A DNA stretch of 64,000 nucleotides from the NCBI GenBank assembly GCA_020536535.1, contig JAHLWZ010000798.1:62001-126000 (forward strand). Direction: 5' to 3'. This DNA comes from Pelomyxa schiedti (Eukaryota; Protista; Evosea). This document shows, in pieces, positions 1 to 64,000 of this stretch. A program made the position numbers and the translations under genes. The stretch's first letter is position 1. Every line of letters starts with the position of its first letter. Below the pieces are notes generated by a model, which worked only from the letters and a program-made list of their open reading frames with translations, was not told where the DNA came from and did no database searches.

Positions 1-40
1 TCTTTTTTTTTTCTCCCCCACTTTATTAACCGAGGTTTAG

Positions 41-1187
41 CATGATGCTGTTGTAACTTCCATCGATTGGGCTCCACGCACCAACCGAATTGTGAGTTGC
101 AGCCAAGACAGGAATGCTTACGTGTGGGCTTTTGACGCCGAAGCCAACAAATGGAACCCCACATTGGTCATTCTGCGAATCAACCGCGCTGCCACTCACG
201 TGAGGTGGAGCCCAGAGGGTAGGTTTTTGTTTCCCTGATTTTTTTTTTTCAACTCCCCTTCTAGAGAACAAGTTCGCAGTGGCCAGTGGAGCTAAGGTTG
301 TTTCTGTTTGTCACTTTGAAGAGGATAATGACTGGTGGGTTAGCAAGCATATCAAGAAGCACAGATCAACTGTTACCAAAGTACGGTGTTTCAGATTATA
401 GTTCTAAATCTTACGGGTGTTCAGGTCGCATGGCATCCAAACAATCAACTCCTTGCCACTGGCTCCACCGACTCCAAATGCCGTGTTGTAAGTTGCCAAA
501 TTAAGGGTATTGACAGGCGTTTGGCAGCCAGTTCTTGGGCTGGAGCTAAGCCACCTCCTTTTGGTGAAGTGGTTTGTGAGGTGGACTGTGGAGGCTGGGT
601 TCATGGAGTTGCCTTCTCTCCAAGTGGTGACAGATTGGCCTTTGTTGGTCACGATGCGACTGTTGGCTTCGTTGATGCCCCAGCAACTCCCGGCGCCCCA
701 ACGAACCCCTGCATTGTGAAGCTGTCCACCCTCCCTCAAATGGATGTTCTGTTTGTGGATGAGAACCGTGCCATCACCGTTGGTCACGACTGCCAGCCCC
801 TCTTGTTCACCAGCAGCGGACCTGGTGCATGGTAAGGGTTTCAAAATTTCCAGAAATTACTGGTAACTTTTGTAGGGCCTTCACCAAGAACCTTGATGAG
901 AAGCCCAAGGCCACTGGTGGTGCAGCAGCCAGGGGTGGACCTGGGTCTGCCAATGCCTTTGACATTTTCAAAACGGCTACCGAGAAGGGTACCACCGACT
1001 CCAATGCCACCCAGACTGTGTTGGAAACAAAACACCAGAACACGATCACGTATGTTACTTGCTTTTTCCCTTCCAATATACTTACATTCCGCACAGAATG
1101 ATCATTCCATTCTCCGCCACCGGTGGTGTCCTAGCCGAGTACTCAACAAGTGGGTTGGATGGTGCCGTAATTGTCTGGCGTGTGTAA
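41..1187 (+). CDS. ARPC1: Arp2/3 complex subunit 1 (p41-Arc), WD40; 5' end lies outside the window; multi-exon
   Basis: Spliced translation gives [29 protein letters not shown]...[52 protein letters not shown] and [12 protein letters not shown]; GT-AG introns; stop TAA at 1185-1187. Confidence 0.93.
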
Positions 1188-1544
1188 GTGTTTCTGTGTT
1201 TGTTTACAGAGAGAACCAAACATGTTTTTTCTTTTTCATCAAGTTCCATTTTTTTTTTTTTTAAACTCCAAACCAGAAGCTGCACGATCCGGAACGACTG
1301 TCCCATTCACAGACACCGAACATGGATTGGTACGTGCTGGGTTCGTGTGTGGCTGATGGCATCGCAATGACATCAGTGTCATCAGCAGTGCGTGTTGTTA
1401 GTTGCTGGGCGCCATAATCATCAACCAATGAACTGGTTTTGGCACCGCACTGCGCCACGCACGCCGCCCAACCCACAACCCCTACCATAACAACCAACCC
1501 ACAAAGTGGCACGACGCACGCCAATATTTCGGTGACACAACGAA

Positions 1545-2110
1545 TTGACCGACCCCAACCCCAAGGTGTTGACCGTGGTCAAGTACGAGCACGGCGAGTG
1601 CACCACGTCGTTCATGGTGGGCCGCGTGAACGTGATAGGCTTCTTTGAGAGGCTGGTCACTCTGGCCGTCGCAGGCGTGCTGCTCTTTTCGGGTCACTGG
1701 ATTATGGCTCTGCCTTGCGTGCTACTCTCTGTTCCTTTCATTGCATTGTATGTGGGCCTGTATGTTTTATTTATTTTAGGTTTTTGTTTAGGGAAATCCC
1801 TAGTCCTATCTTTCGTGTATTCCCTGTCTAACCTCAACAAACAGACTTTTTGCAAGAAGACCGGTGTTTGATCCAGACACACAGTTGCATAAGAAAGGAC
1901 TACGCCGGCTCAGGAAATGCCTTCTGGGCCTTGGTTCATTCCACGCTACACACTTCTTGATATTACTCTGGGTGCTACTAATTGATTCATTGAACGAGAA
2001 AAAATCGGGGTAGAATTTGGAATAATAATAAGAGCTTTTTTGTTAAAAACACAGGTGGCATGTTCTTTCTATTTTACACTATGTGTGACAAACATGGGCA
2101 CCACATTGTT
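1545..2110 (+). CDS. Putative small multi-pass membrane protein, unidentified; start and exon structure uncertain
   Basis: Hydrophobic ORF (FFERLVTLAVAGVLLFSGHWIMALPCVLLSVPFIAL) followed by gtatgt donors and pyrimidine-rich acceptors; the first in-frame ATG is only at 1615. Confidence 0.3.
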
Positions 2111-2149
2111 ATTTACACTCTTGTGTTGAGGTTTATGTTATCCTTTCAT

Positions 2150-3492
2150 TCAGGACTCATTCGTGGCCGAAACAACTGCGTTTGGCCTGTTTCCACCATC
2201 TTGGCAATCCCAGAAATCTCTGACAAAGCTGCGGCACCCATCATACACCCTATTGGCACAGGATTCCCACTGCATATTGCAGAAGCCACCGCCTTCCTTG
2301 TCCTCCACCACAACGTACTTGTACTCAAATCTTTGTCCCCGGAGTGGCAGCCTAGCTTTCCACATCCCCCCTTCAGTCCATTGCATTCGGTTTTCTGGAG
2401 ATGCGGTCCACATTCCCAGCATCGGATTACTGCCCACAATATGTAAGTTCTGCCCGAAGCTGGTTATATAATGCACACTGAATTCCACAAGTCCATCTCC
2501 ATCGTCCTTCCCCTCTTTGTCTCGGATATTTGCGCTTGTGCCAGATGCGGGCCTCTCGGGCGAGCCAACCAAGTCCGAGACGGATGTAACTGTTGTATTC
2601 CTTTCTGCCAAGCTCTTTGCCGATGCTGCAACGGCCACAGCCACCGCTCTCTGACATGCTAATCTTTTCCCAAATGCAATGAGCTGCTGCCTGAATCCAG
2701 AATTTGGGGAAACGATTGGCCTTGCTGCTTTGGCAGCCCTGAGTGCTGCAGTGAAAGTCATTCCTTTGCGTTGCATAAGATATGCTATAACGATAGTGGC
2801 GCTTCTGCTCATCCCCCAAACGCAATGTACGAGGACTCGGCCAGATAGAAGTCCTTGGTCAATGAAATCTATGGCACGCTGGAAATGGCTGGTAATGTCG
2901 GCTTTTTCATCATCTGGAAGCCTGAAGAACCATAAGTTCAATCGAATGGGGAAAAAAAGGGGGGAACGTACGCCATGGCCTCCAGTCTGACGTGGCTCGG
3001 AAAGGCTTTGTAGTGAGCAACCATATCAGGAATGACCGCAACAGACAGAACATGTGTTATGCGGAAACGAGAAATAACCTGAAAGCTCATGAGTTTGTTA
3101 CATAATTTAAAGGGGGAACCAACCTGCTGGTCATATGCGTTAAGTTGGTCACCCAAATACAGCCCCTGGATGATCATGTCAGGATCGGGCCTGTGCTTCG
3201 GGATGTACTGGTTCCTCGCGGGGTCGAACACAAAGTGCTTCTTGAACTCACCCCACGGCATCGGTGGGTCCACCAACGACTCGTTCTCATCCTCCGAGTC
3301 GTCCGAGAATGACTCGGCGTGCGTCGCGCAAGCGCCGCCGCCGCCGTGGACGTGGCCGCCGACTTTGCCGAACACAAAACGTCGCTGCGCCTGGGTATGA
3401 GCTTGGTTGGTGCCGCTGGCGTCGACGATGGCTTTGTTCCGAGTGTTGTTGCTGTTGGTTGACTCGGTTGTCGTGTTGCTGAGTGACGGCAT
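2150..3492 (-). CDS. Dual-specificity protein phosphatase with C-terminal CBM20 starch/glycogen-binding domain
   Basis: DSP motifs PDMIIQGLYLG, ITHVLSV, DDEKADI and catalytic VHCVWGMSRSATIVIAYLM; CBM20-like VEFSVHYITSFGQNLHIVGSNPMLGMW...FEYKYVV...WESCANR; two GT-AG introns (~3124-3080, ~2970-2925); ATG at 3492. Confidence 0.88.
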
Positions 3493-4024
3493 GTTGGTGG
3501 TGGTTGGTCTCGACTCTATATATATGGTGTTTGTGTTGTGTTTGTTTTTTTTATATGTTTTCTTATATTTGTTGGAAATGCTTTTGAGGGAATTTATGGA
3601 GCATAATCTCTTTCCGGCGGCTGCATGTTCTGGAATTCCTGTTGCTTTTTTCAAATTTTCTTCCGTTTTTGCGAAGTGTTGGTTTCCGCATCGGGATCTT
3701 ACTCTAATGCAGATGTTGATATTTGATTATTGGCTTCGTTTCTCCGCCGGTTCTTCGATGTCAGAAGCAGTCGCTTTGTGCTTCTATCTGCTCCTGAACT
3801 TGCTGCAAATCCTCAACCCTCTCACAAAAACTCGTTCAGGCCCCGTGACTCTGTTGCGACGTAAAATGAGCTGAGGTAACCAAAGAACCTGAATACATCG
3901 AATCTCCAGGAGATTACGGTAGAAAACAAAATAGAAGAAAAACAAAAGCTAGATCTAGTGGTGCGTACGCGAAAGGCAACGAGCAACATCTTGCTCCCAC
4001 AAGACACACACAGGGCACACGGCG

Positions 4025-6509
4025 ATGTACACCACAGAGACAGATGACTTGGAACAAGAGGACGACGGGGGAGACGCAGGGGACGGGGCAGACGCGGCGG
4101 ACGGGGGAGAAGATGTCGGGGAGAGGTCCCCGATTACCATAATGATAGAGCAGCTGAAAAGCGACGACACGCAGCTTCGTCTCAACAGCATGAGGCAGCT
4201 GCCGATGATTGCGACCGCTTTGGGACCTGATAGAACGAGAACGGAATTGTTGCCTTACTTGGCTGGTGAATTTCCCTTTTTCGTTTCGTTTCTTTTCTTT
4301 TTTCCCTAACACCAACCCTCCTCCGTGATCTAGAACCAACTTTTTCTGAGTTGGTTCCAGACGCAGAGAAGCGTGGACCTTCGGTTTTTTTTTTTTTTTT
4401 TTTTTTTTTCCCCTTTAATTTAAAAACCCTTTGTTGAAAAGATTGCGTGGAGGATGAGGATGATGTGTTGATAGCACTGGCGGCAGAGTTGGGGAGATTT
4501 GGAGATTACATTGGGGGGAATGAGCATTCGGCTTTGCTGTTGCCCCCTCTGGAGTCGTTGGCCTCTGTGGAAGAGATCAATGTGCGCGACAAGGCATGTG
4601 AAAACCCAGTTCCTTACCATTTCCTTGACAGTCTCTCTCTCTTTTTTTGGCTTTTATTTTTCTATGGCGGTATCAAGGCTGTAGAGACTCTTATCTCCAT
4701 AGCTCAAGTAATCCCTTCAAACACGTTTGCAGAGTCTTTTACAGCAATGGTAAAACGACTTGCAGCACGAGAGTGGTTCACATCACGTGCCTCAGCTGCA
4801 TCCCTGATTCCCCATGCATATCCACATACACTGGAGTCTTCCAAAAAAGAGACTAGAGGGTCTGTATGCAAGTTCCAATGTGGCTCTGATTTTCATTAGA
4901 TTGTTATTCCAACTGTGCCGGGATGAAACTCCAGTTGTCCGTAGAGCATGTATCAGTGCCATAGGGGTGCGCCAGACACAGCTATGCAAAGCAAAAAACT
5001 AAAATTCCTAGATTCTTTCCAAACACCTTGAACCTGCTGTGATTAAGGATGAATTGGTTCCAGTTTTCCAACTTCTTGCAGCTGATGAACAGGTCAGTCC
5101 CCTCTCAACCTCTGCGCAGGGGAAAAAAAAAAGCCTCTCACCATTTCACATATGTGACCAAAAACAGAGATGCATTACAACTCCCTCTTTAGGATTCTGT
5201 TCGACTGCTGGGTGTTGATTCAACAACAGTGGTTTGCAAGAGCCTTCCTCCCTCGGATGTGAGTATCATGATTCCAACAATTTTGGCTTGCTGCTGTGAT
5301 AAATCATGGCGTGTACGATACATGGCTGCTGACCGTATCATAGAGGTATTGAATTTACTCATGCCAACGCCTTTTAATTCTTTAGATATCAGAGTCAGTG
5401 GGCCCGGCTGTAACTCAAAACGAAATCCTCAATTGCTATGTTAGTCTTTTCAAGGACACAGAGGCAGAAGTCAGAACCGCATCAGCTACACATTTGGCTG
5501 AGTTTGCAGGTCGTATACCTCATCCCCTTGTGGTCTCCAAGCTTGTACCTTGCATAAGAGATCAAATATTAACTACAATGGACCCATCTCAGCATGTCCG
5601 AGGTTTCACTTCTTTCATCTGTCTTTCTAACAGTGCTCTCAGCTGCACTTGCCGGAGTAATATCTAGTCTGGCCCCAATTTTGGGGAGAGACGATACTGT
5701 TCAATATCTGGTTGACGTTCTTGTAGAACTTCTAAAGGACGACTTCCATGAGGTGGAATTGCGAGACATAATGAAAGTTCTCATATTTTTCAGGTTAGAT
5801 TACATATTCTTTCAAAACTCGAACCTGTTCACAAAGTTATTGGTGTTGAAATACTTTCACAAGCTCTTCTGCCAGCATTTTTCAAGCTGGCAGAAGATAG
5901 GCAGTGGCGTGTGAAATTATCCATCATAGAATACACACCACAACTGGCACAACAACTGGTACAAGCACCTACTAAACTTCCCACTCTCACCTTACAAAGG
6001 GGATAGAGTTTTTTAATCAAAAACTCAATGACATGTGTCTCATGTGGTTAACAGACCCTGTATTTGCCATACGTGAGGCAGCAATACAGAACCTCAAGAA
6101 ACTCACACAAGTATTTGGTGTCCAGTGGGCCCAGCAATTTGTTATTCCGCGGGTAACTGCTCTCAACAACCACGCAAATTACTTGCACAGAATGACGACG
6201 CTCTTTGCTTTAACGGTGAGCAGCGTTTCTTTCACCATTCTGCTCTAACATTTGACGCAGGAACTTGCTTGCGTTGTTGATGCGCAAGTGATAGCAGGAA
6301 CTTTTATTCCCCTGGCAACAAGAATGGCACAAGACCCCGTAGCAAACGTACGCTTCAATGTGTGCAAGACCATGCAAGCCATGATACCATTTGCAGAAGC
6401 AAATACAGTGGCCTCTGAAATTAAGCCACTGCTCTTAAAGTTGGAAACTGATCCGGACAGGGACGTTCAATATTTTGCCAAGCAAGCACTCTCACAGTGT
6501 GAACTTTGA
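4025..6509 (+). CDS. PPP2R1A: PP2A scaffold subunit A (PR65, HEAT repeats)
   Basis: [107 protein letters not shown]. Confidence 0.97.
4594..4677 (+). other. GC-AG intron in the PP2A-A gene
   Basis: AAG|GCATGT...TATCAAG|GCT restores the conserved VRDK-AVE; the nearby GT alternative creates a stop. Confidence 0.75.
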
Positions 6510-6513
6510 AACA

Positions 6514-6569
6514 CAACTGCAACAAATTCTCACAGTTGACTCAACTGCAACAAATTCTCGCGGTTGACT
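6514..6569 (+). repeat. 28-bp tandem duplication just after the PP2A-A stop; each copy can form a hairpin
   Basis: caactgcaacaaattctcacagttgact / caactgcaacaaattctcgcggttgact. Confidence 0.85.
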
Positions 6570-6690
6570 CTCAAAAAGTGGTTTCTTTGTTTTTTTTGGC
6601 TGCTACGGGCACGTTTTTTTACGGCAGACTCTGACCTCTTTGTCTGCATAAAATAAAGGCTTGTGAGTGTTTGCAGAGAGATATTAAGCC

Positions 6691-7750
6691 TTAATGCCTA
6701 GTGAGCCTCAGTGCGTTTCCCACCAACAACAAGCCATCACCACCCACGCCAACAGAACCACACTGAAAAGTGCATGAAACCACCAGCCCAGGTTTATCCT
6801 CCCTGATGGCACACAGTGGGTTGCCGTCATCCCAATCCGCCACCAGTGTCACCTGTGTGGGTGAAACTGTGAGAAATATTTGCCAGTACGCATGGAGGGT
6901 CAAAGGGGAACAGCAACAACAAACAACATTACAGGTGTGTGTTGCGTTTGTGTGACTACAGAATCAAGGGAAACTATGCATACAGTTCCAGTTGTGGAGC
7001 GTGCTAGAACTGTGCGCCTTTTGTCGCTTCCTTGTGTTATTGCTCTCACGTTTGTCATGATTGGATGCGTTGGGATGTGGACTTTTCCAAGGTGCACATC
7101 GGCACTAGCATCAGCAGCTACGGTGAAGGGATTGTAGTTGCCACTCTGGAATTTACCCTACAAAACTTGTTGGGAATAGAACTTGGCAACAATAGTAAAG
7201 TACAAACCGCTGGGTATGAATATCCTGAGGAATTCGTGAAGCAGCAGAGGACTACAGTGGTTCCACTATCTACTGCTTGTGCCAAAAGGTTTCCATATGG
7301 GTCTGTGATGTTTTTACTGCGCCAGCAATAGTATTTACTGTTAAAGTTCATTCCATAAATAAAAGCCAAAGAAATGGCGATGTGAAGCAGCTCTCTACCT
7401 TTTTCAATCGACTGCCATATTGTGCACAGAATGGCGTCGTACCCATTAAATGTCTTACCCTGTAGATTACCAGGATTTACCAATGTCTCAACCTGTGAGC
7501 CTTGTGGCAGCACCGGAGTTAGTGCGACCGTTGTCGGGCAATAGCCGTCGTTGTTGGTGACGTGGAGCACCCTCAGTGGGTGGCAGCGTAACCCCATAGC
7601 GTGCGTTGGCTGCAGGTCGAAGCTGTAGCCCTTGACTTTGCCGGTGCCTCCACAGCATGGGCACGTGGAAAGAGTGACTTTGAGCAAGTTGGGGTGGCTT
7701 TGCAACAGGGCAAGGGCTGCCTGCACCTCCTCGGGCGTAGCTGCGGACAT
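6691..7750 (-). CDS. Hypothetical protein with an N-terminal CxxCxGxG motif and a putative alpha/beta (GATase-like) domain
   Basis: ATG at 7750; the frame stays open across GT-AG introns to ...GNLLAQAVDSGTTVVLCCFT...HPIMTNV...TLVADWDDGNPL...LLLVGNAL*; CPCCGGTG near the N-terminus. Confidence 0.65.
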
Positions 7751-8304
7751 CGCTTTCGACGATCGATTGGCTTGATTTTTTTTTTTGTAGTTTGTTTCCC
7801 GGTTCCGGAACCGGTACTATCTTCACACCAAGTTGGCTTCAAGTTGGTGCCAATTTGGGCCACGATGTTGCCAATTGCAAGAGGAACATTTGTGTTGCAG
7901 CACAGCCTTCATTGTTTCCACAACTCAACAAGACCAATACCCTCACTCAGCATCAGCCAACAGTTATCTCCATAAATAAATTCAACAGAGCCTGCCCAGT
8001 TTTTGTAGTGGGGGAGGACTGCTTGGGGAACACTAAGGTTACCACATTTTCTTCGTTCGCCTAGTCACTCGACCACAGTGCAGAAGCCAGACTCGGATAT
8101 CTGAGATCCGACAACTTGGTGCCCTTTTTACCAGGCGCCGCGAGATCTAAAAAAGAGAAAGTTCATCTCGGGTTGTGGGTGTTGCGGTTGTTTTGTATTC
8201 GTATTGACTCGACGGTGCCACACAAAACATGTCTGATTCGGTCAGCAGCTTTATTTCCCCCTGTGGTTTGTTTTTTTTTTTTTTTTCGTAACACGTATTA
8301 GCAT

Positions 8305-11233
8305 ATGAACATTGTTAGTGACACCGCGAGTGGTTTACATGGCACTGTGATTGGGCAGTTTTCAGTTTCTCAAGTTTTGGAGGAGTTGCAGAGGGTAATT
8401 TTTTTTTCTTTGGATACAACGATGCTTTGCTGACTGCGTATCAGATAGGGACTTCGGTGCCCCAACTCATCAACTTTACACAAACTCAGACAGCTCGAAT
8501 TGACAATCTCGGTACCGAGATACGGCAAATGAAAGAAGATGCCCAAGCACTCCGCCAGACACTTGATTGCAAGGAGAAAGAGCTTACTTCACTGAAAGGA
8601 GAGTGCAATGAGAAAACAATGATGATTTCGTCCCTCCAAAAAGAACTTCACACTGTGAAAGAGGAACTGTTAAAAATCTCCTTGGAGAGGGACGAAGTGC
8701 GTGCCATTCACCTGAAATTGATCACTTCTCAACACATAAAAAGGCCACCTCGACTTGCAGAGCTAAGACAGAACTGCTTGACAAACTGCAGGCTGAGTTT
8801 AGAGACCATTGTCAACTTTCAGACCAACATATCAGTCAACTTTCCCTAGCTGACGCCACCAAACAGCATGAAATAAACAAACTTACTGCAGAAGTTGAAG
8901 CTCTTTTGAAATCCCAGGAGCAAATCAAATGTGAAAATGTCGAGAAGAGTACTGCCATTGATCGTTATGTAAAGGAAATTGAGAGTCTCACAACTACAAA
9001 TGGTTCCTATTATATTACCCTTCTTTATCTTTTAAAAAAGATTATGACAGGCACACTGGTGGACCAGACAAGTAAGATACAAATGCAACTTATGGAAGCC
9101 CAGCAAAAACTTCAAGAACAGACGGACTTGGCAACGCAACTGCAACACGAGTGTTCCAGTAAGAGTACAGTTATTGAGACTCAACTCCACGATCTAGCTA
9201 GATTAAAAGATGAAAGTGGTATGAAACACATATCCACGACGTTTTTCTTATACAGTACCAGCAACTAGCAGGCAGGAACTGTGCCAACAAGTGGAGGGAC
9301 TTATGACCAGGGTGAATGAATTGACACAACAAAACCTACAGATCGGGCCACTCCAAGCTCTGACAGCTGACCTTCAGACGAAACTTGCAGCGCTTAACGC
9401 TTCTGTTTGTGAGAAAGATACTCAAATCGATCTCCAAGAGAAGAGATTGAGTCAAATAACTGAAAACCTTGCTTCGAAAGAGACAGTAGTTTCAGACTTG
9501 AAAACCAAGATAGCGGACCTAGAACAACATACTGCAGCCCTTCAATTGCAATTGCACGAAAAGGACAAAAGCCTGTCTGATATGACCACAGAAATTCATA
9601 CACATCAAAGTTCTATCGCTGATGTTCTCCAGCAACTCACCCAAAAAGACAATGAATTAAAAGAGGCCCAGCAAGAACTCTCTGGTAAAAGAGTCCTGGA
9701 AGCACAATTAAACAGTCAAATTTCTGAATTACAGACTTTATGCAAACAGAGGGTAATCTAAAGGATCTTTATCTCTCCTAACAGAAATTAAGGATCAAGA
9801 GTTTGAGCTGCTCCAGAGCAATTTCACTTCCCTGCAGCAGAGTAAAGCGAACATTGAGGAGAACTTCCGTACATGCACTAGCACTTTAAATGAAATGAAA
9901 GCCATGCAATCTCAGGCAGTGAATCAGATAGAAACTCTACAAAAGGAAAACCAAAGCATCACTCAAGAAAATACCGCATTGAAAATAGTCGAGTCACAAG
10001 CTATCCAAGAGAAACAGAGGGGCACCGAACTTTCTGAATTACTTGAGAAATCAAGAGGTCGATGTGCAGAATTGGAAGCTCACTTGACACACTCCACAGA
10101 GAAGACTCAACTTCAGGAAACTGAAATTCAGGCTCTGAAGAGCCAACTAGAATCTGCTAAGGCAACACCCAAAGAAATCACGGAGAACGATGTACCAGAA
10201 GAAATGTTGCAGAAGTTGAGACAGGAAATTGAAACAAAAGTTAGAGCAGAAATTGAGCGAGCAGTTCCACTGCCTATAACAGTACCCAGCTTCAATGATG
10301 ACGAGATTGAAATTACGGCGGTTACTTCTGCTGAGGGTGAGGAAGTCTCCCGGAAGAGACCAAGAGACCTCTCCTCTGAGAAAAATGATACAGAAGAACG
10401 AGAAGTAAGCTAACTCTTAGCTCCAAGCTTTGTCTTAAGATCTTATGCAGGTGTCTGAGCAACCTTGCTCAAGTGAAGTGTTTTCCGTACCATCGCCTGC
10501 CTCTTCACCCCCACAAGCACCACAAGAACGAAGAAAGAGCAAACCTCACAAGCGAAGAGCCTCTCGAGCTGATCCCCTTCCACCCAAGTCACCTGTAAGT
10601 GTAACAGAGAAATCCGACGATAACGCGGAATGCTCCACCCCGCCAGAACAAGTTGAATCACGTGACACAACAAGCGGCACACCCCCAAATGAGGTGGCCG
10701 TGTCATCTACACCAAAACGAAGGAGAACGCTCACCCGTGGACTCTCTCATAACATCCTCGTAAATGACGGCAAATACAACCTACGGAACCGCCTTGAAGT
10801 TTGCAACCAGTTAGGCTGTACCCAAGAAGAATCCACACACAGAGTCATTGAACAGCCTCTTTACAGGGAGCCTTACCTGGACCCAAGTAGTTCCACCCCA
10901 GGAAGGTGACTGACCCCGTTGCACCTTTCAAATTGATCACTAACACTCTCAAGGTACAAACAACAATTGACGCCGAAGAAAAGGAAAGATGGCACGGATA
11001 CCGTGATAAAAACGGAGAACACACAGTCGGCATCCCAGCCACCCGCAACACAACAGGTACCATTACCCAATACCTCTTCCGGTTGTAGCCTAACCAACCC
11101 AACACACAATCAGACAACACCCACTGGCACCTCTCCAATCCGCGTGCATCGCCCGCACCACCGCAGTAGCAACCCCAGACCGGCCAAAACCACAGCCACA
11201 CAACCACCCCCATCAACCACAAGCAACACCTGA
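8305..11233 (+). CDS. Long coiled-coil protein with a basic S/T/P-rich tail (putative nuclear structural protein)
   Basis: Series of heptad-rich E/Q/K/L exons joined by GT-AG introns; NLS-like RKRPR, KRRR and TPKKRK; last intron 10910-10948 has a cactaac branch site. Confidence 0.75.
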
Positions 11234-11425
11234 CACTGACTCCGGTACCAGAGTTAATCCTATATCCTGTTGTTTTCACAACAACGAGTTGTTGTAACAG
11301 TTCATAACAAAGCCTTCCCTCTTTCTTGCTGGGACTGATCCCTTAATTTCTTTTGCCCTATCTCACGGTGCACCTCTGTTGATTTCACTCAATGAGAGAG
11401 AACAGGGCCTGTTCCTCTCATTTAA

Positions 11426-14523
<3,098 letters not shown>

Positions 14524-14719
14524 GGGCATGCAACACCAAAACCACAAACAACACTGAATTAAAGGCAATAAAAATCATTTGGGTGACACCGCAAAAAACA
14601 AAAAATACGCCATCATTTTATCACATTTTGATTTTTTTCAGATCGAGAATTACAATCATCATTTCCAACACAGATCCAAACTAAACAAAGTCCATAAACC
14701 GGCCCACAGTGAAGCCAAG

Positions 14720-17700
14720 ATGATGAGCAATATGCGACTACGCAAGTACGACTACCGCGCATCTCGTGTTGTCTATATTGGCTTGTTGTAGGTCTCATGG
14801 TGTTTTTGTTTTTAAAGGATTTTCGACCAACTCACTGTGGGTTGTGGCTCACCTACGTGCACTAATCCTCACTGCCGATCAAATCCTTGTAGTTCTATGT
14901 TGTATTTGCTTTTTTTTATATTGACTACCGAAAGCTGTGCACGAGCGTTACAAGAACCTTGATGCAAACGGCGCTGCCGCAGCTGCATTGAGACTTTACA
15001 CAGACCCCTCTGTGCCTTTGTGTAGTACAGCTTCCAGTCAAACAATAACCTCAACTCAGCAATCTCAATCGACAATTCCTACCCCACCTCCAATTCAATC
15101 TTTTCCAGTATCTTCCTCACCTCCACCCACTCCAACACAAAGCACAACACAGCTTACCACTATTTCCACGGTCACATCCAGCCCAGCTCACACCAATCTT
15201 TCAGTATCCTCTGAAGCTGTCAAGCATCCCAGTTTTCCCTCAGCTGCCCCTTACCCACTTTCTGCATCTTCACCCGTAACACCGTTTTATGCACAGCCCT
15301 ATTCTTTCGAAGAAATGGAGCTTCTTGTTGCACAATGCACAAGTTTGAACTCCATGGTTTCCTTGATTAGGAAAATCGGTTCAATTTTTTCACCAGAATG
15401 CCTCTCTGTCAGTTTTATTTCTCAATCAACAGATGGTTGGAATGTTGTTCCTCTTGTTTCATTTCCCTGTTATAACTTCTGCAAAAAAGGATTTTCCTGA
15501 TGTGGATCTTGACAACCTTCAGAAAACATATAATTTACTTTTTTCCCTTGTACGGCTTCTTCTCCTCTTGGGTACATAAAATAACACAAAAAAGAATAAT
15601 CCAGATGTCACGAGCGTTCTTCAGAATACCCAGGAACGTACTCTCACAGTGTTGAGATCAAGTTTTCTTCCAAGCCCTCAGATGACGAGAGTTATTGTAA
15701 TCTTACTGGAGGTGTTTTCCAATTACCATTTGATTTGCTTTTCACTGACTATTTCATTAAAGAACCCTCAAATTAATGAATTTGAGCGCTACAGCACCCT
15801 CCTGGGAGCTGCTTGTCAATGCATAACCCGTTTACCTAAAGACTGGCAGGATGTGTTAGGGAGATACTACAAAAGGTGATTCTGTCGAATTTTCGCATGT
15901 TCTCAGCTGCTCCTACAGAAGAGGTTCAGAATGCTGTCGTAGACTAGTGATCACCTTACAAGAAATGATAAGTGTCTCAATTGAAATGCGAGAAGGGAAA
16001 TCAGTCCTTTACTCTAGTCACATAACTGCAGCAGTTCACACACTGTCCATATTTTGTAATGCAACAAACTGTTTACAATCCTATTTAACTTGATGCAGAT
16101 AAATTCTGTCATACAAGTATAGTCCCTGTGGGAATGTTTTTCAACGAACTCGTGAGCAGCAATCTGAGCGTCAGTGATGACTTCGACAGATTCCGACACA
16201 ATCAATTTACATACAGCAATTATCCTTTTCTTCTTGATTGCGAACTGAAGTCAAGGATCCTTCAAAATTTCAATGGTTTTGAGCAATACGTTACAGAGCA
16301 GGTAAGCAGACACTAACCGAGTTATTGGAACTTACAACACCTCAGGAAACATCTGAAATTGTCTTCACCACTCGAGGGCTTGCTAGAGTAGGCGGAAGAC
16401 TGAGAATTATGGTTAGCAGAGAGACTATCATACCAGAAACTCTGCGACAGGTTTTCCTGACAAGCACAAAATCCCGCCACTCTATTCTGACTGCCAAATC
16501 GCACAGTTAGCCACTTGTAAACCCGAAGACTTCAAAAAAGAGTTGCACATTGAATTTGAAGATGAAGATGGCATTGACCATGGTGGTGTCAAGAAAGAAT
16601 GGTTTCAATTGGTACATCTCTCATCCTCTCTGTTCGGAATTGCATTAACCTTGAATCAGATAATCAGCACAATTTTCAATCCAGTTTATGGTTTGACACT
16701 ACTACTCATTACTTTTTTTTTTAAGTTGACAAGGAATGTTTATTCTTAATGAAACAACGCGGAACTACTGGTTCAATCACGCCTCTGATGCCCTTGAGGA
16801 CTACAAATTGATTGGCATAGTAGAATTTCTCTTAACCAAAATTTGGGTTTTTAACAGGCACCCCAGCTTCTTGGTCTCGCTATATATAACGGTGTAATTT
16901 TGGATATCCATTTTCCTCAAGCTGTTTTTAAGAAACTATTGGGTCAGGATCCTTGCTTGGAAGATCTTAAGGAAACACACAACGTAAAATAGCAGTACTA
17001 GTACAATACTCTCATTCGAACACAGGAGACCTACAACAGCTTTATGCGCCTTCAAAAAGATCCTAGTATTCTCAAAGACTTGGAGCTGAAATTTGATGCA
17101 TCTTATTTCAAATTCGACCAATTTGCCGTGCACGAATTGAAACCGAACGGGAGCACAATCCCAGTTACCCCTGAAAATTTAGAAGGTAGCTTTGTGGCAA
17201 GGAATGTTTTCCATTTTCCCTTACTGATTATTACCAGAGTACATTGGGTTGCAGGTCAAGTGGTTACTAGTTGACTCTATAGACACGCAATTCAAGGCCT
17301 TTTATGAGGGGTTCCGTGTGGTCTGCTCAAATATGGTCTTTCAAGTGGGTTTTTCTTGTTTCTTTGCAGCTCTAACGGTTATTAGTTTTTCCGACCAGAT
17401 GAATTAGAACTTGTTATTTGTGGAAACAGTGAGCTTGATATGCACGAGCTTGAACGGAGTACTAAATACGACAATGGTTATTCCAAAAGCCATTCTGTTA
17501 TAAAGTTCACCACCCCAAGAATATCTACAACAACATTTACTTTGAGGCAGGAATTTTTGGACGATCGTTCACTCACTCCCCCCGGCCATGCACCACAACT
17601 TACTAGCCTTCTGTACAGGCTCGGACAGATGTCCGGTAGGTGGACTATCCAAACTACACCCACCCTTCGTCATTGCTAGAAATGGCACTGACAGTGACCT

Positions 17701-17877
17701 GTAAGTCCCAACTGCACCCTTCCTTTTTGACTCCCCTTCACTCACTCGCACTACAGGCTACCGACGGCCTCCACGTGCTTTAATTTGTTGCTTCTGCCCC
17801 CATATCGAAGCCTAGACAAACTGCGTGAGAAGTTACTCCAGGCCATTCAGAATTCAACAGGATTTGGTTTGCCTTGA
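14720..17877 (+). CDS. UBE3A: HECT E3 ubiquitin ligase, UBE3A/E6AP-like (AZUL + HECT); start approximate
   Basis: AZUL-like [22 protein letters not shown]...[14 protein letters not shown]; [40 protein letters not shown] and C-terminal [10 protein letters not shown]...GFGL. Confidence 0.88.
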
Positions 17878-17941
17878 ACCCAAAAGAACAAAGAAAAAAA
17901 CTTCTGTTGTTTTGTTTTTCTTTGTTCACAACAAAAACCTC

Positions 17942-20900
17942 TCAGGAGAGGCTTGCCGGGTATTTTGAAAAATCACGTCCTGTCACTGGGCATATGTTCT
18001 TGGTCTTGATACACTTGAAGCACACAACAACGCCATTGGGATATCGAGCAACTACACGCCTGTTTATTCTGGTGCCACAGACGGGGCAGGTAGTCTGCTC
18101 GTTTATGATTACAGCCTTCTCGGTGTTCCGTATAAGAGTGACTTTGTCCTTTGTATTTGTGAGTTTCATTGTGGGATTTTGGGTGGGATTTGGCCCACCA
18201 TTATAGTGCAAGCTTGGTATAAATTTTTGGTAATTTGACCTGTGCGCCATGAGTCAAAGTTCTCCTGCATGGCCTGAAGAATTTAGTGAGACAGAGGGAG
18301 TTACAGTTTTACCTTGGTAATGCAGGGCAGGATGGTTTGAAGTGAAAGAGAATCTGGGAGATACGGCAGTACCTATTATTTCCCACTTGAGTAAACCTTT
18401 CAAGCAGGTGAGGGTACTTGTAGCAAGTCGATGTTTCTTGCATGTTTATTTAATAGATCAACAGCTCGCTGAGGGAGGGGGCAGATCTGAGGTGTTTCAG
18501 TATCTGTAGGCTGCACTGCAGGCGGACTAGCCGGGTTCCCCATTTCGATGTATATTTGTAATAATATCAAAAACAGCTGATTGGGCGAACTATGCGATAT
18601 GCAATACTGCTCAGCCCTTTCACAATCATTTAGTTGATGCACCATCAATTGAAGAACGCGGTTGTGACTTCCAATCTTGGGTATCATTTATAATGACAAA
18701 GTACAGGATAAATTAAAATACTTGTTTGTAGAGAGAAATTTGTTCTTCATATAAAGTGGTGTCATGAATCTGTGACAAAAGCATACTGGCATTGTAGGCG
18801 CTAGAGAGTTTAAACAGGGATGCCAATTTTGTTCGATACTGAGGAATAAATGAAAGTGCAACATGGAGGGGGAAAAAAATACCTCCCCAAGAGGTGGTGG
18901 TTCTTTGGTTGGATCAATATGAGGGACTGAGGAAAGTTACTTGATATACATTCAGAAAGGAACCAAAAACAAACCTATGTGATTTTCTGCGATATGCCGT
19001 AATATACATTGAATGTAGATGAAAGCAAGTCGTGTATGAAATTTTTCTTCCTAGCACTCATTGGGATACACTTTGATACTTAAACCGTACCTTGACATGC
19101 AAATTGAAAATGATATTTTCTAAATACATTTGTACAATACTATCATCACTGAGACTTGTCAAAAAAGTGAGAACTTGGTCATGTGTTACAATAGTTTCTG
19201 GTCTTGGGTTCAGAGTAAAGATCTGAGGAGAGTTAATGAAGTTAAAAAGCTGTTTCTAACCTTTATTGCTTTGTTTTTGTCTTTGCGAAAGACCCAAGTG
19301 GAAAACTCCCAAACGAGAAGCATGTCATTGCATTTCGCAAGTAGGCGTACAGTGTCATCAACTCCAGTACAAAGAGGGTCAGTGAACTCCCCAGTGCCAA
19401 ATCTGAGGTTACATATTAGCTAAGGTAATTGATTCACACTTAAGTTTAGGTCAATTTCGTACTTGGCCCAAATTAAAAGAGCATTACGGTAACGTTTCTG
19501 ACAATTGTACAGCGTAGATAACGGGTACCAGCACTATTTGGTAAAGGGTTAAAGAGCTTTTGAGGTTGTAACAGGGAACTTTTTTTAAGGCAAGGTAGTC
19601 CTCCACCATGGAACTATGATAAAGGGCACTTGTTTTAATGAGTTCAACCAATTTATTTGGTTTAAAGTGCACATAGAGTTTGATTAGAGCGGTGGTTATA
19701 TCCTGCAAATTTGGAAAGGAAGGTAAGAAGAAGAGCCACTTAGAAAGTTGTATACCTGCACAACTTCCTCTGGATTGATTGTAGTTTTCATTTGTTCCCG
19801 TTTTTTTTCTAGGAATTCCATCAGGCATCGCCGAGCCACGATAATTCTCTCCTCAATGGCTGCTGGGTCTGCAACAGATATTTTGGATTTCACTGGGCAG
19901 ATGTCAATAGAAGGAACAGAAGTAAGAACATAACCTAAAGCAGCGATATCAGTCGGCTGTAAGAAATGCGATCCCTCAGGTAATAAGTCGGGAAAATATC
20001 CAATAACGGATTGTGGAGCCGTGTCCGACACCAAATAGTGCTCTACCGCTTCATTAAAACGTGTCAGCTCAAATAAAGTGCTTCCTGCAATGCTGTGCAT
20101 TTCCATTAACCTCTAGAATTATGAAAATTGGTTATAACAAACAAAACAAAGGGCCTCACTTTTTCAAAGTCCTTAGGGAGTTGCTTTCCGTCGCGGCCAG
20201 CCAGACAGAATCTAAACCACTCGAAGGCTTCCCTGTTCTGGCCTGCTTTAAGCATTTCAATGACCTTTTGGATAATAAGAATGGCAATTCCATAAACTTG
20301 ATTTCTTAAACCCACTTGTTCCTTTAAAGTGGCAGCATCCACCACATATACACAAGCAGGGGCAAATGAATTAGCTAAGGCAATGAAATCTTGTGGGTCA
20401 CAGCCTTCTTGGAGTATCTTTATTTAATTAAAAAATAACTTAACCAGATAGCTTGCACACTGAAAAATTTGGATATGGCGGCTTATCCAGAATTATGGTT
20501 TGTACGAGTTGAGAGGTCATCATGCTATAGATCTCAATACTCCTCTGGTGAAGAGCAATAATATAGGGGAAATTACAAGCTTCAGACAGTGACACCAAGA
20601 AAGCAAGTGTGTGATGTGTGTAGATGCATTTTGACACTTGGAAGGTGGCATACCTAATTGTGAGGGAGTACCCTGAAATGGAATTGGTGGACGTGCAGAA
20701 GGAGCACCAGAAAAAGAAAAGAAAAAGCCTTGCCCTAACAAGATAGTAGTGTTAGTTACAAAGAAAATCAAAATTAACTGAAGCAATCAACATAAACAAA
20801 CATATAACAAAACCTTCTTTATAGAGAAGGAGTTCGTTGCCAGCGACCACCACCAAAGGGGGGTGCCGTGAGTCGTGGCTTGTTAGAACATCCAGTCTTA

Positions 20901-21735
20901 GTGATAGCAGATTTAAAAGTAGATATTCCTTTTTTGTTGCTACACATATAATATCTTGGCTCCCTACAAGTGCAACTGCTTGCTCAGTGAGGGGAATTTC
21001 CTTGTATTGTAAGTTGGGATAAATTCGGCAAAACAGGAAGGTACATTAATCAGCTCAATAGCTGTTCTGCTTGTAAATTCGTACAACACTAATTTCTTCT
21101 TCAACTGAACACAAAATCTAAACTCAGTGGACCCCTTCTGTGTTCCAAAAGAGATAACTCCTTTCCAGGGAGGGATGACACTTGTTGCTGCTGTGAGTGG
21201 GGGTGATGTTGAGGGTGAAGCTGCTGATGACTTCCCATCTGGACTCCATAATTCAAGGGAGTACATGTTCAACATATACAAAGTGGATTCTTGGGGGGAA
21301 AAAAAAGTTAAAGAGAATTGTTAGATGGGAGAAAAACCACAAAGAGCAAGCAGCTTCCCAGGACCAGGCATCAGAGAAATTTGTTCAATAGGTTTCCTGG
21401 TTGACAACACTCTTGAATTTTGAAGCTGCGATTTTACCAAAAACTGTATCCACGGTAAGCCATCATAGTGTACTACAACAGCAATAATAATAGTAATAAT
21501 AATAATAAAGAGCAATTAAAGGACACTCACCCGCTCCCCTTGAGGGACTTTTTCCAGTACGTATTGAAACAGTCTCCCATCGGCAGATCCAATGTACAAA
21601 TTGGTGGCTGTATACATGTTACGGAGTTGTTTATTGCAAAAAAAAAAAAAGTAGGAAAGATGACCAACCCCAGATTGCAGCACACTCAATTTTGCACGGC
21701 ACAACAGGGACTGTGGGAACGAGCTCAACAGACAT
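17942..21735 (-). CDS. Vps39/Vam6 or TGFBRAP1 (Vps3) family HOPS/CORVET subunit
   Basis: N-terminal CNH start MSVELVPTVPVVPCKIECAAIWATNLYIGSADG; central LTRFNEAVEHY...VIGYFP and HQLNDCERAEQYC; C-terminal zinc knuckle TTCPVCGTRINRRVVARYPNGVVVCFKC. Confidence 0.88.
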
Positions 21736-22084
21736 CACTCCCCTGCCTCTTTTTGCACAGATTTTTATTTTCTTCTCTTTTTTTCCTGATGGGGCATCAA
21801 TCAAGCCATCTCAGACAGGTGGGATAGAGTGTATTGGCTTGGAAGTGGTTTCATCCAGAAATCATACAGTTTCACTCTGCCGGAATATCGTCCAGCTAAT
21901 CCGACAGGCGCCCATGTACTGACATCACGATGTTGTCAATGGGGGGTTAAGAGTTTCGCGATGGTACATTATCAAAGTTCACAAGTTTAGATGTCCAGTT
22001 CTTCGTTCCCATTTTTTCTCCAACGTGTGTTAACCACGTTCCCCGAAAATCTCAGGGAAACAACAAAAAAACAGAACAAAACCG

Positions 22085-22497
22085 AGCACCTCAGCCACCA
22101 CCACAAAAACGTACTGACGGTGCTGCGGGTGCACAATTTGGTTGGAAGCTGCACAATGCACATTTTGGAGAGATGGCACTGTGTGTGGACTGTTAGTTTA
22201 GTGGTTCTTCTTTGTAAACCACCAGTGTGTGGGATAAGTCGACGGTGCTCTTTTGGTCTCTTTGTTTGTGGTACGTCCTATCTTTTGTCACTGCTATGTA
22301 GGTTTGGCCACTTTGCAAAACCAGAGCATATTTGCACCTTTTATGCTCATATGAGCCCATATCAAGGCACATGTGAGGGAACTAGCAGGTACCAACGAAA
22401 GAACTTTTTTTTTTCCTCTTTCTTTTTATTATAAATAACTTATTCGATTGTTAGGGCCTCCTTTCACCTTGGTGAAAAGGATGCCTTAAGGGATTGA
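22085..22497 (+). CDS. Possible small spliced gene of unknown function; 5' structure unresolved
   Basis: Three intron-like segments (gttagt..cag, gtacgt..tag, gtacca..tag) keep one frame open to a stop near 22495. Confidence 0.3.
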
Positions 22498-22541
22498 CCT
22501 TGTCAATATTGTAGCTCAGTATTAGAAGGAGACTTGCCGAA

Positions 22542-23825
22542 TCACCAGCTTGTGAATAATGCAAGGCAAGTCAGAGAGTGGCTCTCTGTGAGGTCTTTAT
22601 TTAATGGATTCTGCACGGTGTTGCGACACCAACACTCAAATACCATCATCCCACACAAGGCATCCAAAACGCTTTTATAGGAGGTGACAGTAATGGCAAT
22701 TCGCCCGGAGTCATGTCCCGGCTGTGGGGAAATTGCATCGGCTCCAACGTATTGCACTGACATGTGCTTTAGGCACAGGTGTGTGTGTTCACTGAGTGTT
22801 GTTGCGGATTGCATAAGAAGTTTTGTTGTAGCATCCGACTGGTTACTATGAAGTATTCTCACAACCACAGGCGGACCTGGACTTATGGTAAGGCAATTAT
22901 CAACAAGCAGCAAGCTATTACATTTTTCGGAAAGTAAATTTTGGAATCTATCGGAATCCAGCTGCGGGGAAGTTGAAGCTTCTATTTCATGTGAGATGAT
23001 ACATGATTAAGGGGATATGGGGATACCTGGAGAGGGAGTTGAATCGCATTTAACTGTACTATGACATGGGTGAAGTGGAGATGATCCTGAAAGTGAAAGA
23101 GGGGGAGGAGTTGATGATATTGATGCCGGGATAGGTGCTGATAGGCACAGTGGTGGGGGAGGTGAATTGTGGGATAACGGAGCAAGCGGAAGTGACAAAG
23201 AGGATGTTTGAGAAGTGCAAATTGTAGGGGGGTGTTCTGTTGGTTCATCATACACTTTCGGGGCACCCACGGGCTGCAGTGAACTTCGTGTTTTGCATTG
23301 AGATTGAATGTCACTTGAGTCCATTAGCGGTCGTGGAACTTTGTGGGACCCAGCTGATTTCTTTCTGTAGTCACGTGCAACAAGCCTGAACTTCTTTGTA
23401 GATGCGACATTGCCACCACCAAAGTCCATCAACAAGACGAGATCATTTATGTTTATGTGCGTTCTACACCTTTTATCACAACTAGAGAAGGGATGCAGGA
23501 ATACAAACTTTGGCGATGAGCAAAATTGTTTTATTGTAAACTGAAACACATCGGAAACTCCACTTTCTGAAGCTGATGGCACATGCTCCTTGATCAAAAC
23601 GCGTAGAAGTTTGCCACCAGGACCTTTGCATTGATAACAAAGCGCTTCTAATGAGGGCAAATGTTAGCACAGTGTTCATGGAAGGGCCAGAAATACCTCT
23701 TTGAGTATAGAAGTCACAACACTTTGCGGAAATAACAACGCCGAAAATATCCTGTACACTCATTCTCCTCTCCAAACGCCATCTTCTATTTACCTCCACA
23801 CGAAGCTATTATTTTGTAAAGACAT
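22542..23825 (-). CDS. Hypothetical protein (N-terminal CxxC domain, P/S-rich linker, C-terminal globular domain)
   Basis: Long ORFs 23007-23660 and 22542-22913 linked by GT-AG introns; start uncertain. Confidence 0.55.
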
Positions 23826-24364
23826 GAGAAACGGAGTCGTTTCAGGGTTTTTTTTTATTTAGTGTGGGGGAAAAAAAAAGGTGTATTACTTCAGGGTAAC
23901 TTCGTGGCCAAATATCAAATCGTGACAAACTAACAGAGACATCATCACACTGCTTTTCCATTGCTATTTGTTTATGTGTTGAGTGTCGTGTTGTTGGTGC
24001 AATTTTTGTTGTTTTGTGGCGGAGGAGTAGAAAAATAAGTATAATCAATGCAAGGCAGTATTGACTTTTTTCACTGTATAAGGCGTTATACTAATGCGCC
24101 AAACCTAAATTCATCCATTGAAAAACTTCCGGATGCGAAATCGCCTGAGTTACTTTTAGTGGCAACAACGCCAGTCCAGGAAATTCTTAAATCTAAGTAG
24201 GCGATTCAGTGCATTCGTTGATCACCCAAAACTTTGTGTGAACAGACCGTTCTTCTTGTGAGAGACATTTCCCCGGGAGGGCGACGAACCTTTTTGTAGA
24301 TCCAGCCAATTCCAAATCTGCAATCTCTCCGTACAAAGTGAAATTTCATTTTCTTGAACATATT

Positions 24365-27300
24365 ATGAAGGAAGAGGAGCCACGCAAGCGAGAACACGCT
24401 CCGGTGGTTGAGACCGGTGTCGCAAATCCGGCAAATCCGAAGCGAAGTAGGGTGGTTGTTTCTGTGTCGGGGTCGTCTTACTCTACTACTACGACAACAT
24501 CGTCGGCGAGTACGCCGTCCACTGTCATCAGAATCCCTCTTCCGCAACACTCGCAGCAGTTGCCTCCCCACCAAGTAACTGATGTGCCTACGCCTTGTTA
24601 CTTGGCGCCGTCGCCGCCCATAGTTACTGTTGTAAGCGGCGCCTCCAGGAAGCACACCAATTCCACTGTGACAGTGACTCGCGCAATGGCCCCTCCGCGC
24701 TCTCCACCACCACCAATGTCCCCGCACACTCCCATGTCGCCCCCAGCCGCGCCACCTAGGTCACCCCCTCCCCCACAAACTCCTCCGAGGTCTCCCCCAC
24801 CACTGTCCCCGCCGCCGTCCACTTCTCCATCTGATACATCTACTGTTGTTGATGACACTGATGCCAACTGTGTGGATGACGACGACGAGGAGGGAGATGA
24901 CTGGGAAGAGGATAAGTTTGAAGACTTGGAACGTATACCTTCAGATAAGTTTGGCGTTCTACAACTTACAAACGCCAGACACAAAAATTGCTACTCTGGC
25001 ACCCTCAGATGAGCCATACTTTGATGCAGACTTCTCCTCCATGGAACTTATGGTGATGTGAAGGGACTTTGTGTCCTCGGCTAACCCAAATAAGCCCAAT
25101 TCTTCTACATTACCCTTGTGGGTTTGTCCAAATGGCCGAATCTACCTTGAAACTTTTTCATCAAAGTACCGTCAGGCATATGATTTTGTCATTGCCATAG
25201 CCGAGCCTGTTTGCAGGTATTCTTTCCTAAAATACTTCCAGTTCGCACAGTTTGGATTAGACCTCGGCATGTACAAGAATACCAGCTCACCCCACATTCA
25301 CTCTATGGTGCTGTGTCAACTGGTTTAACATCGGAGACAATTATAAAGGCTTTACAAATGTTATCAAAGGTTTGGCAGCCTTGGGATCTGCATGTTAACT
25401 TGAAAATAGGTGCGAGTGCCCATTGAAATTCAAAATATCATTCGGACATGCACGTCAAGTTACGGCAAAGTGAAACTTATTTTGAGGAAAAACAAATACT
25501 TCTGCGAAAGTAAATCCCGAGATGTTCTAAACAGGCTAGTAGGAGATGGACTAATCCGAGATGCCTTGGCAGTATGTTTCCTGCCTATCTTTTCTGTACT
25601 TGACTTTTTTTTCTTGGTAAGCCACTTAACGAAGGCTGCACGAGTTATATTTCTTCATCTACTATCGACACTGAGAAGAAATTTTCTTCGATGAATCCTG
25701 CCGCCGCCATACTGCAAGGTGATGACGATTCTGATGACGAAGAGCAAGGTCACAAGTCTCTTGTGCATTCTTTTGAGATTACTCCACCAAAAGTCGAAGT
25801 AGCCTTTTACTGTCACTTTTCAATACCTAAGTTCGCTAAAAAAACCCAAAGGGTGTCAAGAAGCGGTGTGTAGAGCTGGAATACCCACTGCTGGAGGAAT
25901 ATGACTTTAGGAACGACACAAATACTCCAGACTTGAAGATAGACTTGAAGCCAACTACTATAATCCGCCCTTATCAAGAAAAATCCCTCTCACAGATGTT
26001 CAGTAATGGGTTGGCGGTCTAAGGTAATTTCCCTAGATAACCATACCTTCCAGAAGAGCAAGGTCGGGGTTAATTGTACTCCCATGTGGCGCTGGTAAGT
26101 CACTTGTTGGTGTTACTGCGGCATGTACTATTAAGAAGTCGACTTTACTTCTCTGCACAAATTCGTGAGTTTCTGGATTAAGATCGTGCTCTAACATGTA
26201 TTCAGAGTCTCTGTTGATCAATGGCGAGAACAGTTCAGGATGTGGTCTACAATACAAGACAATCAAATCTCCCGTTTTACATCAGAACTAAAAGAGGTGA
26301 AGGGGGAAAAAATAACTGTGAAAGTAAAGCTTTTAGGGAATGTCTGTTGATACAGCTGGAGTGACGATTACTACATACACTATGTTAACCTTCAGTGGAA
26401 AGCGCAATCATAAATCGGCTGATATCATTAAAAGTTGCTTCTTAATGATTCATACCATTTCTAAGTGCAACAGAACTCCAAGACAAAGAATGGGGCTTAC
26501 TTGTACTTGATGAAGTGCATGTCGTTCCTGCGGTTGTATTTCGTAAGGTGCTGTCTGTGGTTGCGTCTCATTGTAAATTGGGTTTAACTGGTAGGTATAC
26601 AAATAAAAAAAAACCTCTTCTCACCAAGCAACTTTAAGCGACTTTGGTTCGTGAAGACAAGAGAATTGGTGATCTTAACTTCCTGATTGGACCAAAATTG
26701 TATGAGGCGAATTGGCTCGATCTTGTGAGTGCAGGATACATAGCAAACGTGCAGTGTGTTGAAGTGTGGTGCCAAATGACTGAAGCTTTTTATAAAGCCT
26801 ATCTTACCTCCACTGACCCGAGGTTGGCCTGTCTTTTTTGGCCTGCAATTTATTTTTCCCCAGGCAGCAGCAACTTTTATATGTAATGAATCCAAATAAA
26901 TTCCAAGCCTGCCAGTATTTGATGCAGTTTCATGAGAACAGGCATGCACTAACCAGTGATGTCAGTATTGAATTACTCTCAACAGAGGAGACAAAGTTAT
27001 CGTATTCAGTGATAACATTGATGCCCTCAAACACTATGCCAAAATGCTGCAGCGGCCTTTCATTTATGGTCCAACAAGTAATCAAGAGAGACTAGCAGTT
27101 CTTGAAGCATTTAAGAATACGTCAAAAATTAAGTCCATTTTCATTTCAAGGGTATATTTCCGCTATGATGGTGTATAAATAATAATATTTTAGGTTGGTG
27201 ATAATTCTATTGACCTACCCGAAGCAAACGTTGTAATACAAATATCCTCTCATTTTGGGTCACGAAGACAGGAGGCTCAGCGACTCGGTAAAACCTTTAG

Positions 27301-27886
27301 GCTTTTGGACTTTTCCTTATTATTACAACAGGTCGCATTCTGCGTCCTAAGTCACGCATGGAGGGTGGATTCAATGCATTTTTCTATACACTTGTATCCA
27401 CTGATACGCATGAGATGTACTTTTCCACTCGGAGACAGCAGTTCCTTGTTGATCAAGGCTATGCTTTCAAAGTACAATTTTAGCCTTTTTTTGTGCCTTC
27501 ATAATTAAGCACAGGTTGTGAGAGAACTTCAAGACATGGACCAAGCCAACCTACTACTCAAAACTCCCAAAGATCAGGATAGTCTTCTTGCTCAAGTTTT
27601 AGGGGCACAGAATGAAGATGAAGAAGAATTCTTGCGTGACAAGGATGATATTACCAGACACCCAGCAGCCAAGCGCTCGACAAGTACGCTCTTCCCCCAA
27701 TTTACACAATAAGTAATTGGTACAGGATCCGCCCGGTCTCTTGCTGGTGGGGAAGGCAGAGTGTATGCAGAGGTGAAAAAATCTAAGAAGGCAAAAGGAC
27801 CCACAAATGCAGTGATGCGTCAGTACTTCAACACGAAAAAAGCAGCCAGGGACCTGAAGAAAACTCCTCCCCCATCATCATCCTAA
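24365..27886 (+). CDS. ERCC3: TFIIH DNA helicase/translocase XPB
   Basis: [108 protein letters not shown]. Confidence 0.98.
26942..26985 (+). other. GC-AG intron in XPB
   Basis: GAACAG|GCATGC...CAACAG|AGGAGAC restores the conserved [14 protein letters not shown]. Confidence 0.8.
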
Positions 27887-28004
27887 CTTCCCGTTTTGCT
27901 AAAAGAACGAAGAGAACTGTTTGATTTGGATAGTATTCTTTTTTTAACACTCAAATGTGGTTGGAGGAAAATGTCTCTGTGAGCTCACATAATTTACATC
28001 GGGC

Positions 28005-29517
28005 TCAAACAAGGTGTTGGGCATTGGAGAAGCCTTGCACATAACCACTGGTTTTGACAGCATCAACGCGCCCTTCTTTCCCCAAGCCGTGGCCAGAGTT
28101 GTCGAATCGTTGTTTGTGTGCACCCGTGTAGTATTTGGGATCTTAAGGTAGAATGAGTGAGAAAACAAGCACAAAAACAGGGGACTACCAGTCAGGCGGT
28201 TCAGAATATCAGAATGGCCAGAGGTCTGGTGAAGAAAGGAAACACTAAGAGGAGCAATGAAAAGGTAAAGAAGGACATACTGAAGCAGTTGTCTTGGTTG
28301 CAGTCTTGGTAGTTGCAGTAGTACCCGTCTTGGAAGTGGGGCTCGAATGTGAGTCGTGAGTGCCAACTTTTGGAGGAGTGGTGGGTGTTGTGGCCTTGGT
28401 ACCAGTTTTAGGGGAAGTTCGTGTTCCAGTTGCTTTGGGCCCGGGGTGAGCTGTAAAACAATGTAAGTAGAGAAAGGTATTTGAGGTTTACAACCTTCCG
28501 GGAACCGGGACTTGTGTGCCCCAGTGTAGAGGTTGGGATCTGTTAATCTATCAAGGATGCCGGACTTTCCATTGGCAGGGTCCTGAGCAGCATTAGCCAA
28601 TAAACACGATCGAATAAGCCTTTACCTCTGGTTTGGAAGCTGATTTGTCGGGTTTCTCCTCAACAGCCTGAGGCTCACTCGAGGGATTTGTTTTATTTCC
28701 TCCCGAGGCATCCGAATGCTCCGATTTTGGAGATTCTGGATCTGAAGGGGATACTGAAGTGGAACTCTCCTTTGTGGATGGCTCCTTGGTAGGGGACGAC
28801 TTTTTACTGTCAACAGCTGCCTCAGTGTGTGATTCCACTTGCCCTTGGGATGAGGGCGGCTGATGCTTTGGTTGTGTGGTTGTTGTTGGGGTGGTTGTTG
28901 CACTCTTGACTGTAGAGGCAGTTTTCGAAGTCGTTTTAGAAGTCGTTTTAGAAGTTGCCCCCGTTTTACTAACATTTGAGGTTCCGGTAGTTGTTTTGGT
29001 GGCAGTTTTTCCTGTGGTTGTGGAAGTCTTAGTGGGAGACGTTGTCTTAGGTGCCGTCTTCACAGAAGAAGGGGAAGAGGTTTTGGTTGCAGGAGTTGCC
29101 TTTGTCGTCGTTTTGGACGCGCTTAGGGTAGACGGATGAGTGGGCTTTACTACAGTGGTACTGTTGGCCTTGGGGTGCTCCAGCAAAGTATGAACATTAC
29201 TGAAACCAGCTACGTAGCCCGTCTCCGTGTGTCTCTCTTCTCTTCCGTCGATACCTGTGACAGTATTCGAAAAAAAAGAAACACGCGGAGCAGTACTACG
29301 AGTCTTCAAAAATGATATATACCAAGTCCTTCACCGCCGTCTCCGAAGCGTTGTTTGTGTGCCCCAGTATATTTAGAGGGGTCTGTAAGTCTGTCGAGAA
29401 TCGAAGACTTGAAAAGAGTGAGGGGACTAACAAAAAAAAAAAAAAAAAAACCGACCCCGAATCTACAAAAAAAACTACGGAGAAACAACAATAAACGATA
29501 TGTACCTGCTGCGACAT
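28005..29517 (-). CDS. TPPP-like protein with three partial p25alpha repeats separated by T/K/S/P-rich linkers
   Basis: Spliced repeats [32 protein letters not shown]...[26 protein letters not shown] and [34 protein letters not shown]...SGYVQGF; ATG at 29517 (MSQQ|SSIL). Confidence 0.88.
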
Positions 29518-29644
29518 GTACGTTTACTACAACGAGCTGTTGGCGTACTGGTTTTTTTTTTTTTTTTGTTGCGGTGTTCCTTTTTTGAAATGTCAAGCAA
29601 CGTTCCGGCAAATTGATCACCCAATTTCGCACCAACGTCCGAAA

Positions 29645-30890
29645 ATGGGACAACGTTATTCGGCTGTGGCTGTGCGGCAGAGTCTGACTGATGTATCGCG
29701 TGACGTGGTGCATTCACTAGATACAGACAGGTGGTATGACGTCGTGTGCAAGCTGGCGTCGTGGGACCGGTATTCTTTAAACTCCAAAGTACGGTCGGTT
29801 TATCGTATCGTCACTGTGAAGCGGGAGTCTTCTAACTTCGTAGTTTTTAGAGTATGGCTGAGGTGAGGGAATACCTCAAGGGCATTATGGGAAGTATTGG
29901 AGGAAACTTGGTTTCTGACACACAAGAGGTTGATGTTTTGGGTACTCCTGGCACGAACATCATTGGTCGCATCAAGGTACTGCCACCGAACTCAATTAAC
30001 CGAAATTATACAAAGAATGTGACAGGGTGCACCAGGGAGTACGAAAAAGGTAATTGTTGGAGCACACTATGATGCAATTTCAGAAAACCCTGATGAACAA
30101 CCTGCTCCAGGTGCATTGGTATCAATCAGTTCTGAAAAAGAAAAAAAAACCTTTTACCATTTAACGAAAATTAGGATAACGCAAGTGGGGCAGCTGCTGT
30201 CATCGAGCTGGCTCGAGCTTTCTCGAAGTTTCCAATCCTCTGAATGATGAGTTCATATTCTCATCTACCATAGAGTTACACCTGCCATGGATTTAGAGTT
30301 TATCCTATTTGATGGCGAAGAAGTGGGGTTTAAGGGTAGTAGAACCCATTCTGCTTCACTTGACAAATCCACGAAGACAGTCTTCATGTTAAACATTGAT
30401 ATCCTTACAGAAAATAATCAATCTAAAACCTGGATATGCCTTAATTTCTCGTTCACATACCATTGGCTTCAACCAGCCTGACCCTACATTATGTAAGCAA
30501 TTCCGTGCCACAGTACCTCTAGTAATAGCATGCTTAGTTGTGGAAACAGAAGCGCACAATGGAATGCTAGAACTTATGTTCCAACATGCAAGTGCCCAAG
30601 TTAGTTCACCAATTCCCATAAAGTTTCAACTGGACACATGGGGTTCAGATCACATGCCATGTATGCCGCCCTCGAAGTTTTTCCTCTTATCCTTGCTAGA
30701 TATTGCTCTGAAAATTCCAGCAGCCCTAGTTACATTTGAGCACTGCACCAGCTACCCGCACCACCACCATCACCTGGACCTCCCTAGTGCAATCAACAAA
30801 GCTGTTGCCGGTAATGTCATGCAGGTGGTGGGCTCAGTGCTCTGCCTCATGTGCTTGCAGTCTGAAGACTTCCATGACTACCGGCCCTAA
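29645..30890 (+). CDS. M28 family zinc peptidase
   Basis: NIIGRIK, VIVGAHYD, PGALDNASG, FDGEEVGFKGS, MLNID-TIGF, GSDHMP and a C-terminal His region. Confidence 0.9.
30399..30456 (+). other. U12-type (minor spliceosome) AT-AC intron, 58 nt
   Basis: 5' ATATCCTT, branch TGCCTTAAT ending 11 nt before the terminal CAC; removal joins G|AT to Asp, giving NIDTIGF and avoiding the TGA at 30479-30481. Confidence 0.88.
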
Positions 30891-31026
30891 CCTGAATCCC
30901 AATGCAACCAACCACAAACCACAAACCATACATCCATAATATAGACAATAGGGTATTCTTTTTGTTCTTGTATTTTTATCATTGTTTGATCAACAGCTCT
31001 CCTTTGGTTTGTGGCTTCACAGGTGT

Positions 31027-32147
31027 CTACTGGCGTTTATACCACCAGACATCCGCGTCTATTGGCCATAGTTTATGCACAATGAGAGCAACTAAGTCCC
31101 AGTTCAATCCTCTTGCCGGGCTTTTCACCCCAAGCCTGTGGTGCTGTGCACACAGAAGACTAAGGGCAGCAGGTCTGCGTGCACAGACTCCAATTGTTTG
31201 CCTCGTCTGACTATGCCACAAAGCGATGTATGTAAAGTCGCGGCCAACAAAATCCCCTCCAGTGGATATGGCCACATTGTTGAACCTTGGGTGCTTGATC
31301 ATTTCACAGGCAACTTCCCACCACTTCTCTGTAATTGCCCACTCGAACAACGTGATGGATGACCCTGGGGTGATGCAGCAGTGTGGATTGAATGTGTGGT
31401 GTGATGTTACCTTGAGCGCCACATTAGTAGTGGTAAGGCCCAGCATGGGAACTCTTCGGGAGCGTTCATCCCCAAAGTCCTTGGCAAAATCCACGCATTT
31501 GGTCGCATCAAAGTCAGGAATGTCAATGATTTGAAGAGCCGCTTTCCGCAAGTCATATTTCAGAACCATGGAAAAAGGACTCCTAAGTGACGTACTCCAC
31601 AGGGAGCGGAACTTCTTGTGCTTGATGATGGCAGCAACCACTTCTCTGCTGACAGGAAATTCACCTTCCCGCGCGGCGCTCATCATAGCATAAAAGTGTT
31701 CCATTGCCGAGAACCTCTCCGTCTTTGCCAGCGCAATAGCAACGGCATTGCGACTTTGACGTAGGCATTCAAGAAACAGCGAGCCTGCCTTGCCACTGAA
31801 CATCGCGTTTGGGTCGAAATTGGGGTGCTTCACCAGCCCCAACAGTTGAGCTGTCCTGCTCGAGTCCCCTAGCCAGTCCTTGAACCAGCTAAGCAACTGC
31901 TCTGGCTTCAGGCTCCTGCTAGGGAAATTTGGGCTCGAATCGTCGTAGTAATGGTTCTTGATGTCTTGTTGCCTCTCTGCGTTTTACGATACATTTGCAT
32001 TAGCTCTTTGGCGTTGACCGGTAATGAGTAGAGAAATGAACGACACTGTTTCATACCAACGCCATATGAAACCAAGGAGCTTTCAATTGCCCTCCTCATA
32101 GCCTTCCTGTCAGCCTCATCTACATCTTGGTGGTACCAACTATCCAT
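31027..32147 (-). CDS. Hypothetical protein with ankyrin-like helical repeats
   Basis: 289-aa ORF plus a 5' exon (MDSWYHQDV...) joined by a GT-AG intron; repeated HPxF/FDxN motifs (KHPNFDPNA, IPDFDATK, KHPRFNN). Confidence 0.65.
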
Positions 32148-32360
32148 CAAAAGTCCTTCGCGTTTTCTTTTTTTTTTTTTTAATTTATCTGCTGTGGGTG
32201 AAATCCGTTTTTTGTTCTTTTATGCTGAATTACCTACTCGGGCTGGTTTCTGGTGTAAGTTGCCCGGAAAACGCCTACTTGAGTTTTCGATTTGGCAACT
32301 ACAACAAGCTTGCAATGTTTCTTTGTGGGTATGGTTTAAACAATCATTAGATGGTTCATA

Positions 32361-35300
32361 TCAGAGTTGTTGAAGAAGAGAGGCAAGGGATAGAATCTTC
32401 TCTGTTGCTTTCTGTGCAGAATGAGTTCCATGTGGATTATTTCTTTTTTTTTTTTTTGTAAACCTTGACTTCAGTTTGGGCCACACTCAGTTTTGTCTCC
32501 AGGTCTGTAATTTTTATGTTGAGTGTTTCTATAAGCTGTAACAAGTCGGAATTCCGGTGCTCTAGTTGATTGATTTTGTTCTCTAGTTGATTTGATTTGT
32601 TCTCAAGTTGCCGGTTTGCCTTGTGCAGGTCATCTCTTTCCTTCACAAGGTCTCTCCCCCTGTCAGTCAATTCGGAGTTTTTCCGTTCTAAGTCACTGCA
32701 TTGCTGTGACAATTGTCTGCATCTATTTTCAAGTGTTTCAATGTGGTGCCTGGATGCGTCATGTTGCTGGTTAATTAGCTGTCGTTGAGCTATTTCTTCC
32801 GTGTGTTGTTGATGCAGTTGGGAATTCTCTTGTTGCAGTTGCGAGTTCTCTTGTTGTAGTTTGGTCTCAGCTATGAGTATACTGGATTGTGTTTAAAAGA
32901 TATTTTAGAAGTGGAATAACACAAGACGGTTTACGATACTCTAAAAGGGCAAGAACTCTTTCCTGATCAGCCAGAACTACACAATAAGGAGTTAAGAGGT
33001 TGTGAAGACAGTATTGGAACTGTGGTACCTTCTTCTGCCCTTTTCGGTGTAGAGTTGAGTTCAGCAATATGGCTAGCAATCTGTGTCAGGACCTCTATGC
33101 TCTTCCATAGGTACATAGTCTGTGTGCAACATTCACTTACAAGTTCATTCCTCATTGCGGTGCACTTCTCTCTGTTTATTGGCTGGTCGGCGGTTAACCC
33201 CTCTAAAAAAACAAAGGAATGAATTGAAGTTGGAATAATTCCCCTCCCTCACTTATCACGCTGCTTATGTTGTCAACATATGCTTTGACGCGATTCACTC
33301 TGTTATTTCGTCTTTGTTGGTTTGTAAGCACAAAAGTAACAGTTAAAAGGACTCACTCTTCCACATCAGAACAGATCTTTTCAAGGGTGCCGAATTCTGA
33401 AGACGGTTACACAAACTCAAAAAACGACAGAGATACCAGGCCAAGGAAAAATGAGAGGTAGCAAATTGGAACACGTTTGTGAGTCTAGCTATTTGTTGTA
33501 AACAAAACAAACTCTTTATAAACTCACACCTGGGTCTGTTTTTCTTGAAACTTTTTATAATTCGCCACCAGTAGAGCAAATAATGGATTACTTTCTTCTG
33601 ATACCCTCATTTGAATTACGTCTCACAGCATATAGAATTGTCATACTTGTAGGCCTCTGAAAAGCCATTAATATAATCGGACATTTCTCTTTGTGAAATT
33701 AAATGGCATTTCGCTGAATAAAAGCATTCCTCCAGTAACAACTTCTAAGGTGTAGATTAAAGACTATTGTGCAGCCAAGGGACTACCGCTTTCTCGTTTG
33801 CCGAACGCACATCACTATCTGTTACATTGAGTCATAAAAAAAGATCAGGGAGAGGGTAGAGGAAAACCAGGGATCTCTTCAATGGCGCATTTATGCTGTA
33901 CGCCAGAGAAAATTGATGTGGATGTCAATGAGTCGAGCATGTAGACCTTGTTTCAGTGGGTTGAATGGAAAGAAAGGCAGAACCCACGTGCTGAACGGCG
34001 GGTTTTGAGATCGAGACTATTCTTTGTCTCTCTTGGGGGATTCCTGACCACTTTTCGATTTCTAACTGCACAATACCGAGTAAGTGAGGTAGACGGTATA
34101 ATGTACTTGTTTGACCTCACATGGCCTTTCTCCCTCCCTTGGAAATCTGTGGCATCGTACAACGGGAAGATCACAAGATTCTATGGGATTTTCTATCCAG
34201 TGCACCTGGGGGTTTAGTTTCAGAGAGTAAATGGACAGGTACACACTACCTGGCAGCAGTTTGGAGTGACAAAAGGGTGCGCAAAAAAATCAGCCCACGA
34301 AATTCTTTTATCAACCCTAGCAAAGAGTGAGGTCGAGAGGGGGGATTTATGTCATTATGTTATACGGTTGGACAAGGTGAGTTATAAGGGCTCGGCAGTC
34401 GTTGGAAATAGCCACTTCCCCAAACTGAGGAGTAGAGTTCTCTGTTTCCACACCCACCATCTTGGTGAAATTAGGTTGCTTAATTATATTTTGGTTGGTG
34501 TTTGAGACAAATTACTTGGCCCAGTGTAATTCCCAGTGACCTAAAAATGCATTGTCAAAATTGTTTCCAGGTGGATAGGGGCAAACCAAAGATCAACAGA
34601 ATCCGTGTAGCTGCCAGTCCACACTTCGGGCGGTATATATTTCTGTGTACCTTTCAGACAAGTGTTATTTGTGTAATTGTCAGGGGGGGAAAAAAAAACC
34701 TACCAACAACCGAGCTTGAAGTGGGTTTTGATACAGAAGCAAAACCGAAATCACACACTTGTAAAAAGATATAAGTTAAAGTAATGGAAGCCTGTGAGAG
34801 GTACACACATTTAATGACCACTTGGCTAGCTGGTGTGTGTTCCAGTGGATCAGATAATAAAATCTGTTAACCACGATAAGTGGCACACTGCAACACCAAA
34901 TATTGTACATACATTATCAGGCTTGATGTCTCTGTGAACTATCTCCAATCTTAAGTGAATACTGAGAAAAAAGCGGAAGAATATAATAGTAATACCCACA
35001 AGTGAATGGTCCTCAATGCATCAGCAAGTTGTGCAAACCACAGTGATAATATACCTTCTGGTTGCCGCTTTGATGCCACCGTGTAGTTTGCTAAACTGCC
35101 ACCAGAACAATACTCCATAACCACAATGTGCAGTTCGGAGGTGTCCTTAAGGGTGTCATTATGGAAAGTAGTAGGAGGGACGGAAACCCAAGACTCATGA
35201 AGGGCACAAATATTTTGATGTCTTGACTGTGTTAATATGTTCACTTCCTGCTGAAGGTACTGAAGGTAATTTTGTTATCAATTTATCACAAGTGCTGCCT

Positions 35301-35792
35301 CATTACAAGCGAAAATTGGGGATGATGCCTTCATTGCAATAGGCGGAATGACTGCTTTTTGGATCACTTTTAGTGCGACAATGTTGGTCTTTGTGCCCCC
35401 GAACCGCAGTGTATTGCGAGCATATTTGCATTTACGGGAAATTTCCCCTTCCCTCGTCGCCCGATACACCGTGCCATACAAACCACTGTTGCAACAAAAC
35501 CAATACTTAGATAAAGGGAAAAAAAAGGACAAAAAAAGAAAAAAAAAAAAAAAAAGGAGACAAGTGGAGGAAAAAAAAAAGGGGGGGGGGGGGGGGGGGG
35601 GGGGAAAGAGGGTGCATACGTCCCCACGAGGTCAGTGATTCTGTACGATAGGTCTGTCTTTGGCGACGTGAGAATTCTGCCTATCGGCAGCTGTGCCGGT
35701 GGCGCGATGTATGCCCCTGACGCGGCCGTTTTTAATTTCCCTGTTTTTCGTGGTTCGGCCCTGCCCAAGTTGTTGGCCACCTTCGTCCTCAC
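32361..35792 (-). CDS. Ser/Thr protein kinase followed by a ubiquitin-like domain and a long helical/coiled-coil region; start unresolved
   Basis: GTGLYGTVY, VALK, QQEVNIL, MEYCSGGSL, HRDIKPDN, DFG, YIPPE, DLWSLG, RISWADFFAHPF; then EIEKWSGIPQERQRIV...VYMLD; the frame can be followed by splicing into the coiled-coil ORF ending near 32361 (one junction needs a GAG acceptor). Confidence 0.72.
35581..35604. repeat. 24-nt G homopolymer flanked by A-runs inside a kinase intron
   Basis: Directly visible; the length is probably unreliable. Confidence 0.9.
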
Positions 35793-35882
35793 CGACTCTC
35801 AGTGGGACTCCCAACACTACCCTACCGGCGTAACATCAAGTGGCACGGGTTGCTTCTCCAGTCCAGAGACTCAAGGGGAAGT

Positions 35883-38800
35883 ATGGAGGATCACAGTTCG
35901 AAGAACAACAACGGTTCGTCGTTTAATGTGATGAAGGGAACGCAAGCAGGGAACGAGTGTCACGTTGCACCCGGGAGACGATATAGGGTCAATTTAGCAG
36001 GCAAGGGATTGATTAATCCCCCAAATAGCCTGTGGTCTTGTCACCAACCTGTATCTACACTCAACCGTGAGTGCTTTTTTTTTTTTTTTACTTTTGTTTA
36101 CTGCCTAAAAAACCCCACTTATGGGGTTTGACTTAGTGTCTGACAACAAGATCAGCTCCCTCAGTGCTAAGATATCTCTGTTAACATCCTTAACTGACTT
36201 GAATTGTACCTTTTAGCTTTACAAGCCCCAAAAACTAATTCACTTTCATGGCTTTAGTATCACGGAACAAGATTGGTACTGTTCCACCTGAAATTGGATG
36301 TCTCAACCAATTAGCCTTCTTATACTGTATGAGGCTTTGATGTCCCTCCTTTGTTGGTAATATGTTGTCAGTGAGTGAGAACTGTATCACTGCCCTGCCC
36401 TGCGAACTATGGAAGCTAAAACGTTTATCTAAACTTGGGTGTAAGTTCCGTTTTCATTATGTGTATGACCCAATCAATGGTAGTAAGCGACAATGCACTA
36501 GAATCTATTTCACCTCAAATCGGACAACTTACGAATTTAACTGATCTTGGCTGTATTACTTTCTTTCTGCAATTTTTTCCTCATACTCGTCCCAGTGAGT
36601 GGCAACAGATTAACAACAGTGCCTGCACAAATAGGATCACTTTTGAAGCTAGAAAATTTATTTCGTTTGTACAAAAATTAATTTCCGAGGTTTTTTCACT
36701 CCCGCTAGTATGGGGGAACAAACTGACAGGAATTCCTCCAGAAATTGGCAATCTCACACATCTATCAAAATTTTATAGTTTGTTGCACCTTACTCTCTCG
36801 TTACCTTTAACTTTATTAAATAGTAAGTAGGAATGAGCTGTGTTGTCTTCCACCTGAAATTGGAATGCTAACTGCTCTCACTAAATTTGATGGTATGTAT
36901 GATGTCCATCTTCCACCTATGGCTCAAAAATAAACTAGTTGCTGATAATGCACTTCATGCAGTCCCTTCCCAAATTGGCTTATTGTCCAACTTAGTGAAA
37001 CTCAGCTGTAAGCAATTTGCCAAGTCTGATATTACACAGTGAAAACCACATTTTTGTGACGTTGTTCCCTTATTAGTGAGTGGGAATTATTTGACTTCTC
37101 TGCCGCTGGAGCTTTGTTCCCTTCCCAGTTTGACTGAGCTATACCGTATGTATCCTCCGGATTTATTGTTTCTTACCCAGATATAGTTGGGCGTAACCCT
37201 TTAGAAGAGCTTCCGCCTAATATAGACACTCTCCAAAATTTACGCACACTTCATTGTATATCGTCCTTCGTTTTTTGTCAAACTAGACTTAAACTTAAAA
37301 ATAGTATGGAGAATTCAGTTAAAAGCGCTGCCTGAAAGATTCTTCAATCTGACGAATCTCAGAGAACTGGGCTGTAGGTTTAAAACTCTTTTTAAGCAGT
37401 TGACCAACAAGAAATTGTAGTGAATGATAACCAAATATCAGTTATACCAAGACAAATAGGGCAATTGCTTCACCTGTCTGTTTTATATCGTGTGTCATTA
37501 TTGTCTTTATAAGCGAAATAACTCTCGAAGTCGGTGATAATGAATTACTATCTCTTCCAAGTGAGATAGGATCTCTTCCTCAGCTATCTGCCCTTGATGG
37601 TTTATCTTTCTCTAAACGTCTGTAAATTTCTAATTCATTGCTAGTAAGTGGGAATAAATTGACGGAGATTCCGCCTGATATAAAAAATCTCGCTTCACTT
37701 ACCAAACTCAATTGTATTTTACTCTCTCCAGTCATTTACTCATTTCAGGTAGGTAGCCGCAATCTTCTGACCTCTCTTCCACCAGAGATAGGGCAACTTA
37801 CGTACTTGTCTGAGCTGGATGGTATTACAACCTCCCTCATTGAGATATCGGTACACTTACAGTAACAGTCAGTGAGAATAACCTTTGCTGTTTACCCGAG
37901 AGTCTCTCCAATTTAAAGTTGGCACTAATTGAAGGTGACATTTCCCTCTACCCGACTACTTACGAAACGTACCACAAAAGTTTCAGGGAATCCTTTCTTC
38001 CAGGCTGTTGATAGTACAACGTCCTCTTTACATAAGGAAGCGGACGAACTTGCTGAGCGGCAAGCTGAGGAGACAAGATTGTACCCAGCAAAACCGCAAG
38101 AACTCGAAAAAAGACACTTGGAGAACGACTCCTCCTCCGCAATCTCTATGCCCCAAGTCCCTACTGATCAGCCTACGGTTCCACCAAATGAACCTCTCAG
38201 CAACAACTCACCTCCACATGCAGAAAGCGCTTTTTCCGAGCAATCTCCCACAATACAAACAAGTTCAAGAAACACCACTGCCGATCAAAGCAAAACAACA
38301 GCTACACCTCTGCATTCTAAGCCTGAAGAGCGATTCTCAACGCCACCTAGGAAAACGAACAAAGAGTTTAGTGCCCATTTCTCCCAACCACACAACATTC
38401 ATAGTAGCCATGTCATTTCCTCCTTCAGGACGCCTCACCCACCTAGACCACACTGTTCTCCATCACTGTTCAAGTTAGCACCCCCATTTCAGTCATCACC
38501 TCCGCCTCCACGTGTAAAACAGTGCTATACACAGCATACCTTACAAACAGAAAGTTATCCGGAGCACTCTTTTCTGCAATCTGAGGTTTCTGACATCCCG
38601 CATTCCGCGCTTCTGTGCACCCCACTAGCAACCGCAAATTTGCCTGCATCCGAAACACCTCAAAGACCATGCACACCACCCCCTATTGTACCGCCACAGC
38701 CTTTGCACACAACCACCCGGAGACACACACCACACAAACCCAGTGGAACACCAAACAGCCTCCCTTCACCACCCCCATCTCCACCCCTGTTCTACGACGA

Positions 38801-39050
38801 ACAACTGGCATTCCGCCAAAGCAAATTTGAGGAAACAAATTCCAGCCAGTCACAGGAGTTTGTGGGCATCAATGCAACGCCTGTTGAATGTGAAGAAATA
38901 CTGCCGGAAGAAGTACCTCTTCTCAGTCTTTCGAACCCTTCTGGACACCAGTGCCTTGAGGACCCACACACAATTTTGTGGTATGCTATCGGGTTGAGTG
39001 CAATTGCTGCTGCTTCCATTATTTGTTTTTTCTTTCTGTTGTTCCACTAA
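35883..39050 (+). CDS. Leucine-rich-repeat protein (~16 LRRs of 23 aa), P/S/T-rich stalk and C-terminal transmembrane helix
   Basis: Repeats of type LxxNxLxxLPxEIGxLxxLxxL, one per exon; final exon 37987-39050 ends TILWYAIGLSAIAAASIICFFFLLFH*. Confidence 0.92.
36137..37821 (+). repeat. Array of 15 symmetric 69-nt LRR exons
   Basis: Exons start at 36137, 36258, 36372, 36484, 36596, 36709, 36824, 36939, 37077, 37187, 37305, 37421, 37531, 37645 and 37753; each is 69 nt and flanked by phase-1 GT-AG introns. Confidence 0.9.
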
Positions 39051-39158
39051 AACAAAAAAAACCTATTGAGCAATAAATAGTAGACACTATTTTTATTCAC
39101 GTGTCTCCACACGAGACTGTGATCAATGTACATTATGTGGTGCAGGGAGCTAATTTCT

Positions 39159-40099
39159 TCAGGGATGTTCCAATGGAGACTGTAGAAATAGAGTTTCGTT
39201 CAGAAGTTCCACTGTAGATAGTACATTCCAGCCACCGATTGGCCACATTCTCGCCACAGCTCTGACCGGCTGGTGCAGGGGCAGTCGTGATAAAACCGGG
39301 CCTGTTTTGACTGTTAATATGGGATTGTGGGTAGGTTGTACTCGGAAAACAAACCTAAAGCTGTGTGGGTTTCTTCGTTCATCCACAGCACCAGCACAGT
39401 GGCCTCTCCCACAATTTTCTCCATCACGGCTTCGTCAAATACATCCGCCTGGTGCAGTACAACCCAAGCCTTGCCGCCGCTGCATTTTTCCGATTCCAGA
39501 GCCAGCTCCGACCCCAGATCCAAGCACGGGACCGGCAATCCGTCGTCCAGACTGGCGTACAGCTCCCCAGCCCCAGGCCCATCCACCACGGCAAGGTCGT
39601 CGTCGCCGCCACCCCAGTCGGCGCAGTCGCTGGCCAGTCGCTCGTGGGTCCGCGCTTGGTCATCGTGGCGACGCTGCCACCGCACGACAGAGACCCGCCC
39701 CACGCCCGGGTGCGGCAGCAGGGCCTCCTGGGCCCTCGCCACCAGCCCCCCCTCGACTTCCACCCCCACCACGAGGGCACAGCGCTGCGGTGGGCAAGAG
39801 GCGGGGGAGGAGGAGCCGGAAGCACACGCGGGCACGGGGGCGAGGGAGGACGCAATCTCGGCCGCGGCCAGCAGGATGGCGCCGTCGCCGCACCCGAGGT
39901 CCGCAACGACGTCGCGGGGGCCCAGGGCGGCCAGGCCCACCATTGCGTCGACCACGGGGCGGGGCGTTGGCTCGAAGCAGGCGCGGGCCGCGGGCCGCCG
40001 GGGCAGCTTGCACTCCCCTCCCTCGTGCCCCTGCGGCGCTGCGAGGCTGACCCGCAGGACCAGGAGTAGGAGGACTACGAGGGCTTGTTGTTCACGCAT
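39159..40099 (-). CDS. Class I SAM-dependent methyltransferase (FAM173/bacterial protein-lysine MTase-like) with a hydrophobic N-terminus
   Basis: FEPTPRPVVDAMVGLAALGPRDVVADLGCGDGAILLAAA, VVGVEVEGGLVARA, ADVFD..ATVLVLWM, VAR.WPIGGW. Confidence 0.8.
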
Positions 40100-40277
40100 G
40101 TGTTTGTGTTCGCCAAACACACGCACCGTGAGTAAACATCACAAAAAAAAGTGATTGGTATGTTTCGGCGAATGAGCCGGAGGAGGAAGCCTCTCTACGG
40201 CTTCTTGTTCTTTCTTTTGGTTTTTTTACACATAAAAGAAAGATTCCATTAAGGAATAGGCAAAGTTATATTCATAG

Positions 40278-41815
40278 TTAGGGGCAAGGGCATGCACACA
40301 GGCAGCAGGGAGTACGGTCCCATCCGCAAGCAGCACAAATCCAGCGAGTGAAGCAGCACAGGTTTCTCCACATCCACCCTGGGCATTTTGCCTTGCAGCA
40401 CAGCCTGTTGTGGCCAGAGGAGCACCACATTTCGGACACAGATACTCGGGATCCAGTGCCTTGATACAAGTCAATCACTGTGACCTCTGGCCGCATGCAG
40501 AATCTCCATGGAATCATGGGCTCCACTCCAATCCCTGGGTTGATGTAAATGAATGAGGACCGGCCGGATACGCGGTGAAGTCCGCGAGCATATTTCCTGT
40601 TGAATCTGGATAAGGCCACAAGAGGTCCAAAAAACGGCACAGCAAACTAGTTCAGTAAATTGGGTACGTTTTAGTGTATATGCGCCGGTTGAGCTTGTAC
40701 CTGTCCTCCATGGGTATGACCAGAGAGGAGCAAATCAGCACCAACAATCTCTTCACATAGGTCAGGGGAGTGGTACAGGAAAACTCTCCAATCTTCAGCA
40801 GGCACAGATTCCAGCAGAGCATTGGCAACGCCTACTGGTTCTGTTTCTTCATCAGAAAAAGGGCACCTGGGAGAACGTTTAAAAGCAATATTTACGGGAA
40901 GCGTGGCTACCCAACAATGTGCACCGTTTGACCACCAATATCAATTGTTTCACAACTGCCATCCAACCACTGGAATCCAGTATCCTTCAGCAGAGGGAGG
41001 GTGTGCCAATACCAGGTGTCCCAATTTCCTCGGACTGCGAGTTTACGAGTCGCTTGTATTTTGCTAAGTATCTGAGAGGGTTTTGAGGAATTCCCACAAG
41101 AGAGTTGGAAGGAACATTATGAAGGATTGGAAGAGCTTCGTCTGAGTTCAGCAAATCCCCGAGCAATACCACGACGTCGGGCCTTTTCGAAGTGTTAAAT
41201 GTAACAGTTCACTTCCATGCTACTAACTTGCATCCATTGACAGCTGAGACAAGACCTTTCCAAGCCCCAGTGACTACTGTGTCGATATGCAAATCGGAAA
41301 TGACAACAATTCTACCCACAAAATCGAGGTTTCTGGAGCCTTTGGCGGCACGTAGGTGCCTTATACACAGAAATTTCGGCTCAAACAACCGACTGGCTTG
41401 CAACTATTAGTTCAGGAAAAAACCCATTATGAATGCATGCCTGTAAGGAATACAGAGTATCCCGAAAACTACAATTCCCAGGAGTGTCCAAGTCACATAA
41501 GGTTCTTCAATCCAAGAATCCCACTCAATTACGTTCAATTCCTTAAGTAGCTTCCAAACGCCAGCCCATATACACAACAAAACTGTTGGAAGCCTTATTA
41601 TGTACCCAAGCAGCACCCAAAAAAAAACAAAGAATTTGAGCAACTGACTCACTTATTGTTAGGAATATCCAAAAAACTATTGCCAGGGGAATTAATTGTG
41701 TTCCCCCAAAAGGCAATTTTCCAATATCATAGTGCTTTCTCGACAACCATATTACAAAGAAAATGCCCAACGCCAGCCACACGACACCAACACACAACGA
41801 AAAAATCCACTCCAT
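40278..41815 (-). CDS. Membrane-anchored calcineurin-like metallophosphoesterase (YkuE/YaeI/TMPPE-like) with a Cys-rich tail
   Basis: N-terminal TM segments; VISDLHID, VLLGDL, RGNWD, LYHSPD, LSGHTHGGQ, YINPGIG...RFCMRPEVTVIDL. Confidence 0.85.
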
Positions 41816-42043
41816 TTTTTCGTATTCTCGGGTTTCAGTATTCGAAACAAGCCAATTCTCACCATGCAAATTGGAATTGTTACCTGCTCTCAGAACCCGG
41901 TCTGCAACCTACAAAGTGTGCCTCCTTCCTCGCGGAGTTGCAACTCCATGTGGACCTGGAATTCCATCACAACTTAAAAAACCCCCTCATCAGACACCAG
42001 TCTCTTCGTGGAACCGCCAAACAGGCACAGACGCCACACCGTG

Positions 42044-45000
42044 ATGCTGTTCTCTTTGGAGAGATTCCCGGCCAACAGTAGGCTAATACTTTTGTTTGTT
42101 GTTCTGAGGTGGCGAGACACAGGCGAAACTGAAAAAATTATCTTTTTTTTTTATTTTATACAGGATCACTAAAGGACCAGTGCAGCCTGCCATGGGGCGG
42201 AGTCATTCGTCCCCTGCACCCACTTTCAGATGTCATGGATCTCCCGCCAACCCAACAAACATCACTATCAAATCAGAACGCCAGCAGTGCATCCACGACT
42301 AGTAGCCGGAGGACCGACACACCGCATGCACAGCTACTGGCTTTGTGCACATCGTGTGGTGCTGCCATTAACCCATTTGTTGAATTCGAGTCTTCTCAAT
42401 GGATTTGCTCTTTGTGCCAGGTACGGCAGACCTTTTGATTGGCTTTATATCACTCTTTTTTTTTTTTTTTTTTACTGAATGTGTTTCTTTCTATATGGCG
42501 GAGATATGAAGAAAATAAATAAAGAAATGAACGCCTTACACACGGATAGCACCACAACACAATAACAGGCAATTCTCGTTATGCCTCTGTGATGACAAGG
42601 GCACGCCTCACGGAACTCACTTCCCCTTTTTTCGATTACAGTGCCGATTTGGAGGTCTCTCCAGAACAATCTACTATCCCTGGCTCTGTTCCATTGGGAG
42701 ACTCCCGAATGGACATTCCCACGTACATAGCATTGGTGGACCTCACAGGTAATTCACAAACTATTTGTTTGATGAACGCCCAAAATCCCACAGGAGGGGA
42801 ATCGTACATTGATTTAGTTATCTCTGGCCTCCTTGCTCTTCTCGAAGGTTCGAAGATCGAAAACTGTAGAAACCATTTTCTAACTTGGCAATGATTCAAG
42901 GTCTGCCTAAATACGGAAGATTTGGGATTGTAACTGCATCTCAAAACAGCGTTGGTATTTTTGACATCACCAGTCCATACCCGCATTATAAGGCCGTAGC
43001 GGCTCGGGAAGAAGGTTCAACAACTGTCACATCGCTGATGTTGCACGAAGTTATTCCTTTTTCCAGAATGACCGCCTCGGTTAGTATCACTTGTAGTTAT
43101 CTCTTCATTGCATGATTCTCACTCCAGATTGCCTCATATTCTGATCAAATGTCTAATTCCATTGAAAGCTTGCGTTCCCTTATTTCTTCTACACCCACTT
43201 GTGCACCAGCATTTGGGCCTGCCCTAAAGTCACTGATTTCTACTATAAGCCTTCATGGTCCTTGCAGTGGTACACATTATTTTTCATTACCAATTTCTTA
43301 TTGTGCAACTCAGTCAGAGTGCTTACCTTCCTATCGGGACCCCCTTCGTTTGGCGTGGGAGTCCTGAGGCCAGTGCAGCTGTCCAATGGAAGTGGGCTGG
43401 CGCCAACCTGCTCTTTTTATCAGGAGCAAGTTGCTGTCCTTAAATACAAATAAACTCACTGATGAGCCTACCACAGGCCCGTGAAGCTGCGAAATTTTGT
43501 GCTTGCATTGATTTGATCATAGTTTCGGATGGTTTTGTGGGCTTGCCTACACTCAGATTTCTTGCAGAACTCACAGGTGGGATAATAAGAGTTTATAGCC
43601 CTGCATCACCTGAGGGTTCTCTTCCTCATGATTTGTGAGTATAAATCATTTTTATGCTTCCTCTCTTCTTAATATCTTTCCACAGATACCAGTGGTGCTC
43701 ACATCAACATTCCTTCCGTGGTGAGATGAAAATTCTCACTTCATCCTCCCTCAAGGTTTGCAAAAGAGTCCAAAAGTTTACCTAAACAAGAAAAGGTTTT
43801 AAATACCACAGGAAGTATTTCACGTGGCAGTTCTGACACGACGTGCTCTATAACAGGAGGTGACCCTTACCAGTGTATTACAGTTACCTTTGACTACATA
43901 TCTTCTTTCATAAGGTATATCCGTTTGGCTGGATAAAGTTATTTTCTAATGATATTCAGTGAGGAAAAGCCTGTTGTGCAGGTTTTATATACATATTGGT
44001 CAACGGGATTTTCTGATGAAGACCCAGCTGGAAGACTTCGTAAGCGGCTCAGGTTAGCTACCCTCCCATTAGGTGATTTTTGAATTGCATTAGAGTGTAC
44101 ACACGACGAGTTGACATGTGCACCTCATCACGTGATTTGTATCAGAGCTGCAACCCAGATGTTGTGGTCAATCTTCTTTCTCATAAGGTAATATCTTACG
44201 CCGGCAAGCTTCGCATAATATATTTTTGCTTTCCTTTTTAGATCATGAGAGTTTCTTTGGAACAAGGACTTTCTGAGGCAAGACTTCTGATACAAGACTT
44301 TCTTGTGCTGCTATTTGCAAATTACGTAGAATCCATAACTACCACACAAGGGGCTCAAAGAGCACTTGACCTCTCATTTCCACTTTCTCCGTCCCTTAGA
44401 GTATCTCACTCACAGTTCTATCCCGATTCAACAATAATACTCCTCTAGACCCTACCGCCTCTTGTTTTTGGCTTACTCAAAAGCCCTCTGATGGGCACAG
44501 ATGCAATCACACCTGACACTTGGATTTATTATCATTCACTTTGCAGGTTTTTTCCCAATCCTCATCGAATGAAAATAAGGGATTTTTTAGTTCTTTGCCA
44601 TCTGAACTATTGCATATACTTTTGTATCCCACTCTTTCTGTATTTGACGCCCAAGGTGCCCTTATTTCATCAAGTGTGTCACTTTCATGTTCTTCACTCG
44701 ACATCAACGAACCGTATGTAATTGCAATCTAGAGCGCATGCAAAGAAAGGCTAACCTACAAGTTGTAGGCAAGTGTTTGTATTGGATGCCTTGACAAAGG
44801 CCTTTGTCATTTCGGTTGGTGATGTTTGCTGCATGGGAACCAACGGAACAGCTCTCGCAGATGCGGTCGCATCACTGGTGCATAATAGACCTTGTGTTAC
44901 CAGTGTAATAACATTTCAACGACCCACTTCTGATAGCAGCACTTTCCTCCCAATTCTCGAGTGTGCCTTACGAAATTACCACTCCACCTTTAACCCTTTG

Positions 45001-45101
45001 GCTACAGGTACCTCATTGAGGACGAAAATTCCCGCGGAATGAGCTATCAGCAGTTCACATCATTCATTGGAACGGAGGTAATAAAAGTAACCCACCACTA
45101 G
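42044..45101 (+). CDS. Divergent Sec23/Sec24-family protein; 3' end uncertain
   Basis: MLFSLERFPAN...LPWGGVIRP, zinc finger CTSCGAAINPF...WICSLC, vWA trunk PTYIALVDL, gelsolin-like VFVLDA. Confidence 0.8.
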
Positions 45102-45318
45102 AAAGAATAAAAATTAGCTATCAAGACCACTACTGGTTCTTGTCTCCTTCACTGTTGATGTTTTATTTTGGAAAACAGGTGACTGGAATGGTGACTTCCC
45201 TGGCAGTAAAGCAACGAAGTTCTCCATTGCAGTGTGCACCAGAAGGCAAAGAACAAAACACAAGTGCCCTTGTCATTCGAAGCAGGGTACAGCCACACAA
45301 TCAGTTGTCATTGAGTCC

Positions 45319-45885
45319 TCACAAGTTGGAGTACTTGGTGTGGGGCCCAGGGGCAAGGTTGTGCGTGCACTTTGAAGGCGCGACTTGCTCGGGCACGCTG
45401 CCCAGTCTCCACACCAGCGGGATTTCAACCGGCACACGAGCAGGGGAGGACGCAGAGGACGATGTGGAGGACGTCGGCGGGGGCCGGGAGGCCGACGGAC
45501 GCTCCTCGTAGAGTTTGTATCGTGTGGTGCTCTGTGCCTGCGGGTACGCAGGGGAGGCTCGATAGGAGGTGGTGGTGGGAGTTGTTGTTGAGGATGTTGG
45601 TGGTGGTGGCGGCATCGGGGACCACGGTGGTTGTGCTACGCGAGATGGGGATGGGGTGGGCAGGAGTGGGGGTTGCTGCTGGCGCTGCTGGGGCTGTTGG
45701 TAGTTGTCTGCGGTCCACGTGCGCTGGACGTTGTGGGAGACGGGACGGTATCCTGGGTAGTAGCCCGATCGTTGTTGCATTGCGTACCCTACTGGCCACC
45801 CTCCGCCGTACGGTCCATACCCCGTCGCCATTGACAACGTATAGATCTCTTGCAGAGCCTGCCGAAGTAGTTGATTGGTGTCCAT
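45319..45885 (-). CDS. Intronless low-complexity P/Q/Y/S-rich hypothetical protein
   Basis: 188-aa ATG-initiated ORF in GC-rich DNA with coherent coding composition. Confidence 0.5.
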   Translation of the reverse strand: MDTNQLLRQALQEIYTLSMATGYGPYGGGWPVGYAMQQRSGYYPGYRPVSHNVQRTWTADNYQQPQQRQQQPPLLPTPSPSRVAQPPWSPMPPPPPTSSTTTPTTTSYRASPAYPQAQSTTRYKLYEERPSASRPPPTSSTSSSASSPARVPVEIPLVWRLGSVPEQVAPSKCTHNLAPGPHTKYSNL

Positions 45886-46017
45886 TCATCAGGGGATTGG
45901 GACGTAAGCTAGTACATGTCAACAACAGCCGCTCTAGGAGGAAGATGGAACCTGTTCACTGGTTTCAGTTGATCAAAGGAAGCTGCAACGAAACTGGCTT
46001 TTTTTTTGATTTAGAAG

Positions 46018-46797
46018 ATGACGGGAGAGGTGTGCGTGGTGTTGTGTAGTCCACGTGCATTCGCTGCTGGTGTGTTCATTGCTTGTAGTGACGTTGACAC
46101 CTACGGCATTGGTGACGATGGCGAAGAGGAGCAACATTACCCAGTGGACGAATCGCACGGGAATTATGGGTCTTGCTGCACTGGTGCCAGTTGGGCACCT
46201 TCACAACAACAACATCATCATCATCAACAGCAGCACGAAAGCACCAGGCCGAAAAGGGCGAAAACTTCGACGCCTGTGATGTGCAGAGTGCTGAGAATAG
46301 AATCGAAAAAAACCGCAACGGTGCCGACGTTTACGAGGCTGGCAAACGCCCAACAGGTTTGTGAGATATTGGTTGCTTTGCGTGAAAATATTTGTATTGC
46401 TCTATTTCCATTGTTTGGTGCTGATGCTGATGTGTTAAGTGTTGTAGTGTCAATGTATAGTTTGGGGGCTTTGGCTATTTGTGTGGGGCAGAAGTGACAG
46501 TGGCAAGGGTTTAGTGTTACTATATAGTTGTATGCAGGGATTGAGGAGTGGTTGATGGACCCAGATTGGTCAACGGTGATCCGTTCTTGCAAATATGTCT
46601 TTGTGGACTTCCACTCTGACACTCTGGTGGAATTACTCCAGCTGCACACCGACACAATTCCCTCGACACCTACAATGACTCCGGACACACCGGTTATGAC
46701 ATACAGAACAAGGAGAAAAAACAACAGGGCAAAAATGGAGAGGAGAACGATTCGTCAGGCAGCTTTAGCTACAGTTCAAAACACAATTGGTGTGTAG
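46018..46797 (+). CDS. Hypothetical protein; 5' end unresolved
   Basis: Exon ...RLANAQQ|gtttgt...cag|GIEEWLMDPDWSTVIRSCKYVFVDF... joins in frame to the stop at 46797. Confidence 0.45.
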
Positions 46798-47134
46798 TAC
46801 AAGACAAACACAATGCCACCTCCAAACAACCAATGGATCACCCTCTGTTGCAGGAAGTCATCCAACAACCAATCTCGCCAGTGAACTCTCTGAAAAAGTA
46901 CAACCTTTGCCGTTTGAAACAAGGAAGCCATCCAAGAAGGAGCTTTGTCGTGTATTTGCCCTCCTGTTGCAGAGCGGTATAATTACCTGAAGCAAACAAG
47001 TGGAACTTGTCAAACTACCTGGAAAAATACCGAAAACTATTCGGTCTGTCACGTACCTCTTCGACTTCCTTTTCCCGTAAAAGTTTTAAAAAGAAATCCA
47101 AATCGTAAAGCGCACACCCACCAGCGAAAAAAAA

Positions 47135-50100
47135 ATGACGAGCGCCTCCGAGAAGAGACTGGCCTCAGGGCACCCACCGCCGTCGCCCACCCCGCCCCTG
47201 ATGCCCTCCGCAGTTGCAAACGGGGCGATGACGTCATCCTCCGCGACGACAGGCAACAGCCTCGTCATCGGCGGCAGCGGCAGCCTCAGCAGCACAGGCG
47301 GGGAACGTGGGGGAGCGGGGCCCGGCGCGGGCGTGGGCCCGGGCGGGAGCCTGTCGACCAGCGGGGGGGCGCTGGGGTCCCTGCGGGAGAGCACCAGCGC
47401 CACGTGCCTGATGGCCGCCTGCGGGTCGCCCACGCTGGGGCCCATGGTCGTGGTCGGGGGCGTGGGGGGCGGCAGCGGCCTGGTGGCGGTCGGCGCCTCG
47501 GTCGTGGTCGCGAGCAAGGACCCCGCCGCCGCCGGCGGGGGGGACAAGGCGGGGCCGGGGGGCACGGGGGGCGGAGCGCTGCAGAACGGGGAGGGGACTG
47601 GGAGCGGGAAGAGGCCTGTGGTGATGGGGAGCGGGACCGGCGACGCGGGCGTCGGCGGGGACGCCGAGGGGTCCAACGACGCCAGCACCACTGTACTTAT
47701 GGGTCCGGGATATGAACAGGTTTCTCAGAAGAAGAGAGTGTTGTCAGGTTAGTTGTTCTGGAAGTACTTGGGCAAAATGCTCTCTATCTAACTTAGCTCA
47801 ATTTTTTTTTCTTTGCTTATTGTTTTAACAGGCGTGTTCAATGTTGAGCATAGCCATGAGCACTATGCTGTAAGTAGAATTTGTCACATCAAAGTATTTT
47901 CAATAGGTTACAATCCCAAAGACAATTCACATGGGCTGATCTTTAACAAAAATTTCAGAGATACTAAACCCAATTCCTGATCTTGGGCCTTTATGCTTGT
48001 CTGTATCATTAATGAAAGCCAAGGGCTCACTCCCGGCTACAATAGACATGAATCCAGTTGAGACTGGAGGTCCCAGATCTTTGCGTGTTGACCTCACATA
48101 CTCTTTCAGATACTCGCATTCTCTCAGGGTATATCTTATACAACTGCACTTTTAACCTTACCTGCACATTTAAGGAATTTGAAGATGTGCTCGTTATTAA
48201 AGCTCAAACCAACAAACACAGAATAGGCCCAAAGAAAAGTACTACAATTGCTACTGCCCAACTATTTATGTCCCACATTGTATATTTCCACCTTTTGCAT
48301 TGCCTTTCTTAGACTTCATAGGTCCAGTTCCCCATGGATGACGATTTGATTCTGTACTGCAGTGAGAAGGGTGTTAAGAGTCCACCGGTTCCTTTATTCA
48401 AGCTACGAGTATCGATAGGAACGTAAGGATTCCCTATTTCTTTGGGATGGGTGAAATCCGTTTCAATGCAAGTACTATTCTTTACCCAATGAACGTTTTC
48501 TCTAGGTATCCTCAGAGTATAAGTACACATGAAGATGCTCAAGTGATTCTATTTACTTCTTTACACCACGTGTAACCTTTCACAAAGGAATGGGAATATG
48601 AAGCCCTACCAGAACAGTACTCTGATGAATACTCAAGCAGCAGTGACTCAGAAGACGAGTCCACAAAACTCACCACCATGCCCACAACTGCTTCTGGGAC
48701 AGCACAAGTCCCTCTATCACAGAGGTTGAGACTTCTGTCACCAACAACAACTCTTAGTGTTGCCTCCCCAAATGACATCAAAAGCCTACGTGACGATCCC
48801 AAGGTTTTTTTTTTTTTTCATACGTATCCACAGCTAATATTTCTTCATAGCCATCCCCAGTAAAAGATAAACGGTCTAAGTCTGTTTCAGTTGTTCAGCC
48901 AAAAAAAAGAGGGGATCTGGAATGTTGGTCCACAACTTTTTTTTGTTTTATAACTGATTCCAGTTCACACTGTGGAATTTACACCCGAGCGTACTGCCGA
49001 AATCCGTCAAGCCACAAGAGATGCACATTTGCACCCCCCATCCATTGATTCTCTTGAGGACGCTCCTGCTACTCCTACAACTGCGGCCACGGGCAATGTA
49101 GCAACAAATTCCGCGTCAATATCAGTTCCTGCCTTGGCATCGATCCCTCAGCCTTCCTTAAGTCGTTTTCGCTCAGATCCCCGCCTTTCAGATTCTTCAC
49201 CAACAATGGGGCCTCCTCCTGGTATTTCTTTTTTTCTTGGGGTGGATGCATTATTGAGCTTAATGGATACTTGAAGATTTGAGTGCCATCAAACCTGGAG
49301 ATACTATTTTCCTTGTCAACGGCGCAAGACGGCGCGCCCTGCGTGTAGCATCATTCATTGAAAAGAATTGCCCTTCTTTAAGGTTCCACATTACTATCGT
49401 ACTGTTCTCCTAAGAGATATCCAATTCAGCTCATCTGCCCATTTTGTGAAACCTAATTGTGAACGAGACGCACAAACCGTGATTAATACCCTGCTTGGAA
49501 AATTCATGTTACCCACTTTCTCCCTCTGCTTTTTCTCATAATCACAGACCTGACCACCCCTTCCATGTACTTGTTTTGGGTAGTGACGCCTTTCTTTCTT
49601 CAGCTATGCGACCCTACATCGAGGTTTTAGCAAACAAGTATGCTGTCTGCTTGGGTTTTTTTTTATTATTAATTCACTTTGGTAAGACCTCGTCAGTGGG
49701 AACCACTTGAACTTTTTCTCATTCCTATAGGTATGCAATTTTATTTGCAGTATTCAACTTAAACATTTCCTCATTATTTAGGGAAGCACTGCGAACTTGC
49801 GCAGCATGTCTGTTCCTTGGATACTGAGTACCGAAATTTGTTTGCTGATGACTTCTGGCATGCCCTTAGCGATCCCCATTGCCATCCCGCAGAAGGTGTA
49901 AAATTGGGCAACTCCTTTTAAGTGGGGTCGGCAATTTCTTTTTCTTCTACAGGCTCATACTCTTTCCAGCCTTTTTTTCCAGTATAACCTTCTTTACTCA
50001 GATGACTTTGTTGAAATTGAGCGTCGTATAGCTGTTTATTCCAATTCAGCTGTTGAAAATTTCAAGTTTACAATTGGAGAAGCATATCTTGCTGTCGCAG

Positions 50101-51264
50101 GTCAGGCGGCAAAGGCTTTTCCGTTTATAAAAGTAGATTGCTGCACTTCCTTTGCCGGATTAATTCCCACGTGCATGTAGTCTGTATTGATAACACATAC
50201 ACAAACTGATGTTGTACCTGAAGTCCTTGTTGATTTCATGGTCACCAAAAAAACTCCACACCAACAGCAGGTAGAATAGGAAAGGGTTACTTCGTTCTAA
50301 CTTGTATCACAGTCACAAAAAGTATTCCTCACAGCACTTGTTGCAACCAAAATGGCAGAAGTCGCAGCAAATATGCATGTGGATGCAGAAAATTTCCCTT
50401 CTAAAGATACATTGACAATGTTAATGCAAACTGCCCCAAAAAAATCCAAGAAGCCGAGTATGGTCCTCTCCTTTTTTGCGCTATTTTCACCCTTGAGCTA
50501 ACCAACAAGGAGTCAAACTCTTTGGGGGAAAGTTTGGCACCAAGTCCAGTGAGGTATGTTAGCACTAGAAATGCCACACAGAATAATAATCAATAAAGAA
50601 ATAACGTGCATGGATGAATTACAACATTCTGCCAGGTACCACCCAGTGATGCCACCGACGAGGATGCTGGCCACAAGTCCAAGCCATCAGTATTCCTCTA
50701 TTTTTTCTCCTATTCTTAGTTTTTTTTTTTTTTTGGTAGAACATAGTAACATCCCACAGGATTCCAAACACAAGGACAAGACCAAGCCCGAAAAAGATAA
50801 AAAGGACAAGAAAAAGAAAGGCTCCAAGGACTCTGACACATTGGTCAAAGAACTCACAGGAGCCCCACCTACCCCTTCGTCATCATCAGGAACTGCATCA
50901 ACATCTACAGCTAGCAGTACGACTACAACAATAACAGCAACACCAAGCAAGGGAGATAAATCAGAAAAATCTGAAAAAACAGAGAGAGATACAAAGGACA
51001 AGGACAAGGGTGACAAAATATTTGTCACCACCGTGTCGCGGCTGATGTGTTCTGTTGGTGACAGCAGCAGCTCACTTATGGGTTGGCTCCTGTTCTCTAT
51101 TCAATTCAATCCAAGTTCACTTACATTCTTCCTTTCCCAAACAAAATCATACAGTTTATGTTGATGGTACCCGGATAGAGTCTGTCAAGAATCTGACATT
51201 GAGAACTGAATGGGCAAGGGTGAAAACTATTTCTGTAAAATCCTTTGTTGCCTATTCTCTGTGA
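47135..51264 (+). CDS. PACS-1/PACS-2-like phosphofurin acidic cluster sorting protein
   Basis: FBR-like RILSG..TFNLTCTF..LVIK..TIATAQLFMSHI; C-terminal VLVLGSDAFLSSAMRPYIEVL, SLDTEYRNLFADDFW, IERRIAVY..FTIGEAYL, VSRLMC, VYVDGTRIESVKNLTLRTEW, in the same order as in PACS proteins. Confidence 0.75.
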
Positions 51265-51363
51265 AAAACAAGAGAAAAAAAGTGTAATTTCTATTCAAAA
51301 AGATAGATTATGTTTGTTAGCCAAAAAAAAATAAATACAACACAACGTAAAAACGAATTCGCC

Positions 51364-54300
51364 TCAAAGAGTTCCGTGCAATGCCGAGACAATTTCTTCT
51401 GGACGTAAGGATGGAATCATTGCCAGGCAGGTCTGGAATGTTACAAAAATGTAGCCTGCTTCCCCTCGTAAGTCGTCATCAGAGAGGAAGTGTTCAATAA
51501 ATTTGCATTCTGAAGGAGTTGTTTGTCCACAAATGGCGGAACTAAAAGTGGAAGGACCTGCAAACGGGTGTTGCAAATTTGCCTTAATCAAAACGAACGC
51601 GAAAAGGGGCAGAAAGTCGTCAGCCGTTCTGTAAAACATTTATTGACTAGGAGGGAAATAGGGTGTTACGTACATTTCCACGGCATTGACTTTGCCCCAG
51701 AAAGTGTCAACACATGATTTTATTGCTCGTGCCACATCTATTGTCAAGAATAAGGATGACACGGATACTAGGAAGAGATACCAATGAGGCACTTCGTCTT
51801 GGCCCAGGGCGTTTTAGCATGGGAGAGCCTCTTTGCTTCTTTGTTGAAGAGTAAGAACCCAAAAAAACAAAAAAAAGTGTGCCTCTTACCTTCTATTGCT
51901 GTCCCATAAGGCATAAAATCACCAAATGGTTGCGCAGCTCCACGTTTGGGATTCTGTCAGATATAAATTAGAGTGAGATAAATTCAGGAATTGGGTACCT
52001 CATTTAACCAAAGTTGTTTCCGTACACCCATGTGTGCTGGTGATATCGTCAGGTACTTACTGGCATGGCTTCTATAGTTTTCATCGTCGACGGAAGACTT
52101 TTTTGAGTTTCACTTTCTTATTTGGGTTGTCTATTATCTCACATTTGTAGTGTAACCGTCCCAGAGTACAGAGAAGCAATGCTGAAATATAAGCTCAAGT
52201 ATTGCCCTATCGACCACCTCTTGAATTTTCAACAAAGGTCTGTAGAGTTTAACGACGTCATTTCCCAGGTTCACTTGGTTTTGTGATTTTCTTTCTTTCA
52301 GTGCACTAAATGCAGAAAAAGATAAATAATACTTGCATGCTCTTCCGCTATTCTCATAACTTCTTCAGCAGCACTGTCGGTGCCAATATCTGGCACAATA
52401 GATAGTTCTGAGCACACTTGCTGTAGTCCCCGTTTCAGAGTGGGGCCCAGTGGATGAGCCTTTAAACTATTTTCAAGTGAGAAGAGTCCTTGTGTTTTTC
52501 TACTACTTTAGAGTCATAGTTTTAACATAAAAGAAGTAGGGAACATGTAGAGAACTTAGCAACATCCCGAAAGTGGTAAACGAATGTATCAAGATCAAAA
52601 TCATCTTCTGTCATATTCCGCACACTTCTAAGCCAATTTTGGTACCATGTCACAACCTGAATAGAAGTTAAATTTGATTCCTAACTTTATGCATGGCTAT
52701 TTACTTCATCACCAGTGGTATTGAGAATTTCTCTATTCTTTCTTGTTGATTGTTCCCGCTCTACTTGGGGCTGTCGAACCTAATTCGGTTAGCGAAGAGT
52801 GACCTAGTAGAAAGCATACCCCAATCTCCTCCTGTGACCATTGAGTATGATATTCCTTGAACTTCAGGAAGGTATTCAATAAATTACTTGCTTGGGGTTG
52901 AACTGCAATTGTACCACCCACTGTAGGTCCGGATCCTATCGTTGAAAGTAATTTTTCAGAACCTTTTGGCTAGTAGGAAGACAAGTTAAATTTCCTCCTG
53001 AAGAAGAATATTTCTCACCAGTTCCCATGACGATGAGGACAAGTTGCCACTGGTAGAAGAGCCTCCTTGTATAGTTCGCCGATGTAACCGTATATTGTGT
53101 TGGAGTGGCCTGCCACAGAGCTGTGTTTTGTTTCAGAAAGGAAAGAAGAAAGACAAGTCACCCACTCTAGTAATCGAGCGTATCTTTGTGTTTGGTGACG
53201 TCCAAAGTGGAATTGATGGAAGGCTAGCAGATTGAGTTTGCTCATCGCCCAACCTTAGCTGGCTTACAGAGCCAACTGACGTAGACAACGGTGGAGTTGT
53301 CCCAGAAACAAAAGGTGGAGACGAGGAATAAACCAGAGAAGCCTCATCCACCACTGCGATCGGGATGGCAGAAGTTGCCGTAGAAGTCGCTATTGATGTC
53401 GACGTTGATTCCGATAAAGGAGACAAGCTCAAAGAACTGAGTGAAGGTGTAGGCATAGACTGTGTCCTCAAACAGTGAAGGTCCTGAGCACTCCTCGAGT
53501 GCAACAGGATTGAGGACGGGCCCCCTGCAGAAGCCCCAATGTTTCTTTGTGAAGGAGACCTAGACGCAGTCCACCTGCCACCGCCACCAGATACAGTAGC
53601 AGAATCACCACTTCGGCTGCGGGTCCTTATTCCAACACCACCATCGTTGACAACATTCCGGAAATTGCCTATTGCCCCCCCAACACTGCACAATGAACTT
53701 GTACTGGTAGTAGAAGCTGGGTTGTTATCAATTCCACCACTGGAACTCACACAATAGGAATTGCCGTCGAAACTGCAACTGCAATTTGGGCTCGAACTGA
53801 GGTTTGTGACGCACATCGCAGCCGAATTTGTACGAAATGTGGCATCAAGTACAGGCGACATCGGGGGCGGCGACGAAGACGGAGACGGCGTGGCGGTAGA
53901 CGACGAGGTGCACCCACAAGTGCGTTCTTGCGACTGATCAGATGCCACATAGGCTGACTTGGGCCTGTAAGTCGCCTGCGCCCACACTGACGAAGACTGA
54001 GGTGGCGACCTAGCCTGTGGCTGCGACTGAGACTGAGACAAGCACAAAGACAAAGACAAAGACATAGGTAGAGACTTAGACTGGGGCGCATTAGAGGGAG
54101 ATTTGGGCTGGATCATTTCTGGCGTGGGAATTGGTGCCTTGGTGGTGGGCGGTTGCGGTATGAAATTGTTGACGGTGGTCATTTGGTGGGGCCTGTAGAT
54201 TTCAACTGCTGCTGCCCACGACCTGTCTCTGCAAAGTGCCGCCCCTATCGCCCACGGAAACGGAAAGTACGGTCTTTTGGCCAACAGATTAAGTACAATT

Positions 54301-54513
54301 CGAAACAAACCTTACTTTTTTTGATCGCCGCTCGGTTTCACCGAAGTCGAATTGAAGAACAAAGTGATGTGGTGCAGGTGCTGGAACTTTTAGGAAAAAG
54401 AGTAACTTGAGTCACTTGTTTTTTTTAATGTTTTTTGAATTTTCTCTTGGGATGTCTTGCGGTTTTGTTCTGGCAAAATGGTGTCCGGAGGATAGGGGCC
54501 TTGCTTCCATCAT
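51364..54513 (-). CDS. VPS9-domain Rab5-family GEF with a long S/P-rich N-terminal region; start uncertain
   Basis: LSHAKTPWAKTKCL, TADDFLPLFAFVLIKAN, DDDLRGEAGYIFVTFQTCL. Confidence 0.85.
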
Positions 54514-54851
54514 GAAAGTGTTCATTCCGTTTGTGTTAATGCTGTTGTGTGCATTGGGTGACCCATTCCACCAGTTTTATAACACTTACATATAGTAAAA
54601 TCTATTATGATAATAGTAACAAAATGAAAACCCATACAAACCTCATTCCGCGGTGTCTAGTTTGAGGGGAAGTACAGAAAGGAGTAAGATTTCTAGTTAT
54701 TGGATTGTTTGTTACCTTTAACTAAAAATGTCATGGATGCTGTTAAAATCAGTTGTCGTTACGCCCTAAAAGAGCGGGAGGTTGATAAATACAATTTCGA
54801 AAAAGTTAAAAATGGGAGTAGTCCGATAAACCTTGGACTGCGCGGTCTGCT

Positions 54852-57800
54852 TCACCCATTGAAGTCTGTCTCGGCTGCCAACTTTCTGTTCAAACCGCTC
54901 ATATAGGAACCACAGAAGTCCTGAATGAGGTATCTCCTATTATTCAAGTGACACATTAGATAAAAGAAGAAATAAGAATTGTAGTGAATCCTTAAACCAA
55001 CCGTTACGGCATTGTAGAATAAGTGTTGGACTTCCAACAAATTATTACAGGCAAACTCGACTTTGATGGCACTGTGAAGAATTATCTTCAGCATTAAGAA
55101 TTTCGACATGCTTTATCCAACTCTGGGGGTCAGTTTTTCTGTACATCATCGAGAAGAAAGCAAACATTCTAGCCCTAGGTATATGTTTTCTGGATAACGC
55201 GTGGTCAATAACCCTGTTAATTGCAAGGATACGAAGCATGTGAGATAAAATTCCTTCAGAAAGGAGAGGACATGGTGAGAAAACGAGGACTGCAGTGAGA
55301 AGCAGCCATTGCTTTCAACATGATTTCATTACAACACTGGTATGCATTAAATTCAATGGGGCCCTCAATTTGCGTAAAACGTTGCGGATCAAGTGCATCC
55401 AGTAAAAGGCGAGTCACTACAATAGCGAAGGAATCTTCCTACGAGTGATTGAATGCCTACTAAGAGTGGATATTGGATTGTCAAGGTACCTTTACTGTAT
55501 AGGTGTTGATGAGGTCGGAGATGGTGGACTGCGTAATTGGCCCATTGATTGGTGTATCTACTGGCAAATGGATAGGCCTGGCTGTAGTATCGATGTACAG
55601 GTGATCCAATTCACAAATCAATTTCTCTGGGTGAGATACAGCAAGGATATTCAGGTAACTAAGGTAGCAGTTGGTGAGTAATCAATGCAATGCTTGTTGG
55701 CAATGTGAGGGATGGGAAAATGATGTAGGAGAAAAGGCACTCACTGAAACCATAGCAGGGCCTTGTCACTCAGGTCAACGAGGTTGTCTATGCATTTATG
55801 GAAGGTGTCACTAGATTTTTCTGGACATGTCAGCGTCACCAAGAACGCATAACAAAGCCAAGCCATTGGTTTATGTTTCAAAACTCCTGGGAAAAAGTTG
55901 TAAAAAATTGCGGGGGATAAATTTAGATACCATGATGTTTTGTATCTTTCCCAGCTGCAAGCCCCAGTAGATGTTCGAAGTTTGAGATCGCGGGTTGATC
56001 TTCAGTACCCCCCTGTATCACCAATTATGCTTGCTACAGAAGAAGCAAAATAGAGACCAAACGAGTGTATGTGGAAATAGCAGCCGTTAGAACGTCGAGA
56101 GCAATGTCTGCGATGCCATTTCTAACAAGGAAGGCGGCATAGTAAGCATGCAAGTCAAGTGACTCAGGATTCAGTTCTTGGGCCCGCTCCAGAAGACCCA
56201 TGCACGCTTCTATTCCTTTTTCATACTGCCAAACAAGGGGACAGGGTCAGAAATTAGAAAATGCAATGCTCTATCTACCTCTTCAATGGCTACATACAAC
56301 ATCCATATGTCCGGGCGGCGCCGTAGACGGTCATAACCAAGAAAAACTTGGCAAGTTCTGATAGCATTTTCCTTATTGCCGAGTAGAAATTCCAGGATAA
56401 CGTAGTTCATAAGGAGGTTGATATTCTGAAGTGACTCGACTCGAGAATAATCTCCCATAAACTCTATGAAGAGGGTCTCAAGTCGGGCAATTTTGGAAGG
56501 GTCTCCAGCTTTCAGCATTCTGGCAGCTATAGACTTCGACCAGTCAAAAAGTACATGTCGATGTGGCTTGTGAATGGCACTTGCTAGAAGACTTTCATGC
56601 GGGAGGTAGTCAAATGCAACTAAGTGAAGAAGGTGAAGCTGCAAAAGACTCACTACAAAAGGTGACATGTGATGGAAGGCTAGCACAGTACTATCCGAAA
56701 GACTCTTCTAATGCAATGTTATTACCATGTGTAAAAAAGACTTGTTGTACCTTAAGGTAATTGAAGGCCCCTGAGATCATCCCTTGTGTTACCAATGAAC
56801 GGCACTTTCTTAGAATTGTCCACGCTATAGTGTACCCAGTCGCTTCTTTCTGTCTAATTTCCACTGGGTCTGTTGGTTGCACCGGGGAGCCCTTTCTTGA
56901 CATGAGACTTTGCACTGCCGAGTCACAAGCTTGTTGCACAGAGCTTTCCGGCAGGGAATCTATATATCTAGTTTTCATGTAAGTAGATAAACTCTCAAGA
57001 AAGGGCACTAACTGTATCCAAAGCTCAGGAGAAGGGTTGTGCACAAGGATTTCAGGCACAACGAGTGTAAGGTATTCTGGAGTGCAAATGACTTTGAATA
57101 CATTCAACATGAATTTAGCCAACAAAATAGAGGATGGATTTGCTTTGATGGCACGCTCTAGAAGGTCACAAATTTTGAATCCAATTTCGCATCCAACATT
57201 AGGCCATTTTTTGAAAAACTGGATTTTGTTTTGACAATTGTGTTGAACAATTTAAAAATGAACTTTACCTTTAAGACATATTGAACCCACAACACCTCAT
57301 TGTGTGGGTTGTCAGCAACCTTAGTTTCATATTCTTTGATGAAATCAGGTGGTACCAATCTGTCCCCTTGAAGCACCACTTCAAAATACCTTGGAAACTT
57401 TTAGAGCACAAAAGCAGTACTGTCTCTATACCTGGGATGCCTTGTTTTTGTAGTTTCAGTTTCACTGCATTTGGTGTCTTGAGCTATGTTGTATTTTGGG
57501 ACTGTATTCAGGGGGAAGGCTGGTCTGATTCTAATGGGATGCCGGAGCCCTGTATCCATTTGGAGATGGTCCAGGCCTTCCCAACCAACTTCACTGTGAA
57601 ACCACTGCATAAAATGGTCTGCTTTTATTGGTGCAGCACTCTTGCGAGGTGTTCAGTGCAATGAACTTATAGAAAAGCACAAACCTTTGTATTCAAAAAC
57701 TGGGAGGCTTTGCCGTTACCCACCACAGGAAAATAGTCGGCTATATCTCTAACAATTTCTGCCTCTATACAAAAGTTCATAACATTAAGCTATGAAAGTT

Positions 57801-60304
57801 TCAAACCAGTCATTAAACTGTCTTTGAAGTGCTGGTATTCGCATGTTGGGTCCTTGCACACTCCATTCAACTCAAAGCCACACATTTTTCGATCAGGATC
57901 AATTTTGTTACTCACAGTGCAAGAATTACAGGACAGGGAAGTCAGATGCTTGAAGTTTGGGTTGCAACGGTATGACCGCAGTGAAACAAGAGGAGAACTG
58001 TACGGCTCTGGGAATATGTCGTTGGAGTGCTTTACTTCCATTGAGGTTTTGGCTTCAGTAATTTTCTCCAGAGATTCAGAAGAGGCAGAATTGTCTTCAG
58101 GGATACTTGAGGTGGGTGTGGACATTGTTGACTGTACCTCTTGATGGGTGTTATGCAACACACTATCAAAGAGAAATGGTGCCTCGGGTTCAGAAAAAGG
58201 AGAAAAGAACCTGATGAAATGATCAAAAGCTTTTCTTAGAGGAATAAGCTTACCTGTGAGATTGTTATTTCTTAACCCACCCCGCCCCCCCTTCAAATAC
58301 AATTCTTTCCCATGAGAGTAAAAAAATTACAAAATGATGGGTCACGCTGAAAGCAAGGGACAGCATCCTCTTCCATTTCAGAGGCACTGTCAGAAATCTC
58401 AGTTTTGATTGTTTTCAGAGGATGTATTTGTGAGGGACGCGAATCGTGCTGTATTTCACTGGCAAGAGGAATTGGCATGCCAACTGCTGTGGAAGACATC
58501 GCAAGTGCCTCAGCTTTATTGGGTGCAGTGCCTGAACTGTCTAAGGCTGCTGATAAGCAAGCAGATGCCAAAGAAATTATCTTGTTTGCAGAAGGTTTGG
58601 GGCAAGGTGCAATAATGCCTTGAATAGGCCCAAGGTTCAAAGGAGGAGGTGCCGTATATTGAGTCTGTGGCTCCACAAAATTTGTATCATTCAAATTCGA
58701 CTTAATTATCTCGTCATGCAATTCCCTACTCTTAATATTCAAGTCTTCCAGAAGGGAGGACTCTTCAGCCTCTTCCCTATTTTTTCAGCCTGTTAGACTA
58801 CAAAATAATTAATAGGTAATAAACTCACCTTAGTAAATGTTCTACCTTTTCCTCTGCTTTTCTTTTGATATCCTTTGTCATTTCACGTTCCATCTGTGCT
58901 GCTACCAGGCGAGTGTTGTACGCTGCTTTGGCATGCTGCTTTTCATATATTTCTGTTTGCATTTGTTGCGCATATGCAGTAGTTGCTGCTATTTGCTGCT
59001 TGATTACCTTTGCTGTGGAATGCTTTTTTTTCCCAAAAAAAAAAAAAGGTTGGAGAAATAAAAGAGTGAAAGAAAAATACCTTCCGTTCCATAGAATCTT
59101 TAATTTCCTTTCTCCCTTCCAACACCATTTCTTTTGTTAAAGGCTGAATTGTTTCACTGGGACACACTGCGCACAGAGGTGGAGGTAATCCTGGTGTTGC
59201 ACCAAAGTTAGCTTGCTTCTCTGGTGAGGCATCCTGAGTATAAGAGCTCTCTTGTGCAGAGTCTTTGGAGATTAGGAAATACAGAAATTTGAATATACAT
59301 AAATCTTTCTTTGGGATTGGAACGAGATGTTCTTTTTTAAAAAAAAAGAGCAGTTTCTACCTTTACTACTGGCAGTCATGATATTTGGTGCAACTGTGTC
59401 CTCGGGCATCAAAGTGAACACTAGCGATTTATCCAAGTGTGTGTTGGGCTGGAGGTTGCTTGTACCGTTTGGTGCCCGCGAAATGGGTTGTGCAGTTTTG
59501 GGTTTAGCAGACTTCAGCTGAGGCTGTTGCAACTTGTGTGTGCCCTGAGGCGATGTAGGCATGGGGTGTCTGGGCTGTGGGGCATTCACCAAAGCAGGGA
59601 AATGCCTCTGTCCAGTTGCCTGCTTGGGCGACGCAACCACTGCCTGCTGCTGCACCGCCGTCTGTTTGGTCATAATAGGTGCCGCTGCTGTTGATGTTGA
59701 CGCTGATGCCTGTAATTTCGTAGTTGCAGTTTGGCCCGTGGCTACCGGCAGCAGAGCAGGGGTTCGTGTGGGACTGGAAGGTGTGTTTATTGGCGCAACT
59801 GCGGCAGTGCCTGTTGCAGCACTGCACGCCGCCGGTGAGTTGTTGTTGTTGTTGCTGCTGTTGTGACTACCGCCGCTGGTAGCCTGTGGTGAACCGGGAG
59901 GCGATATAAATTGTGACTGTGATTGAGCCTGAATTTGAGACTGGGGTTGCGCCTGAGTTTGCTGCTGCGGCTGCGGCGTCACGGCAGTCGCGTTGGGGCA
60001 CCTCGGGGCGCACGTAGCGGGCCGCTTGGCAGGAGGTGACACAATGTCAGAGCGAGGCGGCGCTCGTTTCTGCTGTTGCTGTTGCTGCTGCTGCGGGTGG
60101 TGAGCCGGGGCCTGGGGCGTGGCGTGCTGCTGCTGCGGGTGGGCCTGGGCCTGTGGGTGCCCGTGGGCGAGGGGTGCCTGAGATTGCAACTGCATCTGCT
60201 GCGGCTGCCTCGGCCTCACCTGGGGCACCTGATCGCTCGCGCTCGGCTTCTGTATATGGTGCTGTGGCTGCGGCGGCGGCTGCGGTAGGACCAGGGGCTG
60301 CCGC

Positions 60305-60359
<55 letters not shown>

Positions 60360-60684
60360 CGCGGTACAGGGCGGCGGCGGCAGCGGATCTGGCGGCGGTG
60401 TAGTCCTCGTCCGAGATTTCGCCCTCCTCCCTCTCCTTCTCGAAGTGGGGCGCGGTGCCGGTGGGGCGCGCCGACGGCTGCGGGGAGCCGCCGCGCTGCG
60501 GCGGTTGCTGGTGCTGCGCGGTGGCGTCCGCCGTGGGGCTCCCGGGCCGCATGCCCATCATCGTGGTCCTCGCCCGCTGCCGCAGCACCTCGAGCGGGTC
60601 GTCGCTGTTGCCGCTGCTGGCGCAAGGGGGTGCCCCGCTGCCGGTGCCACCCTGCGGCGGAGCCTGTGGTTGTCGTGCTTGCAT
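54852..60684 (-). CDS. ZFC3H1: ZFC3H1/Red1-like zinc-finger protein (PAXT/MTREC nuclear exosome adaptor)
   Basis: zf-C3H1 signature SPLVSLRSYR...SNKIDPDRKMCGFELNGVCKDPTCEYQH; N-terminal EEGEISDED; Q/P/A-rich disordered region, coiled coil, then HAT/TPR-like repeats (NPHNEVLWVQY, RPDIWMLY). Confidence 0.82.
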
Positions 60685-60906
60685 GTCAGTGACGTTCTGT
60701 TGTGCTTTTTCCTCTTGTATCTTTTTTTTTGTTCCTCAGTCTGTTCTGGAGGCGAGATCTCAAGGGATCATCCCTCCCACGCAGCCTGGATTGTGGAGGA
60801 GTTGTTTTGGTTGACAGCAGGTAGAGGTGTGACATTCTCAACAATCGGGGAAAAAAAGAGATCTTTCGACTAAGGTACGTCTCACAGTGGTGTGTCCCGG
60901 TGACCC

Positions 60907-62745
60907 ATGTCTTCATCTACTTTGGAGACCAACAACAGCAGCAACAGTAGTAGTACGAGCGGTGTTGTTGTCGACGTTCCTTGGTGGTACTTTGATCCTC
61001 CTCCTTGGCTGATAGTCATTGTATTCGCTTTTTCGTATTTGCTTATTGCGTCGAGGCGTCTATGGTGCGGATCTCGGGCTTCCCTTTTATTTCACGCGAT
61101 AACTAGTTAATAACTGAGATCCTAGGATACTTCCCACCGGTAGACCGGCTGGGGCTCTCATTGGAGCCTCTTTGATGATCGGCATTCAAGCAGTGAGGCC
61201 CGAAAACGTCGGTGCCGCCATCAACATGCCCACGATGATGGCTCTGCTCGGGTTGATGATCGTGAGCTCCTATTTTGAGCGAGAGAAATTCTTTGATTTC
61301 TTGACTTCACTGTTCCTGAAGAATACCAAGTCACCATACGCAATTTTGCTGAGGGTTTGTCTGGCTTCTGCTGGATTGAGTGCTCTGTTTACAAACGGTG
61401 TGTGTTTAGTGTAGTAACTGCTTTTAGGAAAGAACACTATATTATATAAATTCATTTAATTAACAACTATTCCCTCACGTGGTAACTTTCCAGTTTGAAA
61501 GGCAGATACCACATGTGTTATGCTTACCCCCTTGGTCGTTAGTGTGTGTTTGCGGCAACAACTACCACTTCTGCCGTATCTTTTAGCACTAGCCACCTGT
61601 GCCAATGTGGGAAGTAGTGTGACCCCAATTGGCAACCCACAGAATATCATTATCGCTTCTTACTCACAGATTACTTTCTTGGATTTCTTGAAAGTATGTT
61701 TTTCACTCCTAACATAGTGTTAACCTTTGTCTAGTATCTAACAGCAGCCACTGTCAGCTCCCTGATACTAAATGTAGCCCTTCTGGGCAGTTTTTTGTTT
61801 TTCCACAGAAAACTCTACAAGAAAGACACTCATCTCCCTTTGGTTGAAGAAGGCAGTGTGGAGATGTCACCAACCCAAAAACCTGAGGAACCAAGTGTAA
61901 GTCCATCAGCAGCAACACCTGAGCCATTTAGTATGGCTAAAGAAACACCTCCCCTTGAGGGAACTCTGAAACAACCAAGTGATGATCTTCCTATTACTGT
62001 CGAGCCCTCCCCGCCTCAAATACAGCCGGGACCTGGCCCAACACGAAAAGCCATCTACCAATCACGTGCACTCAAGATTTTGATAGTATTTATTGTACTT
62101 GTGATCATGGCAGGCTTTTTGTCTGGTCTGGATCTTGGATGGACTTGCATAGCCGGGGCGAGTGCCTTGATTATAGGAGATGCAGTAATATTTCGACGTG
62201 ATGCATACGAAATACTCCCCAAAGTGGATTGGTTGCTGCTTCTCTTTTTTGCGGGCCTGTTTGTTATTATCCGGGGTGTTTTCAACAGTGGCTACCCACT
62301 TATGCTCTTCAATCTTGCTGCACCATACATGCAACTTGATACCGCCCTCAGCATTGCAATTTATTGCGCTTTTTTGCTTGCTGCTTCAAATGTGCTAAGT
62401 AATGTCCCGACGATATTGCTGTTATCTCCATTCCTGTCCCAGGTTCTTCTACCATTTGTTCTCAACCACTTCCACTCCTAACTGTACAAAGTTGACTTTG
62501 TCCACCCGAGCCTGGATGCTTGCTGCCTTTGTTTCTACTGTAGCAGGAAACTTGACATTGGTCAACAAATTTCACCTTTTTTTCTCTAATATCTTTGACA
62601 GGTCGGCTCTGTTGCCAACATAATTGTTGCAGAGCACAGCGAGCCACATTACCACCTCACTTTCTTCAAGTACCTCCCATTTGGTTTCCCCTCCACCCTC
62701 TTAGTGACTGCTTTGGGGGCAACTCTTGTGACTTTGGTCACTTGA
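60907..62745 (+). CDS. Lsi2-like silicon/arsenite efflux transporter (ArsB/NhaD/P-protein superfamily)
   Basis: LPTGRPAGALIGASLM, LLGLMIVSSYFER, RVCLASAGLSALFTNDTTCV, LALATCANVGSSVTPIGNPQN, ASNVLSNVP, STVAGNLTLVGSVANIIV. Confidence 0.9.
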
Positions 62746-62813
62746 CCAACAAAGAAATTCTTGGATTGTTTGATACTGGTTTTTTAAAATTCACACATAG
62801 AGCCAAACAGTTG

Positions 62814-64000
62814 CTAGGAAGAACTGTAGTAAGAGCTGGTATCGGACCTTACTGGAGGCCGCCTGCACAGGATAAGTGTGAGAACATTGGAAAAGAGAAA
62901 AGGGCAATTGGAAGAAAAACCTTTGTGGTGCTGTGGTTGTTGTGGAGTGGCGAGGCCAGGCAAAATGCTCTGGAGTCAAGTTAAATGCAGACTTCAGTTG
63001 CGCTTGCATGTAGGCTTCGAATTCGGGGTACTGGCTGATTTGGTCATCATAAAGGCGCTGGGCAAGTTAGGAATGAATGCGAAACACCGACAAGGAAGGG
63101 AACCTTCTCTAGCACCATCCTTTCGTAGGAGTCCTTCGCAGTTTGTTTAGCCCGGTTCAATTCGTGGCTTGCGACAGTATATTCGTTTGTTTGGCGACCG
63201 ACTTCTTCCTGCAGCCTCGCTAATTGCTCCTCTTGCTGTGCCACAGTACTTTCAGCCTCCCTTATTTCGTCTTGAATAGTTTTGTTGGCCTTCTCAAGGT
63301 CTTCAGTAGCTTTGTTAGTATCCCGCAGTTTTGCTTGAAGCTCTGCATAACGATTTTGGCGGGCCTCTGCTTCCCTCTTCTCTCTGTTGGAAATGGTGGA
63401 TAAGTTAAACTGCAGACAAGACATACGAAGCAATATCATTTTGGAGAGTTGTAATCCTCTTTTTCAAAATTTCAATAGCTTCCTCTGCTTTCTTTTTTTT
63501 GGCAGCTACGACAGTACATTCATTTGTGACACATTGAGTTTCGTGTTTCAGAGTGGCAATTTTTTCCTAAGCGAATGAGTGAATAAGACCCAGTTTGGGG
63601 AAGGGGGAACCTCTCGCTGTCGCTTTTGTACAAGAAGCTCATCTCTACGAGCTTTTAGGTCTGCAATTTCCCTTCTCAGCTGATCTTCTTTTTCCCTTCT
63701 CAGCTGTTCTTCCTTTTCCTTTCTCTCTCTTTCTTCCTTTTCCTTTCTATCTCTTTCTTCCTTTTCCTTTCTATCTCTTTCTTCCTTTTCCCTTTTTGCC
63801 CGTTTTTCGTTCTCCTCCCTCTGCAACTTTTCTTCCCTTTCCCTTCTCTCTCTTTCTTCTTTGTCCTTCAGCAACCTTTCTATTTCCTTTCTCTCTTTTT
63901 CCTCTTTCTCCCTTTGCCTTTCTTTCTCCGCCTCCCTCTGCAGCCTTTCACTTTCTTCCCTGTCCTTTCTCTCTTTTTCCGCTTTCGCCCTTTGCCTTGC
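62814..64000 (-). CDS. E/K/R-rich coiled-coil or single-alpha-helix protein; 5' end lies outside the window
   Basis: KEKEERDR-type repeats and heptad exons joined by GT-AG introns to the stop TAG at 62814. Confidence 0.75.
63700..63800 (-). repeat. 24-nt coding tandem repeat (KEKEERDR units)
   Basis: Plus-strand unit tctctttcttccttttcctttcta, about three near-identical copies. Confidence 0.85.

Follow-up and report, generated by a model that had tools for sequence, protein, structure and literature searches.

A probable U12-type AT-AC intron in an M28 peptidase gene of Pelomyxa schiedti, at a codon interrupted by GT-AG introns in its paralogs

The gene for an M28 zinc peptidase in Pelomyxa schiedti is interrupted by a 58-nt segment (30399-30456, plus strand; positions are those of the window, the whole 64,000-nt stretch of DNA analysed here) that, judging from its sequence, is with high probability a true intron of the minor class (U12-type, AT-AC). 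We conclude with high confidence that the locus as a whole is best explained by a genuine minor intron within an intact M28 gene, at a position that predates the divergence of the gene subfamily, in a copy that most probably retains the older intron class. Minor splicing in this species has already been published, with 90 minor introns listed by Larue & Roy 2023 (PMC10639083), a count made on annotated introns, and the headline of an initial annotation of this DNA is therefore correct but not new. What is new here is a contrast in intron class at one fixed position among four paralogs, together with an excess of AT-AC over GT-AG among canonical minor introns of ~14:2.

The intron is in phase 1 and splits the Asp codon (G/AT) of the sequence L-N-I-D-T-I-G. 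It starts with ATATCCTTACAG at 30399 and ends with TTCAC at 30456, so that its termini are AT (30399-400) and AC (30455-30456), one of the two pairs (AT-AC or GT-AG) accepted for U12-type introns. The 5′ splice-site motif ATATCCTT at 30399-30406 agrees with the minor-class consensus /RTATCCTT, and the branch-site box is CCTTAAT (30439-30445). Its branch adenosine, at position 30444, lies 12 nt from the 3′ end of the intron, within the ~10-15 nt before the 3′ splice site that are expected of a TCCTTRAY-type box. Six of the eight positions of this consensus match, the first being G rather than T, and the box stops short of the full TCCTTAAC. With the GUAAGG box of the U12 snRNA encoded in this genome it can base-pair throughout, one of the pairs being G-U. 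The complete arrangement (ATATCCTT, 20-50 nt, CCTTAA, 6-12 nt, AC) is present at a single place in the window, compared with an expectation of 0.01 from 100 shuffles, while the 5′ octamer by itself does not exceed chance, with five RTATCCTT sites against 2.7 expected. The other four of these sites lack a branch box and were dropped as candidate minor introns.

The reading frame also bears on this assignment. The two open reading frames that flank the segment (30287-30481 and 30396-30890) are one base out of register, and since 58 is 3 × 19 + 1, removal of the segment restores the frame. The initial annotation had described both the canonical AT-AC intron and the joining of the two out-of-frame ORFs, and the motifs, spacing, termini and offset are all as it described them. 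It had further held that splicing rebuilds the N-x-D zinc-ligand motif (NIDTIGF), which is accurate only in part: D-T-I-G-F, the frame and colinearity are restored, but the Asp is not rebuilt, because the intron begins with AT and the unspliced sequence already reads N-I-D (GAT ATC).

We rebuilt the host gene exon by exon, and all protein comparisons were likewise made exon by exon. The gene comprises eight exons and seven introns, six of them GT-AG introns of 39-62 nt and one the AT-AC intron, and the complete M28 product is expected to be ~296 aa long; all features are on the plus strand. Exon 0 (29645-29788) begins with ATG, spans 48 codons and is colinear with bacterial M28 proteins, and the 62-nt GT-AG intron that follows (29789-29850) is placed by frame and by colinearity with these proteins. 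Exon 1 (29851-29976), identified by its translation, is followed by a 49-nt GT-AG intron (29977-30025) recognised from its sequence, and then by exon 2 (30026-30118), which carries the zinc-ligand motif G-A-H-Y-D. A 56-nt GT-AG intron not present in three paralogs (30119-30174) leads to exon 3 (30175-30227) with its D-N-A-S-G motif, and a 46-nt phase-2 GT-AG intron that is common to the paralogs (30228-30273) leads to exon 4 (30274-30398), which contains F-D-G-E-E and ends with L-N-I and the first base of the Asp codon. Downstream of the AT-AC intron, exon 5 (30457-30492) supplies the last two Asp bases and continues with T-I-G-F-N-Q-P-D-P-T-L, exon 6 (30538-30660) contains W-G-S-D-H, and exon 7 (30700-30890) includes the stop codon.

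Two further GT-AG introns, both in-frame and stop-free, separate these last exons: one of 45 nt (30493-30537) that is not found in the paralogs, and one of 39 nt (30661-30699) at a position where the paralogs also have an intron. With 30493-30537 removed, the distance from the Asp to W-G-S is 49 residues, equal to that in two of the three paralogs. The downstream ORF of the initial annotation (30396-30890) does exist, but colinearity with the paralogs indicates that it is not a single exon and holds both of these introns. Their retention would add 15 and 13 residues, respectively, and leave the ORF unbroken, and a naive ORF reading takes them as coding.

The M28 ligand motifs are found in conserved order, with H-Y-D in exon 2, D-N-A-S-G in exon 3, G-E-E in exon 4, N-I-D across exons 4 and 5, and S-D-H in exon 6. 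Each of the five co-catalytic zinc ligands (H, D, E, D, H) is present, as is the Glu that acts as general base, and the motifs align with those of bacterial M28 proteins. Exon 4 alone matched Pfam PF04389 with 22.1 bits (cut-off 21.3; profile positions 53-91), exon 2 scored 13.6 bits against the same family, and the genome profile search gave 27.9 bits at the host locus. Other searches with short pieces returned little: a word search with the 143-aa piece from the downstream ORF, under a length filter that leaves out products of ~296 aa, gave no match, exon 4 (41 aa) recovered only unrelated repeat proteins when run with HMMER against the whole library, PDB sequence searches with exon pieces gave only His-tag noise, and a profile query built from bacterial M28 scaffolds and single exon pieces retrieved only relatives of the bacterial scaffolds, with no Pelomyxa protein among the 120 matches listed. 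On the minus strand, the neighbouring ORF 31030-31896 is 100% identical to the hypothetical protein Pelo_10556 [Pelomyxa schiedti].

To identify the splice sites we enumerated all GT/GC-AG or AT-AC pairs that keep the frame (n = 93), and 30399-30456 is the only one for which both exon ends are colinear with the paralogs. Its junction, L-N-I/D-T-I-G-F, shows no indel relative to the three paralogs or to bacterial M28 proteins, which in the exon-by-exon comparison read I-M-D-M-I-G-Y without interruption at the equivalent site. Frame-keeping GT-AG pairs do exist at this gap, and the published annotation of P. schiedti contains only GT-AG (98.41%), GC-AG (1.59%) and one GT-GG intron, with no AT-AC (PMC8887013), so that one could suppose that an ordinary GT-AG intron bridges the gap; a gene finder limited to GT-AG/GC-AG would need to choose a solution such as 30380-30410 (31 nt) or 30380-30476 (97 nt). 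We regard this as very improbable, given that every GT-AG or GC-AG option loses or replaces conserved residues. The 31-nt option removes V-F-M-L-N-I-D, adds 15 unrelated residues and falls under the 39-62 nt range of the gene's other introns, the 97-nt option removes 13 residues including the zinc-ligand Asp, and the donor GTCTTCATGT of the GT-AG alternative is poor. Less probable still, in our assessment, is that no intron exists and that the motifs coincide with a frameshift, in a pseudogene or through an error in an assembly that derives from amplified single cells. In favour of such a coincidence, the 5′ octamer alone is no more frequent than chance allows, but the full U12 pattern is expected only 0.01 times per window, the interruption falls exactly at the intron site of three paralogs, and the catalytic motifs are all intact, as are seven other splice junctions.

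Entamoeba, a relative of the Pelomyxa lineage, has lost the minor spliceosome. Searching the P. schiedti assembly (52,367,397 bases in 5337 contigs) with Rfam models at their gathering cut-offs, we recovered U11 (67.5 bits, cut-off 39), U12 (58.2, cut-off 53) and U6atac (62.7, cut-off 33), all above threshold and with conservation of the box in U12 that recognises the branch site and of the 5′ end of U11; these genes support the earlier statement that the organism keeps a minor spliceosome. The initial annotation had proposed a search for all four minor snRNAs as a check, and the fourth, U4atac, was not found with the Rfam model at E-values up to 10, while a U4atac pattern built from complementarity to U6atac matched only in a coding region. 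Nor did the genome yield the Pfam domains PDCD7 and zf-U11-48K, in a search that is weak with tiny exons and hence uninformative. The U6atac gene (G000:C841:53279-53397) reads GAGCCGAGAGA against GAAAGGAGAGA in the Rfam consensus; this alters the box responsible for pairing with UCCUU at the 5′ splice site, which is GCCGA in place of AAGGA. Second, sub-threshold copies were also observed for U12 (G000:C859:7899-8035, 41.1 bits, lacking part of the 3′ domain) and U6atac (G000:C792:78562-78691, 29.1 bits); it is possible that they are variant genes or pseudogenes.

The components recovered suggest how the intron would be recognised. U11 snRNA would pair with ATATCCTT at the 5′ end, and U12 snRNA would pair with CCTTAAT in such a way that the branch A, 12 nt before the intron's end, bulges out. 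U6atac would then take over together with a U4atac not found in the assembly, and the exons would be joined inside the fourth zinc-ligand motif, L-N-I-D-T-I-G, within its Asp codon.

Counts across the genome point to an unusual balance of minor-intron subtypes. The ATATCCTT...CCTTAA...AC pattern had 23 genomic matches compared with eight in the reversed control, with lengths of 49-63 nt, while its GT...AG counterpart had five matches compared with eight in the control. When the branch box was restricted to TCCTTAAC and the gap to 15-45 nt, there were 16 matches (two in the control), 14 of which begin with AT and two with GT; with a gap of 46-76 nt there were four (two in the control), all beginning with GT and three of them copies of one repeat. 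By these sequence counts, strictly canonical minor introns of short length would stand at about 14 AT-AC to 2 GT-AG, the opposite of the usual ratio, and AT-AC would seem to be the main canonical minor subtype in the P. schiedti genome. The three repeat copies (G000:C380:2565-2642, C386:80502-80577 and C1502:197-272) are nearly identical ~76-nt GTATCCTT...TTCCTTAAC elements, which from their sequence resemble a minor-type intron with GT-AG ends, housed in a mobile element or a repeated gene. In several ordinary GT-AG introns (29977-30025, 30119-30174, 29789-29850 and L018:1224-1270), TTAAC or CTAAC lies ~8-22 nt before the AG; such motifs in major introns could inflate the branch-site scores of automatic minor-intron classifiers.

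These counts also bear on the published tally. Since the annotation contains no AT-AC introns, and since intronIC shifts boundaries only where they are annotated as non-canonical, we infer that AT-AC introns such as 30399-30456 very probably lie outside both the published annotation and the published count.

A genome search with exon 4 identified exactly four members of the subfamily: the host gene, one gene on contig C545, and a tandem pair on C636. All four are interrupted in phase 1 at the same Asp codon; in the other three, where F-M-(L/I)-N-(I/L) precedes the first Asp-codon base and M-I-(G/A) follows the intron, the intron is GT-AG. The introns of these three begin with GTGATT, GTACAA and GTACAC, are 54, 42 and 47 nt long and have no minor-class motifs, and by sequence they are plainly of the major type. 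A GT-AG phase-1 intron is also found in the equivalent codon (within L-A-L-E) of a distant M28 paralog on C918, while two other distant M28 paralogs have no intron at that codon. A further distant M28 paralog lies on the minus strand of the same contig as the host gene (G000:C798), and one of its introns (~143,820-143,865) ends in CTCCTTAAACCCTTTAG, which places a minor-like branch box 9-10 nt from the AG; the 5′ end of this intron, GTTCCCC, is not minor-class, and the box could be due to chance or be a relic of a converted minor intron.

The four subfamily genes are 44-51% identical over ~158 residues aligned exon by exon and are nearly equidistant, with the host gene marginally the most divergent. 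Intron positions vary among them: introns between P-G-A-L and D-N-A-S-G and after D-P-T-L are found only in the host gene (paralogs compared: L007:480-1320; L018:900-1760 and 2200-3000), an intron between W-G-S and D-H is common to the other three and missing from the host gene, and the C545 gene and the second gene of the C636 pair share an intron 33 codons into the last block. This variation points to active gain or loss of introns in a single old gene family. Given its marginally greater divergence, its two private introns and its lack of the intron between W-G-S and D-H, the host gene is probably the sister of the other three.

Because the Asp-codon intron is common to four genes with only 44-51% identity, its position predates the divergence of the subfamily. 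The initial annotation had hinted at intron gain, and a recent insertion finds no support given the same codon and phase in all four genes. The position is old, and what differs among the paralogs is the intron class, which has switched. In the literature, the usual direction of such switches is from U12 to U2, by way of a change of subtype from AT-AC to GT-AG (Burge et al. 1998 as summarised in PMC2831892), and on the basis of this published asymmetry we infer that the minor class is most probably the older state, retained in the host copy, and that the other three were converted from U12 to U2.

Parsimony alone is tied on the direction, because the four genes are nearly equidistant and the host copy looks to be sister to the other three, so that one change suffices for either direction. 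The converse scenario, in which the intron is minor-class but was derived from a major GT-AG intron in the host copy only (U2 to U12) and represents a minor-intron gain in the Pelomyxa lineage, has several observations in its favour: GT-AG is the majority state at the equivalent codon (three of the four paralogs plus the distant C918 gene), minor introns are more numerous in Pelomyxa than in most amoebozoans, with few of them shared with other lineages (PMC10639083), and one reverse U2-to-U12 case is documented, in Diptera (PMC2831892). We nonetheless consider it unlikely, as it would require altered termini, a 5′ motif of 8 nt and a branch box to be acquired all at once, and as it runs against the direction usually reported. 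If it did hold, which we doubt to the same degree, the intron would be a rare instance of AT-AC birth from GT-AG, and together with the ~14:2 excess it would imply a minor-intron repertoire larger than published, skewed towards AT-AC and partly made within the lineage. Retention of the older minor class in the host copy, with conversion in the other three, remains the reading that we favour.

In itself, the finding is a well-supported AT-AC minor intron in a species whose minor splicing had been described before, and the general picture is unchanged: this is very probably a real, ordinary minor intron, and the contrast among its paralogs is modestly interesting. As a set of four paralogs with one intron position and two classes, the subfamily provides a compact test case for the movement of introns between spliceosomes. 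An annotation without AT-AC introns also implies that genes like this M28 peptidase are probably mis-modelled, and that annotation-based counts of minor introns miss a subtype that is seemingly dominant in P. schiedti.

The intron resembles known U12-type AT-AC introns in its ATATCCTT 5′ motif, its TCCTTAAC-type branch box 12 nt from the 3′ end, its AC terminus, its lack of need for a polypyrimidine tract, and the presence of cognate U11, U12 and U6atac genes in the same genome. It differs from them in being very short at 58 nt (although this is typical of the P. schiedti matches, at 49-63 nt), in having the branch box CCTTAAT, and in that the U6atac of this genome has GCCGA instead of the consensus AAGGA. 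The host gene shares with the M28 zinc aminopeptidases (PF04389) the motifs H-x-D, D-N-A-S-G, E-E, N-x-D and S-D-H in canonical order, while the best-matching bacterial M28 proteins have a ~140-residue N-terminal extension that is missing from the Pelomyxa gene, which in turn has seven introns. Compared with the minor introns of Larue & Roy 2023 (PMC10639083), the species and the intron class are the same, but that set is annotation-based and very probably does not include AT-AC introns such as this one. Lastly, the locus matches described cases of U12/U2 class switching (Burge et al. 1998; Lin et al. 2010, PMC2831892) in that the same codon and phase hold a minor intron in one homologue and major introns in the others; here, however, the four homologues compared are old paralogs (44-51% identity) of one protist genome, and the minor copy is of the AT-AC subtype.
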